From the NCBI GenBank assembly GCA_964016885.1, contig CAXHJY010001122.1, forward strand, positions 1 to 64,000: DNA of 64,000 nucleotides, read 5' to 3'. A model generated the notes under the pieces. It saw only the letters and a list, made by a program, of their open reading frames with translations, was not told the origin of the DNA and did no database searches. This stretch comes from Eledone cirrhosa (lineage: Eukaryota). The position numbers were made by a program, and so were the translations under genes. Position 1 is the first letter of the stretch; the number at the start of each line of letters is the position of its first letter. This document shows, piece by piece, positions 1-64,000 of the stretch.

Positions 1-516
1 TTGCAGTGGAGTGGTGGGGGCAGGCATACCTAGCCGGCGCCAGCCGGACGGGCCAGTAGTATAAATATATATGTGTAGTATATATATATGTGATCTATAT
101 GCACTGGTTATAGACACACACACATATAAACACACATAGGCACACACACATATTCACACACATATATATACACACAAACACATATATATATATATATATA
201 TATACAACAACACCACCAGCTCTCTTCCATTCTCCTTTTCTGTCTCCTTTCCCTCTCTCTATGTCTTTCTTTCAATCTACTCTGTCACAACCACTATCTC
301 TTTCTCTATATCTTTCTCTCTCTTTGTTTATGAAGGTACCCGGAAAAGCCCCATATCTCGGGTACCCGTGGTCCGATTTAAGCGAAACTTGTTTTATTCC
401 ATTTGTATTCCCATTTCTCGGTCAACTTCCTTTCAAAGTATTTCCCATTATTCACCCTTTTGGCTGCATTACATTACAGACAAGCAAGCAAGCAATCACA
501 GACTGTTAGTATTATA

Positions 517-3500
517 CTAGACCCCCCGTTGGGTCATGTTCACTTAAAAATAATTTTTAAATAATTAAAATATACACAAAATGTATATAATGTAAAATGA
601 CATTGGAAAGCCAATATATATATATATACGTGTATGTGTGTGTGTGTATATGTACGTGTATATATATGTGTGTGTGGGTATCTGTGGCCTATATACACTG
701 GTCACAGACACACACACATTTTCAAAGAGTTGAAGGATACTGGCGCTTTGACGTGATGCAGAAGGAGTCTTAAATAATACAGGTCACCACTTCGTGGAGA
801 AACAGTGTATACTCGTCCCAAAACGTTCGCCTCAAAAATCCCTGGATACTGCTCAACTGTTTTCCCCACCTTTCTTCTTTCCCATCTCTTATTACTCCAA
901 GTGTAAAACTTTGGGACATCGGCATAATACAATGTTTTTGCAAACGGATTGCGATCGCAAAGATCTATGAACTCAGTCAGAGTCGTCTTAGCCATGTTAT
1001 TGTTTACTTTAAGAGCAGCATTTACCCGAAAGAAGATTTGATTTTCCTCAGGTAGATTGAAGACTTGAAGGCGAACTACGGCCGGTTCTCTCTCATGAAT
1101 TGGAAATCCAAATACCAAGGCAACAGCTTCTGAGGGACCGATATATCTTCCTGTTAAATACTGTATTATCCTATTTTCCCTGTTCACTCCAAACATTGCC
1201 TGATCACTGCCCTTCATGGTATATTTGATAACGTATTTGGTCGATTTTACGGAAGAGCACATTTCTACGTTTAGGTGGCAGTTGAACAATTTTAATAGTT
1301 TCATATTGTAGGGAACCACCCATTCCGAAGTTATAATTCGGCTTCCCCTTCCTTCTTGGTGCCCCTCAAATCCTCCCATTCCTGAAGACCGTCTTCTGTA
1401 CACAGGATAAGAGTCCTCTCCACACAATGTATATTCATTGAAAGGCTTAGGGTACCACTTACTGCACGATCCATCTTTCCAGCACGGCGAATTTTTAGAG
1501 CAATTCGACCGTGTATCATGTGCTTCAGCACCAATTCATAAACCCCTGGATCTTTGTTTGGATCTGGTATTTCGGCTTCAACAAATTTATCGAATTCCTG
1601 CGATCTGGGCTTGGGGACTTCATTGATCCTTAGCAAATAGCGCACATGAGGAAGACCTCGCTTTTGATATTCGACTGTCAGCACGTAAGCAATGCACTTG
1701 CCAAATAGGCCATCTACTCCAGTAAGATACTTTCTTAACAGATTCCGCTTCAGGTCAAATACTCTGGTAATTAAATGCTGGCCTGTCATGCGGCTTCTGA
1801 TTCAGGAATAGGTTTTGCCGGATTTCGGGCCAGTTTGGATTGCATGTCGTGATGAAGAACGAAGGATTGCCGTACTTCCGTATGTACATCATGGCATCCT
1901 GGCATCGCTCCATCATATATCTCGGTCCACCGACAAATGTGGAAGAGAGTATGATTCGCCTGCCAATATTGCGAAAATCGTCATCATCATTCAATGCATC
2001 AGTAAGGCCCTTGTATGTTGTAGATCGCAATGATATTTGATTCATTCGGATGTATTGCAGTCTATCTCCTTCAATCTTCGCAGCCATGTCAACCAAATAC
2101 TGCTGAAATAAACGACCGCCTCTGAGAAGTTGCTTGAATTCATTCTCATGGTTCATTATTCGATAGGCATAGTAGCGCATTGGCGTCAACTTCTTGTTAT
2201 TGCTCATTAACAGCTCATGATGCCATCCGTTATCGCCAAAAGGAAAACATAGAACATACTGCAAACTGTCATGGGACAGATGGGACGCTGAGATTATTTG
2301 CAATTGTCCGCCTTTTTCTTTCAACACAATGTGCCGTGCTTTTGCTTGAAGTTCGGTGCTGTTTTGTATAATAACGGCAACTTCGTTTGCAGTTTGTGCA
2401 TTGAATCTTCTCTCATGTTCCATTGCTGGTCTCCTATCAGGATCAATAATAATCGAAGCTTCGGGAATATTTTGAATTTGTTCTTTTGCCATTCGAAATG
2501 AAACAACGTAAGCGTTATATTGTCTGAGTATTATTTCCAATAATTCAACTATGTCGCGCTGAAAGCCAACGTTATGGAGTATCCTGATCCTCAAATCAAC
2601 ACTATCCTTAGGATCCAAAAGTAAATTTGAAGAAATTGGGGTTGTTCGTTGGGATTAGGGGTTAAGGAACCGATGTAATGGTGAATTTGACGATGAACAA
2701 CGATAGAAGGATTCCATCCACTCCTTGAGGAACGAACTTCTTCGACCCCAAAAGATGTCATTCTGAACAGGTAGTTGTATTGTCTGAGGTTCTTCCTGAA
2801 CTCGTTTGCCCTAGGTTGATTAGTACTAAATAAACTGTGAAGTTCCTGGGGTAATGGCTGCAGATTCCCCAACCTGACTTTTCCATTCATACAGCAAAAG
2901 TTAGCAGTTTCACCATGAAAAAGCATTGCATGACAACAGACACAGATCTTATTCACCTGTCCAATATCAGCAGAGAGGTCACGCCGTTGAACTGTCCTTG
3001 CTCTATTCCTAATGGTTTGTTGGCAAAGATGTTCAGTTCTCTGAGCATCCTATTCATGATCTCTCCTGATTCTGTCTCTTTCCCTCTGTTCCGCCAGACG
3101 CGCAGCCCTTGCTTTATCAGTCTCATCGATCCTTCTATTCGCATGCCTGTCCCGATCTTGTTGGCGTTGACCACTATCTTGCTCACCTTCTTCGGCTCTC
3201 CTTAGCCGTGCTTTCTTTCCACCATCGATAGACCAACCAGATGTTTTCTTTCTTCCTCGTCGAGGCATTATTTAAGAATAGAAAATCGTATTCACCTTAG
3301 GAAAAATTCCTATTACCTCAACAAATATTTTTTTTAAATCATCATTTAGAAAAATTTCTAAATAATGAAAATATTGTCTGTTTAAACAACTCGTATTTTT
3401 CAAATCATATTCACCTGAAAAATACTTATTAATAATTAAAATATTCTGTTTAAAGAAAGCTGAAATATATATACTCAGTGTACAAATAATTTGTATTTTT

Positions 3501-4886
3501 TAAGTCATTTTCACTTAAGAATAATTTTTTAATATTTTTTCCATCGTATTCACTCAAAATATTTTTTTTTAAATGAAGATATTTTCTATGTAAATAAAGT
3601 TATTTGTGAAATCAAATTCACTTTAAAATATTTCTAAATAATTGAAATATTCTTTTTAACAAAAGCAAAAATATAAACACCTACTGTTTAACACCAACTG
3701 GTATTTTTCAGTCATATTCACTTAATGCTTTTCTGATAATTAAAATATCGTCTGTTTAAAATATCGTCTGTTTAAAGAAAGCTCAAATATAGATACTTGA
3801 AGTACAAACAACTTGTAGTTTTGAAATCATATTCACTGAGAAATCATAGAAATTTTTTTTTTAATAATTATTAAAAATATTTCTCGAATGATGAAAATAG
3901 TTTATGTCGAGTAACGTCAAACTTGTTTTATCCCCATTTCAGGGTTATATCACTTTCCATAATGCATCGTTTTGGCTATTTACGAAGGTATCCTACACAC
4001 ACACATACCTACACAAATATATATATATATATGTCTCTAACTTAAGTACTGTTACACACACACACACACATGTCTCTAAGTACGTAAACACATGTACTGG
4101 CACACATAAACATACAGATACACACGGTGGCAGTAGAACTGTGAAAGAGAGAGAAAGAAATAACGTTATGGATACGGGGGGGGGGGTTAAAATAAATAAA
4201 AGTTAACGACGCTGTCTCTTTCCCTATCTGTGACCCCCCTCTCTCATCTCTTTATTCTCTCTCTCATCCCCTCACTCTCTCTCTTTCTCTCTCTCACCCT
4301 CACTCTCTCTTTCTCTCTCTCATCCCCTCACTCACTCCCACCCTCACTCTCTCTTTCTCTCTCTCACCCTCACTCTCTCTTTCTTTCTCTCTCACCCCCC
4401 TCCCCCTCCATCTCTCTCTTTCACCCCCTCTCTGTCTCTCTTACCTACAGAATGGACAACCAAAAAACAAATGGATTATTTATTTCCATATTCATTATAA
4501 AATACGATAAATTGAATTTAGATGAATTCCTTGCTATTTTTGGAAAATTGAAAATATTGTCCATGTGCGATTTACGCTAAACTTGTTTTATTCAGAGTAT
4601 TTTCTCTTTATGCAATGTTTTGGCTATTTACGAAGTTTTGCAGGGTTATGTTAGTTTCGGGGTTTTTTCCCAGTATGCACCGTTGTGACTATTTACGAAG
4701 GTACCCCCAAAACCCGTGAATTTCGGGATCCCGGGGTCAGATTTTCGCGAAACTTGTTTTATTCAATTTGTATTCCCATTTCAGAGGCAACTTGCTTTCA
4801 AAGTATTTACCCATTATGCGCCCTTTTGGCTGTATTACATAACAGACAAGCAAGCAAGCACGCAAGATCAGAGTTTTAGTAGTATA
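517..4886 (-). mobile_element. Helitron unit 1 (Rep region present, helicase region deleted)
   Basis: The minus-strand 3' end reads ...TGACCCAACGGGGGGTCTAG|T, with CTAG at 517-520. The 5' end at 4886 reads TATACTACTAAAAC...(GCTT)n. Frameshifted Rep ORFs lie between. Confidence 0.85.
702..3268 (-). pseudogene. Helitron Rep (HUH endonuclease) region, frameshifted and truncated before the helicase
   Basis: ORF pieces show CVCCHAMLFHGETANFCC (Zn finger), GRLFQQYLVDM, LSSTFVGGPRYM, FFITTCNPNWPEI (motif 1), VEYQKRGLPH (motif 2), VVPYN..HLNVE..KYVIKY (motif 3) and YLRLLLHHV. Confidence 0.92.
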
Positions 4887-5637
4887 CTATACCACCGTGA
4901 CCCGTTGGGTCATGTTCACTTAAAAATAATTTTTAAATAATTAAAATCTACACAAAATGTATATAATGTAAAATGACATTGGAAAGCCAATATATATATA
5001 CGTGTGTGTGTGTGTGTGTATGTACATGTATATATATATATATATGTGTTTGTGTGTGTGGGTGTCTGTCGCCTATATACACTGGTCACAGACACACACA
5101 CACATACATCCTGTCCTAACACAAGTTATAAAATACATATAACTTAATATTCAGTCACCAAATTCAAGCTAGATACAGTAATGCTGTATTCGATTCTTTG
5201 AAGTCACCTGTCATAATTTCATTCAACAATACCGCCAGCTCTCTCCCTCTCTCACAACCACTATCTGCGTTTGTATTCACATTTCAATGGTACCTTACTT
5301 TCAAAGTATTTTCCCATTATGCGCTGATTTGGCTATTTATAAAGGTACCCGAAAAAAACTCGCGTATCTCGGGAACCTGTGGTTCGATTTACGCGAAACT
5401 TGTCTTTTCACTGTATTATTCACAAGTATTTTCACAAAGAAAATATCAAATTATTTTTCACTAATAGCTATCCAATCACTCCACTTCAAAATTCTTTTTT
5501 CTATATCTCTATGGATGCTTGACTGTTTGTTCTGAAAGATTTTTCTGTTTAAAATTTGAAAGAAATTATTCTTAATTGTCTTAGTTTTTCCTTTCATTTT
5601 CTGACGTCGGAATCAACATTTTCTCATATTTACGCTG

Positions 5638-6535
5638 TTACAGTTTGTTCAAAAGAATGCTTTTGATAACAACATTCTTAGGTGAATGGGTATCCTTCAG
5701 AAACAATCTGCCATTTTCTTTTCGTTTTCCGCGGCTAAGGGCTACATACAGTTGACCGTGTTGGAATACAGGTCGTTCCAGATAAACCAAAACGTTTTCC
5801 ATAATTTGTCCTTGTGCTTTATGAATAGTCATAGCGAAGCACGATTGAACTGGGAATTGGCTTCGCTGCAAAGGGATATCCTCACCTTCGGATAGATTAA
5901 TTCTTATTTCAGGTATCATAACGATCTCATTTCTGAAAGCAACAGTGTTGATTCTTGCTACTATGAGATTGTGGTCCAGTTCTTCCACGATCATGCGCGT
6001 TCCATTACAAAGCCTTGGAGGATTCAAGTTTCTCATAAGAATTATTGGCGATCCTTTTTTCAATTCCAGGTTATGTGGTGGCAGTCCTGATAGTTCAACC
6101 GAATCAAGGAATTCAGTCGGGAAATGAGTGGCATTGGCACCATCACTCACAGAATTATAGGATCGGTACTCTTTTATGTTTCCAGGGAAGCGTCTGATAC
6201 AGGTGGAATTGATGCTTCTCATCATTTCATTGAGATACTAAGATGTAATTGTTCGAAAACTCTTCAGCTGGATTTTCGAATGAGGGGTAGATGAAATCAA
6301 TACATTCTTCCATAGTTGTTGCTTGGAGAACCATTTCTTTTGGCAAAATAATTTCCTCATTTTCAGTTTTGTTTATCTTATCTTCTCCAATATCCAATAG
6401 GAACTGTGAATAGTCTCCTGCTCCCCCACCCAATTGCATGTTTGTCTTCAACTGAAATCTTTTGAAGCTTCGCCATAAGTAGGATTGTTTGATGCAGGCG
6501 TTTTCCATGTTCGCTTCATTTCCCCTTTTCACTAC
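5638..6535 (-). pseudogene. Helitron PIF1-like helicase, C-terminal part
   Basis: Motifs include GLPPHNLELKKGSPIILMRNLNPPRLCNGTR, FAMTIHKAQGQ, HGQLYVALSR and LKTNM..FLLDIGE. Confidence 0.93.
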
Positions 6536-8441
6536 AAATTTATCGTTTCCTGCGGTCTGGCCTTGGAGGCTTCATTGAGCCATAGCAAACAGTGCACATG
6601 AGGAAGACCTCGCTTTGATATTCGACTGTCAGCACGTAAGCAATGCACTTGCCAAATAGGCCATCTACTCCAGTAAGATACTTTCTTAACAGTTTCGCTT
6701 CAGGTCAAATACTCTGGCAATAAATCTGGCCTCTCACGTGGCTTCTGATTCAGGAATAGGTTTGCCGGATTTCGGGCCAGTTTGGATTGCATGTCATTGT
6801 GATGAAGAAGGAAGGATTGCCGTACTTCCGTATGTACATCATGGCATCCTGGCATCGCTCCATCATATATCTCGGTCCACCGACAAATGTGGAAGAGAGT
6901 ATGATTCGCCTGCCATTATTGCGAAAATCGTCATCATCATTCAATGTGTCAGTAAGGCTCTTGTATGTTGTAGATCGCAATGATGTTTGATTCATTCGGA
7001 TGTATTGCAGTCTATCTCCTTCAATCTTCGCAGCCATGTCAACCAAATACTGCTGAAATAAACGACCGCCTCTGAGAAGTTGCTTGAATTCATTCTCATG
7101 GTTTATTATTCGATAGGCATAGTAGCGCATTGGCGTCAACTTCTTGTTATTGCTTATTAACAGCTCATGATGCCATACGTCATCGCCAAGAGGAAAACAT
7201 AGAACATACTGAAAACTGTCATAGGACCGATGGGACTCTGAGATTATTTGCAATTGTCCGCCTTTTTCTTTCAACACAATGTGCCGTGCTTTTGCTTGAA
7301 GTTCGGTGCTGTTTTGTAAAATAACGGCAACTTCGTTTGCAGTTTGTGCATTGAATCTTCTCTCATGTTCCATTGCTGGTCTCCTATCAGGATCAATAAT
7401 AATCGAAGCTTCGGGAATATTTTGAATTTGTTCTTTTGCCATTCGAAATGAAGTAACGTAAGGGTTATATTGTCTGCGCCATGCTTTGACGCATAGAGTT
7501 ACGGCCCTTGCTATTCTGAGTTCAAATCCCGCCGGGGTTAACTTTGCTTTCATCCTTACGGGGTCGATAAAATAAAGTACCAGTAATACACTGGGTAATT
7601 TGCTGGCCTTGTGCCTAAAATAGAAACAATTATTTCCAATAATTCAACTATGTCGCGCTGAATGCCATCGTTATGGAATATCCTGATCCTCATATCAACA
7701 CTATCCTGAGGATCCAAGAAGTAAATTTGAAGAAATTGGGGTTGTTTATTGGGATTAGGGGTAAATGAACCGATGTAATGGTAAATTTGGCCATGAATAA
7801 CGATAGAAGGATTCATTCCATCCACTCCTTGAGGAACGAACTTCTTCGGCCCCAAAAGATGTCATTTGGAACAGGGAGTTGTATTGTCTGAGGTTCTTCC
7901 TGAACTCGTTTGCTCTCGGTTGATCAGTACTAAATAAACTGTGAAGTTCCTGGGGTCAAGGCTGCAGATTCCCCAACCTGACTTTTCCATTCATACAGCA
8001 AAAGTTAGCAGTTTCACCATGAAAAAACATTGCATGACAACAGACACAGATCTTATTCATCTGTCCAACATCAGCAGAGAGGTCACGCCGTTGAACTGTC
8101 CTTGCTTTATCCCTAATGGTTTGTTGGCAAAGATGTTCAGTTCTCCGAGCGTCCTATTCATGATCTCTCCTGATTCTGTCTCTTTCCCTATGTTCCGCCT
8201 GACGCTCAGCTCTCCGATCATCCGATTCATGATCTCTCCTTCTTCTGTCTCTTTCCCTCTGTTCCGCCAGTCGCGCAGCCCTTGCTTTATCAGTCTTATC
8301 GATTCTTCTATTCGCATGCCTGTCCCGATCTTGTTGGCGTTGACCACTATCTTGCTCACCTTCTGCGGCTCTCCTTAGCCGTGCTTTCTTTCCACCATCG
8401 ATAGACCAACCAGATGTTTTCTTTCTTCCTCGTCGAGGCAT
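6536..8441 (-). pseudogene. Helitron Rep N-terminal part, second copy
   Basis: It is a paralog of about 1600-3268, starts MPRRGRKK, retains PHVH (HUH), and is joined to the helicase fragment by a deletion at about 6535. Confidence 0.9.
7477..7634 (+). mobile_element. tRNA-derived SINE, 5'-truncated, inserted in Helitron Rep
   Basis: B box GAGTTCAAATCC, core CTTTCATCCTTACGGGGTCGATAAAATAAAGTACCAG and tail TAGAAACAATTATT are present. It is absent from the paralogous site at about 2525. Confidence 0.9.
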
Positions 8442-9196
8442 TATTTAAGAATAGAAAATCGTATTCACCTTAGAAAAAATTCCTATTACCTCAACAAATA
8501 TTTTTTTTAAATCATCATTTAGAAATAGTTCTAAATAATGAACATTTTGTCTGTTTAAACAACTCGTATTTTTCAAATCATATTCACTTAAAAATACTTA
8601 TTAATAATTAAAATATTCTGTTTAAAGAAAGCTGAAATATATATACTCAGTGTACAAATAATTTGTATTTTTTAAGTCATTTTCACTTAAGAATATTTTT
8701 TAAATATGCTAGGAAATATTTTTTCCATCGTATTCACTTCAAAATAATTTTTGAAAATGAAGATATTGTCTATGTAAATAAAGCTATTTGTGAAATCAAA
8801 TTCACTTTAAAATATTTCTAAATAATTGAAATATTCTTTTTAACAAAAGCAAAAATATAAAAACCTACCGTTTAAAACCAACTGGTATTTTTCAATTATA
8901 TTCACTTCATGCTTTTCTGATAATTAAAATATCGTCTGTTTAAAGAAATCTCAAATACGGATACTTGAAGTACAAACAACTTGTAGTTTTGAAATCATAT
9001 TCACTGAGAAATCACTGAAAAATCTTTTTTTAATAATTACTAAAAATATTTCTCGAATTATGAAAATAGTTTATGTCGATTTACGTCAAACTTGTTTTAT
9101 CCCCATTTCAGGGTGATATCACTTATTTTCCCATTATGCACCGTTTTGGCTATTTACGAGGGTATCCTACACACACACACACACAGACACACACAC

Positions 9197-9271
<75 letters not shown>

Positions 9272-10037
9272 TCTAACTCTAGTACAGTTACTCACACATA
9301 CACACACACACATGTCTCTAAGTACGTAAACACATGCACTGGCACACATACGCATACAGATACACACGGTGGCAGTAGAACTGTGAAAGAGAGAGAAAGA
9401 AATAACGTTATGGATATGGGGGAGAGTTAAAATAAATAAAAGTTAAGGACGCTGTCTTTTTCCCTATCTGTCATCCCCTCTCTCTCTCATCCCCTCACTC
9501 TCTCTCTCTTTCTCTCTCTCACCCCACTCCCCATCTCTCTCTTTCACCCCCTCTCTGTCTCTCTTACCTACAGAAAGGACAACCAAAAAACAAATGGATT
9601 ATTTCAATCGATATTCATTATAAAACAAGATAAATTGAATTTAGATGAATTCCTTGCTATTATTGGAAAATTGAAAATATTGTCCATGTGCGATTTACGC
9701 CAAACTTGTTTTATTCAGAGTATTTTCTCATTATGCAATGTTTTGGCTATTTACGAAGTTTTGCAGGGTTATGTTAATTTCGGGGTATTTTCCCAGTATG
9801 CACCGTTGTGGCTATTTACGAAGGTACTCCCAAAAGCCGCGAATATCGGGAACCCGGGGTCAGATTTTCGCGAAACTTATTTTATTCAATTTGTATTCCC
9901 ATTTCAGTGGCAACTTGCTTTCAAAGTATTTACCCATTATGGGCCCTTTTGGCTGTATTACATAACAGGCAAGCAAGAAAGCACGCAAGATCAGAGTTTT
10001 AGTAGTATACTATACCACCGTGACCCGTTGGGTCACG

Positions 10038-13000
10038 TAGAGATGCCGCAGCCTGAGCGCGTGTTTGCGCATCGTCAACCACGGCATCCCCAGCCCTCCG
10101 TTGGAAGGGTGTTGGCAGCAGATGGATCTTCTCACCAAAGGAGCCCGCCTCTTCCAAAGGAATCGGAAGAGCGCGCGCTCAATTTTGGCGAGCGTTTTGG
10201 CTGGACAAGGCACGACGGTCAAGCGGTAGTAGATGACGGACGCTATAAAATTATTCACCACCTCCGCTCGACCTTTTAAGGATAGTTTGCACTCGGCCCA
10301 CTTCTGGGTGAGCGCAAACACCTTGGCCATAACCTCGTTCCAGTTCTTCTCCACCTGGAGGTCCGGTCCAAACTAGACCTCGAAGGCACCGGTTTGCCTC
10401 TCCCCGATCGGAGTTGCAAACCGACAGACTTGTCTCGGTTCAGCTTCGCTCCTGTGAATCTTTCGCATTCCTTCAGTAAGGTGCTGACTTCCTCGATTTG
10501 CTAGGTGCTCTACACCATTACTGTCACGTCGTCGGCGTAGGCCGACGCCGCTTTCAGCAGTCCCGGTTCTAGAGGGATGCCCTGCAATAGCTCTAACTTC
10601 CGCAGTAGTGGCTCTAGAGACAGTACGTACAGAAGGGAGGAGAGAGGGCATCCCTGTCGGATGGATCGCGTGATATGGAACGGCTCCGAGAGGTAGCCGT
10701 TCACCTTAACCCTTGAGCAGATGTTGCTGTTATGCATTGCAGCAATCCAGCCCCTGAACACGGTTCCGAAGCCTGCCGCCTCGAGCACCTCATCCAGGTA
10801 ACGATGATCAACCCTATCGAAAGCCTTAGACTGATTCAAGTTGATCAGGGCCCCACCGAAGCCGGGTTTACACCCTACCCTCTCTATTATGTATCGCCTA
10901 ATGTGGAGGTTGTCGTTTATGGACCTGGTCGGGATTGCACATGTCTGCGCTTCTCCCACCAGGTTTTCGACGACAAGCGCCAGCCTCTTTGCCAACACCT
11001 TGGCCAAAATCTGTAACTCTGTGTTTAGCAAAGTTATGGGCCGGGAGTTGCTTATGTCATCCCCCTTATTCGCGTCCTTCCTGATTAGTGTGACTACGCC
11101 CCTGGTTACAGAACTGGGAATTCTCCCGTTCTGCTGCCAGTTGCAGTAGACCGCTTCCAGGAGACTGGAGAACAAGTCCGGCATTGCTACGTAAAATTCG
11201 TAGGGTACACCGTCGAGACCTGGAGATTTACGTTTGCGGCATTGGCTCAGCGGCTGAAATCGGCTTTTCGCAGAACTTCGCCTCGCTGTCCGAGAGTCGC
11301 GGTAGGCCGTCGAGGTATGAACCAAAATCCATAACCCCTCCCAGCGTGCCGCTCTGCCCGAACAGCTGAGCAAAATGCCGCTGAAAGGCCGCGCACATAT
11401 GCTTCGGCTCACGTATCACTTGGTCCTTCAAAGACTGAATCGTGGACCTGTTGCCACTTTTCGCCTCCGTCACCCGGGCCCAGCTAACAGCTTTGGCTCC
11501 CTCATTACCCAGAGCACGTATTTTGCTTCTGACAACGCAGCCCTCGTGCTTTGCATCGAAGAAATGGTCCAAGGCCGTTCTCGTTGCTAGCACGCTGGCT
11601 ACATTGCCACTTCTAATTGCCTCTTCTACTTTATCTAGCAGTTCCTTCTCGGTCCTATTTCTATCTAACGCTAATTCTTTACTAAAAACTAACGAGTCTA
11701 ATCTAGCTGTTCTCTTGAGAGAGTATCACCATCTGTTGTTGACAATGGCCCCTGTCAAGTGCAGTTTAACTAAAGTGCTAATCCGTCCACTGTAGGCTTC
11801 CAGTTCAGCTTACACTAGCCAGGTCCTTGTCTATGGGTTCTATCAAGGTTGACCATGCAGGTCACTAGTTTGTGATCTGAATATGCAGCCATGAACATTT
11901 GTGGGGATCTTAACATGTCCCTATCCTTATTTCTAACTAGAACCCTAGCTAGGTACGATCTAGATGTTCAACTAAGATTAGTCCACGTCCACAGTGGCAC
12001 AGTCGGAAAATCTAGTCGATATCTATCGGCCAGGTCAAATCGGCCGATTAACTGTTTGAGGCTGTTACACCCCCTCCCCCTTTATCGGGACATGCTCCCA
12101 CATAGTCCCAACGTGCATCTAGGAATCCATTCCAGTCCCCTACTAAAAGCAAGGAGCGGGACGTTCCCAGAAAAGTCTCTAGACGTTTGAAGAAGTCTGG
12201 CCGCGGTGTCCCGGATGGGGCATATGTGGCCACCAGCCTGAAGGCTCCACCTTCACTACCGTCAACGTCTAGGACCACCAGTCGACCCTCCGGGTCCAGA
12301 TGTATCGTCTGTATTACGAGGTCCAGGTGTTTCTGCAGCAAAACGGCAACCCCGCCACCACCTCCCGGCTGACAGAGAGATGCGTAGATCTCAAAGTCAT
12401 CGAAGATGGGGGCCAGCTTTCGCTCGCTGTGGATCCTGGACTCGCAAATGGCTACTACATCCATACTGTACGACCTGAGGTCGTTTAAGAGTTTGCCCTG
12501 TTTCCAGGGCATCCCCAGTCCGCGTACATTCACACATCCAACTCTCATATTGGCCATGTTGGTGCTGAAAATTTAAAAGAAGAGGAAAAGAAATCTCTCA
12601 CCTCTTCTTTTCCTGGGGACCAGACTGCAAGATTTCCATGGGGGTGTTCGAGGGGTTGTCTGGTTGGGTGGTGATTTCCGGCGGGGTGGGGACGGAGATG
12701 TTTGGTGGGGAGTGGGTTTCTGGTGGGATGGGGTGACTGGGGTGTGGAGAGATTTGAGAAGGACGCGGTTAAGTGGTTTCACGCAGGAATTCCCCACGTC
12801 CTTTTCAAATGTTTCTTTTAGGGACCTATAAGTTTGTATAGAGACCCTAATCAGTTTTAGGTTCGGTTTTTTTATTTTTTTTATTAGAGTTTGCGAAAGT
12901 TTTCCCTTCGGTTTTCACCGAAGGCTTGTTCGTGATGGTCTCCATTGGTGTTTTGTTTTCAGTGTTTATGTATGTGTAAGTGTAATTTTCTTGTGCTGTG

Positions 13001-13350
13001 TTTGTTTTTGTCTGTAGTTCTTGTGTGTGCTTTCGTTTTGTTGTAGGTGTTTGTGTTTGGAGTGATGTCGTGGTTTTGTTTTCGGGATGGGGGGGGGTTG
13101 TAATGTTTGTTTTGTTTGTGTTGGTGATTGTATGTTTGTAGTGATGTTTGTTGCTTTTTTGTTCTTGTGGTGTCTTTTCTTCTTTCTCATCATCACTTGG
13201 TGATGATGAGGCCTCGTCCGTTGTGGTGTCTGTGTTATTTGGAAGGGGTATGTTTTGGGGAGCTGTTTTGCAGTGGCTTTAGGTGGAATGGGGTTGGATG
13301 GGACTATGCTTGCAGTTTGGTTTGTTGTTCTTGTTTTGGTTATGTTTGCG

Positions 13351-13419
<69 letters not shown>

Positions 13420-14560
13420 GGTTGTGTTGTTGTTTTGGGTGTTGGCAGTAGTGCCTCTTTTGTTTTGCAGCTATCTGAGGACAGTAAGCTTTCAGGGGAC
13501 CACTGCTTAAACAGTGGTAATATGAAGGCCGCCTACCCTCAACAGAAATGTTTATGTATGAAATCCCATCCAGAGGCACACGTTGGAGTATTTTCGCTAT
13601 CCGTTCTGGCCTCATGTGGACCATAACTTCCATGCTTGTACCATTGAATGTGCCCCTGGAGGACTTTCCCACAGAAATGATGGTGTCTTCATCGAAATCG
13701 ATGAAGCCAGTTAAAATCCACCAGACGTTTACATCTGGTGTAATGTTCGAAATTTTAATTTTCTGGGTTCTTTTTCCCATTTATGTGGGGAAAAAGGTGT
13801 AAAGGGGGGACACAATTGGCGACACAGCATATTTTTGTGCCGTCAATTGGTCTTTCATCAACACCGAAATGCTTCCAAAAAGTTTACCTTTTTGGATGAA
13901 GGCAATATCCTTCATTGAATTTTTCAGAATCAGTTCAATTTCGTTTTGGGATAATTGGACTGGTTTTTTGACAGATTTGAAACTGTCCTAAAAATTATTG
14001 TTTTTAGGATAGTTTCTCTAGGTAACTGTTGAGGAGAAGTGATGCTGAAAGCACCACTCTCACCAAAAGTTACATACTGCTTTGCATCTCTTAACAATTC
14101 CCTAGCATTGGAGATGTCGAGATATGTAAACAGTTCAGTCTTTTGGACGGTTTGTGCAAAAGAAATATTTTCCTTGTTTGTGGAGTTGTTCGTGTTGCTG
14201 TTGTTGTTGGTGGTGTTGTTGTTATTATTGTTGCTGTTGTTGTTCTTGTTCTTGTTGTCACTATTGTTGTTGTTGTTCTTGTTGTTCTTGTTGTCATTGA
14301 TGTTGATATTGTTCGTATTTTCCTAAGTGTTAGTGTTGTTGTTGTCTTTGATGCTGGTATTATTGGTGTTGTCTTTATTTTTTTCTTTGTTGTTGTTGTT
14401 GTCATTGTTGTTTTTATCATCATTATTGGTGTTGTTGTTATTTTTGTTGTCATTGTACTGTTTGGTATCACTTGTGTCGTTTGGCTTTGAATTCTTTTTT
14501 TTTACAATTTGGTTTCTTCTTTGCATCTCCATAGTATCTATGGAGAAGAAAAGGGAAGAA
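10038..14560 (-). mobile_element. Tx1/L1-clade LINE (E1), degenerate, 3'-truncated
   Basis: ORF1 relic (Asn-rich, VEGRRP zinc-knuckle region) ends at about 12598. ORF2 starts at 12557 with an APE endonuclease (NVRGL, E, YAP, GDWN, SDH) and RT (KSPGLDG, RPITLLN, KAFDRVDH, RQGCPLS, YADD). Confidence 0.92.
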
Positions 14561-14579
14561 GACGATCTTGACGATTCGG

Positions 14580-15892
14580 ATACTGAATCATTATAATAGA
14601 GTCATACTCTACTACCCCAAGTATCGAGTACTCTGTAGAGTAATGGTCTAACGAGTTTCAAACTAGTTCTATCCTGATATATATATGTTTTGAAATATAT
14701 ATTTGATCGGGTGTCAATTGTAATTAAAATCGGGTGCTGCACCATACTGCCAAAAGCGGTTTTTAGACACACCGGACTAATGCAACATTTGTTAATACTT
14801 CGAATAAACCCTATCGTACAGCAGATCCATGTTATTCTTCACTCCTTTATTATTAATACTCCAGGAACCGCTTACCTAGGAACCCGAACACCACAACTAA
14901 GTAAACCTCTTGTTGAGACAAACAATGCCGAACATTAAAACTATTCTCGATACAGAGTACTCCTAACCTCTACTTGGATTGCCTTAAACGATACCTCGTT
15001 AACTTATATACTTAGATGCCACCAGGTTGAGCAACAACTTTAACGCCCGCCATTAACATGGAAAATCACAACATTGGCATGTCACTAAAAATTTGCCTAT
15101 ACCTACAATCAGGGATTATACACTCGGCATGATACAGCGCACCATTGACTTTAACCATCGAATCCGATGGAAAGGATATCATTACGACAAAGGACACACA
15201 ATTGATACTGATGGAAACACTAAAGAGAAATACGGATGTAAATCTTGCAAAAACCCACCAAGTAACCCCCAGCTTGAGGCTTTTGAACTCGACCTCATTG
15301 ACATGATAAGTGGAATTAAGTTTTTAAAAACGCACTGGTCACAACAAACTGCAGAACGACATCAATGCACTTTTGAAAAAACTACGCAATACTGACGGAA
15401 TTATAGTTAAAGTGGACAAAACATCGAACGTATTCACCATGAGCCTAGACACCTACAACAGCTTTATACGCCATGAACTACACAAAAAATGCAGGAAAAC
15501 TCTTGAAGCTACACTTGAGGACATCAACAACGAATGGCTTACTATAGTGAAAAAAACTAGAACTTACTGATAGAACAGAGCGTCTAGCCCTTGTAGTCCC
15601 ACTTTTAACCTGAAAAATCACAAAAATAACTTCGAAACGAACCCTACAATTAGACTGATATGCCCATCAAAATCCGATATAGGTAGAATTAGCAAACATA
15701 TACTAGATAGGGTAATTACACAAATCAAAGATAAACTAAGAATAGAAGTATGATGTAGAACTAGCGAGGGTGTCAACTGATTAAATAAAATAGACAATAA
15801 GGAAACATCTAATTTCAGACAGTTCGATATTAACCATTATTACTCATCCATATCTCCAGTCATCCCAAACAAGGCACTAGATTTTTCAGAAC
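14580..15892 (+). mobile_element. Penelope-like element, 5' part (pLTR-like region plus decayed ORF N-terminus)
   Basis: Translation gives SLK..PIP..RIRWK, LEAFELDLIDMI, VKVDKTSN, NPTIRLICPSKSDIGRISKHILD and FDINHYYSSI, typical of Penelope-like RT N-termini. The upstream segment 14710-14850 recurs at 22930-23070. Confidence 0.8.
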
Positions 15893-18018
15893 ATTCACAC
15901 ATCCAACTCTTATATTGGCCATGTTGGTTCTGAAAAGTTAAAAGAAGAGGAGAAGAAAACACTCACCTCTTCGTCTCTCGAGGATCAGGCCGCACGGTTT
16001 CCATGGGGGTGTTAGAGGGGTTGTCTGGGTGGGTGGTGGTTTCCGGCGGAGTGGGGACGGAGATGTTTGGTGGGGTGGGGGTGTCTAGGGTGGGGTGTCT
16101 AGGGTGAGGGTGGGGAAACTTTTTTAAAAGGACGCGGTTAATGGGTTTAACACAAAGATTACCCACGTCCTTAGGAAAGTTTTCCTTTAAAGACTTATAG
16201 GTGTCTGTAGGGACCCTAATCATCTTTAAATTAGGTTTGTCTACACAGTTTGAAAAAGTTTTCCCTTCGGTTTTCACCGAAGGGTCGTTGGAGATGGCTT
16301 CCATTAAAGTTTTTTTTTACTGTTTATGTATGTGTAATGTTCTTGTTGTGTTGCGGTGGTTTTTGTCTGTTGTTCTTGTGGGAGCTTTCGTTTTGTTGTA
16401 GGTATTTGTGTTTGGAGTGATGTCGTGGTTTTGTTTTCGGGACGGGGGTTTTTGTTTGTAATGTTTGTTTTGTCTGTGTAGGTGGTTGTATGCTTGTAGT
16501 GATGTTTGTTGCTTTTTTGTTCTTGTGGTCTCTTTTCTTCTTTCTTTTCGAACGGAGAGGCTCTCCATCATCGTCACTTGGTGATGATGAGGAGGCCTCG
16601 TCCGTTATGGTGTCTGTGTTATTTGGAAGGGTTATGTTTTGGGGAGATGTTGTGTTTGTGGGTGGTTTGCAGTGGTTTTAGGTGGAGTGGGGTTGGGTGG
16701 GACTGTGCTTGCAGGTCGGTTTGTTGTTCTTGTTTTGGTTATGTTTGCGTGTAGTTGTTGTTGTGGTGGTGGTGGTGGTTGTGTTGTTGTTTTGGGTGTT
16801 GGCAGTAGTGCCTCTTTTTTTTTGGTAGTTAACTTAGGACAGTAAGCCTTCAGGTGACCACTGCTTAAACAGTGGTAACATGAAGGCCGCCTACTCTCAA
16901 CAGAAATGTTTATGTATGAAATTCCATCCAGAGGCACACGTTGGGGTATTTTAGCTATCTGTTCTGGCCTCATATGGACCAGAACTTCCATGCTTGTACC
17001 ATTGAATGTGCCTCTGGAGGACTTTCCCACAGAAATGATGGTGTCTTCGTCGAAATCGATGAAGCCAGTTAAAATCCACCAGACGTTTACATTTGGTGCA
17101 ATGTTCGAAATTTTTATCTTGTGTGTTCTTTTTCCCATATATATGGGGAAAAAGGTGTAAAGGGGGGACACAATCGGCGATACAGAATATTTTTGGTCTT
17201 TCAACAACACCGAAATGCTTCCAAAAAGTTTCCCTTTTGGGATGAAGGCAATATCCTTCATGGAATTCTTCAGAACCAGTTCAATGTCGTTTTGAGATAA
17301 TTGAACTGGTTTTTTCGACACATTTAAAACCGTCCTAAAAATTACTGTTTTTATAACAGTTTCTCTGCGTAACTGTTGAGAAGTGATTGCTGAAAGCACC
17401 ACTCTCACCAAAAGTTACATACTGTTTTGCATCGCTTAACATTTCCCTAGCATTCGAAATGTCAAGGGATGTGAACAGTTCCGTCTTTTGGACGGTTTGA
17501 GCAACGGAAATCTTTTCCTTGTTCGTGGAGTTGTTCGTGTTGCTGTTGTTGTTGGTGGTGTTGTTATCATTGTTGCTGTTGTTGTTCTTGTTGTCATTAT
17601 TGTTGTTCTTGTTGTTGTTATTGTTGTTCTGGTTGGTGTTGTTTATATTTTGCATGTTATTGGTGTTTGTGTTAGTGTTGATGTTACAATCAACGTCCGA
17701 CATCGTGTTTTCAAAACTGACGACATTTTCGATGTCTTTCAATGAGGTGGTGAGAGGAGGTGACTGCGAGCTTAACACTCTTACCGCCTCTCCACCACTT
17801 CTAGTTATGAACGCAGAGTTCATGACTGAATGCAAGGTTTGTTTACAATTTTTCACCGGCGAAATTTTTTCCAAACGAAAATTTCACCCCAGGAAGGGGT
17901 GAAGATGACTTGACCCACTGTCTGAAAGTCCAGACGTGGGGTCAAGCTATAAAATAGTGATAAATTTAACAATAAATTTTTGATTTCTTACTTAGAAAAT
18001 CAACAAAAACTTACCAAA
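15893..18018 (-). mobile_element. Tx1/L1-clade LINE (E2): 5' UTR, ORF1 and first codons of ORF2
   Basis: It is a paralog of E1 ORF1 with the CYHCLSSGHLKAYC zinc knuckle. ORF1 stops at 15963 and ORF2 starts MANIRVGCVN at 15922. The 5' side abuts a (GATA)n tract. Confidence 0.88.
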
Positions 18019-18759
18019 TAGATAGATAGATATGTGTACCAAACACACACACACATTTCTTACTCTCTCTGTCCCTCCTCTTTTCTCTCTTCATTTATAT
18101 ATATATATGTGTGTGTGTGTGTGTGGCGTTGTTATTTGGCGTTGTTGAAAAGAGCAGTGGCCTTTGATCTGGCAATAAAAAAACTGTAGACAAAATTCTT
18201 TCTGTACCCAAACCAAGGCACACATACACACACACACACACAAGTTTGTGTGTGTGTGTGTGTATGTATATGTGTGTCTGTGTGTGTGTGTGTGTGTATG
18301 TGTGTGCGTGTGCGTCTATGTGTGTCTGTGTATCTATCTATGTATATATATATATAAGGGATACAAATACTACTTTCTCACTGTCACCAAGCTTCTCAAT
18401 TCATTCGTTGCTAAGTATTTTATTTTGCTACGAGGTATTTTATTTTGCAAGGTACTATTTTTCCCCTGAGTTTGTGATTTCAGAGAAAGGTAAGAAATTC
18501 TTCATATTTTACATCTTTTGTATTTTGACTTTACAGTTTGAATTATAGAAATATAATTATCAAAATATTACAACAGCTAACAGTGAAATATAGAATTTAA
18601 AAAAAAAAGCTTTTTCGACTGAAATCAAGTCTTTGAGAACATTCTATTTTTCAAAATATATAATTTGAAATAGTTTGCTTTTGTTTTGGACTGAAACTTT
18701 TTTTGTATTTAATTCGTACGGGTATTTTTTAAAGATCTTTTTAAAGATTCTAACATAAC

Positions 18760-19941
18760 TTGATTTGGCCCATTAAGTGCACTGCGGCATTCATATTTCT
18801 CAACTTATTATAGCTAAGTCCGTACAACAAGCTTCACTTATCAAAAATGTTCTAGATTACGTGAATGAATTGCGGAAACTATATAGTACATCAGGGAAAT
18901 TTAAGCACGCGTATTTATCACATGATGAAGAAAATGAAGTATCGTCACCACGCACCTTAAAACCTGTGTGCTCTACCCGATGACTAACACTACTTTCTGC
19001 AGTCAAAGCTCTTCTTGACAATTATTCAGATGTCCCTATTTCTTTACAAGAGGCAACAAATGATTTTGGCACCAACATTGCATCCAGAGCTAATGTTATT
19101 CTTACGTGTCACTCTCCGGGCCAATGTGTTCTTGGATTGCACGTTGTAGTTCCATTACTTCAATTCCTTGAAGGATTGAACAAATATTTTCAAAGTACCA
19201 CCTTCAATCTAGGTAGCATGTTGCATAGTGTCAAACTGGTGCAGGAGGAGCTAAAAAAATCTACGCAGTGAAGAAAAATTTCAGAAGCTGTTCAATACAG
19301 CAGAAAAAATTATTTATCAACTCGATATTTCTCCTTTGGAGCTACCCAGGCAACGAAAAGTTCCTAAAAGATACGAGGAAGGAAGATCATTACAGAGTGC
19401 AGTATTTGCAGGTAGTGGATACTGCAATATCAAATTTGAAAGATTATTATTTTTCACAGGATTTAGCAGATTATGAAAAACTGAGCAATATTTTACTCAA
19501 TGGAAATGTTTGTGCTGAAGTGATCATGCACTATCCAGAGCTTGTTGAATGTTCTTTAAGGAACGAAATACTTTTTATAGAAATCATCATAATGGATCAT
19601 CTCTCGAGGATCATCGTAAAATATTCGGTGAAATGCAACCAGAAGTCCGTTGCAGGTTTCTAAATGTTGAGCGATTGCTAAGGCTACTTTTAATGTTTCC
19701 AACCAGTTCTTGTGAAGCTGAAAGATCTTTTAGCGCTCTGCAGAGACTCAAAACTTGGTTGCGATCGCCCATGACTCAGCAAAGGTTGAATCATATTCTA
19801 ATATGCCACATTCATAGAGATGTTTTGAAAAAGATTAGTTGTGAAGAAATTGCTAAATTATTTATTGACAAACGAGAAATTGCTAAATTATTTATTGACA
19901 AACGAGGCCCCTGGAAAAGAGCAACATTATTCATGAATTGA
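18760..19941 (+). pseudogene. hAT transposase relic (ZMYM1-like/Tip100-like), C-terminal half
   Basis: Motifs include VHCGIH (CxxH), LKPVCSTR(W) and PTSSCEAERSFSALQRLKTWLRSPMTQQRLNH (hAT dimerization domain). Stops and frameshifts are present. Confidence 0.88.
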
Positions 19942-20617
19942 ATTCACTGACCCGTTCATCACCGTGTTCGGCTTGACCTCGATATTTCAGCTCATTCTTA
20001 CTAACATTCGGTTTGCTTGACCCCATCTTCTCTTCATTGCATTTCCACGTCATTTATTCTATAACTAGGTTGTTGTTATTCCTATATAAACTGACTGTTT
20101 ATACTACGATCAAGTCTTATTATAGCCTTGGGCTTAAGGAAGTGCTTTTGTAGTCTTCAACAGTCATCCATTATAATTGCAGCACCATTACAAGAATATC
20201 ACAGTGATGCATTAAGGTAAGGGCGATAATTTGAGTAACTCTGACTAATAAGTAATGTCTTAACTTAGTATTATCGCGTCTTATCACTACGTGCTTAATT
20301 GATGAATTCCATTTCAAAATAGCACATTACTAGTCATTCTTGCATTAAGTTCTATTGAACTCGTTGCCTCATTGATCCTTTATTGAGTCTGCCACCTTAA
20401 TTCCCTCAAGCTAAGTTATTACTATTCCTACATGAAAGACTGGTAAATGTTCATATATAACTTGTCTCAACTTGGTTAGTATTTGTGTTTTTCATTGCAG
20501 TTGTGTTTATTACAAAGCGTTATTCCAGAACATTACTTGAAACTTTATCATACTGGAACAGGACTCATTATAGTAAATTCCTTATACATAATTTTATAGG
20601 CTTATATAGGCAAATCT

Positions 20618-22385
20618 TTGCGTAAGTTTACCAAACAGAAAATGGCCTCAGCAATGAAGAAAAAAGGCAGGCAGTACAGCGTTGATTACTTACGGTTCGG
20701 ATTCATCCCATCGCCATCGAACCACCTGTCACCCATGTGTTTAATTTTCAAGGAGTCCTTTTCGAATGAGGCGATGAAGCCATCGCGTTTGAGTAGACAC
20801 CTGGAGGTGAGGCACCCCGATAAGAGATATAAAGATTTAGCATACTTTCAGTCTCTTAGGGACCAATTGCAGGAAACAACACTAATTTCTTCTGCCTTTT
20901 CAAAAGTTGAAGCTTCAAATGTTGATGGACTTGTCGCATCTTACAATATTGCCAACATAATCGCAAAGTGTGGCCAGCCCCATTCCTTGGGTGAAACATT
21001 GGTAGCTCCTGTCATCTCAGAAGTTCTTTCAACAGTACTACATCAGAACCCGTTAAAGACCTTGAAATGTATTCTGTTGAGTAACGACTCAATAAGGAGA
21101 CGCATCGACGAAATGGCGGAAAATGTTGAACAAAAATTATGCAACATCTTGAAATCGACACAATTTGCTTTGCAACTTGATGAAAGCACACTTTCCGGGA
21201 ATCAGTCCTTACTACTGGGATACGTGCGATTTTTCCACCAAAACGAAATGCACGAGGAGCTTCTCTTCACTCTGAATCTAGCCACGGATACTAAAGGTGC
21301 CACCATCTTTGAATCTGTCAAGGGATACCTCGAAGAAAAAGAGATAACTCTTAACAATATTGTATCATGTGCTACCGACGGCGCAAGAGCAATGGTCGGC
21401 CTTCTGAAGATGGAAAATCCATCTGTATTTGCTGTTCATTGTGTCATTCATCGACAACACTTGGCTGCGAAGAAACTCAGCGAGCCGCTGAGCAAGTCTT
21501 TGCAGGTAGCCATTGATGTCATCAATTATATCAAACGCCATGCCCTCAATGAACGAATTTTCCGGCAACTGTGCGAAGATAATGACGAAGAATTCGTTGA
21601 GTTGTTCCTTCATACTGAAGTGAGGTGGCTTTCAAAGGGCAAGTGCCTTACTCGATTCTTTGAACTGTTCGACTCTATCATTGAGTTTCTTCGAGGACGC
21701 AACACAAAACTGTATTAAAAAAACCCTCGATGTGAGGCAAGACTGCGCCTACCTCGCCGACATCTTCGACAAATAAATAGCCTCATTATGGCTTTGCAGG
21801 GGGAGAAGATCACCTTGTTTAAAGCAAGGAATGCTGTGAAAATATTCCTGGCCAAATTGAAAGTCATCGAAAGGAATCTTTGTCAACGGGAATTCTATAA
21901 TTTTCCTAGTGTCGCCAATGTTCAAAACATTGTGAGTGATGACCAACTCCAAATGTATACCGCGCACCTCCTTGCACTACAAGACAACATGAGAGAACGG
22001 TTTGCAGACGAACATCCCAATGTGGATAGCAGATCCCTTCATAGCTAACGTCGACGATTTGGACGTTAAATTTCAGGAAGAATTAATTGAACTTCAGACA
22101 GATGACATTATCAAAATTAAATTTTCCAAAATAGGTGAACCCCTTTTTTGGATGCAAGAGGAAATTCAGCGTCGATTTCCACTCCTACATGCATAGGCTA
22201 AGAGATTTGCCTTTTCCTAGCTCATACTTAGTCGAGAGGGGTTTGGCGCTGTTTCCAGACTGCATAGTAAGGCTCGCAACCGCTACAATGTGATTGCACG
22301 TGGAGATCTCCGGCTACATCTTACGAAAATCCAGCCTGACGTAAAAGAGTTAGCTAAACTCCATGAAGCTCAAGGGTCCCATTGA
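20618..22385 (+). pseudogene. hAT transposase relic, Buster/Charlie (SCAND3/ZBED5-like) group
   Basis: Motifs include RQYSVDYLRFGF, MKPSRLSRHL..H (BED), FALQLDEST, TDGARAMVG, HCVIHRQHL, HTEVRWLSKG, SYLVERG and RGDLRLHLTKIQPD. It is frameshifted after 21718. No TIRs were recognised. Confidence 0.92.
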
Positions 22386-22652
22386 AACGAGGTCAAAGTA
22401 AGTCGATTTTTATTTGTAGTTGCAGTCTAACTGGACTGGAAACCATCTACAATTCACTTACTCATTTGGTGTATATATTTTACCGTTTACTAATGAATAT
22501 ACCCTCTTACGTGGTCATGAAAACCCTCTTCCGTGGTCTCTAAGCTCACAAATCGGAGGGCACATCAAGTTAGATATCAACATTTATTCTGTCCGTTTCA
22601 TTAAAGGGAAAATTGGAAAGCTTTGAAAATAATACAATTGCCACTTTCTTCC

Positions 22653-22848
22653 GGGGTGGTGGATTGGCAGTATCGGTAGAGGGTCGGACGCCATGCTTTG
22701 ACGCATAGAGTTACGGCCCTTTCCATTCTGAGTTCAAATCCTGTCGAGGTTAACTTTGCCTTTCATCCTTACGGGGTCGATAAAATAAAGTACCAGTAAT
22801 GTGCTATGTAATTTCTGGCCTTGTGCCAAAAGTAGAAACAATTATTAT
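22653..22848 (+). mobile_element. tRNA-derived SINE, full length
   Basis: A-box-like TGGCAGTATCGG, B box GAGTTCAAATCC, the conserved core and an (ATT)n tail are present. Confidence 0.9.
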
Positions 22849-22899
22849 TCTTGTTATTTTTCATGTATCTATAAACACTAGCGTACTCTATCATCCACA

Positions 22900-23065
22900 C
22901 AGAATCAGTATTTTGAAAATTTGGTCACGTGTCAATTGTAATTGAAATCGAGTGCCGCGGCATACTGCGTTTAGCGGGTTTTAGACACACTGGACTAATG
23001 AAATATTTGTTAATACTGCGAATAAACTCTATTGTAGAGCCGATCCATGTTATTCTTCACCCATT

Positions 23066-23070
<5 letters not shown>
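22900..23070 (+). repeat. Penelope pLTR-like fragment
   Basis: It is similar to 14710-14850, contains AATAAA, and ends in (TA)n. Confidence 0.6.
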
Positions 23071-23103
<33 letters not shown>

Positions 23104-23107
<4 letters not shown>

Positions 23108-23330
23108 ATTTAATTATGGAGCGTGGATGGTTGGAGTTATAACTAATGTAGGCTAGGTTTTCATTATTTTTATGGAAAGACTCAATTAGTCCCATGTTTA
23201 AGTTAAGTATTACTTCTAGGAAGTTTGCTCTTTTTAAATTCTGCTCGATGTTTTTCCGTAAACAATCCATGCTTTGATTGTTCGTGTTTTTAGCTAAAAT
23301 GACCACATCGTCTCTATGAATTCCAAGCGA
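23104..23330 (-). mobile_element. Penelope-like RT fragment
   Basis: Translation gives GIHRDD (decayed YRDD), ANFLEVILNL and YISYNSNHP. Confidence 0.75.
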
Positions 23331-23334
23331 CCGT

Positions 23335-24304
23335 CCAGCTACACGTGGCAGAGAGATGTCACAGCGTGTTTAGGGCAGTGAACCAGTGGTATCTGAGGGA
23401 CGAGCTGCTAGAAAGGGCACCCTAAAAACCACTCAAAGAAGTGTGCTTAACCAAACAGAGAGAGAGGAAAGACTGTTATAAGGAGCGAAATATGACGATA
23501 AATTAATGGAGCCATAGACTCTCGTTATTCCCTGTCAATAATGTACTCAAAGGAAAAGGAATCCTGAGCTCTTTAAAATACAATATGTTGAAAGGGTAAC
23601 ACACTAGAGAGATATAGTGCGCCATCAATAAAACAGGGAAAACCAGCAGCTCGTCCCTCAGATACCACTGGTTCACTGCCCTAAACACGCTGTGACATCT
23701 CTCTTCCGCGTGTAGATGGACAGTCGCTTTAGATTCTCTTAGAGTTGTCTGGAACGTATAGTCTTGCACGCTGATGACCCATAACCTATTCCATTTCAGT
23801 CAACAATTTCCTAGCGAAAACAGATCTCTTTGGATTTATAGGCGTGTGTTATATAGTTATAGAGCTGCGTATATGCATTTTAATTTATATTTGTAATTAT
23901 TGTGTGTCTACCCAGCCTTCCATAGATTATAGATTCCATACACTGGTGGTTTTCCCTGTTTTATTGATGGAGCACTATCTCTCTCTAGTGTGTTACCTTT
24001 TCAACATATTGTATTTTAAAGAGCTCAGGATTCCTTTTCCTTTGAGCACATTATTGACATTATTGAAAGAGTGGTGGATTGGCAGTATCGATAGAGAGTC
24101 GGACGGCATGCTTTGACGCATAGAGTTACGGCCCTTGCCATTCTGAGTTCAAATCCCGCCGAGGTTAACTTTGCCTTTCATCCTTACGGGGTCGATAAAA
24201 TAAAGTACCAGTAATGTACTGGGTAATTGCTGGCCTTGTGCCAAAAGTAGAAACAATTATTGACAGGGAATAACGAGAGTCTATGGTTCCCTTAATTTAT
24301 CGTG

Positions 24305-24305
<1 letters not shown>
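23335..24305. repeat. Two nested inverted duplications (23335-23410 vs 23645-23720; about 23495-23645 vs about 23948-24305)
   Basis: Reverse-complement matches are directly visible. The second arm is interrupted by a SINE. Confidence 0.8.
24069..24261 (+). mobile_element. tRNA-derived SINE, full length, with target-site duplication
   Basis: ATTATTGACA occurs at 24050-24059 and 24256-24265. The empty site is visible in the inverted paralog at about 23530. Confidence 0.92.
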
Positions 24306-24335
<30 letters not shown>

Positions 24336-24373
24336 ATAAATGAAGAATTAGAAATAGAATTTAGGAATATCCG

Positions 24374-24470
24374 TCATCAGTTGTCTACTAGCCATCATAG
24401 GTATTTCTTCGCATTACAGACAATATACCTTCAGCTAGGGCGATACAATAACTAAAATAAGTTATTGGGA
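24374..24470 (-). ncRNA. Conserved structured RNA motif (hairpin plus pseudoknot with hammerhead-core nucleotides), copy B
   Basis: Pairings CUAGC/GCUAG, AGGUAU/AUACCU and UUGUCU/AGACAA are followed by CUGAUGA. It covaries with copy A. Function is inferred only. Confidence 0.5.
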
Positions 24471-24888
24471 TAAAAAGAGTTTGGTGGAGAAAGAGAGACA
24501 GGTAAACAGACACGAATGGTGAGGCAACGTAAAGAGAGGAAAAAATGAAAACATCAAGTCAATAATTCATTTCGAACATAAGAACAGGCGAATTTTGATA
24601 GGAGGTAAAGACACATCTAGGCCGTACGGATGTGAGCGAGGAAAAGGATGGCGTACGGTGTGGGACGATGTAGGAAGTGAGAGAGAGGGTGAGTGGCAGA
24701 GAGTGAGTGAGTGAAAGTGCGAGGAAGAGGCTAGCCGAGAGAGGGTGACTAGCAGAGCGGTGAGTGAAAGTAAGAGAGAGAAGGAGAGAGAAGGGAGAGA
24801 GAGAAAGAGGATAGCAGTAAGGGAAGAGAAAAAAGACAGTGCTCTACCACTACGGATATTACCTTCCAGTATTCTACCTCTATATATT

Positions 24889-24923
<35 letters not shown>

Positions 24924-24934
24924 GTATGTGTGTG

Positions 24935-25281
24935 TCAATGTGCGTGAACGACCAAGCTTAGACGAGTTGAGAAAGAAACTGGATATAAGAGGGATAAGTT
25001 GTGGTGTGCAGGAGAGAAGTCTGAGATTTTATGGACATATAATGCGCATAGAGGATGACCGATGGGTGAAGAAGTGCCAGGAAGTTCCAGTGGAGGGAAG
25101 ACGCAGTAGAGGTAGACCACGAAAAACATGGGCATAGGTGGTGAGAGCAGACCTCAGATCGCTGAAACTCACGGAGGAGATGACGAAGGACCGTGACGGG
25201 TGGAGAGATGCTGTTCTGAATAGAACCCGTCCAACCCTTGCAAGCAGGGAAAAGCGGACGTAAAATGATGATGATGATGAT
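24935..25281 (+). mobile_element. RTE-clade LINE 3' fragment
   Basis: Translation gives LRFYGHIMRIEDDRWVKKC..RGRPRKTW. It has a (GAT)n tail and is flanked by (TG)n/(TA)n. Confidence 0.88.
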
Positions 25282-25311
25282 ATATCTATGTATGTATGTA
25301 TATACATATAA

Positions 25312-25374
<63 letters not shown>

Positions 25375-25401
25375 AATGTATATATATATATATATATATA
25401 T

Positions 25402-25650
25402 AGTGGGAATACGAAGAAAGCAAGAACGGGAGGCGGTTTCGCTGTTTTGTTACTGTTTTCTCTTTTCTTCCCCTTTGCTTTCCTTCCCTCCTTCCTTCGT
25501 TTGCCCAATAACTTATCCAGTTATTGGCGCCCTGGGCGAGGTATCTTGTCTTTAAAGCGTAGAAATATCCGAGACCCCCAGTAGACAACTGATGAGGACA
25601 ATTCACCCCCCCCCCCCCCTCCAGTTCTTGCTTTCTTCGTATTCCCACTG
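25402..25650 (+). repeat. Penelope pLTR-like segment with inverted ends, containing structured RNA motif copy A (25505-25595)
   Basis: AGTGGGAATACGAAGAAAGCAAGAA at 25402 is inverted at 25625-25649. It sits between (TA)n tracts and shares the motif at 24374-24470. Penelope attribution is inferred from context. Confidence 0.55.
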
Positions 25651-25723
25651 CATTTAAAGTTACCTTAAATACCAACTACACAGCCATTTCTATTCTCCAT
25701 ATATTTCATCATATATATATACA

Positions 25724-25799
<76 letters not shown>

Positions 25800-25826
25800 C
25801 GAAGGAGTTGTGGTAAGAGTTGTGAT

Positions 25827-27768
25827 TTTAAGTCCCCAGTCCCGGAAGAAGTTGATTAGTTCCGAGACTGGGGATTTAAAATGACCCTACAAACGTCCGT
25901 AACCCGAGTCTATTTCCTGGTTGTTACACTCAACCTCGAAAATTATCTGTACTACCCATACAGGAAACCAAACGACAACCTGCACTACATCCACCGCCGC
26001 TCTAACCATCCTAAAACATCACCAATAACCTGGTTAAAAACATCTCCCTCCGCATATCTCGTTTGTCCGCTAATGAGCAGATATTCGACGAACACGCGCC
26101 TCATTACAACCAGGCCCTCAAGCGGAGTGGCTTCCGGGAGGAAATATCCTTTTATCCAGCTTCCCTTATCGGAACCAGCAGGTGACACCGCCGCTCACGC
26201 AACGTAACGTGGTTCAATCCTCCCCACAATGCCGAGGTGGCAACACCTATCGGGAAAATCTTCTTTAGGATCCTCGAAAAACACTTTCTACTACAACACC
26301 GCTACCACAACATAATCAACAAAAACACTATCAAGCTCTCCTACAGCACCACACCTAACTTCGCACAAAACATCGTCTCCTCAAACAACAAAAAACTCAA
26401 CCCCTATGGAAGAAACAACCTAGACATTAGTGGAGAGCCGACCAGGAGGTGAAACTGCCCTGATAGATCTACGTGACCCCTCAACAACAGATGCTGAGAA
26501 CGTAACGTGATAGTTGCTAGTGCAACGTGAAGACGGACACCTCCAACAAAGCTTATATCGGATTAACCGCTTGTGACTTTAAGACCCGGTTCTACCAACA
26601 CCGACATACGTTCCGAAACCCGGTCCGGCGACATGCCACTACACTTTCGGGTCACATCTGGGACCTCCAAGATAATAATATAACTTACAATCTTACTTGG
26701 AGCTTACTGTCCAGAGCTAACTCTTACACGGGAGGACGCCGTCCGTGTAACTTATGCTCGGAGGAAACATTACAAATGCTGTTTACGAAGGATCAACTCC
26801 TAAACAAAAAAGACGAACTGGTAACTGCGTGCAAACACAGATTGCGTAAGATTTACCTCGCCCTCAAACCCCCTAACGATCCGGGTGGGTAGACAAGGGC
26901 TGAAACACCCCACTTGCCGAATAAGATAGGGGAAACTCCAGCTTACAAAGGGTGATGTACCTCTTTTCTTTTCCTGTATGTTTTCTTCTTCCCTTTGTCT
27001 CCCCCTATCACCTCCTTCCACCACCGATCTTCTTCCTCGTTCTTTTTTCCCCTTTCGCCTACCCCGGTGCATCCCATCGGACCTCTGTAGCCTCAGTACC
27101 CCCACCTCAGTAACTTAAAGACAGCATTGGCCGAATACGCTATACTAACTAATCATAACAGCTGCGTTAGAACCCAGAGATTTTGAATTACTTTTTACTA
27201 CCCAATTCTACAATTTCAATCATTCTTATTTAGTATCTTCTATTCTCAACTCATTGGCCGAAAAAGCAACACCAATTAAATATAGCAGCTGTTTTAGACT
27301 CTATAGTTTTTGTTTTTTATCACTTCTCACTATCCAACATTATATTTTTATATATCTTTCTCTTATTTTTTTTTTTGATTGTCTCCTAATCTCAATTGAT
27401 TTACCCATTCTATAACGTCCCTCCTCTATTTTCTCCAGAAACCTTTCTTCGCCTACCTCCTCTGGCCTAATTTCATACACAATCCTTAGAATTTGCCGTA
27501 TAGATTTCACTTTCAACGCTTGACCGGCTCCACCTACTCCCTCATTGTTCTACAGGCAAGTTCAGCCACCCCACCTCCCACCCACTGCCATGGTAGACTT
27601 ATTTGCGTTTACAACAAATTTTGACCAATCCTCTTGACAACTACAATCTTCCCATATAAGGAAGTACCCCTTGAAAAGTTCGGCTATTTATTTACCAGAC
27701 TAAAAATTCTAATTTAGTCCAGAAATAGCCGTCGAAACGGCTTGAGCTCTTCCGTCGGGGTCATACTT

Positions 27769-27772
<4 letters not shown>
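25827..27772 (+). mobile_element. Penelope-like element 3' part (RT thumb, GIY-YIG endonuclease, 3' region with hammerhead)
   Basis: Translation gives FLVVTLNL..PYRKPND..YIHRRSNHP, WFNPP, KNTIKLSYS, AYIGLT..FKTRFYQH, CNLCSEE and LLNKKDELVTACKH. There is a short 5' inverted repeat at 25827-25881, and the element ends at (TA)n. Confidence 0.88.
27666..27761 (+). ncRNA. Type I hammerhead ribozyme, U3-A8 variant
   Basis: Stem I is ACCCC/GGGGU and the core is UUGAAAA. Stem II has G10.1-C11.1 plus CGGCUAUUU/AAAUAGCCG, followed by GAAA. Stem III is CGG/CCG, and the GUC cleavage site is after 27756. Confidence 0.72.
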
Positions 27773-27818
<46 letters not shown>

Positions 27819-28161
27819 AATTATTGTCGTTAAATGTAAGAATATCACTAATTATAATAGAACTGTCTCAAGGAAAGATTTCTGATATTTGTACATGCAA
27901 TGTTGCTAATTATAGTGTTCATTTTTTCCCTGAGTTCATAAGATATTGTAAAATTACTTTTATGCTTTTACACAAACATAAAACCTCTCTCTATAATACC
28001 GTATCAATATATTATTTAATAGTTGTATTCAGACTCATTTGTTTATCACCACTTTAAACTTATATTTAATCTTATTGATATGGTATAAAATTGATACCAC
28101 ATTTATATCTGTATATAATTAATTATATCTTCAACATTATCATATATAATGATATTTTCAG

Positions 28162-28292
28162 AATGCCAATTAGGAAAGTTTGGTGCTGCTTGTGAAGGGA
28201 CATGCCATTATATCAACAACTTTAACTGTGGCAAGGATATGGAATATGTCCAGATGGATGTGCTGCAGGTTATACTGGTAAAAACTGCCAAG
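28162..28292 (+). pseudogene. Isolated EGF-like (MEGF10/SCARF-type) exon with a 1-nt deletion
   Basis: It is bounded by TTTTCAG| and CAAG|GTAT and reads (E)CQLGKFGAACEGTCHYINNFNCGKD/GICPDGCAAGYTGKNCQ. Its length is 131 nt, against 132 expected for a phase 1-1 EGF exon. Confidence 0.75.
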
Positions 28293-28317
28293 GTATATCA
28301 AATTGATGCTACTTATC

Positions 28318-28380
<63 letters not shown>

Positions 28381-28781
28381 CAATAAACCAAGCTTTTTAA
28401 AACATGTCCATCATTAATCACGACAATTGTTTCTATACAGATGAGAGACGTGTATCTACGTTTAAACAATGAATCAATCTGTTACAAATAATAATTATTC
28501 GCATAGTATTAATATTCAAATGTATTTATTCGGAAGTGTGACAGAATAAATTATTTCTTTACAAGTAGCAAGATTATAAGCAAGCCATGAAAGAATCAAG
28601 AGAACAAATGGAAGCAGATAAATGCAAATATAGTGAAATATTATTTTAAGGCTTGAGACTTATAGCCATAAATCTTATAGCCATATATTTGTATCGCAGC
28701 TGTATCATATTTTAAAAGACGGATTGAGAGAAAAGTTTGTCATGCGATAATCAAAGAACGCACTCTAGAATGTGAAATCAT

Positions 28782-28957
28782 TATCGGTAGAGGGTCGGAC
28801 GCCATGCTTTGATGCATAGAGTTACGGCCCTTGCCATTCTGAGTTCAAATCCCGCCGAGGTTAACTTTGCCTTTCATCCTTACGGGATCGATAAAATAAA
28901 GTACCAGTAATACACTGGGTAATTGCTGGCCTTGTGCCAAAAGTAGAAACAATTATT
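28782..28957 (+). mobile_element. tRNA-derived SINE, slightly 5'-truncated
   Basis: It has the same B box, core and tail as 22653-22848. Confidence 0.9.
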
Positions 28958-29768
28958 GTTTATTCTTCTTACTCAGAGATAAACGAAAATCTGAAGTTGA
29001 ATCACTTTCACCATGATAGGAAGAGCAGTTGTTTTTATAACAGTATGGGATTAATGAATTCAAATATAGCGATGTTATTAAGCCAATTGTGGTATTTTTA
29101 CCCTTAAGCGACTGCTAAATTTATGTCCAGTGTTACTACGTTAGCATAGCAAATTGCATTACTTATGATTTAGAATAGTACTAGTTTAGTATTATGAGTG
29201 TGAATTGCAGCTGTTGAAAGATATAGTGAACAATTAAGTTGATATAATAGAATTAAACAGCTTTAAATTCACTTATATCATATATATAAACGCAAGCCAC
29301 TCTGAGATATCACCATACCAAGCAAGCTAGAGGTGTAAAATCTTAGACGGTTAACACAAGACCATACGTTAGTATGACCGTCTGTAGAAGCATAGCTTTA
29401 AAACACGCATGGATGGGTATATTCATATATACACATATGTACGCACGTATTTGTACATCCTCCTATGCATATACACGTGAATATATGCAGATACATAAGG
29501 TAGCTGTACATGCACACATGGTAATACGAAGTATGCAATTCAGTTAGTTCCAGTCATAAGACACACACCCGTATTCACACGCCGTGGTACATTTTGATAG
29601 TTATGTATTTATGCATTTCAGTGTGAGGATGTCGAAATTAACCTGTCCTAATATCTAGGTAATAACAACAGTTAAAGTTAGGGTATGCTAGATAATGTAA
29701 GATTATAGATGTACCTGGGCCTCGAATGCTCACTTTGGTAACAGCAGCAGTAATCCACTGTATACAAT

Positions 29769-29825
<57 letters not shown>

Positions 29826-29827
<2 letters not shown>

Positions 29828-32800
29828 TCATCATCATCGTTTTACGTCCGCTTTTCCCTGCTTGCAAGGGTTGGACGGGTCCTATTCAGCACATCATCTC
29901 TCCACTTGTCACGGTCCTTCGACATCTCCTCGGTGAGTTTCAGCAATCTGTGGTCTGCTCTCAGCACCTCCGCCCATGTTTTTCGTGGTCTACCTCTACT
30001 GCGTCCTTCCTTCTACTGGGATTTCTTGGCACTTCTTTACCCAGCGGTCATCCTCCATGCGCATCGCGTGTCCATACCATCTCATCCTTCTCTCCTGCAC
30101 TCCTGCACACCACAACTTATCCCTCTTATACCCAGTTTCTTTCGTAACTCGTCTATGCTTGGTCGTTCACGCACATTAACATTGCACATCCAACCGAGCA
30201 TACTTGCTTCATTTCCCTTCAGCCGTCGCATATCTTCTGCAGTTGCTGCCCATATCTCACTACCATGCAGCATCGTGCATCTCACATAACCATCGTTTCG
30301 TACGCAGGGAGAAACCTTCTTTGTCAACAGAGGAAGCAGCTCTCTAAACTTCTTCCAACGCGTCCTTATTCTAGATACTATGGCCTCGGAAGACTCCTCT
30401 CCCATGATAATCTGATCACCTAGGTACCGGAAGCTATCAACCACTTCTATAGAACCCACCTGCATTGGAAAAATATGTCTATCACTGCGATTACTACTGC
30501 CAACTTTCCTTGTACATCTACTGCATACGTAGTTTTGCCTACCTGTTAGTTTTCCTGCTATCCCACTACATCTCTTATGTACCCAAGATCTGAATTGCGT
30601 ACATTTTATGGAATTTATGCCAGTTCCTTTCCTACATATCGAACATGGCCATTTTCCTGACTGAATTAGAGTTTTGTCCTCTTTTCTACTCATCAACACT
30701 TTTGTCTTAGATATGTTCTCTCAGTCCTCTTGATTCCAACTGCTGTTTCCATAGCCAGAATTTATTCTCTAGCTCCTCTACTGATTCTGCTATAAGAACC
30801 AGATCGTCAGCATAGAGAAGTTCCCATGGACAGCCAGTCTTAAACTCCTCTGCTCTGCTATGGCTTGGAGGACTGTAATGAACATGAGCGGGCTGGAGAC
30901 CGACCCCTGATGTACTCCTACTTGTATCTGGAATTCCTCACTAAACTCTATTCCTACCCTCACTTTACTGACAGCACCTCTGTACAAAGCTTGCACTGTC
31001 CTCACAAGCCATTCCTCAACACCCAGCTTCCTTAGGGACCACCATATGACAGATCGGGGTACCCTATCAAAGGCCTTCTCTTGGTCAACAAAAGCTAAGT
31101 ATAGTGGCTTATTTTTCTCTAAGAACCTCTTGTAGTTGCCTCACTAAGAAGAGGGCATATATTCTACTTTTGCCAGGCACAAAACCAAACTGCATCTCAT
31201 CTAGTTTGACTCTTTCTCTAATTAGTTGCGCTAATATCCTTTCTGCCACTCTCATGACCTGATCCATCAGTTTTATGCCCCTATTATTGCTCCTCTCCAG
31301 AGCATCCACTTTACCTTTGTAGCAATTTTTGAGAATACTGCTGCACCAGTCTTTGGGTTTGACACCGCCGTATATAGCCTGATTGATGATGCGTGCAACC
31401 AGTTTAGTGTCTACGTCCCCTGACGCCTTCAGCATCTCAGCAACTATCCCCGACGGTCCAGCGGCCTTACCATTTTTCATTTCCTTAATCGCCTCTTGGA
31501 CCCTATATTCGTCAATCTCAATAGCTGGTCCCTCTGTCGGATCTACTGGAGGTCATTTCTCTCTCTCCCATTCATTCGTTCTCCACATTCATCAGTGTCT
31601 CATAATGACATTTCCAGGCCTCCTTTTTCTGATCTTTCGTGACACTAAGTACACCGGCATCATTCCGGATACATTTATCTCCAACAACATCCTGATTTGC
31701 ACTGACACACTGCCTTACAATGCGGAACACCGCACGTCTCTGATCTCCCCGTCGCAGAACATTGGCAAACCTCGTACTCTCAGACTCCCTGCGTGCTAAC
31801 TACACCTGACGTCTAGCTTCTCTCTTAGCGGCTGTATATCCTTCTCTACTCCCACCATTTTTCAGAGCATTCTATGCTAGTCTTTTGTCTATAATGGCCC
31901 TATCTACCATGCTGTTCCACCACCAGGTCACTCTGTCTGGTTGGAGCTCTGCTCTAGCCACAAGTTTCGTCAGTAGCCTGCAGTAAGTTGCCACGTAAGA
32001 AATTCCAGCTATCATCTATGTCATACAATTCTAAATCGTCTTCTTTTTCGTCATACACATCTTGAAGGGCTTTCCTAAATTTGTATTTTAGTTTTAGTAA
32101 AAGGTCTTTTAACTTCTAGACCTTTCTTCTCTATACCTTCCTGTATGTCTCATTCCGTCTCTTGCTTACTGCGATATCACTAACGACTTACCTATACTAT
32201 GGGGCACATTCTTCCCCGGGGTATGCCTTGGTATTTGACACCATCTGTCCCACTGCCTAACTAGCAAGAAGTCAATCTGGCTTATGTGCTCGCCTGATTT
32301 GTAGGTTATTAGGTGGTTGGCAGGTTTCTGGATGTTAGTGTTGCAAATGGTTAGTGCACTTGCATCACCAAATTCAAGAAGTCTCACTCCTTCTTCATTT
32401 TTTGAGCTGTAACCATCCCCACCATGCACCCCATTGTAACCATCTCGGAGATGTCCAACATGCCCATTGACGTTACCTACTAGCATAACGATGTCTCCGT
32501 CCTCTGACATTGCGGCTGTTTGTAAAAGTTGCTCGTAAAAGCAGTCTTTCTCTTCTTTACCTAGTCCTGCCTGAGGAGCATAGGCAGAGATTATTGTCCG
32601 TAGTCTCTTGCCTACAACTAATCTAAGCTTAATTATTCTATTACTAACTCTAACTACCTCTATTGTCTTATTGATCCATCTCTCAGCCAGGAAAATGCCC
32701 ACTCCCTCTAACCCATCATCATTATCCACCCAGACAAGCTTATAAGTAAAATGTTTTCCTGCGATTAGTCTCGCAGAGGGACCTCTCCACCTCACCTCTT

Positions 32801-33480
32801 GCACGCAGCACACATCCACATGCCTTCTCTCCAACATCTCCACTATTTCACCAGATCTACTTGTGAGAATGCCAACATTAAGTGTTGCAACTTTGAGATG
32901 AGACGTCTTCATATTCTTGTTCCTTTTCCTGTTCCTGTAGTGAGATTGCTTGATGACGGTCGGGGGTTCTCGCACATGGCTTCACCAGCCACCCCACTAC
33001 TGTACGCAGCTCTAACATGGTTAGTGTTATTGCTGTTTACGCAGTTATTGTTGTTGTGCGATTGCTTGATGACGGTCGGGGGATTCTCGCACATGGCCGC
33101 ACCAGCCAGACCCACTACCGTGCGCAGCCCTAACATGGTTAGTGTTATTGCTGTTGACGCAGTTGTTGCAATTCTTATTTGTTGTGCTCATAATTTTGGC
33201 ATTTATTATACTGGTTGGATGCCCTTCCTAACACCAGCACCACTTTACAGTATGGACTATGTGTTTTTATTCGTGCCACCAGCACTAGATAGGGTGTCTT
33301 ACTGGACTCAGGGGCCCTCTCTACCCCTCCATTTTACAGCATGGACTAGATCCTTTTATTCGTGCCACCAGCACTAGGGAAGTTGTCTTACTAGACTTAG
33401 GGGACTTCTCTACCCGGCACCAATTTTTTCGGAGTGGTAGTTCTCCTAGACGAGTTCCCTACATTACGGCTTACGGAGCC
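29826..33480 (-). mobile_element. RTE-clade LINE, near full length, degenerate
   Basis: APE (ATLNVG, CVQEVRW, SAYAPQ, SQIDF), RT (KAAGPSGI, QFGFVPG, GVHQGS, LYADDL), a PHD-like insert, FRYLG and a (GAT)n tail into (TA)n are present. The 5' UTR has tandem duplications at about 32945-33160 and 33240-33415. Confidence 0.92.
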
Positions 33481-33656
33481 TCCGTCCGCCCCTTGTCTAT
33501 TCTATGATATATTCACGAGGGAGTGGTTATCATACAGCGTCAGGCATCTATATCGAATGTGGTGTACATGGGGCGAGTGGGTGGGAAGTGAGAACCGTAA
33601 TGGCTGATACGTAGAATTTTTAACACAGTTTACAAGTCACATACACACATATATAT

Positions 33657-34717
33657 ACCAGATAGAAAAATGCGTACAGCAAAAAAAAGTAATATTGTTG
33701 GAATATAAACCTTTAAAAATACAGGACAAGAAACTAAAATAAAACTTTAAAAGAATAGGACAAGAAACTAAGATAAAACTTTAAAGAATTGGACAAGAAA
33801 TAAAAAATTTTACAATAATATTAGTGGCAAAATTTTTATTGGTAAAAAATCGAGTTCCACATTCATAGGCTCTGGGTTCCACATTCAGAGGTCGTCGTAA
33901 TACCGGGGGGATCATTTGATCCTGGTTTGAACACCAATTGGGCCATAACCATACCCCTATTTCATCATTCGGCGACACGCCTCATGTGTCATGCATAATG
34001 TGAATGGACCCATGGGCCCATGAGCACAGATCTTGAGCAGCAGCGGACGGTCTTGTCGTCCTGCTCATCCTTGATCTTGACCAACCCGTCATCTTCTCCT
34101 TGCATCTTGTCCTTGAGTTCAAGTCCGGCAGTCCAGATGAATGCGTGCCACAGCTTTCTGCTACAGGAAGGGGGAGCAGGAGGACTGGAGGGATTACGGG
34201 ACAGAGGGAGGGAGGGCCGGTGTTTGAGGGAGGTGCCGTAGTCGGTGGTCAGAGTCGACATCTTGTCCCGGTCGTCTTCTCCATCTTCGTCTGGTGCTGC
34301 GGGACCAGAAGTGCAGTCTTGGAGGAGACCTGCAGCTGCATCGGCCAATTCTTCTTGCAATGGTCATTCTGACGGAGCAGAACTGCTCAGCCAACCAACC
34401 CCAACCAGAACCAACCGCTCAGGGGCAACGCACAATGAGAGCATAACAATTATTATGCACTAAACAAGAAGATACTGGGGCATAGCACAGGAAACGAATA
34501 AAAAAATGTTGCCACTAATATTATTGTAAAATTTTTTATTTCTTGTCCAATTCTTTAAAGTTTTATCTTAGTTTCTTGTCCTATTCTTTTAAAGTTTTAT
34601 CTTAGTTTCTTGTCCTATTCTTTTAAAGTTTTATTTTAGTTTCTTGTCATGTATTTTTAAAGGTTTATATTCCAACAATATTACTTTTTTTTTGCTGTAC
34701 GCATTTTTCTATCTGGT
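33657..34717. mobile_element. Non-autonomous TIR (foldback-like) DNA element with GC-rich interior
   Basis: 33657-33840 is the reverse complement of 34497-34717, starting ACCAGATAGAAAAATGCGTACAGC. The TIRs contain about 30-bp subrepeats. There is no clear TSD. Confidence 0.8.
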
Positions 34718-35288
34718 CTACTATTTTTTAAGGCAATGCATGCAACAACTATCTAATAATTAAATGATCATAGTGAATTACTGACAAGTGATTGACATTT
34801 TAAAGTTCTTTTGAGTATAATTGCATTCTATTTGAGGCAACTGGCTTAATGACAAAGCTACGTCATTTCTGGATTACCTCCCCTAGCGTCACGCTTACTA
34901 CTCACTCACTTGAACACAAGATTTATCAGCAAACTTTGATTATAAACTTTTTCCCGCTGGACCAAATTTCTAGATTTTTAAGCCAAAAGATGCGTTATGA
35001 TCTACTGTTCATGCTCATATAAGTTTTATCTCAGTTAAATAAAGTAGAGCCGCGCTGTACTGTCGTAAACAGACGATTGCCAACGAAAACACGACCACAA
35101 CAATATTACTAAACGGACTAAACGGACTAACGTCCGTTTAGGATATATAGTCAGCATTGCCACACATTTCTCTAGCATTCTTAACATTTTTTTTATTAAA
35201 TCATGATTTTGTGAAACAGTTGAAGTTGTAGAATTTTGTAAATATACTTTCTTAAAGACTCCAACTGAATTTTCAACTTCTTTTTCCA

Positions 35289-35487
<199 letters not shown>

Positions 35488-35632
35488 GGAAAAGGTTCAG
35501 GTCCCCGACGGCAGAGCTCAAGCTTTTCTATTAGCCACTCTACTACCCAAAGTATCGAGTACTCTGGTGCGTTATGGTCCACCTGATTCCTTACCACACT
35601 TCCTTCGTTATATATATGTATGGGTATGTGTG

Positions 35633-37300
<1,668 letters not shown>

Positions 37301-37301
37301 G

Positions 37302-38850
37302 AATATAAATCCTACAATGGGAAAATTAACCATCTCCTATATATAGATGATCTAAAGTTGTATGCTACAAATTAAAAACAACTCCAAACAGTGCTTCAAA
37401 CTGTACACGGATTCACAAACGAAATAGGTATAAAATTTGGATTAGAAAAATGTGCCAAGGCACTACTGAAGAGGAACTAGTGAAAGCAATAATATCATGT
37501 TAGAGAAAAGAAACAGAAATAAGATAACTGGATCAAACTCAGACATACAAATACTTAGGAATCAAAGAACTAGATAAGATCCAACACACACAGATGAAAG
37601 ATTAGAAAAGAGTACTACAGAAGAATTGGGTTAATACTCAAACCTAAATGCAAAGAATAAGATGATTGGCATCAACACTTTAGTAATCCCAGTAATGAGC
37701 TACAGCTTTAACATTCTGAACTGGACACTAAAAGGACTAGCTGGAATAGATAGAAAAACAAGAAAAATAATGACTGAATTTACAATACACCATCAGAAAT
37801 CAGACGTAGAAAGATTATACCTACCAAGAACACAAGGGGCCTTATGATACTAGAAATCTCTTATAAAATAACTACTGTGTGACTACAAAAATACCTAATG
37901 AAAAACAAAGGAAAGCTAATACAAATAGCCACGAAATATGAACAAAGCAACAAAGTGTTCTCGGTCTTCAAGGAAGCCAAAAAGTTCAAATCAGAAACTG
38001 GACTAACAGATAATTGTGAGGAAAATGAAAACAAAGAAAACACAACAATAAAACATAAAATATAAATTGACAACTGACATCCAGAGTGCCATGTTAAGTC
38101 CTTGGCAAGAGATATCCTTACACGGCCACTACCTCAAAAAGCTAAGTAAAAAGGAAGAAGACAAAGAAAACACACAAAACTAACCTGAATTACTGGACTA
38201 AAAGCTGAGACGGAAGGATATCTAATTCCAGCGCAGAACCAGAGTCTACCTACCAGAAAATACCAGAAGTACATAATGAAACAAAGCACAATAAGTAACT
38301 GTAGAATATGTGGAGATAGCGAAGATACAATCAACCACATAGTCTCAGGATGCCCAGCTCTATTTTTTAAAAAAGAATATATCCACAGGCATGATGGGAG
38401 CTTCATACATTGGCTGTTAGAGATCAAGGCCAACCGACCATTTATTATAGTCAAAGACCACAAAGAAAAATGTCCTCTAATAGATGTATCAATCCCCACA
38501 GACACAATATATCTTCCACGGAAATAGAGAAATAGTCCAAATATAAAGTTCTAGAGATAGAAATAACTCGAATGTAGAAAATGAAAACAGAAACAATACC
38601 TATAATGATAGGTGCTCTAGGAATGATTGAAAAACACACAGACAAATACATAGCAAAAACCCCAGAACTTACAAATATATACATTATACAAAAGGTAGCA
38701 CTACCAGGCACTGCACGCATATTACGAAAAGTACTATCAATACAATAGAAACAACACCAGCAAAAACTACACTGCTCATACCCAAGGCACACAGAGCTGT
38801 ACTCGATAAAGCAGTAATGATGCGCTGTAAATAATGATAAAATAATAATA
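37302..38850 (+). mobile_element. R4/Dong-like non-LTR retrotransposon (restriction-like endonuclease), 3' part
   Basis: Motifs include INHLLYIDDLKLY, FGLEKC, YKYLGI, SDVERLYLPR, LKAETEG..AQNQSLPTR, CRICG..DTINHIVSGC, RHD, LIDVSIP, IGALG and ILRKVL. It ends in (TAA)n. Confidence 0.85.
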
Positions 38851-39195
38851 ATTGTTTCTACTTTTTGCACAAGGCCAGCAATCATCTCAGTGCATTACTG
38901 GTACTTTATTTTATCGACCCCGTAAGGATGAAAGGCAAAGTTAACCTCGGCGGGATTTGAACTCAGATCGTAAAGGACCGTAACTCCATGCTGCAAACCA
39001 TGGCGTCCGACCCTCTAACGATACTGCCAATCCACATTAGTGGTACTTTATTTTATCGACCCCATAAGGATGAAAGGTAAAGTTAACCTCGACAGGATTT
39101 GAACTCAGACCGTAAAGGGACGTAACTATGCTAGAAAGCATGGCGTCCCACCCTCGGCGGCATTAATTTTTGTCTTTCATCCTTACGGGATCGAT
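38843..39195 (-). mobile_element. SINE cluster: one near-complete copy (38843-39035), one partial copy (39040-39150) and a short plus-strand piece (to 39195)
   Basis: Reverse complements of the SINE B box, core and tail are visible. Confidence 0.85.
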
Positions 39196-42100
39196 ATCTT
39201 TTCTTTATTAACCACGAGGATTGACATAAAGTATAACACTAAGGACAGCACAGGACGGTACAGGACAGTACAAATGGGCATTTCTGCGTGTAAAGAAAAA
39301 AAACAAAGGAAATGACAAAAAAGAAACAAAGGAAAATTCTCCAATGGGAGGGAGACTTCCGAGGGACACTCCTAGAGAAAACCCACAAAAAAGCCACAGT
39401 TACCCTGACCGCTAGGGAAAGCGCCCTCTTCCAGTTTTCCTCCTACGATGCTACAGACACACGCTCAAGGTAGGCCCATTCACACGGGCTATTCTTGCCT
39501 CTATACCCACCTTTAAACAAACTGGCTGGAAGTCAGCACTTCCCTCTCCACACAGATTTTCCTTTTCAGGTGAAACCTGAAAAAGTTAATGAGGGCGTCA
39601 CCGAAGAGGAAAGTACCCGTCTTCAACCTTTTCAGACGCGTCCACCATGCGATCTGTTTTACCATGGTCACTAGGCAGATAATAATTACCTGCCCTTCCC
39701 GGCTAAAGGAAGGCGGCGGGGCAACCCTCATGATGGACTCAGCTGATAGCCACATTCGTCCTACATTCGACAGCAGGTGTTCGACATAAACCCACAAGTC
39801 AGCAATGCGACACTGGACGAGTGCGTACAGGACGGGTTCGTCGCACTGCACGCATCTCGGACAGGCCCGGCTGACGGCACTTCCATGACTGTAGAGTTTA
39901 TCCCGAACTGGCAAAGCTCCTCAATAGCACTGCCAGGACAGGGATTTCTGGAAGTTGTCTATGAGCCCCGGCTCGAAAGTTTTCCCAAAGAGATTGACTA
40001 GTTGATTTTCGTCGACGCCCAGAGTCTCCCAAAGGACGTCGTCGCTCTTTCCCTCCACTAATCCTCTATAGAACGCCAAGGTGGAGTTTCCATCGATCGC
40101 ATTGCCCGACTGGTCGAGGGCTGTAAGCGGCTGAAGACATTCCAGTCTCCAAGCGCTCCCTCTCTGTATTCGCTTGATCCAGGACTGCAGCTCCGTCAAG
40201 GAGACGAGCTGGGGAAACACGTGTCTAGCAAACGGTGACCACACCTGATCACCGTCAAGGAAGAGGTGGCGATCCCGTAGATTGAGCGCATGTTTGCACA
40301 TCACAGCCACGGCAAGCCCAGCCCTCCGCGTGGCGGGTGGTGACAGTAGATGGACCGCCTGACCATCGGAGCACGTCCATTCCACAAAAAGCGAAATAGT
40401 AAACGCTCCAGCGCAGTCAGGCAAGTCTTAGGACAAGGCACGACGGTCGGGCGGTAGTAGATGACGGGCGTGATGTACGCGTTCGCCACCTCCGCTCAAC
40501 CATTTAGGGATAGTTTCCTTTCAGCCCATTTCTGGGTGAGAGAGATCAACCTGCTCGTTACCTCGTGCCAGCTTTTGTCCGTCTAGAGGTCCGGACCGAA
40601 CTAGACCCCGGGCCGTCCGTCCAGTACCCGACGATACTGTCTGACAGCATGAACCTGCCTCTCCATGTACCGAGGTGCAGGCCCACCGACTTTAACCTGG
40701 TTGATCATTGCTCCTGTCACCGCCTCGTATTCTCTTAGTGTAGTTCCGATCGCCTTGATGTGTTTGGCGTTCCTCACCACTACGGTGACGTCGTCGGCAT
40801 ATGCTGACACGGTTCTTCCGCATCCTAATTCGCGCTGGATACCATTCAACTTCTCCAGTTTGTGCAGTAATGGCTCGAGAGTCAATACGTACAACAGGGA
40901 CGAGAGGGGACATCCTTGGCGGACGAAGTGCATGATGTTGAACGATTTCGAAAGGTGACCATTCACTCTCACGTCCAGCAGCACCGACTTACCTTCTGGG
41001 TCCAGGAAGACGGCCCGTATGGCGAGATCCAAGCCTCTCCGAAAAAACACAGCAACTCCTTCTCCCGATCTCGGACGGCTGGAAGATGCGTAGCCGCCGA
41101 AGATCGGAGCGAAGGTTCCTGCTCCGGAGATTCTGGTCTCGCTGATGGCCACTACACCTATGTTTAGTGAACTGAGGTCGTTGAGCAGGTGACCCTGCTT
41201 CCAAGATGATCCCAGGCCACGTACATTTATACTGCCTATTCTAAGTACGGCCATGCTGGGTGAGGAAGTGGTAAGTGGAAAATGATCACTTACCTTGATC
41301 GTGTGGGGAAGGGGCAGTAGAACCTCCCTTCGGCTGGTTATGCATGTCTCCAAGGTAATATTTGTATAGATTCTCCTGGAGAGTGACCCTCTGAAATCCC
41401 CAACTGCGTTGGGGAATTTTTGCTTTAGCTGTTTATAATCTTCCAGTTTAATTTCAACAATTGTAATGTTTTGGGGTAATGTTCTTGGTGTCAGTGGGGT
41501 GTGGTAATTTATGTCTGTAATATCTGTGTGGTGTTTTATATGTTCCATTAATCCTTTGTGAGTGATGTTTATGGCTGTGTACTTTGTTGTGTGTGGGGGG
41601 GGGGCTGTTTTCTTGTTGTTGCTTTTGGGTGTGTGTGCTTTGTTGTGTTTGCGATGTTGGTGTTTGTGGTGATACTGGTGGTGGTGTGGTTGTTGTTGGT
41701 GGCGATGCTTGTGGTGGTGATGTTGGTGGCGTTGCTGCAAGTCGCCTGGCAGCCTTTACTCTTCTTTGTTTGCCCTCGCTTTTGGAGGGCGAAGCTAAGG
41801 GGTTCTTTCTTTTTTGTTGTTTTTTTGTGGCAGACCTTTTGTCACTTCGCCCCCGCCTCAATCTCCATGTCGAGTTCCATGGCGTCTGGGAGGGCTATGT
41901 GCTCCACGGCTGTTGGTGGCGGTTGTATAACCCTCTCCGGCGATTTTGTTGCTGGTGCAGCTACTGCAAATGTAGCTACTGGCGTTGCCGCCACTGCTGC
42001 CGTGGTTTTAGTTGTCCGTGGCCTTGGTATAGGTGCCATGGACGTTTCCCTTCTACTCACTGTGGGAGGGTCTGCTGCCTCTGTTGCCTGCCCTGTTCTT

Positions 42101-43540
42101 GGTAGCGGCGGACCAGACGTTGGAAGGAGGGGGGGGGGCCTCTTCTTGGCCGTCTTCTGCGGGCAAAAGGCCCTGACGTGACCTTTTTTCCCACAGAGAT
42201 AATACTTTGGGCGCCTTCCTTCCACGCCTATAGGGAGTTGGAGTCCTTCCTCGAGATCTATGATATCGGGGATAGCCTCGATACACTGCTGGTCAGTTTG
42301 TATTAGCATTTGCATGCCTATACCTGACCAGTTCTCTCTCCCCATTCTCTGTACTTACAGCATGGTCGTCCTGTCCTCGATTCCAGCAAGGACAGACGCC
42401 GCCAACCAAGGTATGGGCATATCAGCGGGACCTGAGTAACTTTGACCCTCACAATTTTCTGCCCGCAGTAGGAGGGAACAAGAACTATCTTCTCACTCTT
42501 TAGGGTTTCCAAAGAGTGAGATTTCGCCTCTTATGGGGTAGCGAAAAGTACGTCCACTGTGGTATACTTTCTGCCTCGGGTGATGTGGGTTTTGCGCGCC
42601 CAGACGCACCGCAAGGCCTTTTCGATTTGAGCCTCCGTGGCTCTCTCCAACCGATGTGACATTTTGCTTATAGTGCGGTAAGTCACCGTCCGTAGCTGCT
42701 GGTCCTTGAAAAAATCGGATAGAGGTTTCAGGGAGACTCAATTGTCATTTCGCATTACCATGGCCCTTGCGACTGCCATCTCCTCCTCCGTGACTAGCAC
42801 AGTTTCTATATTTCGGGCCAAACCTGCGAAAGAAGTGGCCCCTTTTTCAGCGGTACCATTATTGCTGTTGCTACTGCTGCTACTGGTCTTGTTGTTGGTG
42901 CTGGGATCGTTGTCACTGGTATGGATGTCATTGTTGTTGTTGTTGTCGTTGATATTGTTGGTGCTGCTATTGTTGTTATTGTTGCTGTTGTCGTTGTCAC
43001 TGTTGTTGATATTGTTGTCTTTGTTGTCGTTCTTTCTGTTGTTGGTGGTGTTGTCATTATTGCAGTTGTTTGTTTGCTGTCGTTGTTGCTGGTGCTGTTG
43101 TCGTTCTTGTTCACGGCTGTTTTGTTACTGTTTTTGGCAATGTCGCTGTTGCTGTTGTTGTCATTTTTGTTTATATTAGTGTTCTCACTCTTGTTGGTGC
43201 TGGTGTTGGCGATATTGCCTGATGTGTTGTTACATTTTTAAATTGTTGCGGGAGGGGCAACGTTATTAGCCTCAACGTTTGACTCGCTGTCACAAGACGG
43301 CAAGCTCGAAGCTGGGGGCCGTGGTTCCGCCATGTTTTTTTTTCGTTAAAAACTTTTTTAAACACACACAGGTTAAATATTTAGGCTAAATACCCAAATA
43401 TTATGGGGAGTCCTTTCTTGGGGGCAAAGACTAAAGTCTTATTCCCCGTTTGAAACAAAAATATTAATAACAAACGTATTTCAAACCGTAGAAAAAACAA
43501 ACTTACGATAGTACGTCCGTCCATTCGATTCAACGACCAA
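39196..43540 (-). mobile_element. Tx1/L1-clade LINE (E3), both ends present, large EN-RT deletion at about 40970
   Basis: The 5' end abuts (TTA)n. ORF1 starts at about 43333 and contains VEGRRPKYYLCGKKGHVRAFC. ORF2 has MAVLRIGSINVRGLG, RQGCPLS, YADD and CPRC..C. AATAAA lies at the 3' end. Confidence 0.88.
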
Positions 43541-43574
43541 TAACAATAATAATAATAACAATAATAATAATAAT

Positions 43575-45572
43575 GCTTTCTTTATTGGCCACAAGGGCTA
43601 ACATGAAGAAAAACATTACAGACGGCACAGAACGGTACAGGACGATACAAAGTGGGTTTGGGCCGTGTAAAAAGGGCTATAAAGATAGAAATATCAAAAA
43701 AATTAAAACAAAAAAAAATTCCCCAATAGAGGCGGAAACTTCCGAGGGTCACTCGTGACGAAAACCACACAAAAGACCACGGCCACCCTAACCACCAGGG
43801 CAAGCGCCCTCTCTCAGTTTTCCACTCCTCAGTCTACTAGAGCGGACCCGTTCACTAGGACCAGACTCGCCACTTTCACCCACCAATCAACAAACTTATT
43901 TGATGATAGCAATTGTCTCGCCACCCTGATTTTCCTCTTCAAGTGAAATTTGAAAAAGTTAATCAGGGATTCGCCGAAGAGGAAAGTGTCCGTCTTCAAT
44001 CCTTTCAACCTTGTCCACCACACAATCTCTTTCGCCATGGCCACCAGGCAAATGAAAACTGCCTGCCCTTCCTCCTCTTTAAAGGGGGATGGCGGGACTA
44101 TCTGCACAATGGACTCAGTCGATAACCGGATCAGTCCTACACGTGACAGCAAATGTTCAACATAGCTCCACAAGTCAGCAATGCTCGGACACTGAACGAG
44201 TGCGTGCACAACTGTTTCGTCGCCCTGTGCACATCTCGGACAGGTTCGGCTGACGGCACTTCCGTTCCTGTAGAGCTTATCTCGAACCGGCAACGCTCCC
44301 CGGTAGTACTGCCAGGCCAGGGATTTCTGGAAATTGTCCATAGGCCCCGAGCTGAAAGTTCTCTTGAAGAAAGCGAACAGCTGATCGTCTTCGACGCCCA
44401 GGTTCTCCCCGAAAACGTCGTCACTCTTCCCCTCCACTAGTCCTCTGTAGAACGCCGAGGTGGATGTTCCACCGATACTAGTGCCCAGCTGGTAGAAGGC
44501 TGTGAGCGCTTGGAGACATTCCAGCTTCCAAGCACTATCCCTCGGTCTTTTCCTGATCCAGGACTGCAGCTCCGTTATGAGACGAGCTGGGGAAAAATAT
44601 GTCTGGCAAACGGTGAACACACCTGTTCATCGTCATGGAAGTACCAGAGATGTCGCAGCCTCAGCGCGAGTTTGCGCATCATCAGCCACAGCATACCCAG
44701 TCCTCCACGCAACGGGTGTTGACAGCAGATGGATCGTCTGATCATGGGAGCACATCCCTTCCATAAAAAGCGGAAGAGGAGGCGCTCTATTTTTGTCAGA
44801 ACGGTTAGGCGGTAGCAGATGACGGATGCGATGAACGCATTCGCCACCTCTGCCAGACCTTTCAGGGACAGCTTTCTCTCGGCCCATTTCTGGGTGAGAG
44901 AGGCCACCCTGTTCGTCACCTCGCTCCAGTTTTTCTCCATCTGGAGGTCCGAACCGAACCAGACCCCGAGCAATTTAACCGGTCCTTCCGTCCAGCGCCC
45001 CACGACGTTGTCGGGCGGCATGGACTTGCCTCTCCAGATGACGAGCTGCAAACCCACCGACTTTTCCCGGTTTAACTTTGCTCCTGCCACCGTTTCATAT
45101 TCCTTGAGAACGGTGTCGAGCATCTGAACATGTCCAGTGTTTGACACCACCTCGGTGACGTCGTCGGCGTTAGCCGATACGGATCTCACATATCCCAGTT
45201 CACGTGGGACGTCTCTCATCGCCTCCAATTTGTGCAGTAACGGCTCTTGGGCCAATGCGTACAAGAGTGATGAGAGGGGACAACCCTGACGGACCGAGCC
45301 AATGATGCTAAACGGCTGTGACAGATGACCGTTCACCTTCACAACTGAGCAGATGTCGCTGTGCATTGCAGCAATCCAACCCCTGAAAATGGGCCCGAAA
45401 CCAGCCGCCTGAGGACCGCCGCCATGTACCGATGGTCGACTCTATCAAATACCTTAGATTGATCTAAGTTATCAGGGCCCCACCCGTGCCAAGTTCCTTA
45501 ACCACTCTCTCTATGATGTATCGCATGAGATGGAGATTGTTGTGGATGGATCTGTCTGGAATGGCACTTGTC
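43575..45572 (-). mobile_element. Tx1/L1-clade LINE (E4), 5'-truncated
   Basis: It has the RT C-terminal half and a zf-RVT-like CPRCAQGDETVVHALVQC. The 3' end GGCCAATAAAGAAAGC runs into (ATT)n. Confidence 0.9.
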
Positions 45573-45574
45573 TG

Positions 45575-48500
45575 CGAGGGCCAACAAGGAACTGATGGCC
45601 CTCGTAGCACGAAGTGAAAATATACAAAAAGAGGGGGACATTTTTAAATCAAGCACATTTGCGTGCCGGAAGATTTGGTTCTGGTGCGAATGTCGATCGA
45701 ATTATACAAAGAAACACGAGACAGCTTTCCTCGGGACTTGGGAACCCCGAATGTAAAACCAACTTCAAGATTTTTAAAGGGGTTCCCAAAAGAAACCCCA
45801 CCAACTATGGAGGTCGAACAACCCGACCTTCACAAGATCCCGGAAGGTAAGTAAACCTTTCCTCTCTCTCTTTTTAACCTGCCAACATGGCCGTATTAAG
45901 AGTAGGATGTTTAAATGTTCGAGGCCTGGGATCGTCCTGGAAGCAGGGTCACCTGCTCAATGACCTCAGGTCTCTAGAAATGGATGTAATTGCCGTCAGC
46001 GAGACCAGGATTTCCGACACGCGCGCACTAGCCCCCATTTTCGACGACTATCAGATCTTTGCATCTGTTAGCCGGCCGGGAATGGGAGGCGGGTGGCAGT
46101 GCTGTTTAGGAAAGGCCTGGATCTCGAGGTAAGGTCGATCTTCCGGGACCCGGACGGGAAGTTGGTGGTCCTGGACGTGAACAATAACGAAGGTGGTGCC
46201 TTTAGACTGGTGGCCGTTTATGCTCCTACTGGGGCAGGACGGCCGGACTTCTTTAGACGCCAGGAAGCCTTTCTAGGCATGCACGCCCTTTACTGTTAGC
46301 GGGGGACTGGAACAGCATCTTAGACGCACGCTGGGACTGTGTGGGAGTATCCGTTAGGAGCGGGGGGTGGGTGGGTGGGGGTGGGGTGCAAAAGCCTCAA
46401 GGTACCTGATCAGCCAGTTCCAACTGTCTGACAGGTACCGACTAGATTTCCCTAATGCGCCAGTGTGGACCTGGGCTAACCGCATAGGGTCATCTAGATC
46501 GTATATAGACAGGATATTCATTAGGAAAATAGACATAAATAGTGTAAGCTGTCCACGTTTTGAAACGGTCGCCTATTCAGATCACAAGTTTGTGATCTGT
46601 ATGGTCGACCTAGATAAGACGCGTAGTTTAGGATCTGGTTACTGGAAGCTAAACATGTCATTTCCGGCACGTAAGGCTTACAGGGACCAGGTCAACAATT
46701 TAGTTAAGAAAATGTTGACAGGGGGAGTCGTCCATAATAGATGGTGGGGCCTCATAAAAGAGAGATTAGAGTAATGTCGATAGAGTTTAGCAAAGAAGTA
46801 GCGTTAGAGAAAAATAGAAAGGAGGGGGAGTTGGTAGATAATTTAGACGAGGCTATTGGTAGTGACATTGCAACTGACGTGCTAGCGGCGAGAATGGCAT
46901 TAGACCATTTCTTCAATGCGAAACACGAACGTTGCATTGTCAGAGCTAAGGCGCGTGCTCTGAGAAACGAGGGAACCAAAGCTGTTCGATGGGCCCGCGT
47001 GGCAGAGGCGCAGCGTGGTAATAAAACCACGATTCGGTCTTTGACGGACCGAGACGGACACGATCTGAGCGATTCCAAGCGGATGTGTGAGGCCTTTCGC
47101 CAACATTTTGCTCGGTTGTTCGGGGGGAAGTGGCGGGTCAGAGATGGTGGCGGACTTCAGTCCCTACCTCGATGGCTTGCCGCAACTCTCGACGGCTGAC
47201 GCTGGGCGCTGCGAAAGGCCAATTACTTCAGCCGAGATTCAGGATGCCCTTGTCGGCTGCATGAGGCGCAAGTCACCCGGTTTGGATGGTCTGCCCTACG
47301 AGCTTTACGTAAATATGCCAGACTTGTTCTCCAATCTCCTCGAAGCCCTCTACTGCAACTGGCAGCAAAACGGGAGTATTCCCAGTTCTGTGTGCCGGGG
47401 CGTAGTGATGCTGATAAGGAAAGACGAGAACAAGAGGGACATATTAGACAATTTCAGGCCCATAACTCTGCTCAACACTGAGTTTAAGATTTTGGCCAGG
47501 GTGTTAGCGAAGAGGTTGGCGCTTGTCGTCGGGGATTTGGTTGGGGAGGCGCAAACTTGCGCAATCCCAACCAGGTCCATACACGACAACCTCCACCTAA
47601 TGCGATATATCATAGAGAGAGTAGGGTGTAAACCTGGCTTCGGTGGGGCTCTGATCAATTTAGATCAATCGAAAGTATTCGATAGGGTCAACCATCGGTA
47701 CCTGGAGGCTGTCCTCAAGGCGGCTGGCTTCGGCCCCGTCTTCAGAAGCTGGATCAGTGGCATCAGCTCGATGGTCAAAATTAATGGCCACCTCTCGGAA
47801 CCGTTTCAGGTAACCCGATCATTCCGTCATGAGTGCCCTCTCTCCTCCCTTCTGTACGTATTGACTCTCGAGCCTTTACTGCGGAAGCTGGAGCCGTTGC
47901 AGGGCATCCCGCTCGAACCGGGACGCGGAAAGGCTGTGTCGGCTTATGTGGACGACATCACCGTGATGGTGTCGGACACCTCAGTAATCGAGGTGGTCGG
48001 CAACTTATTGGAGGAATATGAAAGGTTGACGGGAGCAACACTTAACCCGAAAAAGTCGGTGGGCTTGCAACTCGGCACCTGGAGAGGCAAGTCCATGCCG
48101 TCCAACAGCGTCGTTAGGCGCTGGACGGACGGACCGGTAAAGTTGCTAGGGGTTTAGTTCGGGCCAGACCTCCAGGTGGACAAGAATTGGGACGAGGTGA
48201 CGGGCAGGGTAGCCAGTCTCACCCAGAAACGGGCTGGGATGAAGCTATCATTGAAAGGTCGGGCGGAGGTGGCGAACGCGTACATCGCGTCCGTAATCTA
48301 CTACCGTCTGACCGTTCGCGCCTTGCCATCTTGGAGCGGGTCCTCTTCAAATTCTTGTGGAGGGGTCAGGTTCCGCTGGTGAGGCGGCCCATCTGCTGCC
48401 AGCACCCTCTACGTGGAGGGCTGGGCATGCCGTGGCTAATGATGCGCAGGCATGCGCTGAGGTTGCGGAATCTCCAGATATTCTGCCTAAACGGTGAACA

Positions 48501-49572
48501 GGTGTGGTCGCTGTTTGTCAGACGGGCCTTTCCGCAACTCGTTTCTTTGACTGAGCTGCAGTCGTGGGTCAAGAAGAGACCGAGACTGGGTGACTGGCAT
48601 CTGGAATGTTGCCAGGCACTCACTGACCTCTACCAGGCGGGCAATGCGGTCAGTGGAACTTCCACTCTCGAGTTCTATAGAGGATTAGTGGTGGGCAAGT
48701 GCGACGACGCACTCGGAGAGGCTCTGGGAGTCAACGAAGTCGAACTAACCAGTCTGTACCGGAGGACCTTCGAGCCGGGGACGATGGATAATTTCCAAAA
48801 ATCCCTCGCTTGGCAGTGCTACCGGGGACACTTCCGGTTCGGGATAAACTCTACAGGCACGGAAGTGCTGTCAGACGGACCTGCCCGAGATGCGCGCAGA
48901 GCGACGAAACCGTTCTGCACGCATTCGTCCAGTGTCCGTGCATTACTGACTTGTGGAGTTATGTTGAACAGCTGTTCTCGCGTGTAGAACGGATCCGGCT
49001 ATCGGCCGAGTCCATAGTGAAGATCGACCCGCCGCCTTCTTTTGGCCAGGAAGGGCAGGCAATTTTCCTCTGTCTGGTGGCAGTAGTGAAAGAGGTTGTA
49101 TGGTGGACGAGGTTGAAAGGACTGAAGACAGACACTTTTCTCTTCGGCCAATCTCTCATCAACTTTTTCAAGTTTCACTTGGGAAAGGAAGGTGAGGATG
49201 GAGAGAGAAGTGCTGCCCCCCCCCCCCCAGTACATTTGCTGAAAGGTGGGTGAATGTGAGTGGGAATACTCTGGCCATACGGCTGTAGCTAGGTACATTT
49301 GAGTAGGAGAGGGGGTGCCCTTCCAGGGTGCTCTCGAAGCGTCGGGTCGTTCAGGATTGGTGGGGTTCCTGAGCCAACCCTGGGTGGTCATCCCCCCTAT
49401 TGGGGAATCTTTTTGTTGTAATTTTATTGTTACTTTAATGTTACTTTGTTATTGTTACTTTGTTATTGTTATTCATATTGTTTACTCGATTTTTCTGTAA
49501 AACCCCACTGTCCCAGTCTTTTGTATTGCCCCCTGTATGTCGGCCCTTTTAGCCAATAAATGAAATCATTAT
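45575..49572 (+). mobile_element. Tx1/L1-clade LINE (E5): ORF1 C-terminus, frameshifted ORF2 (45887-49286) and 3' UTR
   Basis: APE, RT and cysteine-rich motifs occur in order. The 3' end is GCCAATAAATGAAATCATTATT. Confidence 0.92.
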
Positions 49573-49573
49573 T

Positions 49574-49677
49574 AGGTTGACTTTGCCTTTCACCCTTACG
49601 GGGTCGATAAAATAAAGTACCAGTAATGCACTGGTTAATTGCTGGCCTTGTGCCTAACGTAGAAACAATTATTATTG
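49574..49677 (+). mobile_element. SINE 3' half
   Basis: The core and tail are present, between (ATT) tracts. Confidence 0.85.
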
Positions 49678-50232
49678 AAGGTGAAGCCACGCTTCTTATC
49701 GGCTCCGGTTTTTTTCAACAGTTTACTTCGTTTTCAACCGTTCTGAACCTTTTATTCAAGTATTAAACTTGATAAAAGTTTAGAAGAAGTGACCAACCTA
49801 ATACAGGGGTTCACTCGTAAATAATACGGCACCCCTTTACGGGGTGACGTATTATGTAAAAAAAATATTATTTGAAAAAAAAAATTTCTTTCAACATGGA
49901 TAACACAAGAAAAAGAGAGAGTGCTGTCAGACAACACACAGAGAGAGGGAGAATTTGTCAACATATCAACAAGACAGCGTTCTAGCGAAGGTAAATATAA
50001 AAGAAAATATTACGAAGGAAAAGAGGAACAATATCATTTTTAATGATATTGTTACAGATTTAAAATTACCAAATATTTCTAACACAAACAACACCAACAA
50101 TAACACCAACAACAACACCATCAATAACAACAGCAACAACAAAAATAACAGCGATAAGGTCGAGAACAACAATAACAATGACAATAACAACAGCCACAAC
50201 AACGATAATAGTAGGAACAGTATCAACTCTGA
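49678..50232 (+). mobile_element. Tx1-like LINE 5' UTR and Asn-rich ORF1 start (E6), truncated
   Basis: It begins at a SINE (ATT)n tail. It has a CACCCC/GGGGTG hairpin like the other 5' UTRs, an ATG at 49896 and a poly-Asn tract. Confidence 0.55.
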
Positions 50233-52149
50233 CGAGCATGAAGTTTTGTATGTTTTGTTGGTGTGATTTTATTTGCTTGCGTGGCTGTGGTGGTGATGGT
50301 TTTGGTGGTGTTGTTTCGGTTGTGTCTGTTATTGCGGTGAGTGCGGTGTCTGTGGTTTCAGATGTTTGTGTGTATATTTGTTCTTGCGTCTGTTTAGGTT
50401 GTTTACGTTCGGGAGATTCTGGTGATGGTGATGGTGGTGTTGATGTTGGTGTTATTGGAGAGATGTTTGCGTGGGTGATGTCTGCGGGTTTTTTTTTTGG
50501 GGGGGGGGGGGTGATTTTGTGCTTTGTTGAGTTTTTGTTTTCTTTTTGTGTTTCCTTTTCTATTTTGGGGAATTTTGGTTTTCCCTCATCTTCACTACTG
50601 GTAGATGAGGGGTCTGTGTCTGTAAGTGTGTCTGTATGTATGTTTATGGTTTTATTGGTGTGTGTATTTTGGGGGAAGGGGGAATTTGACAACTTTCCTC
50701 GTTTCCCCCCTGGGTGGTCAATGTTGGTGGTGGTCTTTCTATTGGTGTTGTTGTTGGTGGTTTTGCCGGTGCTGGTGTTGTTGTGGTCCTCGCCCCGGCG
50801 TCGGCAGCAGTGGAGCCTTTCGAACTCTTGCCTCTTTCAGAAGTTGAGGGCAGAAGGCTCGCAAATGGGTTTTTTCCCCACAAACAAAACAATGCGGCCG
50901 ATTGCCTTCGGTCATAATGTGAATGACCGTCCCATTCTGAAGGCGGATGTGGTCTGGGATTGTCTTCACATTCTCGGGCCTGATCTGGAGAAGGATCTCC
51001 AGGTCAACCCCGGACCAGTCCTCTCTGGCCGTTCTGGTCACTTCTATAGGGACGGTATCCGTCCCCTCCACAATCACACATCCCAGAAGCCACCACATGT
51101 CAAGTCCTGGTGGGATTCTGGGAATGCGGAGACAGGCCGTTCTTTTTCCCCATGTCGGAGGGGTACATTATGACCTTGCTGGTTTTGTAAGGAGTCATAG
51201 CGTGTTTCATAGCGAGGGCTTCTGACTTGAACAACACCGAAATGGTGCCGTACTGTCTGCCCCTCTCTATGTATTCGGTGTCTTCTCTGATGCACCTCAG
51301 CGCGACTTCGACATCTTGTGGGATTAAAGCTGCCCTTTTGGTTTGTGCTGAGATGCATCTATAATGCACCGTTCTTCGCTCCACTGCCTCAATAGCTTCT
51401 ACCGGGACAGTTAAGTTGGCCCAGGTTTGCTCTTGCTTGATGAGCTTCCATGCCTGGGCCAACTTTTCATCTTTGTTTGAGAGGTCCATGTTGAAGCATG
51501 GCCTCTTTTTTGCTACTGCAGCAGCGAAAGTGTTCTTCTGGTTTTCGTTGGGGGTGTTGTTGTCGTTGCCGTTGTTCTTGTTGGTGTTGGTGTTATCACT
51601 GTCGCTGTTATCATTGTTGTCTTTGTTGCCACCGTTGTTCTCGGTGCAGTTGGTATTGTTGCTGTTGGTGTTGTCGCTATTTGTTTTCATGTTAGTGGTG
51701 TTGATATTGTTGTTGTATTTGTTATTTTTTTTTTTGTTATCTGTATTTTCATTGTCGCTGTTACTGTCATTTTTTTCAAAATTAGAGTTCTCATTGGTAT
51801 CATTGGTGTCTTTGTTTACATTGTTTGTGGTGGTGTTTGTGTTATAAATTTGTGTTAATTTCGCTGTAGCGCTCCTCTCAACTTCTACGTCGTTGTCGCA
51901 CGACAGCCGACATATCGCTGGGGGGCGTGGCTCAGCCATGTTTTTTTTTTCTCCGTAAATTTTTTAACATGTAAAAAAAAGTTCAAATATTTGGGCCAAA
52001 AGGCCCAAATATTATACTTTCCCCTTCACAGGGCAAAGTCTAAGGGCTTATATCCCTTACACAACAAGAAATATTTAACAACAAATAATTTTAACAGGCA
52101 AATAAAGCGACTTACTGGGAGCGAGCCAAAAAGACGTCCGAACAGACCA
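50233..52149 (-). mobile_element. Tx1/L1-clade LINE (E7): 5' UTR and most of ORF1
   Basis: ORF1 runs MAEPRPP.., is Asn-rich, and contains IERGRQYGTISV and CFVCGEKTHLRAFC. The 5' end is at (TTA)n. Confidence 0.85.
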
Positions 52150-52352
52150 ATAATAATAATAATAATAATTGTTTCTACTTTTTGGCACAAGACCAGCAAT
52201 TACCCTGTGCATTACTGGTACTTTATTTTATCGACCCCGTAAGGATGAAAGGCAAAGTTAACCTCGGCGGGATTTGAACACAGAATGGCAAGGGCCGTAA
52301 CTCTATGCTAGAAAGCATGGCGTCCGACCTTCTACCGACACTGCCAACCCAC
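52150..52352 (-). mobile_element. tRNA-derived SINE, full length
   Basis: It is the reverse complement of the SINE, with an extended (ATT)n tail. Confidence 0.9.
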
Positions 52353-52356
52353 ATAG

Positions 52357-55300
52357 TTTCATTTATTGGCCACAAGGGCCGACATATAGGGGACAATACA
52401 AAAGACAGGGGCAGTGGGGGTTTACATATACAACGTGTAAAAAATATAAATAACAATAACAAAATAACAATAAAAAATACAAGGAAAATTCCCCAATAGG
52501 GGGGATAACCAACCAGGGTTCACTCAGGTACCCCCACCAATCCTGAACCCAACCGAAACTTCAGGAGCACCCGGGAAGGGCACCCCTCTCCTCCTCAAAT
52601 TCACTCACCTACAGGCGCATGATCAGAGTAGGCCCACTCACACGGGCCATTCTCGCCACATTCACCCACCTTTCAGCAAATGTACTGGGGGGAAGCACTT
52701 CTCTCTCCACCCTCACCTTCCTTTCCAAGTGAAACTTGAAAAGGTTTATGAGGGATTGGCCGAAGAGAAAAGTGTCTGTCTTCAGTCCTTTCAACCTCGT
52801 CCACCATACAGCCTCTTTCGCTACAGCCACCAGACAGAGGAAAATTGCCTGCCCTTCCTGACCAAAAGAAGGCGGCGGGTCGATATTCACTATGGACTCG
52901 GCCGATAGCCGGATCTGTTCTACACGCGAGAACAGCAGTTCGACATAATTCCACAAGTCAGTAATGCACGGACACGGGACGAGTGCGTCCAGAAATATTT
53001 CGTCGCTCTGCGCACATCTTGGGCAGGTCCATCTGACAGCACTTCCGTGCCTGAAGAGTTTATCTCGAACCGGAAGTGCCCCTCGTAGCACTGCCAAGCG
53101 AGGAATTTTGGGAAGTTATCCATCATCCTCGGCTAGAAAGTCCTCCGGAACAGACTGGTTAGTTCGACTTCGTCGACGGCCAGAGTCTAATCAAGTGCGT
53201 CGTCGCACTGGCCCACCACTAATCCTCTATAGAACTCAAGAGTGGAAGTTCTTCTGACCGCATTTCCCGCCTGGTAGAGGGCAGTGAGTGCCTGGCAACA
53301 TTCCAGATGCCAGTCACCCAGTCTCGGTCTCTTCTTGACCCAGGACTGAAACTCAGTCAAAGAGACGAGCTGCGAAAAGGCCCGTCTGACAAACAGCGAC
53401 CACACCTATTCACCGTTTAGGCAGAATATCTGGAGATTCCGCAGCCTCAGCGCATGTCTGCGCATCATTTGCCACGGCATGCCCAGGCCTCCACGTAGAG
53501 GGTGCTGGCAGCAAATGGACCGCCTCACCAACGGGACTTGTCACCTCGACAAGAATTTGAAGAGGAGCCGCTCTAAGTTGGCGAGGCGCGGACGGGGGCG
53601 AGAGACGACGGTCAAGCGGCAATAGATTACGGAGGCGAGGTAAGCATTTGCCACCTCCGCCCAACCTTTTAGTGATAGCTTCCTCGTAGCCCATTTCTGG
53701 GTGAGACTGGCTACCCTGCCCGTCACCTCATCCCAATTCTTATCCATCTGGAGGTCTGGTCCGAACCGAATCCCGAGCAACTTTACCGGTCCGTCCGTCC
53801 AGCGCCCCACAAAACTGTTAGACGGCATGGACTTGCCTCTCCAGGTGCCGAGCTGCAAGCCCACCGACTTTTCCGGGTTAAGTTTCGCTCCCGTCAACTT
53901 TTCATATTCATCCAATAAGGTGCCGACCACCTCGATTTCCAAGGTGTTTGACACCATCACGGTGATGTCGTCCGCATAAGCCGACACAGACTTTCCGCAT
54001 CCCGGTTCGAGCGGGATGCCCTGCAACAGCTCCAGCTTCCGCATTAAAGGCTCGAGAGTCAATACGTACAGAAAGGAGAGAGGGCACCCTTGACGATCTC
54101 AAACGGTTCCGAGAGGTGGCCATTAACTTTGACCACCGAGCAGATGCCGCTGCGCATTGCAGCGATCCAGCTTCTGAAGACGGGGCCGAGGCCAGCTGCC
54201 TTGAGGACTGACTGCAGCTACCGATGGTCGACCCTATCGAATGCTTCCGATTGATCTAAATTGATCAGAGCCCCACCGAAGCCAGGTTTACACCCTACCC
54301 TCTCTGTAATGTTTTGCATGAGGTGGAGGTTGTCGTGTATGGACCTGGTCGGGATTGCACAAGTTTGCGCCTCCCCAACCAAATCCTCGACGACAAGCGC
54401 CAACCTCTTCGCTAACACCTTGGCCAAAATCTTAAACTCTGTGTCGAGCAGAGTTATGGGCCTGAAATTGTCTAATGTGTCCCTCTTGTTCTCGTCTTTC
54501 CTCATCAGCGTCACTGCGCCCCTGCTCACAGAACTAGGAATACTCCCGTTCTGCTGTGAGTTGCAGGAGAGCGCTTCGAGGAGATCGGAAAACAAGTCTG
54601 GCATATTTACAAGTCTGGCATATATATAAAGCTCGTAGGGCAGACCATCCAAACCGGGTGACTTGCACCTTGTGCATTCGACAAGGGCATCCTGAACATC
54701 AGCTGAATTTATCGGTCTTTCGCAGCGCTCAGCGTCGGCCGTCGAGAGTTGCGGCAGGCTATCGAGGTAGGGACTGAAGTCCGCCATCGTCTCTGACCCG
54801 CCACTTCCCCCGAACAACCAAGCAAAATGCTGGCGAAAGGCCTCACACATCCGCCTGGAATCGCTCAGCCCCTGTCCGTCGCGGTCCGTCAAAGACCGAA
54901 TTGTGGTTTTATTACCACGCTGCGGCTCTGCATTGAAGACAAGGCCTAATGCCATTCTCGCCGCTCGCACGTCAGTTGCAATGCCACTACAAATAGACTC
55001 GTCTAAATTATCTACCAGCTCCCCTTCCATTCTATTTTTCTCTAACGCTATTCTTTGCTAAACCATATCGACATTACTCTAATTTCTCTTTTGAGAACCC
55101 CCCACCATCTGTTGTTGACGACTCCCCTTGTCAACTTTTGCTTAACTAAATTATTGATCCGGTCCCTTGTAAGCCTTGCGTGCTGGAAATACATGTTCAG
55201 CGTCCAGTAACCAGGTCCTAACCTACGCGTTTTATCTAGGTCGTCCATACAGATCACAAATTTGTGATCTAAATAAGTGACCGTATGTAATTGTGGACAC

Positions 55301-55871
55301 CCTATACTATTCTTATCCACTAATCTAATTAGAAACCTATCTAAGTACGATCTAGATGTCCCTAAACGATTTGTCCAGGTCCACACTGGCGCATTAGGGA
55401 AAATCTAGTCGGTACCTGTCAGACAGTTGGAACTGGCTAATCAGGTACTTGAGGCTTTTGCACCACCACCCCGCTCCTATCGCATACTCCCACACAATCC
55501 CAGCGTGCGTCTAAGATGCCGTTCCAGTCCCCCGCTAACAGTAAAGGGCGAGACGTACCCAGAAAGGCTTCCAGATGTCTAAAGAAATCCGGCCGTCCTG
55601 CCCCGGTAGGGGCGTAGACGGCCACCAGTCTAAAGACACCACCTTCGCTATTGTTCACGTCCAGGAAGATCGACCTTACCTCGAGATCCAGGCCTTTCCT
55701 AAACAGCACTGCCACCCCGCCTCCCATTCCCGGCCGAAAAACAGATGCGAAGATCTGAGTCTTTGAATATGGGGGCTACTGCGCGCATGTCAGAAATCCT
55801 GGTCTCGCTGACGGCAATTACATCCATTCGTAGAGACCTGAGGTCGTTGAGCAGGTGACCCTGCTTCCAGG
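52357..55871 (-). mobile_element. Tx1/L1-clade LINE (E8): ORF2 and 3' UTR, degenerate
   Basis: It is a close paralog of E5 in the opposite orientation, with the ORF2 stop at 52609. Confidence 0.92.
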
Positions 55872-55946
55872 ACGGGGTCGATAAAATAAAGTACCAGTAA
55901 TGCACTGAGTAATTGCTGGTCTTGTGCCAAAAGTAGAAACAATTAT
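55872..55946 (+). mobile_element. SINE 3' fragment
   Basis: It reads ACGGGGTCGATAAAATAAAGTACCAG..GTAGAAACAATTATT. Confidence 0.85.
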
Positions 55947-56509
55947 TTCTCTTCCCGTTCTGTATAAATAAATAAATATATGTATAACAATAAATCTAAA
56001 ACAGTTATCGCCGCGTAAACAAATTATATAGTGAAATAGAACATGAGTAATCTACTGAAGTTTTGCACAAAGGATGCACACGCCGTCTCGTGACACTGAA
56101 CGCTAACGATAATTCCGTTAGCATCGTCGTGACGAACGCCACTGCGACAAAATGTTCAGCTAATGAAAAACAGCTGAGTTTTCCTCACTTTCGATTTATA
56201 ATTCAACTCGGCTTGCTATGTATTTCCTTTCTATTGCTGGACTTATCATAGTATTATCATGGCAGTCAAGTGTAACAGATGGTAAGATAATAACTCATTT
56301 GTTATCTTATTCACTTATTGAATACTTTAATTACTTGACTGTCCTCAAATGTTTTTCTCATTTTCATTAATACTGTCATGTTGTCACGTGATCCTCCAAC
56401 CTAACAGTAGCGGTCCACAATAATAATTGACGTGGAGTCAGTATGTATGTATGCGTGTGTATCTTTCTCTCTCTCTCTCTCTTTCTTTCTCTCCCTCTCT
56501 CTCTCTCTC

Positions 56510-56559
<50 letters not shown>

Positions 56560-56560
<1 letters not shown>

Positions 56561-59439
56561 TTCTTTATTAGCACAAGAAAAGGGGACAAAACAAAGACAC
56601 ATGCCGGGGATTTTACATACAATCGTGTAAAAATAAGAAACAAATAAATATAACCATCGAAATCTCCAATAGGGGGGAAGCGCCACAAATGGGTTGTTTA
56701 ATACCCCGTAGATAGAACAACCCTCAACTTCAGGAGCGTGCTGTGCAAGTCCTCCTTTCTTCCTTTTGCTCCCTTCTTCAACCTACAGGTTTATATACAG
56801 AGAAGGCCCAATCACTGTCCTCAGTCCTCTCAATCTCGTCCACCATATAACCTCTTTCACCATAGCCACTATACAGAAGAAAACCGACTCTCTTTCGTTT
56901 TTGAAAGAAGTTGGCGATTTGATCCTTACTATGGACTCGGCAGTCAACTGGATTTGTCCCATACGCGACAGCAGTTGTTCTACGTAGTTCTACAGGTCGG
57001 TTACGCCCAGGCAGTGTACAATTGCGTGCAGGACACTTTCAATTTCCTGCCCGCATCTTGGACACGTTCTCTTGGAAGGATCCCTTCCGGGGCGTCCGTG
57101 CCTGTACATCTTGTCATGAATTGGTAGAGCTCCTCGATAGCACTGCCAGGCCAGGGACCTCTGGAAGATGTCCATAGGTCCTGTGCGGAAAGTCCTACCA
57201 AACAGACTGGTGAGTTCGTCGTCTTCGACGCCTAGAGTCTCTCCGAGCACGTCGTCGCCTTTGTGACGTACTAACCCTCTATAGAATGTTGAAGTGGAGT
57301 CTCCACTGATTGCTGTGCCCGCTTGACAGAGGACTGTGAGCGCCTGAGCACATTCAATGTGCCAGGCGCCCATCTTCTTTGGTCGCCGCTTGACCCAGGA
57401 GTGCAGCTCCGTCAGCGAGACAAGTTGCAGGAAGGCCTGTCTCACAAACGGTTCCCACACCGGTTGGGGGTCGGTGAGGAATACCTGTAGATGCCGTAGC
57501 CTCAGCGCATGCTTGTGCATCATCAGCCACGGCATTACCAGCCCTCCGTTGGAAGGGTGCTGACAGCAGACGGATCTCCACACAAGTGGAGCCTGCTTCT
57601 TCCAAAGGAACAGAAATTGGAAGAGCATGCGTCCCATCTTGGTGAGGTGTTCAGGAGGACAAGGCACGACGGTCAAGCGGTAATAGATGACGGACGCTAT
57701 GAAAGTGTTCGCTACCTCCGCTCGACCTTTCAAGGATAGTTTGCACTCTGTCCATTTCTGGGTAAGCGCAAATACATTGGCCGTGACCTCGTTCCAGTTT
57801 TTCTCTACCTGGAGGTCCGGACCGAACCAGACCCCGAGAAATTTCACCGGTCCGTCCGTCCAGCGTCCAACGACGCTGTCGGACGGCATCGGTTTGCCTC
57901 TCCACGTTCCGAGTTGCAAACCGACAGACTTGTCCGGGTTCAGTTTTGCTCCTGTGAGCCTTTCGTATTCCTACAGTAAGTTGCCAATCGCCCCGATTTC
58001 CAAGGTTTCTGACACCATTACTGTCACGTTTTCGCCAGAAGCCGATGCCATTTTCCGCAGTCCCGGTTCCAACGGGATGCCCTGCAGCAGCTCCAACTTC
58101 CGGAGTAGTGGCTCTAGAGTCAGTATGTACAGAATGGAGTAGAGAGAGCATCCCTGTCGGATAGAACGCGTAATTGCGAACGGCTCCGATAGGTAGCCGT
58201 TCACCTTGACCATCGAGCAGATGTTGGTGTGCATTGCGGCGATCCAGCCTCTGAATACGGGTCCGAAACCGGCCGCCTTGAGAACCGCTTCCAAGTATCG
58301 ATGGTCGACCCTATCGAACGCCTTAGACTGATCTAAATTGATCAGAGTCCCACCGAAGCCAGGTTTACATCCCACCCTCTCTATGATGTTTCGCATGAGG
58401 GGGAGGTTGTCGTGTATGGACCTGGTCGGGATTGCACACGTTTGCGCTTTGCCTACCAGGTTCTCGAAGACAAGCACCAACCTCGTTGCCAATACCTTGG
58501 CCAAAATTTTTAACTCTGTGTTGAGCAGAGTTATGGGCCTAAAGTTGCTTAGTTCGTCCCCCTTGTTCTCGTCTTTCCTGATCAGCGTTACTACGCCCCT
58601 GCCTGCAGAACTGGGTATTCTCCCGTTCTGCTGCCAGTTGCAGTAGACGGCCTCGAGGACGCCAGAGAAGTTCGACATACTTATGTAAAACTCATAGGGT
58701 AGATCATCTAGACCAGGTGATTTGCATTTCCCGCAGCGGCCCAGAGCGTCCCGTATCGCAGTGGCTGTGATCAGTCTTTCGCAGAACTCGGCGTCCATGT
58801 CGAGAGACGCGGCAGGCCGTCGAAATATGAACCGAAGTCCATTTCCCCGTTCGACGCACCGCCACTCTGCCCGAACAGTTGCGCAAAGTGCCGCTGAAAG
58901 GCCGCGCACATCCGCTTGGTGTCAAGTAGCACGCGTGCGTTTTTGGTCTTTCAAAGACCAAATCGTAGACTTGTTGCCACTTTTTGCCTCTGTCACTCGG
59001 GCCCAGCTAACAGCTTTCGCTCCCTCGTTTCCTAGAGCACGTGATTTAATGCTGACCACGCAGCCTTCGTGATTCGCGTCGAGGAACTGGTCCAGTGCTG
59101 TTCTCATTGCTAGCACACTTGCTACGTTGCCACTACTAAGCGCCTCCTCTACCTTGGCTACTAGTTCCGTTTCTGTTTTGTTTCTCTCTAAGGCTAACTC
59201 TCTGCTAAAGTCTATCGACTCTACTCTAATTGCTTTCTTGAGGGAGTACCACCATCTGTTGTTGACGATGGCTCCCGTCAATTGTAGCTTAACTAATCTA
59301 CTTATCCGTTCACTGTAGGCTTTACGTGCCGGTAACGACACGTTCAGCTTCTAGTATCCGGGTCCTTGTCATGGTTGACTATGCAGATATCTAGTTTGTG
59401 GTCTGAATAGGCAACCATGTGCATTCGTAGACAGCTTAA

Positions 59440-59509
<70 letters not shown>

Positions 59510-61655
59510 ATGAAGAACCTGTCTAAATACGATCTAGATGTTCCGCTCTTGTTTGTCCACGTCCATTGTGGTGCAGTCGGGAAATCCAGTCGATACCTAT
59601 CGGCCAGTTGAAATTGGCTGATTAAATTTTTGAGGCTGTAGCACCCCCCTCTACATAGTCCCATCGTGCGTCTAGGATGCCATTGCATTCCCCCCACTAA
59701 AAGCAAGGAGCGAGACGATCCCAGAAAATACTCCAGTCGGGGCATAAACGGCCACCAGTCTGAAGGCTCTACCTCCAATACTGTTTACGTCTAGGACTAC
59801 CAGTCTACCCTCCGGTTCCAAGTGTACTTGCTGTACTTCGACGTCCAGGTCCTACCGAAACATGACAGCCACTCCCCCTCCACCTCCTGGCTGACAGAGA
59901 GATGTGTAGATCTCAAAGTCGTCGAAGATGGGGGTTAGTTGCTGCCTCTTGTGGATCCTGGACTCGGTGATGGCTATCACATCCATACTGTGTGACCTAA
60001 GGTCGTTTAAAAGTTGGCCCTGTTTCCAGGGCATCCCTAGGCCACGCACATTCACGCTTCCAACTCGTAAACTAGCCATGTTGGTGGAGAAGAGTTGGCG
60101 AAAAGGACGAAAATGTGTACTTACCTTTTCGTTTCCTGGAGATCGGGTTGTTTAATCTCCATCTCAGTTTCGGTGGGTGTGTTGAGTGGGGTGGGGAAAC
60201 ATTTTAATAAGACGCGGTTAATAGGTTTTTGACAGGGATTGCCAACATCCTGCGAAAACTGTTCTTTCAATTTCTGATAGGTTTCTATAGAAACCCTTAT
60301 TAGTTTTAAGTGTGGTGACGATCCTGCTTTGACGAAAGTTTTGCCCTCCGTCTCCACCTTGGGGTTTTGGGAAATGACCTCCATTAAACTCTTGTTGTTT
60401 GTGTTGATGTATGCGTATTGTTGTTTGTGTTTTTGTTGTGTTGTTTTAGTTTGTTGTTCGTCTGGGAGTTTTCTTTTTATGGTGGGTGCTTGTGTTTGGG
60501 GTGGTGTTGGTTTTGCTGGTAGGGGGATGTTTGACTGTGGTGTTGTTTATGTTGTTGTTTGTGTCTGTGGTTGTGTGTTGGTGTTGGTGATTGGAGTTTT
60601 GGGGGTTTTGTGGTGTTTCTTTTTTTGTTTTTTAGATTTCCTAGGCTCTCCTTCTTCACATACAGAAGGAGAAGCAGCCTCATATGTCGATGAATAATCA
60701 TCGTCAGGAGTGTGGGGTAGGGGTATGTTGTGTGGTGGTGGTGGTGTTTCGGTGTGTGTTTTTGTGGTAGTGTTCGATGGAGTGGGATGGGATAGGGCTG
60801 TGTTCTTCAGGAGTATTGTCTGTGTTTTTACTGTTGTTGTTGGTTGAGTGGCTGTTTGTTTTTGTGTCTTTGCTCGTTTCGTCTGTTGTTGTACTTGTGG
60901 TGGTGGTTGTTTTGGTGTTGGTGTTGGTAATAGTGTTTTTTTAATAATAGTGTTGGTGAAGGAGGCTTTTAGGTGTGCTGTACTACCACAGCGAAAGCAA
61001 TGAAATTTACGCCCCTCTACCGAAAAGTTTATTTTGTTGTTGTCGTCGATGACGACTTTTCGGGTATTTTGGAGATTCTCTCCGGCTTCATTTGCATCAG
61101 AATCTCTACATCAGTACCCGCCCACCTTTGTCTAATAGACTTTCGTATTGAAAGAATGGCATCAGTCTCTGGCTCCACGAAGCCAGCCAAGATCCACCAG
61201 ATGTTAATGTTTGGTGGTATATTTTTTTTTTTTTTGTCTCCTTTTTCCCATGTATGTATGGAAAAAGGTGAATGATTTTGAGACCATATGTGTCACAGAA
61301 TGTTTTGGGGTGAGTGCCTCGCTTTTAAACAGTATGGAAACACTTCCGTACTGTTTTCCTCGTTGGAGAAAGTCAATATTTGCTAGAGTCTCCTTCAAGG
61401 TGGCTTCTATATCTCCTTGACTAACAAATATTGGCTTTCTCGTTGTGTTGGAGACAGTGCTGAAGGTCACTGTCCTTCGAACTGTCTCTTCTTTTATTTT
61501 GAGGGGTGAGTTAATTCTAAACCCACCCGTGTCTTCGAAAGTTACAAATGTTATCCCTTCCTGGAGCATATCTCTTCCATTGGAGATGTCAAGATTTATA
61601 AAATCTTGTTTTTTGTTCACTGTTTCAGCGGAAGACATTTTTTGTGTGGTGTTGC

Positions 61656-61695
<40 letters not shown>

Positions 61696-62240
61696 ATCGT
61701 TGTTAGCCTCGGTGGTGGAAATCTCAATTTCTTGACGAGGTGAAACTTTATGTGTAGATGTATCTATGGAGTTGTTGTTGTTGCCTTTTTCATGTGTATG
61801 TATGTTAATAGGTTTAATTCCTGTGTTTTCCTGTGTGTTATTTTTTTCTCCGCTTCGACGGTAGAAATTTTAAAATTTTCAAGTGGTAATATTTTTTCTC
61901 TTTGTTGACAGTCGTATCCATGGCGACGTCCATAGTAGCAGAAGCAGATATAACGTTAATATCTGCCTCTCTATCTCTCATCTCTCTGTCGACGTTCTCT
62001 AGCGTTCTTTCCGAGCTATTGATGTTTTATAGTTGGCAAAATTTGATATTTTAAAACAAATTTTAAATTAAATTTTCGTCCCTAGAGGGGCGAAAAGTGG
62101 GATTATAACTCAGCTGATAATTCAGCTTGGGGGTTAATCTACGAAATGATATATCTTTTTAAACAATTAGTTCGGTTTTTTGTATAGAAATTAACAAAAA
62201 AGCTTACCAGCGATGTTCCACGCGTCAGGAAGATAAAGAG
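56560..62240 (-). mobile_element. Tx1/L1-clade LINE (E9), essentially full length, degenerate
   Basis: The 5' end is at (TATC)n. The ORF1 relic ends at 60121 and ORF2 spans 60079-56783 with APE, RT and Cys motifs. There is an internal (GA)n at 59443-59508. The 3' AATAAAGAAA runs into (TA)n. Confidence 0.92.
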
Positions 62241-62264
62241 ATAGATAGATAGATAGATAGATAT

Positions 62265-63070
62265 GTTTATTTATTAGCCACAGAGGCACAAAAGAAGGGG
62301 ACAAATACAAAGTGGGGAAGTTTACATACAATAAAAACGTGTAAAATACTATCACAAATGCAATTTTAAAATTAATCGATTTTCCCCAATAGGGGGAGAC
62401 ATTTCATATGGGTAACACATACCCCCGAAAAAATGTGCAACCCTCATCTCCAGGAGTACGAAGAGTTTGTACCCCTTTCCTCTCTTCCTCTTTTTCCTCA
62501 ACCTACAGGCTGATATAGAGAGAAGGCCCATTCACTCGGGCCATTCTCGCCACTTTCACCCACCTTTCATAAAACTTGCTGGGGTACAGCACCTCTCTCT
62601 CTCCATCCTGATTCTTCTTCCAAAGTGGTATTTGAAAAAAAGAATCAGTTGTTGGCCGGAGAGAAAGGTGTCTGACCTCAGCCCTTTTAACCTTGTCCAC
62701 CATACAACCTCTTTCGCCATAACTATCACACAAAGGAAAACCGCCTATCCTTCGTTTTTGAAGGAGAGTGGCTGTTTGATCATGATAATGGACTCGGTGG
62801 TCAACCGGATTGGTCCCACCCGCGACAATAGTCGTTCTACATAGCCCCACAGGTCGGTGACGCCCGGGCAGTGTATGAATGCGTGCGCGACGGTTTCTTC
62901 GTCTCGCACGCACCTCGGACAGATCTTTTTTGCAGGGTCCCTGCCCGGGCGAAATGAGTTGACCCACCACCTGAAGGTCAAGCTACACAATAATATAAAA
63001 ATGTAACCAAAATTTACGGTTTTTCCACCATAAATTTACAAAACATCGGAGCGAAGTAAACAACGTCTAA

Positions 63071-63071
<1 letters not shown>
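62265..63071 (-). mobile_element. Internally deleted Tx1-like LINE (E10): about 120 bp of 5' UTR fused to about 690 bp of 3' end
   Basis: 62952-63071 resembles the E2 5' UTR (TTGACCCAC..GGTCAAGCTA), and 62265-62952 matches 63160-63835. (GATA)n flanks both sides. Confidence 0.75.

Positions 63072-63160
<89 letters not shown>
63072..63160. repeat. (GATA)n microsatellite between tandem LINEs
   Basis: Directly visible in the sequence. Confidence 0.97.
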
Positions 63161-64000
63161 TTCTTTATTAGCCACAGGGGCACAAAAGAAGGGGACAAAT
63201 ACAAAGGGGGAAGTTTACATAAAACGTGTAAAATGTTATCACAAATGGGATTTAAAAAGTTAGTCGATTTTCCCCAATAGAGGGAGACAGTTTATATGGG
63301 TAACACATACCCCCGAAAAAATGTGCAACCCTCATCTCCAGGAGTACGAAGAGTTTGTACTCCTTTCCTCTCCTCCTCCTTTTTCTCAACCTACAGGCTG
63401 ATATAGAGAGAAGGCCCATTCACTCGGGCCATTCTCGAAACTTTCACCCACCTTTCATAAAACTTGCTGGGGTACAGCACCTCTCTCTCCATCCTGATTC
63501 TTCTTCCAAAGTGGTATTTGAAAAAAAGAATCAGTTGTTGGCCGGAGAGAAAGGTGTCTGACCTCAGCCCTTTCAACCTTGTCCACCATACAACCTCTTT
63601 CGCCATAGCTATCACACAAAGGAAAACCGCCTCTCCTTCGTTTTTGAAGGAGGGTGGCGGTTTGATCATGACAATGGACTCGGTGGTCAACTAGATGGGT
63701 CCCACCCGCGACAATAGTCGTTCTACATAGCCCCACAGGTCAGTGACGCCCGGGCAGTGTATGAATGCGTGCGCGACGGTTTCTTCGTCTCGCACGCACC
63801 TCGGACAGATCTTTTTTGCAGGGTCCCTGCCGGGCGCTCATGTCTGTAGAGCTTGTCTCGAACTGGTAGAGCTCCTCGGTAGCACTGCCAGGCCAGGGAC
63901 TTTTGGAAGTTGTCCATCGGTCCCGGGCGGAAGGTCCTACCGAACAGACTGGCCAGTTCGACGACAAGCGCCAGCCTCTTTGCCAACACCTTGGCCAAAA
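63161..64000 (-). mobile_element. Tx1/L1-clade LINE (E11) 3' part with an internal deletion at about 63960; continues beyond the window
   Basis: LAKVLAKRLALVVE is joined directly to LASLFGRTFRPGPMDNFQKSLAW. The ORF2 stop is at 63391. Confidence 0.88.

What the first reader, a model, noticed from the sequence alone, without database searches (positions are those of the whole stretch)
24374..25595. Candidate pseudoknotted hammerhead-like ribozyme with a non-circularly permuted strand order, in two covarying copies
Seen: copy A (+, 25532-25595) reads CUGGG-cga-GGUAU-C-UUGUCU-uuaaagcgua-GAA-AUAUC-cgagacc-CCCAG-u-AGACAA-CUGAUGA. Copy B (-, 24438-24374) reads CUAGC-uga-AGGUAU-A-UUGUCU-guaaugcgaa-GAA-AUACCU-augaug-GCUAG-u-AGACAA-CUGAUGA. 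The outer stem has two compensatory changes, the 10-nt linker length is equal, and both copies follow a CAAUAACU/AGUUAUUG hairpin. Known: a hammerhead core consists of stem I-CUGANGA, GAAA-stem III and stem III-UH-stem I, and Penelope-like elements carry hammerheads. All three junction strands are present and correctly paired, but in the order C-B-A. Types I-III are the circular permutations ABC/BCA/CAB, so this order would force a pseudoknot. The internal loop has a GA/GA kink-turn-like pattern that could bend stem III back toward stem I. Inference: a new hammerhead topology or a new structured RNA. Weakness: no stem II or G10.1-C11.1 pair is visible.
Basis: partly seen in the sequence, partly recalled or inferred. 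Interest (0 to 1): 0.8.

Follow-up and report, generated by a model that had tools for sequence, protein, structure and literature searches.

The report
Rearranged hammerhead ribozyme in Naiad-type retroelements
These two stretches belong to a family of roughly 19,000 short mobile repeats that carry all the parts of a hammerhead ribozyme in a scrambled order not yet described, and they are likely the self-cutting RNA that a large group of animal retrotransposons (Naiads) was thought to lack.

Summary
The copies come from two subfamilies of a dispersed, non-coding, often tandem 520-800 nt repeat sitting in (TA)n. Four disjoint exact-pattern searches give about 19,500 matches against 317 in reversed-pattern controls.

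The block order (cleavage site, GAAA, CUGANGA) is type SGC, described and shown to cleave in 2023 from metatranscriptomes, so the order itself is not new. The wiring is. All six helices covary: 26 of 33 pairs change on both sides, reached by 0 of 500 shuffles.

Read by eye, published Naiad Penelope-like consensus sequences from corals, an acanthocephalan, octopus and squid end in the same fold; nematode and spider Naiads end in type CSG. Naiads are published as lacking canonical hammerheads.

Cleavage is untested. Both window copies lack the 10.1-11.1 pair and may be weak or dead. No intact Naiad gene was found in this genome. Verdict: a new variant of a known kind, high interest.

The parts
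25438..25712 (+). Copy A element: 5'-truncated unit of subfamily A (full unit about 560-580 nt, non-coding, CT-rich), ending in (TA)n
   Evidence: 88% to the tandem unit in L022; unit lengths
25500..25505 (+). Copy A: 5' strand of closing helix P0, partner 25596-25601; damaged here (2 of 6 pairs mismatched)
   Evidence: sequence; family members pair 6-7 bp
25506..25526 (+). Copy A: 7-bp hairpin between P0 and the stem II strand
   Evidence: helix 2, 87% paired
25527..25530 (+). Copy A: upstream (5') strand of stem II, pairing with 25557-25560 (one G-U)
   Evidence: covariation
25532..25539 (+). Copy A: 5' strand of the stem I/II bridging helix (25532-25536, partner 25577-25581) and the non-bulged G-A of the kink-turn consensus (25538-25539)
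25540..25551 (+). Copy A block S: stem III strand, U-H (C25545, predicted cut 3' of it), stem I strand
   Evidence: cut site inferred by analogy with hammerheads
25552..25574 (+). Copy A block G: 5-nt linker, stem II strand, A25561 (position 11.1, unpaired here), GAAA 25562-25565, stem III, 3-nt bulge and G-A
25577..25601 (+). Copy A: bridging-helix 3' strand, stem I strand 25583-25588, CUGAUGA 25589-25595, P0 3' strand
25402..25436 (-). Short inverted piece of the same element next to copy A's 5' end, typical of Penelope-like insertions
   Evidence: blastn
24305..24839 (-). Copy B element: nearly full unit of subfamily B, ending in (TA)n
   Evidence: 92% to L029/L039; 40 scored near-full-length matches, this copy included, at 91-93% for the others
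24440..24472 (-). Copy B: P0 5' strand (24472-24468, 5 bp with 24372-24368), hairpin (24467-24446), upstream stem II strand (24443-24440, pairing with 24412-24409)
   Evidence: (minimum-energy fold recovers P0, hairpin, bridging helix and stem III)
24418..24438 (-). Copy B: bridging-helix 5' strand (24438-24434) and block S (stem III strand 24430-24425, A24424 with the predicted cut 3' of it, stem I 24423-24418)
24368..24417 (-). Copy B: linker and stem II strand, A24408 (11.1, facing C24373, a mismatch), GAAA 24407-24404, stem III, bridging-helix 3' strand 24392-24388, stem I 24386-24381, CUGAUGA 24380-24374, P0 3' strand

Best explanation
The motif is a conserved six-helix RNA that holds every hammerhead core element in a rearranged order, and it likely works as a self-cleaving ribozyme of Naiad-type Penelope-like retroelements and of the non-coding tandem repeats probably derived from them. 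Shown by covariation: the 5'-to-3' order is P0, hairpin, stem II strand, bridging helix, stem III-UH-stem I, short linker, stem II-GAAA-stem III, bend (kink-turn consensus or bulge), bridging helix, stem I-CUGANGA, P0. This equals type SGC opened just after CUGANGA, so the CUGANGA block is split and both RNA ends leave through stem II. Inferred: the RNA cuts 3' of the UH, but only once the last strand (CUGANGA plus P0) has been transcribed. That would release unit-length 520-800 nt RNAs from tandem or read-through transcripts, which a Penelope-type reverse transcriptase/endonuclease, acting in trans, copies into (TA)n. The two window copies are aged members lacking the 10.1-11.1 pair and are probably slower than intact families or inactive (about 45% chance that at least one cleaves alone in vitro).
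For: Copy number: 619 (control 0), 16,141 (control 0), 361 (control 27), 2,416 (control 290). Covariation on 28 chosen representatives: 88.9% of cells paired, 26 of 33 pairs with two-sided changes, 0 of 500 shuffles as high, slid controls 30-45% paired. The stem II partner is upstream: 4 bp or more in 96 of 116 copies, against 7 of 116 downstream and a mean of 53 (max 66) in shuffles. Across 14 stem-I groups, own-group pairing beats swapped partners for stem II, the bridging helix and P0 (median p about 0.001, below 0.0005 and 0.001; worst of 20 draws 0.032, 0.0005 and 0.028). Hammerhead rules: G at the cleavage position gives 183 matches against 16,141 for A/C/U; the free position N7 takes U 104, C 13, A 9, G 1 of 127. 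Position 11.1 pairs with the base after CUGANGA in 55 of 62 copies of the eight groups closest to the window's (C-G, U-A, U-G, A-U), and families G and J have a canonical G10.1-C11.1 from the upstream strand. Unit bodies are unalignable in 36 of 91 family pairs while the motif is kept. The same order cleaves in vitro as type SGC, and all four helices are needed (PMC10085705). The same split fold is visible by eye in published Naiad consensus 3' ends. Penelope-like signs: partial tandems, inverted 5' pieces, (TA)n targets, and two 3' ends about 47 nt apart in families E and F.
Against: No cleavage or expression data. The invariance of CUGANGA, GAAA and UH in my sets is largely imposed by the search patterns; and the DNA-based sets relax this only in part. 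In the window's own stem-I group only 11 of 37 copies pair at 10.1-11.1 (A-G 17, A-C 8, G-G 1), which suggests relaxed selection on catalysis there; copy A also has a damaged P0. Tandem copies often extend past the predicted site of the upstream unit: among 11 same-strand upstream partial copies of family B, 5 start 77-159 nt upstream of it, so templates are not always cut. In another Penelope-like element the hammerhead cleaved only with protein present and was not needed for insertion in vitro (PMC11167929). No intact Naiad reading frame was found in this genome, so the parent link rests on by-eye reading of published text. Tying both strands of stem III to the bridging helix may strain the fold; Eckert et al. 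flag this connection as not obviously compatible with the crystal structure. Single-sequence folding energies of the window copies are unremarkable (z -1.3 to -1.5). Related copies can inflate covariation counts.
Confidence: 0.78

Rival explanations
1. A hammerhead-derived fold that no longer needs to cut: it is kept as a binding or positioning signal for the Penelope-type protein, or it cleaves only with protein help.
For: 10.1-11.1 mismatches fixed in amplified subfamilies A and B; tandems that run through the predicted site; protein-assisted and dispensable cleavage in the Anolis element; low in vitro activity of metazoan Penelope hammerheads (PMC4209133).
Against: G at position 17 is avoided while N7 is free, as catalysis predicts. 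Most families keep a pair at 10.1-11.1 by one of two routes. Four partial family-B copies begin within -4 to +2 of the predicted cut, one with no (TA)n microhomology.
Confidence: 0.14
2. The helices do not all form in one molecule: the active ribozyme is assembled in trans from two neighbouring tandem units (a dimer), or the RNA switches between two folds.
For: Units are often tandem. Minimal Penelope hammerheads are proposed to act as dimers. The closed wiring may be strained.
Against: Stem III is a stable, non-palindromic 5-6 bp helix, and monomeric type SGC ribozymes with a direct stem III-to-bridging-helix link cleave.
Confidence: 0.05
3. Not a hammerhead: a box C/D-like or SECIS-like kink-turn element, or an ordinary type III hammerhead with its GAAA downstream.
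For: CUGAUGA contains box C-like and box D-like words (recalled), and a kink-turn consensus is present in 67 of 127 copies.
Against: N7 varies (CUGACGA, CUGAAGA, CUGAGGA), which box C would not allow (recalled). The tandem G-A is not made by CUGAUGA and is absent in families G, J and others. Only 1 of 127 copies could form type III. No Rfam match on the motif.
Confidence: 0.03

Closest known systems
Type-SGC hammerhead ribozymes (Eckert, Friedrich, Weinberg, Weinberg 2023, PMC10085705)
   Same: Order site-GAAA-CUGANGA, a short linker from stem I to stem II, a helix bridging the far ends of stems I and II, an optional base after CUGANGA.
   Different: In SGC the stem II strand and the bridging strand follow CUGANGA at the 3' end. 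Here they lie at the 5' end, joined to stem III, and a closing helix P0 plus a hairpin interrupt the block that the authors assumed could not be split. [quoted passage not shown]
Naiad Penelope-like elements (Craig et al. 2021, PMC8557442)
   Same: (TA)n targets, partial tandems with inverted 5' pieces, tails. The 3' ends of the Octopus Naiad consensus sequences show the same six helices, the kink-turn consensus and the same 10-nt hairpin-loop segment as subfamily B (by eye).
   Different: Published as lacking canonical hammerheads, with only 'HHR_core' (10) or 'HHR_half_core' (8) mentions. The units here have no long reading frame (longest 107 aa) and no intact parent was found.
Non-LTR retrozymes (bioRxiv 10.64898/2026.07.22.740005)
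   Same: Non-coding tandem units with one hammerhead each, proposed to derive from Penelope pseudo-LTRs.
   Different: Defined and searched as carrying type I hammerheads; these units carry a non-circular permutation that such descriptors miss.
Minimal type I hammerheads of canonical Penelope-like elements (Cervera and de la Pena 2014, PMC4209133)
   Same: Hammerhead core in the terminal repeat of a Penelope-like element.
   Different: Circular permutation CGS, weak palindromic stem III, proposed dimer action; here stem III is stable and the core is doubly pseudoknotted.

Membership tests
Hammerhead ribozyme (any permutation) | Core CUGANGA, GAAA and UH, with N7 free and H not G | tested here: met
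   G17 183 against H17 16,141; N7 takes all four bases. The core words were required by most searches.
Hammerhead ribozyme (any permutation) | Stems I, II and III next to the core, with covariation | tested here: met
   stem I 99%, stem III 100%, stem II 85% paired, with two-sided changes in 6 of 6, 3 of 5 and 2 of 4 pairs
Hammerhead ribozyme (any permutation) | Pair at 10.1-11.1 closing stem II | tested here: inconclusive
   Met in most families by a downstream or upstream partner; not met in window copy A (A-G) or B (A-C); 11 of 37 in their group
Hammerhead ribozyme (any permutation) | Site-specific self-cleavage 3' of UH | not testable with these tools
   No assay possible; genomic 5' ends give only a weak hint
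Types I, II, III (circular permutations) | Block order CGS, GSC or SCG without core pseudoknots | tested here: not met
   Order is S-G-C; a downstream type III fold is possible in 1 of 127 copies; no Rfam hammerhead hit
Type SGC (Eckert 2023) | Order site, GAAA, CUGANGA, with a helix bridging stems I and II | tested here: met
   (helix 4: 5 of 6 pairs change on both sides)
Type SGC (Eckert 2023) | Intact block C: stem II strand directly 3' of CUGANGA | tested here: not met
   Stem II partner of 4 bp or more is upstream in 96 of 116 and downstream in 7 of 116
Naiad Penelope-like element | Reading frame with N-terminal GIY-YIG, CxC, DKA motif and reverse transcriptase | tested here: not met
   Units are non-coding; three motif patterns found no intact Naiad, only possible short remnants
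Naiad Penelope-like element | Partial tandems, inverted 5' pieces, tail, (TA)n target | tested here: met
Non-LTR retrozyme | Non-coding tandem units, each with a hammerhead | tested here: met
   L083 about 5 units; L137 15 motifs, mostly 512-518 nt apart
Non-LTR retrozyme | Type I hammerhead | tested here: not met
   The order is non-circular
Non-LTR retrozyme | Unit-length linear and circular RNAs in cells | not testable with these tools
   No raw RNA reads were available
Kink-turn | 3-nt bulge followed by tandem G-A/A-G between two helices | tested here: inconclusive
   Sequence consensus in 67 of 127 copies, absent in G, J and other families; folding and L7Ae-type binding not tested

The most novel reading that the evidence does not exclude
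A seventh hammerhead permutation: a closed cage in which stems I, II, III and the bridging helix join two junctions, bent by a kink-turn in the octopus-like families. It is active as a monomer and is the true ribozyme of the Naiad clade, whose members carry different openings (split-SGC, CSG) of one non-circular ancestral fold. Non-circular hammerheads would then be not rare metatranscriptome oddities but among the most abundant ribozymes in many invertebrate genomes, with their own class of retrozymes.
Probability: 0.6. Interest if true: 0.9.

Novelty: new variant of a known kind. Interest (0 to 1): 0.82.

Why it matters
It would close a published gap: Naiads dominate many invertebrate genomes and were reported to spread without canonical hammerheads. 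It breaks the assumption behind the six-permutation scheme that CUGANGA and its stem II strand are contiguous, so current descriptors miss a whole class. It moves non-circular permutations from unidentified metatranscriptome contigs into animal chromosomes at about 19,000 exact-pattern copies, with many independent stem sequences for structure and evolution work. It also makes the open question of what hammerheads do for Penelope-like elements testable in a clade thought to have none.

Tried and rejected
Rfam: 0 matches in the window at gathering thresholds; at E up to 5 on four loci no hammerhead row appeared, not even for the by-eye canonical one in L081.

Sequencing runs: no RNA holder listed. 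Laying contigs of two runs of unknown kind showed presence only, with no start or end sites. Neither is evidence on expression.

Search for an autonomous parent: the Octopus-consensus motif pattern gave 0 matches; the DKA pattern 8 matches against 21 control, with no intact frame in those examined; RT and GIY-YIG patterns 0; no RT motif clusters beside any motif. Penelope-type frames near some copies (window 25860-26892, L045, L081, L042) have C-terminal endonucleases and are not contiguous with the motif units; in the window and L081 a (TA)n run separates them.

5' ends as a proxy for cleavage: inconclusive. Some cluster near the site, several run past it, my reference units came from some of the same loci, and the TATA before the site gives microhomology to (TA)n.

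The first group-level permutation chose the best-pairing member of each group and held one chance window hit, so it was redone with random members. Pfam on four window Penelope fragments gave nothing at cut-off. Family N (L147, L151, L163) and several single hits did not fit the parser and were left out. Earlier scan findings: nothing on this sequence. No covariance model was built, because the core is doubly pseudoknotted.

Full report
Observation. Both copies read as reported. Rfam has no match in the window. The strict pattern has 619 exact matches in the 3.0-Gb genome and 0 for its reversed control. The two copies are separate insertions of two subfamilies, A (25438-25712, +) and B (24305-24839, -), which share only about 100 nt around the motif.

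The family. Looser, disjoint patterns gave 16,141 matches (control 0), 361 (control 27) and 2,416 (control 290). The total is about 19,500; it includes a few double counts and truncated copies and misses mutated ones. Fourteen units measured from tandems are 518-804 nt long, their longest ATG frame is 107 aa, and 36 of 91 pairs have no alignable body. Copies sit in (TA)n, form partial tandems with inverted 5' pieces, and end at family-specific points; families E and F have two ends about 47 nt apart, like the Penelope tail. One array spans about 90 kb with units of 512-518 nt. These are hallmarks of non-autonomous Penelope-like elements (PMC8557442, passages; PMC11167929, parts 1-2 of 4 read).

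The fold. The linker before GAAA pairs with a strand 5' of the outer helix: 4 bp or more in 96 of 116 parsed copies (7 of 123 dropped as truncated into TA runs), against 7 of 116 for the sequence after CUGANGA and a mean of 53 in shuffles. The bases after CUGANGA pair instead with a strand 5' of the hairpin (P0; 5 bp or more in 79 of 116, shuffled mean 56.5, max 69), and RNAfold recovers P0, the hairpin, the outer helix and stem III for copy B. On 28 hand-chosen representatives, 88.9% of cells pair, 26 of 33 pairs change on both sides, no shuffle of 500 reaches this, and slid controls pair 30-45%. Some rows are off register by one column, which lowers the counts, and relatedness can raise them. 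A test on 14 stem-I groups with random members supports stem II, the outer helix and P0. G at the cleavage position is rare (183 against 16,141, with slightly narrower gaps in the first pattern) and N7 is free. The core words themselves were required by most of my searches. Position 11.1 pairs with the base after CUGANGA in 55 of 62 copies of eight related groups, and with the upstream strand (G-C) in families G and J. In the window's group only 11 of 37 pair, and neither window copy does. A kink-turn consensus between stem III and the outer helix is present in 67 of 127 copies; other families use a bulge or a small loop there.

Comparison with known ribozymes. Eckert et al. 2023 (PMC10085705; main text parts 1-6 of 8 read; supplement passages) named six block orders and showed that type SGC cleaves at the predicted site and needs stems I-III plus a helix bridging stems I and II. 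Their tested SGC-3 row runs site, stem I, short linker, stem II, GAAA, stem III, bridging strand, stem I, CUGAUGA, stem II strand, bridging strand. The motif here is that circle opened after CUGANGA: the last two strands are moved to the front and joined to stem III. The split of the CUGANGA block contradicts the assumption on which the six-type scheme rests.

Link to Naiads. Craig et al. state that Naiads lack canonical hammerheads and tag some as core or half-core only. I read their consensus text through word searches: 60 of 62 CTGATGA places, 19 of 23 CTGACGA, 19 of 25 CTGAGGA and 43 of 43 CTGAAGA; line breaks can hide matches, and the parse was by eye. Of 54 Naiad entries, the split fold with P0, hairpin, upstream stem II and bridging helix appears in Naiad_Amil, Aacu and Anas (near-identical corals), Plae, Obim, Ovul and Esco (stem II weak in Esco), in three passages I could not name, and in one with a 2-bp stem I. 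Order C-S-G appears in Naiad_Smim, the three Nbra entries and two unnamed passages. The oyster entry's 3' end shows no core, and some arthropod passages I could not parse. The Octopus entries share the hairpin loop and the kink-turn pattern with subfamily B. No intact Naiad frame was found in this genome, which fits the paper's remark that cephalopod Naiads are remnants, so the mobilising enzyme is unknown.

Mechanism. Shown: the covarying six-helix architecture, the hammerhead-like constraints and the Penelope-like insertion structure. From literature: this block order can cleave. Inferred: cleavage 3' of the UH after the last strand is made, release of unit-length RNAs, possible circularisation, and reverse transcription in trans. 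Genomic 5' ends give a weak hint only. Among 11 same-strand upstream partial copies of family B, 5 start within -14 to +9 of the predicted site, 5 start 77-159 nt upstream and 1 starts at +43. Four partial copies (three of these and one inverted piece) start within -4 to +2, one of them with no TA microhomology. Against a required role, the Anolis element's hammerhead needed protein and was dispensable for insertion in vitro, and metazoan Penelope hammerheads cleave poorly alone (PMC4209133, passages).

Novelty. Seven literature searches found no paper on permuted hammerheads in Naiads or animal genomes; 'type-SGC' occurs only in the 2023 paper. The library omits most subscription journals. 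The 2026 retrozyme preprint (part 1 of 5 and passages; supplements not seen) searched only type I. I score this as a new variant of a known kind, interest 0.82. The main risk is that the window's subfamilies, or the closed fold in general, cleave poorly without help.

Noticed in passing
window 25860-26892 (+): Broken Penelope-like frame (reverse transcriptase C-terminus, then a GIY-YIG-like region) just after copy A, separated from it by (TA)n; no CUGANGA on the + strand of its 3' region; relatives in L041 and L045.
   Followed up: partly
window 23010-23369 (-): Another Penelope-like reverse transcriptase fragment, related to the one at 25860 (37% identity over 48 aa).
   Followed up: partly
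L081 about 1062-1106 (+): Canonical minimal type I hammerhead (read by eye) in the 3' region of a Penelope-like element with a C-terminal GIY-YIG; Rfam missed it at E up to 5.
   Followed up: partly
G000:C1:81.54-81.64 Mb (L137): About 90-kb satellite-like array of 512-518 nt ribozyme-bearing units, many with a mismatch in the first pair of stem I.
   Followed up: partly
L177-L196 (family J): Short element of about 330 nt with the most canonical core (6-bp stem II, G10.1-C11.1); 2,392 first-look candidates; a good test substrate.
   Followed up: partly
PMC8557442 supplement, Naiad_Smim and Naiad-1/2/3_Nbra 3' ends: Spider and nematode Naiads appear to end in type CSG hammerheads, a type published from only two metagenome sequences.
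   Followed up: partly
PMC8557442 supplement parts 17-19 (arthropod Naiads) and part 20 (oyster): Several 3' ends hold CUGACGA with GAAA upstream in an arrangement I could not parse; the oyster entry has a different GC-rich 3' end with no hammerhead core.
   Followed up: no
L147, L151, L163: A repeated GAAA...CUGAGGA arrangement on the strand opposite a LINE-like frame; it did not fit the parser and may be incidental.
   Followed up: no
window 22656-22846, 24071-24261, 28767-28957 and others: A SINE-like repeat of about 190 nt, at 88-95% identity, recurs through the window and most loci.
   Followed up: no
window 20600-22048 (+) and 18984-19941 (+): Broken DNA-transposase-like frames (hAT-like by recalled motifs).
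   Followed up: no
window 29696-31799 and 24935-25265: RTE-like LINE fragments, one lying between the two ribozyme copies.
   Followed up: no
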